From: Candidatus Electrothrix yaqonensis
GTDB lineage: Bacteria; Desulfobacterota; Desulfobulbia; Desulfobulbales; Desulfobulbaceae
Reading direction: 5' to 3'
NCBI GenBank assembly: GCA_047651235.1
Contig: CP178758.1
Span: 510,001-542,000, forward strand
DNA length: 32,000 bases
How positions within the stretch are numbered: the stretch's first letter is position 1; every line of letters begins with the position of its first letter. Both the position numbers and the translations under genes were made by a program. Positions 1 to 32,000 of the stretch are shown one piece after another. Below the pieces are notes generated by a model. It made no database searches. It was not told the DNA's origin and was given only the letters and a program-made list of their open reading frames with translations.

Positions 1-1
1 G

Positions 2-3000
2 GCAGAGACCTCCATCACTGTGCCGGGCATAGAATGCGTGGTGGATACCGGCCTCGCCCGCATTGCCCATTATAATGTACGGGCCGGGACTACCCATCTG
101 CCGGTGGCCCGCGTTTCCCAGGCAAGTTGCGATCAACGGGCAGGCCGTTGCGGTCGGATCGGGCCGGGGCGTTGCATCCGCTTGTACAGCGAGGAGGATT
201 ACCTTGCCCGTGATGAGTTCACCTTACCCGATATCCAGCGTTCCAATCTGGCCGAGGTTATCTTGCAGATGCTCAGTCTTCGCCTGCCTGAGCCGCGCAA
301 TTTCCCCTTTATCGATCCACCTGCCCCCAGGGCGGTCAATGACGGCTTCCGTATTCTCCGGGAACTGGGCGCCCTTGATGGCGAGCACCGGCTCACCCGG
401 CAAGGCCGGATCATGGCTCGCCTGCCTCTGGACCCGCGTATTTCCCGGATGATCATCGAGGGTGCGGAGCTGGGTGTGCTCCGGGAAACCGCGATCATTG
501 CTGCGGCCCTGGCCATTCAGGATCCCCGTGTTCAACCGCCGGACAAGCTGGAAAAAGCCCGGCAGGCCCATCGGGCCTTTAACTATCCCGGCTCGGATGT
601 CATGACCCTGGTGAATATCTGGGATGCCTGTAGGGGCGAATCCCTGTGTTCGCCCGGATCATCTGATAAAAGGCAGACATGGGGATCTGCCCCTACACCG
701 TCCGCAGGGCAGCTCCGCCGCTTTTGCGAGGCCAATTTTTGCTCTTGGCAACGGATGCGGGAATGGTTTGATATCTACGAGCAGATTCTCCGTATCCTCA
801 GGCAGCATAAGGAGTTTGCCTCGGCCTTGGATTGTATGGATGAATCGGGTGAGGGGCCGGGAGATGCCACATCGGACCGTAGGGGCAGACCTATGTGTCT
901 GCCCAATATGTATAGGGCGAACACGCAGATTCGCCCCTACAGTCAATCGGATGATTCCACAGGGGCAAAGCAGGGTACAACGCAGGCACCCCCTACCGCC
1001 CCAGCTCTGGTCCATCAGGCCCTGACCGCAGGTTTCCTCCGCAACATCGCCCTGCGCAAGGAAAAGAATACCTACCAGATCAGCGGCAACCGGGAGGCCA
1101 TGCTCTTTCCCGGTTCCGGCCTCTATAACAAGGGCGGACAGTGGATCGTGGCAGCGGATTTTGTCCACACCTCGCAGCTCTTTGCCCGCATGGCCGCCAC
1201 GATAGAGGTAGACTGGCTGGAACGTCTGGGTGGCGACCTGTGCAAGCGTTCGTATTCCGATCCACATTGGCAGAAAAAGTCCGGCCAGGTCACGGCCCTG
1301 GAAAAGGTGACCCTGTTCGGCCTGGTCATTGCCGCAGACCGGCGGGTGAACTACGGTCTTCTTAGCAAGAAGACAGCGGAGGAGGCCAAGGATATCTTTA
1401 TTCGGGAGGCCTTAATCCCTGGCGAACTCAGGGGGAAATATCCCTTTCTCGAACATAACCTGGCCCTGGTCCGGCAGCAGGAAGAGCTGGAGGAACGTCT
1501 GCGCAGGCGCGGTATCATGACTGATGAGCAGGTGCTGCACGACTTCTACGATCAGCGTCTGGGGCTGGTGTACGATCGTTTTACCCTCAATCGCTTTCTC
1601 AGCAAGAAGCGGAAACAGGTGAAGTCTGGTGAAAAGGCGGACGGCTTTCTTTGGATGACAGAAAAGGATCTCCGGCAAAGCCAACCGGAAAGTGATGAGC
1701 TGTATCGCTTTCCGAAAACCCTGACCAGTCCCCAGGGCGAGCTGCGCCTCCATTATGTCTTTCGCCCCGGCAAAGAGGAGGACGGTGTGACCGTGGATAT
1801 CCCGGCTTCCTGCTGCCCGCCCCTGTCACCGAACCTGTTTGAGTGGCTGGTGCCCGGTCTGCTGGAAGAAAAGGTGGTGGCCCTGCTCAAGGGCTTGCCC
1901 AAACGTCTGCGCAGGCTCTTTGTTCCCCTGCCGGAAACAGCGGCCCAGCTCATGGACGGCCTGGATCTCTATCAGGGCTCTTTGTACCCGGCCTTGGAGC
2001 GTCTTCTCCTCCGTCGCTTCCAGGTCACCATAACACGGGCGGATTGGCAGTTGGACAATCTCCCGCTCCATCTTCGCATGCGTTTTCGTCTCTGCGATGA
2101 GCAGGGAAAGGCCCTGCATTATACGCGTGATTTCCAAGAACTTGCCCGGCATTGCAACCCGGTTCAGCAGGCAATCCAGGGAGGGCAGGGGAGCAAGGCC
2201 GAAGACCTGCCTATCAGAAAGGATATCCAGTCCTGGGATTTTGCCGAGGCTCCGCAGCCCCTGCCGGTACGGGATCAACAGAACCGGGTGACGGGTCTCT
2301 ACTATCCGGCCTTGCTTCTGGAACAGGGCAAGGGGCCGGAGCAGCAGCTCTGCCTGAAGTACATCGCTGATGCCGCGCAAGCCCAAGCGCAGAATAAGGA
2401 AGGACTTCGTTTTTTGTATAGCAAGGTCTTTAATAAGGAACTCAAAATTATAACCAAGGAGTGTAAGGCTGCGGTATCCGGCCATACTGCCTCCTGGCTG
2501 GCCCTGGGCCTCAAGGCCGGGGCCGGAGAGACCAAGACCCTGCTGCTGCACTGCATCCTGGACGATCTCTTTCAGATTGACGGGGAACTGCCGGATAAGA
2601 CCAGTTTTGAGCAGGTTATGCAGGAGCTCCGCAGCCAGGGGATAACCCGGCTGGCACGGGAGCAGCTTCATCAGGTATTGGAACTGCTGGCGGAACGCCG
2701 CAAGACCCAGGTTGCCCTCACCCAGAGCAGACAGCGGGCTGGCAAGAGCCGGAGTGCAGATCAGGCCCGGTTTGTCGAGTATCAGGAGCTCCTTGAGCGA
2801 TTGGTTCCTGCGGGTTTTCTTGCTCACTTTGCGCCTTCAGAGGCGGGTAACAGGAAACGTTGGTTGCAGGCTCTGGCAAAACGAATAGAACGGGCAGAGC
2901 ATAGTCCGCATAAGGATGCGGACAAGGCGAAACGGGTTCAGCCCTTTGCCGAACATCTGCGTCAGCTGGAAAGAAAAGAGGCGGAGCAGAAGGCCGGTGG

Positions 3001-3169
3001 AAGCATTGCCCTCCCGTGCCGGGAGGCCGTGGCACTGTATCGCCGGATGGTGGAGGAATTTCGTGTCTCGGTCTTTGCCCCGGAGATCGGTACGGCCATG
3101 CCGGTCTCAGAGAAACGCTTGAAGCAGCAGTGGCAGCTTGTGGAGGAGAGCTGCAGGAGGGTGGAGTGA
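2..3169 (+). CDS. hrpA: ATP-dependent RNA helicase HrpA, C-terminal ~1055 aa (5' end lies off-window)
   Basis: The ORF is open to the window edge (codons AETSIT precede the listed start). The translation follows E. coli HrpA by eye, from AETS(I/L)TVPGI through the HA2/OB region (LFPGSGL, SDPHWQKKSGQV, DGVTVDIP, LPKRLRRLFVP) to the C-terminal EEFRVSVFAPEIGT. It carries two REP-derived in-frame insertions, listed separately. Confidence 0.9.
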   Translation, partial: AETSITVPGIECVVDTGLARIAHYNVRAGTTHLPVARVSQASCDQRAGRCGRIGPGRCIRLYSEEDYLARDEFTLPDIQRSNLAEVILQMLSLRLPEPRNFPFIDPPAPRAVNDGFRILRELGALDGEHRLTRQGRIMARLPLDPRISRMIIEGAELGVLRETAIIAAALAIQDPRVQPPDKLEKARQAHRAFNYPGSDVMTLVNIWDACRGESLCSPGSSDKRQTWGSAPTPSAGQLRRFCEANFCSWQRMREWFDIYEQILRILRQHKEFASALDCMDESGEGPGDATSDRRGRPMCLPNMYRANTQIRPYSQSDDSTGAKQGTTQAPPTAPALVHQALTAGFLRNIALRKEKNTYQISGNREAMLFPGSGLYNKGGQWIVAADFVHTSQLFARMAATIEVDWLERLGGDLCKRSYSDPHWQKKSGQVTALEKVTLFGLVIAADRRVNYGLLSKKTAEEAKDIFIREALIPGELRGKYPFLEHNLALVRQQEELEERLRRRGIMTDEQVLHDFYDQRLGLVYDRFTLNRFLSKKRKQVKSGEKADGFLWMTEKDLRQSQPESDELYRFPKTLTSPQGELRLHYVFRPGKEEDGVTVDIPASCCPPLSPNLFEWLVPGLLEEKVVALLKGLPKRLRRLFVPLPETAAQLMDGLDLYQGSLYPALERLLLRRFQVTITRADWQLDNLPLHLRMRFRLCDEQGKALHYTRDFQELARHCNPVQQAIQGGQGSKAEDLPIRKDIQSWDFAEAPQPLPVRDQQNRVTGLYYPALLLEQGKGPEQQLCLKYIADAAQAQAQNKEGLRFLYSKVFNKELKIITKECKAAVSGHTASWLALGLKAGAGETKTLLLHCILDDLFQIDGELPDKTSFEQVMQELRSQGITRLAREQLHQVLELLAERRKTQVALTQSRQRAGKSRSADQARFVEYQELLERLVPAGFLAHFAPSEAGNRKRWLQALAKRIERAEHSPHKDADKAKRVQPFAEHLRQLERKEAEQKAGGSIALPCREAVALYRRMVEEFRVSVFAPEIGTAMPVSEKRLKQQWQLVEESCRRVE
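630..696. repeat. REP inverted doublet (REPIN-like) inside hrpA coding sequence
   Basis: gtaggggcgaatccctgtgttcgccc (630-655) and ggcagacatggggatctgcccctac (672-696) are two hairpin units in inverted orientation. Each has a GTAGGGGC head and a self-complementary stem (gggcgaa/ttcgccc and ggcaga/tctgcc). Translated in frame as ...CRGESLCSPGSSDKRQTWGSAPTPS... Confidence 0.8.
879..940. repeat. REP inverted doublet (REPIN-like) inside hrpA coding sequence
   Basis: gtaggggcagacctatgtgtctgccc (879-904) is identical to the 26-mer at 30806-30831. It is paired with gggcgaacacgcagattcgcccctac (915-940) in inverted orientation. Translated in frame as ...RRGRPMCLPNMYRANTQIRPYS... Confidence 0.85.
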
Positions 3170-3396
3170 GGGGCGGCAGATGCGAACAAAGCGGACAACC
3201 TGGTACAGATATCCCGGATCGGTTTTGGTTCGGAATTTTTTCATTGTATCATAAATAAAATTGCGCCGGACGAGTTGAAAAAATTGTTTCTGTTCGATGG
3301 CAGTAAAAAAAATTTTACAAACTCTGCTGAAACCGCTATCCTTCTATTAAGGTATGTTTTGCGAGTAATTATTACATTAGACAGGAGGAAGGACAG

Positions 3397-3789
3397 ATGA
3401 CACAACGTAGGCAAATAAAGATAATGAAACTTATTCCGGCGATAGCTGTGGCTGTTTTGATGGGTGCTGCTGATAATGCGGATGCAGTTAATATTAATAT
3501 AACGATAAATACCCCTGACATTCCAGGAGATATCAATCGCCTTGAAAACGGCCCCATTAAGCCGCCTGCTCTCCCTATACAGCAATATGCTCAGGATCGA
3601 TATAACAACCGTGCTGAAAAAGCTACTGTTATGGCAACCAAACTGGATGTTACCAACAGGCCGCCAGAGATGGTATTTGCAATGGATAACTTGATGTCTG
3701 CAACAGTTAAACAAGCTATAAAAGGTACTCTGAAACCGCAATTTCAACAGGATATAGCGAAGGATATCCAGACCCGTATTTTACCCTGA
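3397..3789 (+). CDS. small hypothetical secreted protein (130 aa)
   Basis: Strong SD (aggaggaagg) sits 6 nt upstream of the ATG. The N-terminus has a signal-peptide-like segment (MKLIPAIAVAVLMGAADNADA). The segment is visibly AT-rich, and the antisense 168-aa ORF looks like junk. No family recognised. Confidence 0.5.
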   Translation: MTQRRQIKIMKLIPAIAVAVLMGAADNADAVNINITINTPDIPGDINRLENGPIKPPALPIQQYAQDRYNNRAEKATVMATKLDVTNRPPEMVFAMDNLMSATVKQAIKGTLKPQFQQDIAKDIQTRILP

Positions 3790-3939
3790 AAAACGAACAG
3801 GTTAAAACATTACTCCAGGATTCCTGCAAATCTGATGGGGCTTACAGGAATCCTGTCATATACACAAGGATATTGCCTCGTTTCTGCGAATGACAATTTC
3901 GCAGTCTTCTCTCCTTGACTTCCCCCCTTCCCTTAACTA

Positions 3940-4115
3940 AAGTACCACCTGCTTTCAGGTGTCCGTTTGACCACGGATGAAAAGGGAACCCGGTGTGAAT
4001 CCGGGACGGGCCCGCCGCTGTAACCGGGGACGAATCCGCATGATGTCACTGTCTGTTGTGCAGACGGGAAGGCGCGGAGGAGGATGAGCCGGGAGTCAGA
4101 AAACCTGCCTGAGAA
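3940..4115 (+). promoter_or_regulatory. cobalamin (B12) riboswitch aptamer
   Basis: Conserved core strings are present: gaaaagggaacccggtgtgaatccgggacgggcccgccgctgtaaccgggga, gtcactg...gggaaggcg, and a B12-box-like gccgggagtcagaaaacctgcc. It lies directly upstream of cbiK. Boundaries are approximate. Confidence 0.85.
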
Positions 4116-4176
4116 AATATGTTCAGCCTCCTCGGCAAAGGGGCGGACAAAGCGGACATCTGGGTACAGAAGGGAT

Positions 4177-4217
4177 ATCCCGGATCAATTTGTATGAATT
4201 GGTCCGGGATTTTTTTT
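4177..4217 (+). terminator. intrinsic terminator hairpin, probable riboswitch expression platform
   Basis: atcccgga (4177-4184) pairs with tccgggat (4203-4210) and is followed by a run of T through 4217. It sits between the aptamer and the cbiK RBS. Confidence 0.6.
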
Positions 4218-4272
4218 GATGCCCGCCGCATCAGCGTATCAGCTCCCGGACCGGAACCAAAGGAGGTATCCT

Positions 4273-5274
4273 ATGCAGTTGCGTTCTGTTGTTCGGTTTT
4301 TTGTTATTTTCGTTCTTGTGTTGATCAGCGCAACAACTGTCTGTGCAAGTGAGGGGTGGAAGGTGGAGCATAAAAACGCCATTGTTCTTGCCATGTTCGG
4401 TACAACGGTAGAGCCAGCCCTGCAGGGGCTGCTCAACATCCGCGCCAAAATGATGGAAAAATTTCCGGAGACCCCGGTGAAGATCGCCTTCACTTCCAAT
4501 ATTATCCGTAAAATATGGCAGAAGCGGGCTGATGATCCTGCCTACCGCAAGGCCCACCCGGAAATTCCGGAAGACGTACTCCACGTCAAAACCGTGCTGG
4601 CCACCATTGCCGACCTGCAGGATCAGGGCTATGACACCATTGTCCTCCAGCCCACCCATATTGCTATGGGCGAGGAATTTCTTGATCTCAGCACCTACGT
4701 GGACAGCCTTATGCGCATGGGCACGGTCAAAAAGAAAAAGTACAAGCCGTTCCATAAAGTGGTGCTGGGCCGGCCTGCCCTGGGCACCTATGGACTGGCC
4801 CATCCCTATGCCGAAGATGTGACGGCTGCCGCTGAGGCACTGGCTGCTGACGCGAAAATGGCGGCAGAGGAAAGGGCGGCGCTGGTCTACATGGGCCACG
4901 GCAATGAACATTTTCCGTCAGGAGGTTCGTATCTTGAACTGGCCGACCGGATGCGGGAGCTGTATCCGGAGGTGGTGACCCTGATCGGCAATGTGGAGGG
5001 ATTTCCCTCGCTTGAGGATGTGATGGACAAGCTGAAGCTGCGCGGTGTGAAAAAGGTGCTGCTCAAACCCTGCATGGTGGTGGCCGGAGATCATGCCATG
5101 AATGATATGGCGGGAACAGACCCGGAAGAGCCGTCTTGGCAGATGCTGCTGGAAAAGGAAGGTTTTGAGGTTGTGCCGGTGAAACGCGGTCTTGGCGAAT
5201 CGGATGCCTTTGCGGAAATTTTTGTCAACCATGCCGCTGATGCTGCCGCAGATGCGGAGATTGTGCTGAAGTAG
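4273..5274 (+). CDS. cbiK: sirohydrochlorin cobaltochelatase CbiK family, with N-terminal signal peptide (periplasmic CbiK-P type)
   Basis: Start chosen at ATG 4273, behind the RBS aaaggagg. The N-terminus MQLRSVVRFFVIFVLVLISATTVCASE looks like a signal peptide. The body (AIVLAMFGTT..., VLQPTHIAMGEEF, LVYMGHGNEH, LKPCMVVAGDHA) matches the CbiK/anaerobic chelatase pattern. Confidence 0.8.
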   Translation: MQLRSVVRFFVIFVLVLISATTVCASEGWKVEHKNAIVLAMFGTTVEPALQGLLNIRAKMMEKFPETPVKIAFTSNIIRKIWQKRADDPAYRKAHPEIPEDVLHVKTVLATIADLQDQGYDTIVLQPTHIAMGEEFLDLSTYVDSLMRMGTVKKKKYKPFHKVVLGRPALGTYGLAHPYAEDVTAAAEALAADAKMAAEERAALVYMGHGNEHFPSGGSYLELADRMRELYPEVVTLIGNVEGFPSLEDVMDKLKLRGVKKVLLKPCMVVAGDHAMNDMAGTDPEEPSWQMLLEKEGFEVVPVKRGLGESDAFAEIFVNHAADAAADAEIVLK

Positions 5275-5314
5275 AAAGATACGGCACAGATTATCGGGAA
5301 GCCTTGGGTTTTAC

Positions 5315-5336
5315 ATCCCGCCCTAAAGGGCGGGAT
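5315..5336. terminator. GC hairpin between convergent cbiK and VWA genes (weak terminator candidate)
   Basis: atcccgccc-taaa-gggcgggat is a perfect 9-bp stem. The flanking T-runs are poor on both strands. Confidence 0.3.
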
Positions 5337-5370
5337 AATTTGGTGTCATTCTGAACCAGAAGACTCCTGT

Positions 5371-6825
5371 CTATTGAGCAGCAGTGGCATCATACAGCTG
5401 ACCGTCGTCAGGACTGTCGCACCCGTCATGCTGATCGTGCGGTACAACTACCCTGACACTGCCTTCAGAAGTACATCCTCTGTCGTCACTGGCAGTAAAA
5501 CTGATCTCATAAACACGGCCATTGCCTGGTCCCATCCGTTCAGCCCTGATGCCGGCAGTATCTGTTCCCACACCATAGGCATCCGGTGCATGATTTTTTC
5601 CACCTGAACCTTGAGCATCGACAGGCTCATCACTGGTGATCGATGTGATTTCAACGCCAACCTCGTCGCCATCCGGATCAGTGATACCTTCTATTGAGAT
5701 ATCGGTGAACTTATGATTCGGCGGCCAGAGACACTCTATACTCGCATGAGCTCCCATTACCTGCGGAGGTGCATTGACGTCAATATATGCCTGGGGTATA
5801 TCTACGGCTCCTGGATTTTCTCCTTCCGCATCCGTATAATGCACCTGTGCCGCTCCCATAACATCAACGCCCAGGTTGTTACCGGACTGATTGCTCGTGG
5901 CATTGAAGGACAGGGTAACCGTTTCATCGGCGGACAAATCAGCATCCGCGTCGTTAATCCCGATGTTGTTCCAGACAATTGTTGTACGCTGATTAACAGG
6001 ATCAATGAAGATAGAGTCAGGTGCTATATTGAAAGACCCTTGATCTACCAGCATGTGCCCCTGCACCACCTCTTCAACGTTCACGTTGTGCGGAACAGTG
6101 TTGATAATCAACTCATCAAAGATGGCATCAAAGATGCTCTGAAGATTGTCTGCTGTAGGAGCAGAAAAAAATTGCCCTCCCGTTGCATTAGCCATATCCT
6201 GCAGAGGACCAGCATCGGCATTTCCTAAACCGATGGAATAAATTATATATCCCTTAGCGGCGGCGGCATCAGCCGGAGAACCAGGACTGCCTGAAGGTGT
6301 GTAAGCACCATCCCCATCTGTAAGAAAAATAATCACATGGGTAGCATTTGCCTGTTTACCGCTATCCAGAAGGGATATGGCCGCATTCAACCCTGCATTA
6401 AGGTTTGTGTTACCGCTGCTATCTACATCATCGATCTTGTCCCTTACTAAAAGGAAATCATTAGTTAAAGGTTGTGTGAAATCCACATTGCTATCCCAGC
6501 TGACAACACCGGCCTGATCTATGGAGTCATCCATTTTATCGACAAAATCCTTGGCAGCTTCTTTACGTTTATCGCTAGGGTCATTCCAGTCCATGCTGCC
6601 GGAACTGTCCAAGGCAAACACCACATCCATAGGTACGGTTTCTGAAAACTCCTCCCCTGCCCCGGTAACAGTCAGAGTTATCGTCGTTTCTTCACCTGCG
6701 CAGAGATCATCCGGCACTGCTGTTTTTGATACTTCAGGGGGGGCGGCGGCAGCCAAACTGTTGCCTGCTGCAGCAAATACAGCCAGAGCAACGCCAAATG
6801 ATATCGTCTTAATAATTGAAATCAT
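5371..6825 (-). CDS. secreted von Willebrand factor A (VWA) domain protein
   Basis: Signal peptide MISIIKTISFGVALAVFAAAGNSLAAA. MIDAS motif DSSGSM, followed by ...SGNTNLNAGL... and IIFLTDGDG. The C-terminal module reads LWPPNHK...ITSDEP...IRAERMGPGNGRVYEI...VVVPHDQ. Confidence 0.85.
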   Translation of the reverse strand: MISIIKTISFGVALAVFAAAGNSLAAAAPPEVSKTAVPDDLCAGEETTITLTVTGAGEEFSETVPMDVVFALDSSGSMDWNDPSDKRKEAAKDFVDKMDDSIDQAGVVSWDSNVDFTQPLTNDFLLVRDKIDDVDSSGNTNLNAGLNAAISLLDSGKQANATHVIIFLTDGDGAYTPSGSPGSPADAAAAKGYIIYSIGLGNADAGPLQDMANATGGQFFSAPTADNLQSIFDAIFDELIINTVPHNVNVEEVVQGHMLVDQGSFNIAPDSIFIDPVNQRTTIVWNNIGINDADADLSADETVTLSFNATSNQSGNNLGVDVMGAAQVHYTDAEGENPGAVDIPQAYIDVNAPPQVMGAHASIECLWPPNHKFTDISIEGITDPDGDEVGVEITSITSDEPVDAQGSGGKNHAPDAYGVGTDTAGIRAERMGPGNGRVYEISFTASDDRGCTSEGSVRVVVPHDQHDGCDSPDDGQLYDATAAQ

Positions 6826-7277
6826 TTTTTCCTCCTTTTTGGATATTTGTTTTCTTTGATATTGATACGCTATTTATACTTCCTGCTGAAAAAAGTTCCC
6901 CTTAGATATCACCTCCTTTTTAAAAGCAAAAATTTAACCTGCAGCTTTATTGTAAAAAACATTTATATACCTACCTTGTAGTAATAAATATTTTTTAAGT
7001 CAAGTGTTTTTTACAAAAAAATATTAAAGACCAGTAAAACCAAATAATAATAATGTTAATTATTACTGATACCAATTGATAGTAAGAACAAGGCGCGATA
7101 GTGAACATCTTGAAATATTCTTTTGTTAATTAAATTGACACGCTGAACGGTCGCGCAATTATTTAATTTTTTATTACCACTCTAATAAACATTCAAGTTG
7201 CAGTGTATATGACTGTAGGGTATGTTTTGTATGCTTTTAGATAGTGGACTTCCTGAACTGTATTCCCTGAAATCACC

Positions 7278-9080
7278 TTGTCCTACCTCGTCCTTGCCAG
7301 AAAATCCCGCCCCCAGACCTTTGCCCAGGTCGTCGGCCAGAAGCCCGTTGTCCGGACTCTACAGAACGGTCTGCGGCAGAACCGGATTCCCCATGCCCTG
7401 ATCTTCAGCGGAGTGCGCGGCACCGGCAAAACCACCCTTGCCCGTATCATGGCCAAGGCCCTGAACTGTGAACAGGGGCCGCCGCCGGAACCGTGCAATC
7501 AATGCCGCTCCTGCCGGGAGATCATGGCAGGCAGCTCAATAGATCTGCACGAGGTGGACGGTGCCTCCAACCGGGGTATTCAGGAGATCCGGGAGCTGAA
7601 GGAAAACATCCGCTTCATGCCGGTCAACTCCCGGTTCAAAATTATCATCATCGATGAAGTTCACATGCTCACCACCGAGGCGTTTAACGCTCTGCTCAAG
7701 ACCCTTGAGGAGCCGCCGGAGCATGTGTATTTCATGTTCGCCACCACGGAACTGCACAAGGTGCCGGTGACCATTCTGTCCCGCTGCCAGCGGTATGAGC
7801 TGAAACGGGTTGCCCATGCGGAGCTGGCTGCCCATTTCGCATCTCTTGCTGAGCAGGAGGGCGTCAGTATTGATGAGGCGGCCCTGAATATGGTGGTGCG
7901 GGAGGCAGGTGGTTCTGTGCGCGACGGCCTCAGCCTGCTGGATCAGGTGTTTTCCTATTGCGGCGACACGGTCACTGGGGAAGAGGTGGCTGATGTGCTG
8001 GGGCTGGTCAGTCACGAGGTAATTGCCGATATCGCCCGCGCCCTGCTCGGCAAGGACTTGGCTGCGGCCTTGGCCGGACTGGAAAAAGTGTACAGCTACG
8101 GCATGGATATCAAACGGTTCATCAATGAACTGTTAGGCTGGTTCCGTAGTCTGGTGGTCTGCCGGATCAGTCAGGAGCCCGGCCCGCTGCTGGACCTGCC
8201 TGCTGACGAGCTGGCCCTTCTGCGGGAGACGGCTGCTGCCCATTCTTCCGAAACTCTGTTCATGCTGTTCAACCTCCTCCTGGATGGTCTGGAAAAGGCG
8301 GCCTTTTCCGCCCGCCCGCGTTTTGCCGTGGAGATGGTCTTTATCCGGGCGGTTCAGGTGGAGGATGTGGTGCCGGTCACCGAGCTGCTCGGTCGGCTGG
8401 ATAAGGTGCTGGCCGGTGTTGCACTACCGCAGCAAGCCGTAATACAGCAGACCTCTATCCGTCAAGAACCGTCTTCCCGGACTGGTCCTGCTGCTGAAGC
8501 AGAAAAAAAAAAGCCCCGGACCGGGCCTGAACCGGTAGAATCGCCTCCGCATCCAGCCGCATCTTCCGGACAGAAAACTACACCGCAAAGCGCAGCGGAA
8601 CCGGCTCCGCAGCCGGAACAGAAGGCGCCGCCGAAAAGATCAGCTGTCCCGCCTGCCGGAAAAAAGGATATCCGGAAACACTGGCCGGAATTTATCGACT
8701 ATGTCCGGGATCGTCATCAGTGGATGGCCGCTCCCCTGCAGCTTGCGTCTTCAGCCCGCTTGGAAGACGGAAAATTAATTATTCAGTATGATGACACGGC
8801 TGACTACGGTGTCCTCAAAGACAGGGAAAAACTGGATGAACTCACTGTTTTTGCGGCGGACTTTTTTCAGAAAAACCTGCAGATCGAATTTTATGTTCCT
8901 CATGCGCAAGGATGTGAAGCAGATCCGAGCAGTGCTGCGGCAGTGGAAAAGAAACGCAAAGAGCTGGCCAATGATCCCCTAGTGCTGGCAGCAGTGGAGA
9001 TTTTTAACGGCCATGTGGGGGATATCCGGGTCGGGGCGCGTTACCGGACGCCGCTGGCTTCGGAAAAAGTTGACAAGTAA
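7278..9080 (+). CDS. dnaX: DNA polymerase III subunit gamma/tau
   Basis: TTG start. N-terminus SYLVLARKSRPQTFAQVVGQ, Walker A GVRGTGKTT, zinc module CNQCRSCREI, and IIIIDEVHML. A Pro/Ala-rich linker is followed by a tau-specific C-terminus. Confidence 0.92.
   Translation: MSYLVLARKSRPQTFAQVVGQKPVVRTLQNGLRQNRIPHALIFSGVRGTGKTTLARIMAKALNCEQGPPPEPCNQCRSCREIMAGSSIDLHEVDGASNRGIQEIRELKENIRFMPVNSRFKIIIIDEVHMLTTEAFNALLKTLEEPPEHVYFMFATTELHKVPVTILSRCQRYELKRVAHAELAAHFASLAEQEGVSIDEAALNMVVREAGGSVRDGLSLLDQVFSYCGDTVTGEEVADVLGLVSHEVIADIARALLGKDLAAALAGLEKVYSYGMDIKRFINELLGWFRSLVVCRISQEPGPLLDLPADELALLRETAAAHSSETLFMLFNLLLDGLEKAAFSARPRFAVEMVFIRAVQVEDVVPVTELLGRLDKVLAGVALPQQAVIQQTSIRQEPSSRTGPAAEAEKKKPRTGPEPVESPPHPAASSGQKTTPQSAAEPAPQPEQKAPPKRSAVPPAGKKDIRKHWPEFIDYVRDRHQWMAAPLQLASSARLEDGKLIIQYDDTADYGVLKDREKLDELTVFAADFFQKNLQIEFYVPHAQGCEADPSSAAAVEKKRKELANDPLVLAAVEIFNGHVGDIRVGARYRTPLASEKVDK
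8503..8530 (+). promoter_or_regulatory. candidate programmed -1 frameshift / slippage site generating a gamma subunit
   Basis: A run of 10 A (8503-8512) contains A AAA AAG in the 0 frame (8507-8513). The -1 frame then reads gcc ccg gac cgg gcc TGA (stop at 8528-8530). The site lies in the linker after the clamp-loader core, at residue ~412 of 600. Confidence 0.5.
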
Positions 9081-9192
9081 TTGCAGACGGACCGGGTATA
9101 ATGCCGTGTACCTGAGCACGGATACACATCAGGAGGAAGCCTCCCCTGAAGAATACTTGAAGAACGCTGAACAGCAAGAAAAGGAACAAACA

Positions 9193-9501
9193 ATGAACAT
9201 TTCAGACATGATGCAGCAGGCCAAGGATCTGCAGAAAAAGATCGGCGATATACAATCTGATCTGGCAACAAGGACGGTCACCGGGTCTGCCGGAGGCGGC
9301 ATGGTCACGGCCACAGTGAACGGCAAAGGAGAGCTGATCGGCCTGGCCATTGAACCCGGCATCGTCAATCCGGAGGAAACGGATATGCTGCAGGATCTGA
9401 TTGTGGCGGCGGTCAATGACGGCACCCGCAAGGCCGCCGAGCTGGGCAAAGGCGAGATGTCTAAACTGACCGGCGGCCTGAACATCCCCGGCTTTCCCTG
9501 A
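9193..9501 (+). CDS. ybaB: nucleoid-associated protein YbaB/EbfC
   Basis: MNISDMMQQAKDLQKKIGDIQSDL...VTGSAGGGMVTATVNGKGEL... matches the family. It sits in the conserved position between dnaX and recR. The internal ATG at 9193 is preferred over the ORF-track start at 9013. Confidence 0.9.
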   Translation: MNISDMMQQAKDLQKKIGDIQSDLATRTVTGSAGGGMVTATVNGKGELIGLAIEPGIVNPEETDMLQDLIVAAVNDGTRKAAELGKGEMSKLTGGLNIPGFP

Positions 9502-9509
9502 GAACAATC

Positions 9510-10115
9510 ATGCAGGTTGTCCCTCCGGCACTGGAGCGGCTGATTACCGACCTGACCCGTCTGCCCGGTATCGGTCGCAAAACCGCCTCCCGACTGGCTT
9601 TGTACCTGCTGCGCCGCCCTGCTGCCGAGGCCCTGAATCTTTCGGCCAGCCTATCAGAGCTGCATTCCTCCATCCGACTATGTAGCTGCTGTTTTGCCTT
9701 TTCCGAGAACGATCCCTGTCTGATCTGTGAGGATTCCCGGCGCGACAAACGGCTGGTCTGCGTGGTGGAGGGCCCCGGTGATCTGCTGGCCATTGAAAAG
9801 ACCAATGCCTTTTGCGGGGTCTATCATATCCTGCACGGGGTGCTGGCCCCTATGGAAGGAATCGGGCCGGACGAACTGAAAATCCGGGAACTCTTTGAGC
9901 GAGTGCGTACCCAGGGAATCGAAGAAATCTTGGTGGCCACCAGCTCCACCGTGCCGGGCGAAGCCACAGCCTCCTACCTGATTGATCACCTCATACCTAT
10001 GCAGGTGAAGGTCACCCGGCTTGCCTGCGGTATTCCTATGGGCATGGATATCAAGTATGCGGATGAGCACACCCTGGCACGGGCGGTGGAGGCGAGGCAG
10101 GGTGTACGGAAGTGA
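9510..10115 (+). CDS. recR: recombination protein RecR
   Basis: LERLITDLTRLPGIGRKTASRLA (HhH), Cys4 zinc finger CSCCFAFSENDPCLIC, and a Toprim region VCVVEGPGDLLAIE. Confidence 0.93.
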   Translation: MQVVPPALERLITDLTRLPGIGRKTASRLALYLLRRPAAEALNLSASLSELHSSIRLCSCCFAFSENDPCLICEDSRRDKRLVCVVEGPGDLLAIEKTNAFCGVYHILHGVLAPMEGIGPDELKIRELFERVRTQGIEEILVATSSTVPGEATASYLIDHLIPMQVKVTRLACGIPMGMDIKYADEHTLARAVEARQGVRK

Positions 10116-10203
10116 ATGCCTGGTACTGAGCCTCAACCACTGCAAATATTTTCCTTCGGCAGGGTGTCGTCGCGTGTCAAGTTCTTCAGAAACCCGGTAG
10201 GAT

Positions 10204-10614
10204 TTACTGCACAATAACTCCCGGACACCTGTGCAAGAGTTCCTCCTGGTCTTCCTTGAATTCATCCCAGAACGGGAATGTTCTGCACTGCTCCGGTCTG
10301 TCCGGATAGATGGTGCAGCAGCGGTCGATGCGGTCAAAGAAGCAGCAGAGGTACTCACCGTTGATGCTGTATTCCCGCAGGGATAGCCCGCCGTTGACCT
10401 GCCGTACATACTGTGCGGCAAAGGCTGTGCTGTCCATTCCCCGTGCAGCCGCCATTCTCTGCAGTTCTTTCATGCTGATCCAGACATATCCCCTGAACCC
10501 GCAGCAGCACCCTCCGCCGCAGGCCGCACATGCTTTTTTGTTAAAAAGATAAGGAAAACCTTCACGATGAATGATTTCTTGCTGCTGCATGGTGTATATT
10601 ATATTATCATCCAC
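10204..10614 (-). CDS. YkgJ-family cysteine-cluster (CxxCxxCC, UPF0153) protein
   Basis: CAACGGGCCCGFRGYVWIS...CCFFDRIDRCCTIYPDRPEQCRTFPFW is the typical putative Zn/Fe-chelating domain pattern. Confidence 0.75.
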   Translation of the reverse strand: MDDNIIYTMQQQEIIHREGFPYLFNKKACAACGGGCCCGFRGYVWISMKELQRMAAARGMDSTAFAAQYVRQVNGGLSLREYSINGEYLCCFFDRIDRCCTIYPDRPEQCRTFPFWDEFKEDQEELLHRCPGVIVQ

Positions 10615-10766
10615 GGGCTATTCGGCAGGGCATATTGGAGACCAGCTGCCTCTGGCAGTTCCGGGCGGTTCAGTAAGGGCGACCGAATGCAATATGGTGA
10701 TTGACCGGGCAGTGAAAAGCGGAATTTCAAGGTTCTCCGACGGACGGTCAGGGCCGCTGCTGCGGT

Positions 10767-11783
10767 CTAAAAATGATTGCCTGATGTACAGCGAGTCATA
10801 CACATATTTCCGCACATCGGCGGCTTGCCAGCACAGTTTCTGCTGCATATTTTCTGACAGCATGCGTCTTTTTCAAGATCACCTGTCACCGGATTTCTGA
10901 GCTTCAATGTTTCTGAATTCCGTGTAATATCGGCAGCACATAGATTTTTTTGACCTTTTGCTCTGCCGGTGAAAAATGCAGAGCCGGAAACAGTGACTGT
11001 TTCTCCTGCTTTAAAATCAAACAGCTCTGAACATTGCTTTGTCAGCTGTTCGGGAAACACATGAATGACAACAGACTGTTTACCGTCGGTCTCCACGTCG
11101 AGATGCAGTCCGCTCAGGCCGGTACCCGGCGGGGTTCTGTATTCAGCCTTCCTGATCTCCCCGGTCATTTCCATAAGAGGTGTTGTCCAGGGCTTGCCGC
11201 ATGACCCTCTGGTCGGCGGCTTGGTCTGTCTTTCCGCCTGCTCTTCCGCAGAATCTTCGGGTTCGGTATCGATCGAAGGAACAGCCTCTTCTTTTTCAGC
11301 GGAGGACGGTTCTTCTGCGTCAACCTGCTCTTCTCCGGCAACCGGACTGTCCGTTACTCCGGGCGATGTCAGCGTAACGGCTTCACCCGCTTCATCCGGG
11401 TCATCCTGGAGAGGGCTCTCCTCTTTAATATTCTGTTCAGGGGCCAGCTCTGTATCTGAAGGTACCGGAGTCTTTTCGGCACCAGTATCGGGCTGTATTG
11501 TTTCTTCTTTTTCTCCTGATCCGTTTTCGTGATCTGCGGGGCTGGACGGTGTCGGTGGAGTTTTCTTCTTATCGTTGGGTTGTCCGCTCGGTTTTGAGCC
11601 AGTGTCTTTAGTTCCTTTACCGGAATTCGTGCCAACAGGAGGTACAGGTACTACTTCTTTTAAAGGCGCTGTGTTATAAAGGAAGATAAGCAGTGCAAGC
11701 AGGAGGAGAATAGCTGTAACTATATAACAAACCGGGAGAACGATGAATTCTGCAAGAAGAGAAAGCAGGCTGTTTCGTTTCAT
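10767..11783 (-). CDS. hypothetical membrane-anchored protein with long acidic/Pro/Thr-rich linker and Cys-rich tail
   Basis: N-terminal TM helix (LLAEFIVLPVCYIVTAILLLLALLIFLY), roughly 170 aa of low-complexity P/E/T/S sequence, a globular C-terminal part (GLHLDVETDGKQSVVIHVFPEQL...GETVTVSG), and the tail CCQKICSRNCAGKPPMCGNMCMTRC. No family recognised. Confidence 0.6.
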   Translation of the reverse strand: MKRNSLLSLLAEFIVLPVCYIVTAILLLLALLIFLYNTAPLKEVVPVPPVGTNSGKGTKDTGSKPSGQPNDKKKTPPTPSSPADHENGSGEKEETIQPDTGAEKTPVPSDTELAPEQNIKEESPLQDDPDEAGEAVTLTSPGVTDSPVAGEEQVDAEEPSSAEKEEAVPSIDTEPEDSAEEQAERQTKPPTRGSCGKPWTTPLMEMTGEIRKAEYRTPPGTGLSGLHLDVETDGKQSVVIHVFPEQLTKQCSELFDFKAGETVTVSGSAFFTGRAKGQKNLCAADITRNSETLKLRNPVTGDLEKDACCQKICSRNCAGKPPMCGNMCMTRCTSGNHF

Positions 11784-12200
11784 AAAAATGACCTCTCATG
11801 CATACCTGTCAAGCTCTGACGAAAAGGAAACGGTCCGGCTTATTCCCGGCGCTGAATTTTCAGGAAAATCTCTTCCTGTATGAATCTCCTCTTTTCTTTA
11901 TAAAGAAGTGTAGATAATGGCAGGGCAGGATAGCCTTGTCAAGACAATTCAAGTTGTTTCTTATTTATAGACACTGCCCGGAATGTCGCCCTTGGCGTCT
12001 GCCCGTTGAAACGCACTTTCCAGTGGTATTTTAAAAGGGCCATCAGTTCAAAGGCTTCACTGGGGAGGTACAGAAACAGCTTGACAACCCCTTGAATTTC
12101 CGAGTACAAAAAGAAGAGAAGTGCCACGCTGATACTCCGGGATTCTTCGGATTATGACGACAGGGGCACCCTTTGCGGTTGCTTCTGACAGAGAGAACAG

Positions 12201-12788
12201 ATGCTCACTGAACAGCAGGGAAAAGTACTGGTCCGCCTGGCCCGGCAGACTCTTGAAAAAGAACTCGGCCGACCGCTCTCCGCTCCTGTTACGGAGCAGG
12301 ATCTGGACGATTCTGAGCTGCGGCAGCACCGGGGCGTCTTTGTCACCCTGAAACTGCACGGAGTGCTGCGGGGCTGTATCGGCAGCCTGCTGGGCGTGGA
12401 GCCGATCCTTGACGGGGTGCGCCGACATGCGGTCAATGCTGCGCTGCACGACCGGCGTTTCCCTGTGCTGACCGCAGATGAGCTGCCCCGGGTGCGGATT
12501 GAGGTCTCTGTGCTCACCCCGCCGCAGAACGTGAAGTACACCGATGGTGCCGATCTGCTCTGTCAGCTGCGTCCGGGAATTGACGGGGTGATCCTGAAAG
12601 TGCCCGGCGGCCCCGGAGCCACCTTTCTCCCTCAGGTCTGGGAAGAGCTGCCGGAACCGGAAAACTTTCTGGAGCAGCTCTGCCGCAAGGCCGGACTGCC
12701 CGAAGACAGCTGGCAGAGCGGCGAGCTGACTGTGCAGTCCTATCAGGTCCGTCACTTTGACGAACAGGAATTGCAGGAGCAATTATGA
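12201..12788 (+). CDS. AMMECR1 domain protein (AmmeMemoRadiSam system protein A-like)
   Basis: RGVFVTLKLHGVLRGCIGSL...AVNAALHDRRFPVLTADELPRVRIEVSVLTPP...PGIDGVIL. Contains the diagnostic LRGCIG motif. Confidence 0.85.
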   Translation: MLTEQQGKVLVRLARQTLEKELGRPLSAPVTEQDLDDSELRQHRGVFVTLKLHGVLRGCIGSLLGVEPILDGVRRHAVNAALHDRRFPVLTADELPRVRIEVSVLTPPQNVKYTDGADLLCQLRPGIDGVILKVPGGPGATFLPQVWEELPEPENFLEQLCRKAGLPEDSWQSGELTVQSYQVRHFDEQELQEQL

Positions 12789-13402
12789 AAGAGCTCAGCC
12801 TGCCCCCAGAATTATCCAGGGAAATCGCAGAGATTTATCAGATCATGCAGGAAGAGTACGATGTCCCTGCCCGGACAATCGGTCTGACCTGTGAGGGCTG
12901 CCCGGACAACTGCTGTGACTCCTATTTTCTCCACCACACCTACAGTGAGTGGGCCTATCTCTGGCAGGGTATCCGCCAGCTTGATAACCAAAGTATTGAG
13001 CGGATTGTCGAACGGGCAAGGGAGTATCTTGCACAAAGCCTGCAGCCGCTGGCCGAGGGCAGGCATCCGCAGATTATGTGCCCTCTGAATGACAACGGGT
13101 TATGCGGCCTGTACCGGCACAGGCTGCTGATCTGCAGGATGCACGGCATCCCGGCTACCCTGACCAGACCGGACGGACAGTTCATCCGTTTTCCCGGCTG
13201 CTTCCGCTGTCAGGAAATCGTCAACGAAAGATATGCGCGGGAGACCGATGCACCGGCTATGGACCGGAGCCTGCTCTTCCGGCGGATGGCCGCCCTGGAA
13301 GCCCGCCTTCTCGGGGAACAGCGCCATCTCTATCCCAAAGTCAGAAAGACTATTGCGGAGATGATTGTCCAGGGACCGCCGAACCTCCCCACACCCCGCT
13401 GA
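12785..13402 (+). CDS. YkgJ-like cysteine-cluster protein
   Basis: CEGCPDNCCDSYF...CPLNDNGLCGLYRHRLLICRMHG (CxxCxxCC type). Its start overlaps the AMMECR1 stop by 4 nt (ATGA), which suggests translational coupling. Confidence 0.7.
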   Translation: MKELSLPPELSREIAEIYQIMQEEYDVPARTIGLTCEGCPDNCCDSYFLHHTYSEWAYLWQGIRQLDNQSIERIVERAREYLAQSLQPLAEGRHPQIMCPLNDNGLCGLYRHRLLICRMHGIPATLTRPDGQFIRFPGCFRCQEIVNERYARETDAPAMDRSLLFRRMAALEARLLGEQRHLYPKVRKTIAEMIVQGPPNLPTPR

Positions 13403-13421
13403 GAACCGCAGTACCGCAGCC

Positions 13422-14426
13422 ATGCCTGATTTCCGGAATATCTGTGAGCAGGTGAAAAACGGCGTGGCCATTGACCGCCGTACCGCCTGTGAAATTGCCC
13501 GTTATGCTGATCCGCACTCCCTCTGGGCTGCTGCCGACGCAGTGCGCCGCGACTTTACGGGCGATCAGTTCCACCTCTGCTCCATCATCAATGCCCGCAG
13601 CGGCAACTGCAGCGAAAACTGCCGTTTCTGTGCTCAATCTGCCCGTTATCAGACCGGCGCACCCGCCTATGCGCTGATTGACGACAAGGAGGCCATGACC
13701 ATTGCCCTGGACAATGATGCCCACAGTGTGCATCGGCTTTCCCTGGTCACGAGCGGCCATTCCGTGGACGCGGAATCTCTGGATCAGCTGATCGGGCTGT
13801 ATGCACAGATCAGGAAGCAGACAGATATGGGGTTCTGTGCTTCAATGGGGTTTCTTGATCAGGAGCGGGCAGAACGGCTGCGGGCTGCCGGAGTCAGCCG
13901 CTACCACTGTAATCTGGAGACCAATAAACAGCGTTTTGCCGAGGTTTGTACCACCCACACTTGGCAGGAAAAGGTGGACACCCTGCAGATTGCTGCAGAA
14001 ACAGGCATGTCTGTCTGCTCCGGCGGCATCATCGGGATGGGCGAAACCATGAACGACCGGATTGAACTTGCCCTCGAACTACGCCAGCTCGGTGTCAAAT
14101 CGATTCCCATTAATATTTTGACCCCCATTTCCGGTACTCCCTTTGCCGAGCTGGAACCGCTGCCTGTGCAGGAAGTGCTGACCACCATTGCCCTGTTTCG
14201 CTTCATCAAGCCGGATGCGGTAATCCGCATTGCCGGAGGCAGACAGCAGTTAGGGGCTGATCAGTACTGCTGCTTTGCGGCCGGGGCCAACGGCGCCATT
14301 GTCGGCAACTACCTGACCACAACGGGCAGCTCTGTTGCTGAGGATCTTGCCGCCCTGCGGGAGATGGGCTTTACGGTTGCACAGCCCTGTTCGGTAAATT
14401 CGGAGTCTCCTGTAATATCGGGCTAA
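13422..14426 (+). CDS. bioB: biotin synthase (radical SAM)
   Basis: LCSIINARSGNCSENCRFCAQSARY (CxxxCxxC), RLSLVTSG, YHCNLET, VCSGGIIGMGET and IRIAGGR. ATG 13422 is preferred because it lies just after the stop of the upstream gene. Confidence 0.85.
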   Translation: MPDFRNICEQVKNGVAIDRRTACEIARYADPHSLWAAADAVRRDFTGDQFHLCSIINARSGNCSENCRFCAQSARYQTGAPAYALIDDKEAMTIALDNDAHSVHRLSLVTSGHSVDAESLDQLIGLYAQIRKQTDMGFCASMGFLDQERAERLRAAGVSRYHCNLETNKQRFAEVCTTHTWQEKVDTLQIAAETGMSVCSGGIIGMGETMNDRIELALELRQLGVKSIPINILTPISGTPFAELEPLPVQEVLTTIALFRFIKPDAVIRIAGGRQQLGADQYCCFAAGANGAIVGNYLTTTGSSVAEDLAALREMGFTVAQPCSVNSESPVISG

Positions 14427-14554
14427 CCATGGCCAGAATGCGAGCTGCAAGGTATACTTGGTTATCGGAATTCAGCACCTCCCCGACTGAAAAGGAAGAA
14501 TCCAATCAGTCGGAGGCTGCAGGGTGTGGGACGGTCTGCATTCAGGTCTGCAAG

Positions 14555-15637
14555 TTATGCATCCGTGAAATCTCCAGGCGGTTTTTTGAGATATTTCAGG
14601 AATCTTTTCTTCTCAATACTGTTGACATAGGCGTCATCCGGGCTGATCATCCTCTTTTTGAGCAGGTCCTCAATGGTGTCATCCAGAGTGGCCATGCCGT
14701 ATTTTTTTCCGGTCTGCATGGCTGAAGGGATCTGATAGGACTTGCCTTCGCGGATCAGGTTGCGGACAGCCGGGGTACAGATCAGGATTTCCTGGGCTGC
14801 ACATCGGCCCTTTTTGTCGACACGTTTGAACAGGGTCTGGGAAACCACGGCCTTGAGCGCATCCGCCAGAGTAGAGCGCACCTGACCCTGCTGGTCTGCC
14901 GGAAAAATTTCAATAATACGGTCAACCGTCTTCATAGCGTTCATGGTATGCAGGGTACCGAAGACCACATGCCCGGTCATGGCTGCTTCCATCGCCAGGG
15001 CAATGGTTTCCAGATCACGCATCTCACCGACCAGAATGACATCCGGATCCTCACGCAGGGCGCCGCGCAGGGCAGCGGAAAAACTCTTTGTATGGGTCCC
15101 GACTTCCCGGTGGTTGACTAGGCATTTTTTACTTTTATGAACAAACTCGATAGGATCTTCAACCGTCAGGATATGATCGCTGCGGGTATCATTAATTTCA
15201 TCAATGATCGCAGCCAGGGTGGTTGATTTACCGGAACCGGTCGGACCGGTGACCAAGATCAGTCCTTTGGGCAGGGTGGCCAGTTTGCTGATAACCTTGG
15301 GCAGACCTAACTGTTCGCAGGTGAGGATCTCGCTTGGAATCTCCCGGAACACCGCCGCGATCCCGTATTTCTGCTGAAAAAAGTTGGCCCGGTAGCGGGC
15401 AAGACCGGGGATGTGATAACCGAAGTCGATATCTCCGGTTTCCTCGAACAGCTTGATTTTCGGTTCCGGGCAGATCTCATAGAGCATGGCTTTGAGTTCA
15501 TCGTTGTCCATGGTCTTGTACTTAACCCGCTCCATATCGCCGCGAATCCGCAGAATCGGCTGCTGGCCCGCAACCATATGCAGGTCGGACGCCCCCTGTT
15601 TGTTCATCAACTGAAAAAAAGCATCAATCTGTGCCAT
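14555..15637 (-). CDS. pilT: type IV pilus twitching-motility ATPase PilT
   Basis: ASDLHMVAGQQPILRIRGDM, Walker A GPTGSGKSTT, ILVGEMRD, HVVFGTLHT. Confidence 0.9.
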   Translation of the reverse strand: MAQIDAFFQLMNKQGASDLHMVAGQQPILRIRGDMERVKYKTMDNDELKAMLYEICPEPKIKLFEETGDIDFGYHIPGLARYRANFFQQKYGIAAVFREIPSEILTCEQLGLPKVISKLATLPKGLILVTGPTGSGKSTTLAAIIDEINDTRSDHILTVEDPIEFVHKSKKCLVNHREVGTHTKSFSAALRGALREDPDVILVGEMRDLETIALAMEAAMTGHVVFGTLHTMNAMKTVDRIIEIFPADQQGQVRSTLADALKAVVSQTLFKRVDKKGRCAAQEILICTPAVRNLIREGKSYQIPSAMQTGKKYGMATLDDTIEDLLKKRMISPDDAYVNSIEKKRFLKYLKKPPGDFTDA

Positions 15638-15660
15638 TCACTTATCTCCTTTTTCTCCTT

Positions 15661-16344
15661 TTACAGTACAACCGTTTTACGGATATACGCAACAATATCG
15701 TCCACCTCGTCCAGCACTTCAAAGAGCAGCAGATCGGTCCTGTCAATCGTGCCGTTGCCGACAAGTTGGTCGCGGATCCAGTCAAGCAGTCCGCTCCAGA
15801 AGGAGTGGCCGACCAGAATGATGGGAAACGGTCTGATTTTTCGTGTCTGGATAAGGGTTAGGGCTTCAAACAGCTCATCCAGAGTGCCGAACCCGCCGGG
15901 CAGACAGATGAAGGCCATAGAATACTTGATAAACATGACTTTGCGGACAAAAAAATACCGGAAAGCAAGAGGCAGGTTGACATAGGGGTTCATCTGCTGC
16001 TCAGAAGGCAGATCAATGTGCAGGCCGATGGAGATACCGTTTGCTTCAGCTGCTCCCCGGTTGGCCGCCTCCATAATACCCGGGCCGCCGCCGGTGATAA
16101 GGCCGTAGCCGTTTTCAGCCAGCCGGGCGGCAAGGGCGCGGGTCAGTTTGTATTCCGGCGCATCTTCCGGGGTTCTTGCGGAACCGAACAGGGTGACTGC
16201 CGGGTACCCGAGGGAGGACAGGGTGTCAAAGCCGTCAACGAACTCTGCCATGATCCTAAACATCCTCCAGGTATCATTGCTGTCCATGGTGTTGATCATA
16301 TATTGGTTTTTCTGCCTGCTCTGCTGCATATACCGTGATATCAT
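15661..16344 (-). CDS. LOG family protein (TIGR00730 Rossmann-fold, cytokinin riboside 5'-monophosphate phosphoribohydrolase-like)
   Basis: VTLFGSAR, GGGPGIMEAANRGA, PGGFGTLDELFE. The exact start is uncertain. As listed, it overlaps the upstream stop by 4 nt. Confidence 0.85.
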   Translation of the reverse strand: MISRYMQQSRQKNQYMINTMDSNDTWRMFRIMAEFVDGFDTLSSLGYPAVTLFGSARTPEDAPEYKLTRALAARLAENGYGLITGGGPGIMEAANRGAAEANGISIGLHIDLPSEQQMNPYVNLPLAFRYFFVRKVMFIKYSMAFICLPGGFGTLDELFEALTLIQTRKIRPFPIILVGHSFWSGLLDWIRDQLVGNGTIDRTDLLLFEVLDEVDDIVAYIRKTVVL

Positions 16345-29696: not shown

Positions 29697-29772
29697 TACA
29701 TATCGTGACAAAATAGGCCCCGGCCTGTGTGTAATCATAATTGCGCAGCCGGCTGGAGCGGCAGTGATGCTG
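29697..29772 (-). pseudogene. 5' fragment of a second RAYT gene
   Basis: The minus-strand translation ...HHCRSSRLRNYDYTQAGAYFVTICIS* parallels HHRRSIRLRNYDYTRAGAYFVTICV of the intact RAYT. The nucleotide strings are alignable by eye (ccccggcctgtgtgtaatcataattgcgcag versus ccccggcccgtgtgtaatcataattacgcag). Confidence 0.6.
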
Positions 29773-29825
29773 CTCGTTACATTCCCCTCTTGACACGTTG
29801 ATACCATATTCGGTATTATTTAAAC

Positions 29826-30239
29826 ATGGATACAATCATTATGGACACCAATATACTTTTTTCAGGGCTTTATTCCTCATCAGGGGCATCGTATCAAATA
29901 TTAAGATGCATTGATACCGGCAGAATAATACCTGTTATATCAACTACGCTCCTTTTTGAATACGAAGATGTTCTAAAACGGAAACAAAAGGAATTATGGT
30001 TATCTGACAACGAGATTGAGGTAGTTCTTGACAATATCTGCGCCCTCAGCAAATTTCAAAAAATATATTTTTTGTGGCGACCGTACCTGAAAGACCCGAA
30101 AGATGATCATGTCCTTGAGGTGGCTGTGGCATCAAAAACAAGAATAATCGTCACCCATAATATGAAAGATTTTAGAGGGGTTGATAAATTCGGCGTGACT
30201 GCGTTACGCCCCGGAAAATTATTGGAGGCAATACAATGA
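29826..30239 (+). CDS. PIN-domain toxin (PIN_3 / TIGR00305-like)
   Basis: MDTNILFSGL...ISTTLLFEYEDVL...KDPKDDHVLEVAVASKTRIIVTHNMKDF carries the acidic PIN residues in the expected order. AT-rich. Confidence 0.8.
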   Translation: MDTIIMDTNILFSGLYSSSGASYQILRCIDTGRIIPVISTTLLFEYEDVLKRKQKELWLSDNEIEVVLDNICALSKFQKIYFLWRPYLKDPKDDHVLEVAVASKTRIIVTHNMKDFRGVDKFGVTALRPGKLLEAIQ

Positions 30240-30487
30240 GTACACTTAGTTTACGGTTACCAAATTCTATTCATCGTCATATTAAGCAAATAGCAACGCA
30301 AGAAGGTGTATCGATCAATCAGTTTATTTCGACGGCTGTGTCTGAAAAGATTTCCGCCCTTACAACAGAAAATTATCTGGAGCAACGGGCGAAAAAGGCG
30401 GATCGGGCGGCCTTCAGGGGTATATTGGATAAGGTGCCTGATCGGACACCCTTGCCGGGAGATGAGATTATGTCGGAGAATCCATAG
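30236..30487 (+). CDS. ribbon-helix-helix / HicB-like antitoxin
   Basis: LSLRLPNSIHRHIKQIATQEGVSINQFISTAVSEKISAL is an RHH-type N-terminus. The start overlaps the PIN stop (ATGA). Confidence 0.7.
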   Translation: MSTLSLRLPNSIHRHIKQIATQEGVSINQFISTAVSEKISALTTENYLEQRAKKADRAAFRGILDKVPDRTPLPGDEIMSENP

Positions 30488-30507
30488 GGATGTTTCGTAA
30501 AACGCCC

Positions 30508-31182
30508 TCACACCATCCACACCTCATAACTTTCATGGCCGTATGCCGGTGAAGGTTCACGGGTTTCACCGGGGAACGGGGGCTGATCAGGATGCAATGC
30601 GTCTTCCTGCCAACGGGACGGGTTATTGCGGATGTATTGGCGGATGCGGTATAATTCTGTTTCGTTGCGGATGACGTGGTCCCAATAATTGCGTTGCCAT
30701 AATTTGCCGGGAAACGGTTGCCAACCGTTTTGTTTGACACCCCGGATATATTCGTTGGTGGTCATTGTTTTGAACCATTGCACGACATCCGACAACGATG
30801 TCCCCGTAGGGGCAGACCTATGTGTCTGCCCTGGTTGAACCTGCCGGGATGGTTGCATATTCGGCGGGCGGACACGGACACGCGGAATATCCGGGCGGAC
30901 ACGCAGGTCCGCCCCTACATTGACCACGATGAAATGAACGTGATTGGGCATACAGACAAATTCATCGCATTCGATCTCGTGGAATTTGTTTTCCAATTCG
31001 GCAAACCATTTTTCCGTCATCCGGCCCGCATCATTCAACCGCATGACCCCGTTGGTGATTCCCCCGAACAGACATTCCCGATGTTGCACACAGATGGTCA
31101 CGAAATAAGCCCCGGCCCGTGTGTAATCATAATTACGCAGGCGGATGGACCGGCGGTGGTGGATGTCAGGGTTGTATGACAT
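30508..31182 (-). CDS. REP-associated tyrosine transposase (RAYT, IS200/IS605-like HUH enzyme) carrying an in-frame REPIN insertion
   Basis: N-terminus RRSIRLRNYDYTRAGAYFVTICV, HUH motif MPNHVHFIV, and C-terminal LWQRNYWDHVIRNETELYRIRQYIRNNP. It is flanked by REP units, and the central 38 aa or so are REP-encoded. Confidence 0.85.
   Translation of the reverse strand: MSYNPDIHHRRSIRLRNYDYTRAGAYFVTICVQHRECLFGGITNGVMRLNDAGRMTEKWFAELENKFHEIECDEFVCMPNHVHFIVVNVGADLRVRPDIPRVRVRPPNMQPSRQVQPGQTHRSAPTGTSLSDVVQWFKTMTTNEYIRGVKQNGWQPFPGKLWQRNYWDHVIRNETELYRIRQYIRNNPSRWQEDALHPDQPPFPGETREPSPAYGHESYEVWMV
30806..30918. repeat. REP inverted doublet (REPIN) inside the RAYT coding sequence
   Basis: gtaggggcagacctatgtgtctgccc (30806-30831) and gggcggacacgcaggtccgcccctac (30893-30918), plus a partial half-unit gggcggacacggacacgcgg (30866-30885). 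The spacer core ggttgaacctgccgggatggt matches that of the REPIN at 31211-31293. Confidence 0.85.
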
Positions 31183-31210
31183 GGCAAATCATTGAATATC
31201 CCGTGGTTTG

Positions 31211-31293
31211 GTAGGGGCAGACCTGCGTGTCTGCCCGGTTGGAACGTGCCGGGATGGTGGACAAACCGGGCGGACACAGAGGTCCGCCCCTAC
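31211..31293. repeat. REP inverted doublet (REPIN) ~30 bp upstream of the RAYT start
   Basis: gtaggggcagacctgcgtgtctgccc (31211-31236) and gggcggacacagaggtccgcccctac (31268-31293). The spacer is ggttggaacgtgccgggatggtggacaaacc. Confidence 0.85.
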
Positions 31294-31391
31294 AGGATCG
31301 GCCATGCCCTGATTGATTATCCGGGCAGGGTGCGAACCGGGCATAATCGTTATGGTGCAGGGGGATGGAACGGGTGGTGGGTAATCCCGTT

Positions 31392-31416
31392 GGGGCACGG
31401 CGGGCCGTGCCCTTAC
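31392..31416. repeat. variant single REP unit
   Basis: ggggcacggcgggccgtgcccttac is the reverse complement of gtaagggcacggcccgccgtgcccc. The head is GTAAGGGC and the stem pairs gggcacgg with ccgtgccc. Confidence 0.55.
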
Positions 31417-31442
31417 ATATTCTGGGTTGCGCCTTGCAGGAA

Positions 31443-32000
31443 TTAATACCCCGTAAACAAATACGTTGGGTCAACACTCTGCCCTTGGAAATATCCCTGC
31501 CAATATTCTGTTTGATCAGATTGTTTTATAGGATTCGCCATACAGACATTTGCTCTTTCTTGCATTTCCCTCTGTCTCTGCTCTTCTAATAATCGTTCAT
31601 ACTCTCGCCGAACATCTTCAGCCCAATCTTGGCAGTTATATTTCTCCTTAGACCATGAAATTTTATACAATGCATAGTAGTCATTAGGCTCGACATTATC
31701 TACAGCTTGCCTCAACAATGCATCATCATACCCTGTTTGACTAACATCATAATCTCCTCGATTTTCGTTATTGTAATGCACTTCTCCGTCATCAAAAAAA
31801 CCTACATTACTTCCATCTTCAAAAAAAATATGCTCATGAGCTATTACAGTATTATACTGATCGTCTATAGATCCTACAGTAAGATCCTGAGTGTTATACA
31901 ATTTTCCTAACCATCCATCTAAAGGTCTAGTAGCAAAATACGCATACCCATACCAATCCCAAAACGTCACCGGATTATCCCCCACATACATAAACCGATG
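31443..32000 (-). CDS. C-terminal end of a probable polymorphic (Rhs/YD-like) toxin; 5' part off-window
   Basis: The frame is open to the window edge (HRF precedes the listed Met). YVGDNPVTFWDWYGY resembles the Y(V)xNNPVxxxDPxGL junction that precedes C-terminal toxin modules. The ~165 aa that follow are strongly AT-rich and unlike any core gene here. Confidence 0.45.
   Translation of the reverse strand, partial: HRFMYVGDNPVTFWDWYGYAYFATRPLDGWLGKLYNTQDLTVGSIDDQYNTVIAHEHIFFEDGSNVGFFDDGEVHYNNENRGDYDVSQTGYDDALLRQAVDNVEPNDYYALYKISWSKEKYNCQDWAEDVRREYERLLEEQRQREMQERANVCMANPIKQSDQTEYWQGYFQGQSVDPTYLFTGY

Follow-up and report, generated by a model that had tools for sequence, protein, structure and literature searches.

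The helicase gene and its hairpin pairs

The window, which designates the whole stretch of 32,000 nucleotides analysed, carries the helicase gene hrpA at its left end and, about 30 kb away, a gene for a RAYT-like transposase. Short palindromic hairpins are found in or beside both genes. The relevant features are listed below.

2..3169, plus strand: 3′ part of hrpA, 1055 codons, the remainder of the gene lying beyond the left edge of the window (open reading frame, Pfam and TIGR01967)
630..696: site 1, REPIN doublet; left REP 630-655, spacer 656-670, inverted right REP 671-696; one long hairpin (single-strand fold z = -3.5 for 626-700)
879..940: site 2, REP doublet; left REP 879-904, 10-nt spacer, inverted right REP 915-940; two hairpins (z = -4.8 for 875-944)
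941..996: extra 56 nt specific to YB6, ending in a second CCCCTAC and translated as SQSDDSTGAKQGTTQAPPT (alignment to L201, L202 and L006)
30508..31182, minus strand: RAYT-like Y1 (HUH) transposase gene, 224 aa (Pfam Y1_Tnp and motifs)
30806..30918: REPIN doublet inside the RAYT open reading frame, in frame, directly after the HUH motif (VGADLRVRP...GQTHRSAPT); z = -3.8
31211..31293: REPIN doublet 28 nt upstream of the RAYT start codon; z = -5.9
Heads of the sequence GTAGGGGC: 630(+), 689(-), 879(+), 933(-), 26007, 30806(+), 30911(-), 31211(+) and 31286(-)

The hrpA product is a genuine HrpA, i.e. a DEAH/RHA RNA helicase. Pfam recognizes HA2_N, HA2_C, OB_NTP_bind and DUF3418 in the frame, the expected architecture being WH-ratchet-OB-DUF3418, and the HrpA equivalog model TIGR01967 scores 755.4 (cutoff 722.75). 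The product is 100% identical to the protein P0001 of Candidatus Electrothrix sp. YB6, whose full length is 1336 aa, and it can be aligned to the E. coli HrpA structures 8po6 and 6zww. Both hairpin pairs lie within the single frame 2..3169, which stays open through them as a preliminary description of this DNA had stated. Outside the inserts, dN/dS is 0.10-0.13 at a dS of 0.6-0.7. The gene is intact and under purifying selection; the intact frame, the TIGR01967 score and the low dN/dS all speak against a pseudogene, an outcome which the same description had named as fatal to its reading.

Each hairpin unit comprises 26 nt, folded into an 8-bp stem and a 6-nt loop, and falls within the 20-40 nt of short GC-rich REP hairpins. 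The sequence GTAGGGGC, which provides the GTAG head, opens each of the eight units, four in hrpA and four at the RAYT locus. It occurs nine times in the window where 0.84 occurrences are expected (~10-fold enrichment), a count reached in none of 100 shuffles. The heads are arranged as inverted doublets (630/689(-), 879/933(-), 30806/30911(-) and 31211/31286(-)), three of which are predicted to fold into a long hairpin. Furthermore, the 26-mer at 879-904 is identical to that at 30806-30831 (family D1), as had been noticed beforehand. The units are therefore GTAG-headed REP hairpins in inverted doublets (REPINs) and belong to the same family as the copies at the RAYT 30 kb away; the head count and the folds bear out what had been proposed for 630-696 and 879-940. 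Three of the doublets depart from the extragenic location of REPs and REPINs, since 630-696 and 879-940 lie in hrpA and 30806-30918 lies in the RAYT gene.

The site 1 doublet is translated as (C)RGESLCSPGSSDKRQTWGSAPT within a loop of the ratchet (HA2_C) domain. At site 2, the translation is RGRPMCLPNMYRANTQIRPY, located in the linker between the ratchet and the OB domain, and the right REP is read in a different frame. A degenerate third REP remnant follows at ~972-996, where the CCCCCTAC end is present and a weak REP-like unit is detected; a significant fold was sought for this remnant and none was found (z = 0). Tryptic peptides spanning the inserts include PMCLPNMYR and ANTQIRPYSQSDDSTGAK.

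Five of the six reading frames of the REP lack a stop codon. Shuffled 26-mers of equal composition are open in 0.88 of their frames, and we therefore reject the idea that these REPs are specially adapted to be stop-free. The same figure is what can be said for regarding the palindromes as chance features of native hrpA, as an assembly artefact or as part of a dead gene: GC-richness alone leaves most frames open. However, no shuffle attains the observed head count, eight further Electrothrix genomes, assembled independently, have the same inserts, insert-free outgroups exist, and the open frame is intact with a low dN/dS. These observations refute the chance, artefact or dead-gene reading, whose probability we consider negligible.

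The RAYT locus

The product of 30508..31182 matches Pfam Y1_Tnp with a score of 31.8 (cutoff 23) and contains both the HUH motif PNHVHF and the tyrosine motif YIRNNP. Its score against the NCBIfam equivalog REP_Tyr_transpos, 56.9, stays below the cutoff of 80, the match being interrupted by the internal REP peptides. Homologues of this protein are named RayT by JGI, and a comparison with the PDB by sequence gave no usable match. It is the one intact RAYT seen within the 32-kb window.

The hairpins had been described as flanking the RAYT. This is accurate for the doublet located 28 nt upstream of the Y1_Tnp gene, but the doublet at 30806-30918 is inside the open reading frame. This RAYT is not alone in this respect. 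Its subfamily has 1,352 clusters at E <= 1e-30, and of 268 homologues that were inspected, belonging to many phyla, most have REP-derived peptides in this loop too.

Two permissive segments of HrpA

Three comparisons gave the insertion status of both sites: 38 orthologous proteins in one alignment, DNA from 12 orthologues or relatives, and E. coli HrpA. Relative to E. coli and to Desulfobulbaceae other than cable bacteria, site 1 adds about 15 aa in the ratchet-domain loop and site 2 about 53 aa in the ratchet-to-OB linker. The segment had been estimated to be about 50 aa longer than in E. coli HrpA; it is indeed longer, and the measured excess is larger, about 68-69 aa over E. coli HrpA or insert-free relatives. 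The alignment of HrpA orthologues suggested in the preliminary description did reveal insertion-free alleles: the inserts are absent from the sister lineage P0012, from the other aligned Desulfobulbaceae and from E. coli HrpA. The baseline lengths of the two segments are 32-33 and 33-34 aa and hold across phyla.

Site 1 is not a clean insertion. About eight ancestral codons have been replaced and the Electronema loop has exactly the ancestral length, so that a simple insertion model fails at this site. In AlphaFold2 (AF2) models, the ratchet helices have a pLDDT of ~90, site 1 drops to 58-61, and residues 287-329 at site 2 are coil with values below 50. The site 2 segment is variable in length in many phyla, and REP-like hairpins are found there in other orders as well (L017, L038 and L040). 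Both REP pairs thus occupy helicase segments which are variable in length or poorly ordered.

Inheritance and turnover in cable bacteria

At site 1, REP material with the ends GTAGGGGC...GCCCCTAC is present in every cable-bacterium HrpA examined. At site 2, it is found in all eight Electrothrix genomes whose DNA was examined (L002 being counted as Electrothrix-like on 85% identity), and the basal protein P0010 shows only a short possible remnant. The site 2 doublet of L201, L202 and L006 is orthologous to that of YB6 and has an 18-nt spacer; relative to these three, YB6 displays a loss of 8 nt and a gain of 56 nt, both specific to it. As judged from these comparisons, the inserts are old and common to cable bacteria, and are not an event of YB6. 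The insertions probably date to the ancestor of cable bacteria for site 1 and to that of Electrothrix for site 2.

The inserts vary along the tree. On a neighbour-joining (NJ) tree annotated with loop lengths, those at site 1 span 10-39 aa and those at site 2 span 28-74 aa. Between the same termini, four interiors (REP types) are found which differ by lineage and which match REP types lying intergenically in the same or related genomes. In E. gigas, an identical stem variant occupies both sites.

Base pairing is retained in most lineages. Among 28 REP units from hrpA genes, 94% of the stem cells are paired, a level attained in none of 500 shuffles, and five of the eight stem pairs change on both sides. 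At least seven of the eight Watson-Crick pairs are kept in 17 of 23 units. These changes are visible in the protein: in the left REP, the residue pairs are E..S (12), R..L (2) and K..L (1) with no mismatched combination, and in the right REP they are T..S (14) and A..P (3) with three mismatched. Interiors which differ by lineage, together with compensatory stem substitutions which alter amino acids, point to constraint or renewal at the level of DNA or RNA and not of the peptide. In addition, stems with seven or eight of eight pairs in most lineages, despite a dS of 0.6-0.7, require renewal or selection, as neutral decay is insufficient. Decayed stems do exist, in L004 and L202 at site 1 and in the right arm of site 2 in L002 and L004. 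The preliminary description held that it would be contradicted by close orthologues whose non-palindromic DNA encodes these same residues; this is seen only as decay, in L004 and L202 at site 1, and the other lineages keep seven or eight pairs.

It is conceivable that selection acts on the nucleic acid and thereby keeps the hairpins in hrpA, either as mRNA structures which tune translation or stability, or as safe-harbour master copies or RAYT docking sites, the peptide being the price. The stems preserved across species by compensatory, amino-acid-altering changes, the 17 well-paired units and the presence of REP material at site 1 in all cable bacteria examined would fit, as would the small number of extragenic copies in the sampled flanks (see below). 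However, the four unrelated interiors at the same sites are better accommodated by overwriting than by one conserved structure, and the stem variants are those common among REPs at large, as expected if replacement is directed by a template. The decay noted above also argues against such selection. Internal promoter and intrinsic terminator signals were looked for at the hrpA inserts and none were found, so that a role as internal promoter or intrinsic terminator is rejected and the nucleic-acid reading is further weakened. Taken together, we regard it as rather improbable.

Another view is that HrpA has co-opted the peptides, for instance as Cys-containing flexible loops which modulate ratchet/OB movement or the binding of partners. 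The long persistence of the inserts in a gene subject to purifying selection would fit, as would the motif C-RG....C conserved at site 1 in many species and the recurrence of REPs in the same HrpA linker in other phyla. Yet the peptide varies freely where the stem allows and tracks base pairing instead of residue chemistry, the insert lengths span the wide ranges given above, and the inserts are predicted to be disordered. Unrelated proteins and spurious intergenic ORFs also contain the same peptides. Co-option therefore appears highly unlikely.

Abundance of the REP family

The REP family is widespread in metagenomes, with at least 150 matches. Among those listed, 132 of 150 have perfect Watson-Crick variable stems where 36.5 are expected from shuffling, and the exact 26-mer of 879-904 occurs eight times, on unrelated metagenome contigs. 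As the 26-mer is so common in unrelated metagenomes, its identity at the two loci of the window shows family membership; we rejected it as a sign of recent copying within the genome.

Members of the family are also found in frame inside other real genes, and insert-type peptides are not confined to HrpA, as mentioned. A profile of the REP-derived peptides (concatenated, 48 aa) searched against proteins recovered five short hypothetical ORFs only; HrpA was not among them, which makes this search uninformative. A literature search on the REP-derived peptide strings and on REPs in cable bacteria returned nothing relevant. With hrpA and the RAYT locus set aside, ~145 kb of Electrothrix sequence contain few extragenic copies. 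hrpA may consequently hold an unusually large share of the copies, which is not predicted by a model of purely random passengers.

A model for the origin of the inserts

We consider it quite likely that these REPs and REPINs are non-autonomous partners of a RAYT which inserted into permissive loops at two places on the HrpA surface and are now translated as extra peptide. GTAG-headed REP hairpins, as non-autonomous partners of the Y1/HUH RAYT, would enter the two loops, and selection would spare a copy only if its length was right and it was read in one of the five frames without a stop. Once in place, the GTAGGGGC...GCCCCTAC termini could serve as a landing pad, the interior between them being exchanged, collapsed or extended via RAYT activity, gene conversion or hairpin-mediated deletion. 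Such an exchange would explain the four interiors at the same sites as well as the 8-nt loss and 56-nt gain of YB6 at site 2. The inserts are most likely tolerated passengers in permissive loops acting as reusable landing pads, and their peptides most likely functionless passengers in disordered loops.

A bolder version of the landing-pad model can be formulated, which we hold to be possible but doubtful. The HrpA loops would be long-lived landing pads where GTAGGGGC hairpins have been actively maintained throughout the history of cable bacteria, through renewal that depends on the RAYT or through selection acting on the hairpin, with base pairing dictating the amino acids. They would then be one case of a REP lineage dwelling in ORFs, with master copies in the hypervariable translated loop of the RAYT.

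The hrpA inserts offer a clean and datable case of mobile hairpin DNA which was made part of a conserved enzyme and then long kept or renewed. The compensatory stem substitutions, which change amino acids, reveal a part of a protein in which the sequence is determined by DNA or RNA pairing and not by protein function. For annotation, peptides of the type 'RGEPLCSP...GQTRGSAPT' or 'VGADLRVRP' in bacterial proteins should be read as repeat-derived. Lastly, the presence of a RAYT subfamily's own REPs inside its ORF may be relevant to the way in which RAYTs and REPINs remain associated.

Comparison with known systems

The preliminary description took in-frame REPs to be rare and REPs to be normally extragenic. 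The inserts are in frame, but precedents exist. Published surveys accept intragenic exceptions to the extragenic location of REPs, and many intragenic GTAG REPs are on record (Di Nocera, De Gregorio & Rocco 2013, BMC Genomics 14:522, PMC3733652), including two in-frame GTAG REPs in the HrpA of Opitutus terrae (Oter_0009). In-frame GTAG REPs, even in HrpA, having been published, the event described here is of a known kind. The elements of that survey resemble ours in being short GTAG-headed hairpins, single or dimeric, translated in frame into ~8-30 aa, and in preferring large nucleic-acid enzymes. Opitutus terrae shares the host gene and the two separate REP sites. In contrast, the REP family here is GTAGGGGC-RRRY...YYYG-CCC and the phylum Desulfobacterota; and, unlike in the survey (PMC3733652), the inserts are traced across two genera, with turnover of the interiors and compensatory stem changes.

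With the REPIN-RAYT systems (Bertels & Rainey 2011, PMC3116915; Nunvar et al. 2010, PMC2817692), our elements share the inverted doublets forming a long hairpin, the conserved GTAG head, the adjoining RAYT gene and long-term vertical persistence. Classical REPINs are extragenic and present in hundreds of copies (PMC3116915, PMC2817692), whereas the copies studied here are coding and their abundance in the sampled Electrothrix sequence looks low. REPs inside a RAYT ORF are not described in PMC3116915 or PMC2817692; one of our doublets has this position.

Rickettsia palindromic elements (RPEs; Ogata et al. 2000) are palindromic repeats which lie in frame in conserved genes and are tolerated in surface loops, where they add extra peptide. 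RPE-1 measures 100-150 bp and the Rickettsia host is an obligate intracellular bacterium; to our knowledge, no RAYT is associated with these elements. Short RPEs carry a CGTC tag and not GTAG (PMC3733652). With their GTAG head and units of 26 nt, the hrpA inserts have neither this tag nor the length of RPE-1 and are not members of the group. The resemblance which had been pointed out at the start nevertheless holds as a likeness in working: in both cases, in-frame palindromes in conserved genes add peptide in surface loops.

Hairpin units in the window

The octamer GTAGGGGC occurs nine times in the window against 0.84 copies expected. It heads inverted pairs at two loci and, between them, a hairpin that stands alone:

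630/689 and 879/933: inverted GTAGGGGC pairs inside hrpA
26007-26032: single perfect GTAG-headed hairpin GTAGGGGCGTTTCGCGAAACGCCCC (z = -4.65), ~215 nt 3′ of the 5S rRNA gene, just ahead of a convergent ORF
30806/30911 and 31211/31286: inverted GTAGGGGC pairs at the Y1 transposase gene

All units are hairpins of 26 nt, composed of GTAG, GGGC-RRRY, a 6-nt loop and the complementary arm. The preliminary description had recognized inverted pairs at 630-696 (site 1) and 879-940 (site 2); the nine heads, and pair folds significantly better than those of shuffled sequences (z = -3.5 to -5.9), bear this out, and the 26-mer at 879-904 does recur unchanged at 30806-30831. The unit is free of stops in five of its six reading frames, as its base composition gives by chance. 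The solitary hairpin is not a canonical terminator, since it lacks a T-run. A complete rRNA operon (16S, two tRNAs, 23S, 5S) occupies 20543-25791, between hrpA and the RAYT (REP-associated tyrosine transposase) locus.

The host gene is intact

The hrpA ORF, from the left window edge to 3169, translates without a stop, so that the frame stays open through both inserts as originally proposed. It encodes HA2_N, HA2_C (ratchet), OB_NTP_bind and DUF3418 domains, and its score exceeds the curated cutoff of TIGR01967, the HrpA equivalog. Both this HrpA and the RAYT of the window match NCBI proteins of Candidatus Electrothrix sp. YB6 at 100% identity. Outside the inserts, dN/dS is 0.13 (dS 0.70) between YB6, the cable bacterium of the window, and E. 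gigas (L001), and 0.10 (dS 0.61) between YB6 and the Electrothrix-like contig L002. With an intact ORF and such ratios, hrpA is not a pseudogene. The ORF is intact in all full-length orthologues. Frame breaks away from the inserts are seen on an E. aarhusensis MCF contig (L005, about 883) and on an E. marina contig (L004, stops near the 3′ end of hrpA); they may be errors in metagenome-assembled genomes (MAGs), because a second E. aarhusensis assembly has an intact HrpA of 1314 aa (P0008). Further along the window, a cobalamin riboswitch (130 bits) lies at 3940-4126, upstream of an ORF at 4216-5274.

Extra sequence in two loops

We aligned 38 HrpA orthologues and also examined the DNA of 12 orthologues or relatives in other genomes. 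In non-cable Desulfobulbaceae and in the insert-free sister lineage P0012, site 1, a loop of the ratchet domain, reads W-D-S-C-K-S-A-M-x-x-G-x-x-P-x-A-G, and site 2, the ratchet-to-OB linker, comprises 21-30 aa (most 21; P0012 30). In YB6 the corresponding peptides are (C)RGESLCSPGSSDKRQTWGSAPT at site 1 and RGRPMCLPNMYRANTQIRPY followed by SQSDDSTGAKQGTTQAPPT at site 2. Aligned with E. coli HrpA (PDB 8po6/6zww), YB6 is 15 aa longer at site 1, behind the helix whose last residues are ...VNLWNYLGEQ; at site 2, query residues 168-231 stand opposite E. coli residues 607-616. The sequence is thus extra with respect to all three references, and the excess over E. coli, earlier put at ~50 aa, is actually ~68 aa.

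Across 35 HrpA loci of many phyla, the site 1 segment nearly always measures 32-33 aa (48 in YB6). The site 2 segment measures 33-34 aa (87 in YB6) and has expanded independently in several lineages. The first 467 residues were modelled with AlphaFold2. The mean pLDDT of the model is a moderate 64 because it covers a fragment, and it was used only to contrast loops with helices: the ratchet helices reach about 90, site 1 58-61, and site 2 residues 287-329 are coil below 50.

Age and reworking of the inserts

In a neighbour-joining tree computed from HrpA with masked loops, P0012 is the sister lineage of a clade that unites Electrothrix and Electronema. All members of this clade share TGT-AGG-GGC ... 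GCC-CCT-ACx at site 1. At site 2, REP material is confined to Electrothrix, where the basal HrpA P0010 is left with a short possible remnant, VPT.

Between these boundaries, the interiors of both sites vary by lineage. In Electrothrix and the homologues P0013 and P0014 the interior is a doublet, with left-arm stem GAAC/GTTC and right-arm stem AGAY/RTCT; in Electronema halotolerans it is a single 28-nt perfect palindrome, GTAGGGGCGGTTCACGAACCGCCCCTAC. Three homologues examined as proteins (P0016, P0023, P0009) contain RGEKSFAPT, the product expected from the palindrome GTAGGGGCGAAAAATCTTTCGCCCCTAC, of which a near-identical copy (one head mismatch) lies between genes in E. aureum (L205:925-955). 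At site 2, L002 and L004 carry GTAGGGGCACGGCATGCCGTGCCCCTAC (VGARHAVPLP); copies of this second palindrome family lie at L002:10883-10910 and 21418 and at L004:3279-3306. The YB6 doublet at site 2 aligns with the orthologous doublet of the related Electrothrix contigs L201, L202 and L006. Its spacer is 10 nt and not 18 nt as in those three, so the right REP is read in another frame (RPY versus APT). An extra 56 nt follows, terminating in a second CCCCTAC; the net gain of 48 nt keeps the frame.

At site 1 the event was no clean insertion: ~8 ancestral codons have given way to REP material, and the Electronema loop has exactly the ancestral 16 codons. This may stem from deletion of the centre of a long hairpin, from re-targeting of the resident GTAG head or from gene conversion. 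The hrpA inserts are ancient, shared and reworked.

Base pairing versus peptide

Stem covariation was examined in 28 REP units from the hrpA genes of eight genomes. Stem positions were paired in 94% of cases, five of the eight pairs had changed on both sides, and none of 500 shuffles did as well. The orthologous left REP stem at site 2 illustrates this: it reads GAAT/GTTC in L006 (residues E..S), AGAC/GTCT in YB6 and L201 (R..L) and AAAT/GTTT in L202 (K..L). Over all HrpA hits, the left REP gives E-S 12 times, R-L twice and K-L once, with no mismatched combination; the right REP gives T-S 14 times and A-P three times, with three mismatched. In E. gigas, both sites show the A-P variant.

At a dS of 0.6-0.7, unconstrained stems would, by a rough estimate, have lost about half of their pairs. 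At least seven of eight Watson-Crick pairs are kept in 17 of 23 units; decay is seen at site 1 in L004 and L202, and in the right arm of site 2 in L002 and L004. Judged from these alignments, it is the pairing, not the peptide, that is conserved. Such a pattern needs either renewal from the REP pool of the genome or selection on the hairpin. The latter, by which the hrpA hairpins would be kept for their own sake, is a minority reading. Renewal is favoured, though not proven, because the hrpA interiors match REP types that occur at other places in the genome concerned or in related ones. Most likely, the inserts are passenger REPs, tolerated in two permissive loops of HrpA that have been repeatedly reused.

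REPs within the transposase gene

30508-31182, minus strand: RAYT-like ORF of 224 aa with a Pfam Y1_Tnp match, HUH motif PNHVHF and tyrosine motif YIRNNP
30806-30918: doublet within the RAYT ORF, in frame right after the HUH motif (VGADLRVRP...GQTHRSAPT)

The ORF falls below the NCBIfam RAYT cutoff because its match is split by this doublet. The hairpins had been described as flanking the gene; this holds for the pair at 31211/31286, but the doublet at 30806-30918 lies inside it. The family counts 1,352 clusters at 50% identity (E <= 1e-30). Most of 268 homologues inspected, from many phyla (P0126-P0393), carry one to about ten REP-derived units (VGADLRVRP, GQTHRSAPT or GEHxGSPL) in the same hypervariable loop, and a few have none; the HUH motif and WQRNYW stand 44 to 205 aa apart. 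DNA hairpins are present within the ORF of three metagenome RAYTs (L156:5600-6187, L187:340-1113, L188:494-1222). We found no description of REPs inside RAYT ORFs in the RAYT literature checked or by peptide strings, though they may already be known.

Upstream of RAYT, a degenerate copy of the GTAGGGGCACGGCATGCCGTGCCCCTAC palindrome lies at 31391-31417. A 72-nt copy (29698-29769, 83% identical) of the RAYT 5′ end (31090-31161) lies beyond a PIN_3/ribbon-helix-helix toxin-antitoxin pair (29826-30487), which thus has a RAYT 5′ fragment on one side and the complete gene on the other.

Other host genes

Scanning metagenome contigs with GTAGGGGCRRRYCYNNRTGYYYGCCC, a pattern that does not enforce complementarity, returned at least 150 matches on at least 120 contigs from very diverse environments. 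Among the 150 matches listed, the variable stem is fully Watson-Crick paired in 132, where shuffles give 36.5; eight are the exact YB6 26-mer, and 65 are spanned by long stop-to-stop ORFs. By Pfam annotation, several of the latter precede the true start and are extragenic, while others lie in frame, clearly within domains of unrelated genes:

L154:2471-2545 and 12696-12721; L169:5169; L178:454; L109:518; L112:2120; L118:6051: loci of in-frame hosts, namely a TolC-like OEP protein (doublet, VGADPSVCP...RADTWVRPY), Cu-oxidase_4, HGD-D, a FAD_binding_2 flavoprotein, RsmG, DUF3987 and a large PD-(D/E)XK protein

REP-like hairpins also occupy the ratchet-to-OB linker of other hrpA genes:

L017:6535-6560: Desulfobacterales MAG, GTAGGGGCAGCCCCCAGTGGCTGCCC
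L038:about 10849-10914: 'delta proteobacterium' MAG
L040 and L047:about 10802-10873: two Opitutaceae MAGs

These occurrences suggest that the linker is a recurrent REP host site across phyla. On the related Electrothrix contig L202, two intergenic REPIN doublets (14030-14125 and 20390-20485) agree in ~17 nt of both flanks (TTTGTATGCAGGGTGCC ... AAATGGGTAAATTTAT), so that whatever moved or was duplicated there is larger than the doublet.

Relation to known elements

GTAG and CGTC REP superfamilies have been described (Di Nocera et al. 2013, PMC3733652). According to that study, REPs lie within genes of several species; dimers or groups encoding 20-30 aa make up more than half of them, and many are in replication, repair and helicase genes. 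The observation and the interpretation of the preliminary description hold, in that in-frame REPs in hrpA are real, but the phenomenon that it took for a rare fate was thus already published. Two GTAG REPs are indeed recorded in the HrpA of Opitutus terrae (Oter_0009; PMC3733652, Additional file 3): the phenomenon is the same, though the lineage here is new and the REP sequence differs. In mechanism, the likeness drawn to the in-frame Rickettsia palindromic elements is a good one, but the units here bear a GTAG tag, not CGTC.

Follow-up and report, generated by a model that had tools for sequence, protein, structure and literature searches.

The function and mobility of REPINs are a long-standing problem. 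The locus studied here lies in a 32,000-nt stretch of the genome of Candidatus Electrothrix yaqonensis (contig CP178758.1, positions 510,001 to 542,000; hereafter the window, with positions counted from its first letter), and it raises the question of why a REPIN should sit in frame inside the gene of a REP-associated tyrosine transposase (RAYT, also TnpA_REP), the presumed mobiliser of such repeats, and whether its presence there is an accident, a lesion or a working part of the gene. The sequence-only reading of this DNA pictured a RAYT gene interrupted by a REPIN of its own family, left open whether this was a tolerated loop insertion, an inactivating step or a cis-acting regulatory site, and supposed that such an arrangement had not been described. 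On this last point it was mistaken, as Quentin et al. (2018; BMC Genomics 19:475, PMC6006769) had published in-frame intragenic REPs for TnpA_REP subclass 2.4 as its "remarkable and unique feature". The window gene is a new example of a phenomenon that has been in the literature since 2018, and the window adds to it a case from a cable bacterium and the occurrence of the same REP family in frame in hrpA. The features concerned are collected in Table 1.

Table 1. Coordinates of the RAYT gene, its motifs and the REP doublets of the same family in the window.
Feature	Position	Strand	Remarks
REP doublet, same family	630..696		in frame in hrpA-like ORF (20..3169, +)
Second REP doublet, same family	879..940		in frame in hrpA-like ORF (20..3169, +)
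RAYT / TnpA_REP gene	30508..31182	-	224 aa; of subclass 2.4 (RAYT Group 4) type
Tyr motif YIRNNP	30619..30636	-	residues 183-188, intact
WQRNYW motif	30682..30699	-	residues 162-167; WQ = W162-Q163
Intragenic REPIN, inverted REP doublet, 113 nt	30806..30918		encodes V89-T126 in frame
Gene-distal REP arm	30806..30831	+	GTAGGGGCAGACCTATGTGTCTGCCC; reverse reading GQTHRSAPT
Extra 27-nt partial arm repeat	30865..30891		absent in upstream REPIN
Gene-proximal REP arm	30893..30918	-	gene strand GTAGGGGCGGACCTGCGTGTCCGCCC; encodes VGADLRVRP
HUH motif MPNHVH	30934..30951	-	residues 78-83; H81 and H83 intact
Extragenic REPIN, same family	31211..31293		29 nt upstream of RAYT start codon

A REPIN is defined as two inverted REPs with a short spacer that can form one long hairpin, and such elements are over-represented and extragenic (Bertels and Rainey, 2011). 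The doublet in the RAYT gene begins with GTAGGGGC at 30806 and ends with GCCCCTAC at 30918, and on the gene strand it is read as VGADLRVRP...GQTHRSAPT without a stop codon. The stem of its gene-proximal arm, GGGCGGAC/GTCCGCCC, is self-complementary. The upstream REPIN starts with GTAG followed by GGGC and ends with GCCC followed by CTAC; it agrees with the intragenic copy at 88% of positions in the left 48 nt and at 86% in the right 36 nt, and the two spacer cores (30827-30853 and 31232-31258) are 85% identical. The intragenic copy is 30 nt longer, which is due to a central extra segment with the partial arm repeat, whose copies at 30865-30878 and 30892-30905 are 27 nt apart. As single-stranded DNA, the intragenic REPIN folds with -32.5 kcal/mol (z = -3.6) and the upstream one with -29.1 kcal/mol (z = -5.7). 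The two arms are paired in the minimum-free-energy structures, and inverted repeat pairs were detected, which fits the REPIN definition. No REP was seen 3' of the RAYT stop codon. These data bear out what had been read from the letters, namely an in-frame REPIN of the RAYT's own family just after the HUH strand, a segment of about 38 residues (V89-T126) that keeps the frame, and a spacer core close to that of the REPIN in front of the start codon.

The repeats are not a chance feature of the window. The 8-mer GTAGGGGC occurs 9 times in the 32 kb against an expectation of 0.84, a count reached by none of 100 shuffles, and a 13-mer with at most two mismatches occurs 8 times against 1.19 expected. 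The window holds four doublets of the REP family, three of which are intragenic: one in the RAYT gene and two in the hrpA-like ORF of 1049 codons. Compared with E. coli HrpA, both hrpA doublets are extra sequence, one corresponding to gaps at query residues 205-230 and the other, at 879-940, lying in an unaligned part (query 263-324). The two in-frame copies in hrpA indicate that this REP family has entered coding regions in frame more than once in this genome. Furthermore, the gene-distal arm in the RAYT gene is identical at 26/26 positions to the REP at 879-904 in the hrpA-like ORF, which indicates that the intragenic RAYT copy is a current member of the genome's REP population.

The host gene itself bears on the suggestion of an inactivating step. 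Its 224-aa product is 100% identical to NCBI protein P0001, annotated as 'transposase', of the cable bacterium Candidatus Electrothrix sp. YB6 (Desulfobulbaceae). As the sequence-only reading stated, the N-terminal part with the HUH motif and the C-terminus with the Tyr motif are normal: H81, H83, WQ and YIRNNP are intact, residues M78, P79, N80, H81 and H83 are conserved in at least 90% of a 38-sequence alignment, and W162, Q163 and N165 are invariant among the window RAYT and its homologues. No second full RAYT copy was found in the 32-kb window, where only decayed N-terminal fragments of such genes occur. These fragments lie near the RAYT gene, and the remnant upstream of it has a stop codon inside.

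Profile searches gave low scores. Pfam Y1_Tnp matches residues 124-187 only, which is the C-terminal half (E=1.7e-7). The NCBIfam equivalog for REP-associated tyrosine transposases, NF047646 (REP_Tyr_transpos), scores 56.9 bits in two stretches, below its curated cut-off of 80, and the profile of IS200-type TnpA, NF033573, scores 23.1 bits with a cut-off of 55. By profile score, and with no second full copy in the window, the gene is not an autonomous IS200/IS605 insertion sequence. The NF047646 score, the half-length Pfam match and the decayed fragments nearby are what could be cited for a decaying RAYT, either a pseudogene or a domestication intermediate with a non-functional product. This explanation is very improbable, however, since the ORF is intact, all catalytic motifs are present and the predicted core is modelled with pLDDT >90. 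The low profile scores result from the splitting of the match by the insert, and the NF047646 model was probably built on other subclasses. Thousands of proteins retain the same architecture with the ORF intact, and the RAYT protein search returned 7970 matches with E<=1e-5. The C-terminal half alone matched 11,236 representatives of a representative library with E<=1e-3, the best matches being mostly fragments. A pseudogene is contradicted by the intact ORF, the motifs and the confident predicted core. Of the three possibilities first raised, then, the inactivating step is not upheld, since this gene and hundreds of relatives that share the feature have kept both the catalytic motifs and the ORF intact, whereas the tolerated loop insertion is the best supported, and the predicted enzyme most likely stays active.

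The structural model places the insert outside the confident core. In an AlphaFold2 run with the family alignment (pTM 0.72), the core was modelled with pLDDT >90 for residues ~30-90 and 130-200, and it contains a strand at 81-90, which carries the HUH motif, and a helix at 130-152. Residues 91-128 between them are coil with pLDDT ~50. The top Foldseek matches are ISDra2, IS608, IS200 TnpA and 4ER8, the E. coli RAYT-REP complex, all with a probability of 1.00, and by sequence 4ER8 alone was matched in the PDB (E=1.1e-4). The 38 residues encoded by the REPIN are thus predicted to be a disordered surface loop between beta3 and alphaC, and the expectation that the insert falls in a surface loop after the HUH strand agrees with the model.

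The picture of a private interruption changed when the relatives were compared. The window RAYT was aligned with 37 homologues of 58-78% identity from Electrothrix, Gallionellaceae, Nitrosomonas, Crenothrix, Methylobacter, SAR324, Phycisphaerae and others. In almost all 37, the segment starts at the same column, and V89, G90, D92, V95 and P97 are conserved in at least 90%. The length of the insert and its copy number differ even among close relatives, up to about 5 tandem units in P0100. Some homologues also have REP-coded inserts at other sites. Relatives from Cyanobacteria and Bacteroidota were also found, at 40-55% identity, which is consistent with the distribution stated for subclass 2.4.

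For the nucleotide level, loci from more than 15 phyla were sampled (80 via the family alignment, 2 for named homologues, and the window), and they yielded 78 RAYT ORFs in which both HUH and WQ are present. In 60 of the 78, GTAGG followed by CCTAC is found between HUH and WQ, where about 0.2 occurrences per gene are expected for each of these 5-mers. About 18 of the 78 genes are without one or both feet, with their ORFs intact; among them are L025, L059 and L031, in which the segment is absent or a remnant. These three belong to the same sub-clades as genes with the segment, and the absence looks like secondary loss. The inner segment is lineage-specific: it reads VGADLRVRP in some lineages, VGAPLVGAQ...RVAPT or VGAGPRACP...GVAPT in others, and it is reduced elsewhere to minimal 28-nt perfect palindromes such as GTAGGGGCGGTTCGCGAACCGCCCCTAC. 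The loop palindrome GTAG...CTAC is therefore, as these nucleotide comparisons indicate, a clade-wide feature and not private to the window gene.

A recent, lineage-specific insertion of a REPIN into a formerly uninterrupted Electrothrix RAYT, the picture implicit in the sequence-only reading, could appeal to the arm that is identical to another copy in the genome and to an insert length unlike that of the closest homologues. Against it, REP-derived sequence is already present at the same codon position in close and distant homologues, and genes without the segment are rare and nested among genes that have it. The idea is hardly tenable. A private recent insertion is contradicted by the palindrome in 60/78 genes and by the homologue alignment, and the claim of a lineage-specific segment had to be given up, as nearly all relatives, in many phyla, have the GTAG...CTAC palindrome at the same position.

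If the segment is old, it might have been kept as a peptide. Homologues might have shared it as an ancestral loop without any nucleotide palindrome, an outcome that would have spoken against the first interpretation of the locus; instead, the homologues do have the palindrome. VGA and APT do recur at the protein level, as a loop retained for the peptide VGA...APT, with an incidental palindrome, would lead one to expect. However, codon choice in these residues is fixed. Among genes chosen by the protein motif 'VGA' after HUH, Val is encoded by GTA in 50/50 (background 18%) and Gly by GGG in 50/50 (background 24%), and at 'APT' GCC is used for Ala in 36/36 and CCT for Pro in 33/36. In addition, the same nucleotides are read in different frames. 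The 3' foot is read as APT in 38 genes, SPL in 21 and RPY in 5, which are all three frames, and the 5' foot as VGA in 60 and as RRG/CRG in 9, the third frame being one that would give a TAG stop. The loop is also modelled as disordered. A retained peptide is thus the least probable of the explanations considered, and a protein-level loop is refuted by the fixed codons and the multi-frame reading of the feet.

The feet are close to invariant as DNA, 52/59 loci having GTAGGGGC and 53/59 having GCCCCTAC. L074, L076 and L080, from Nitrospirae and Chloroflexi, have identical 28-nt palindromes, and both of their 26-nt arm windows agree at 26/26 positions, although their core amino-acid identity is 57-66% and their identity at 4-fold third positions is 0.26-0.34, which is saturated. 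The variable part of the arm follows the protein. Its mean identity climbs from 0.35 to 0.82 between a core identity of ~0.4 and one of >0.65 (Spearman 0.23 between variable stem and RAYT core identity, p ~1e-21), and over the same range the gain in third-position identity is only from 0.30 to 0.44. These sequence data show that conservation acts on the DNA sequence and not on the peptide.

The intragenic arms also resemble the REPs around them. In a one-hot Hamming scan, the 20-nt intragenic arm of a locus was found in its own flanks at 1.04 copies per 10 kb, versus 0.14 for arms taken from other loci. At least one REP of the gene's own type lies in the flanks of 36 of 68 loci, and none was found in the other 32 within flanks of up to 10 kb on each side. 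The quality of the palindrome, measured as the complementarity of the outer arms, is 0.82 in loci with flank REP copies versus 0.82 in those without. Judged from these comparisons, the variable stem tracks both the RAYT protein and the genome's own REPs. Metagenomes were scanned with one type of intragenic 28-mer, which was found in at least 120 contig stretches; these hold at least 128 exact sites, nearly all stretches having a single one. Among the 128 sites listed, a recognisable RAYT context was seen in only 2. Among these matches the 28-mer thus lies mostly outside RAYT genes, so that what is conserved is a large population of dispersed REPs and not the copy within the gene alone. The exact identity of a 28-nt palindrome across phyla had been considered as proof of selection on the gene-internal copy, and this argument is weakened by the same finding.

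The reading that we favour, with a probability of roughly 0.6, is that of a tolerated loop element that is kept current by REP turnover. A REP would have entered the permissive beta3-alphaC loop in the ancestor of subclass 2.4, and since then the loop site would have been one member of each genome's REP population. RAYT-dependent turnover, in which an existing REP is replaced, expanded, contracted or duplicated, may keep the site matched to the current cognate REP, and selection on the enzyme would remove only those variants with a broken frame or a new stop. We infer this mechanism of turnover, and the ancestral entry with it, from four features: close relatives differ in length and copy number, tandem arrays occur, the window copy is partly duplicated, and one of its arms is identical to a distant copy in the genome. 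Tolerance is suggested by the coil with pLDDT ~50 beside a core above 90, by the in-frame copies in hrpA and by the REP-coded inserts at other sites of homologues. Passive tolerance alone cannot account for the occupancy of one site in ~75-90% of the genes of the clade, nor for a near-perfect palindrome beside saturated 4-fold synonymous sites. Three observations count against turnover as well: the identity among L074, L076 and L080, the equal complementarity with and without flank copies (0.82 in both), and the 32/68 loci that are without an own-type REP in the flanks.

These observations lead to a tentative alternative, in which the intragenic REP is not a passenger and has been selected as an ancestral cis-acting part of the gene. 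RAYT, or the hairpin itself in ssDNA or mRNA, would then act on the copy in the gene. The roles proposed for it are just as tentative: the enzyme might regulate or process its own gene by binding or cleaving the REP, a strong intragenic hairpin might limit expression, or the REP might serve as a protected 'seed' copy on horizontal transfer. Near-universal occupancy of one site across phyla and palindromes whose quality is undiminished in loci without a nearby REP copy would be better explained in this way than by turnover. Nucleotide conservation far above that of synonymous sites, and even above that of the protein, points in the same direction, as do the co-diversification of the stem with the RAYT core and the stability of the hairpin as DNA. 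Nevertheless, the element is evidently dispensable, since ~18/78 genes are without one or both feet and their ORFs are intact. Its length, copy number and inner sequence vary widely, the same REP family stands in frame in the unrelated hrpA, and, among the matches listed, the exact intragenic 28-mer is overwhelmingly found outside RAYT genes. A selected cis-acting REP is accordingly possible but rather doubtful, and the tolerated element under turnover is preferred.

With the arrangement itself already published, the remaining value of the locus lies in a loop that, throughout a RAYT subclass and with strong conservation at the nucleotide level, is almost always occupied by a hairpin resembling the enzyme's own substrate. 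If the hairpin is selected, it would offer a direct handle on the control of RAYT activity or on the establishment of a RAYT-REP system after transfer; as a selected seed copy, it would allow a horizontally transferred RAYT to found a new REP population. A cis component, if true, would explain why the position is fixed, why nucleotide conservation far exceeds that of synonymous sites and why the stem co-diversifies with the protein.

Several known systems can be compared with this gene. In the literature consulted, the RAYTs that have been assayed biochemically are Group 2 and Group 3 enzymes (Corneloup et al., 2021), and none is of subclass 2.4. The E. coli TnpA_REP, or RayT, has been resolved on its REP hairpin (PDB 4ER8; Messing et al., 2012, PMC3479197) and belongs to subclass 2.2, or Group 2. 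It shares the Y1 HUH fold predicted for the window RAYT, and its REP likewise has a GTAG foot. In 4ER8, however, only ~28 residues lie between HUH and WQ (chain positions 64 to 92), compared with 79 in the window RAYT, and an intragenic REP is missing.

The HUH initiators encoded by phiX174 gene A and pT181 repC have the nick site or origin inside their own coding sequence. The likeness is that of an HUH recognition hairpin or nick site within the enzyme's own gene, which may serve as an analogy for a cis-acting intragenic REP. In phiX174 and pT181 these are replication origins of autonomous replicons at which nicking has been demonstrated, whereas the likeness of the RAYT gene to them is one of analogy only.

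In-frame palindromic repeats are also known outside RAYT genes. Di Nocera et al. (2013; PMC3733652) describe GTAG-tagged REPs in frame in many genes, such as uvrA, recB and helicases, as often being dimers that encode 20-30 aa and are presumed to be tolerated in loops, and they cite the Rickettsia palindromic elements as likewise inserted in frame into genes for proteins. The REP doublets in the hrpA-like ORF of the window are of the same kind. The published cases differ from the RAYT gene in that they concern unrelated host genes, REPs being described, in the sections consulted, as flanking RAYT genes and not as lying inside them.

The closest system is TnpA_REP subclass 2.4 itself, which is equivalent to RAYT Group 4 of Bertels et al. 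(2017; PMC5581495). According to Quentin et al. (2018; PMC6006769), this subclass is scattered over many phyla and characterised by the motifs NH[IFV]H, WQ and YIxNNP (Table 1 of that paper). Its REPs are long or 'double-foot', with a GT[AG]G foot at the 5' end and G-C pairs at the base of the stem. An 8-aa insertion at the end of alphaB is a further character of the subclass. REPs have inserted into the beta3-alphaC region, between HuH and Y, with the frame preserved (their Fig. S6, S7B and S10); the insertions vary in length and sequence, and were modelled as a peripheral extension that probably has little effect on activity. The window RAYT has NHVH (80-83), WQ and YIRNNP, and it is modelled with the Y1 HUH fold of the IS200/IS605 type. 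Its gene shares with the subclass a flanking REP whose foot is GTAG and whose stem starts with G-C pairs (31211-31293) and an in-frame REP (30806-30918, residues 89-126) in the beta3-alphaC region, where length is variable. Judging by motifs, fold and REP placement, it belongs to subclass 2.4, or Group 4. In the main and supplementary text consulted, PMC6006769 does not report fixed codon usage, reading in three frames, a stem that co-diversifies with the protein or conservation exceeding that of synonymous sites. The host here, a cable bacterium, is not among the taxa named by Quentin et al. (2018), and the window gene carries a complete REPIN doublet, part of which is duplicated internally.

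The length of the intragenic element, measured from GTAG to CTAC in loci L001-L082 (RAYT genes from more than 15 phyla), leaves a remainder of 2 on division by three in 32 loci, of 1 in 25 and of 0 in 2. A length that is a multiple of three is therefore almost absent; expressed in terms of the 3' foot, its RPY reading is strongly under-represented. In the alignment of the window protein with 37 homologues, some RAYTs have additional sites of REP-coded peptide, in the N-terminal half after 'CLFGEIT' and in the C-terminal tail past the Tyr motif (P0006, P0011, P0023, P0046; P0008, P0013, P0014, P0016, P0020, P0022, P0027), and the predicted N-termini of some homologues read through upstream REPs.

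At least 120 stretches of metagenome contigs (L083-L202) carry the perfect 28-nt palindrome GTAGGGGCGGTTCGCGAACCGCCCCTAC. Among the matches listed, there is mostly one copy per contig and nearly all copies lie outside RAYT genes. The type occurs widely, with high sequence conservation from one environment to another.

Several further REP and RAYT features are found in the window (table below). The second REP type is similar to that of loci L008 and L077 and is immediately followed, on the minus strand, by the decayed N-terminal remnant of a RAYT, 'RSIPLHHNDYARFAP'; together they resemble what would be left of a second REPtron, immediately upstream of the intact one. The third type resembles that of locus L074 and lies about 40 bp downstream of an htpG-like ORF (26071..27951, minus strand).

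Features of the window
Feature	Position	Strand	Remark
Two in-frame REP doublets	630-696 and 879-940		inside hrpA-like helicase ORF 20-3169 (+)
Third REP type, GTAGGGGCGTTTCGCGAAACGCCCCTGA	26007-26033		near double-foot palindrome
Toxin-antitoxin and transposase-fragment surroundings of RAYT	29826-30487 and 28374-28772	+ and -	
RAYT 5' fragment	29689-29780	-	encodes RLRNYDYTQAGAYFVTIC
Degenerate 'double-foot' REP, second type, GTTGGGGCACGGCGGGCCGTGCCCTTAC	31389-31416		within 31322-31416

Directly 3' of the RAYT stop codon, genes for a PIN_3 toxin and a HicB/CopG-like antitoxin overlap, and a DDE transposase fragment is close to this pair; the RAYT lies among genes of mobile and addiction type. 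The peptide of the RAYT 5' fragment is identical to the N-terminus of the intact RAYT at 17 of 18 positions, and the fragment ends after about 30 conserved codons. Toxin-antitoxin-like genes lie on both sides of it.

Both doublets in the hrpA-like ORF belong to the same REP family as the RAYT element, and the reading frame stays open despite them. On comparison, HrpA of E. coli is without segments matching either doublet.
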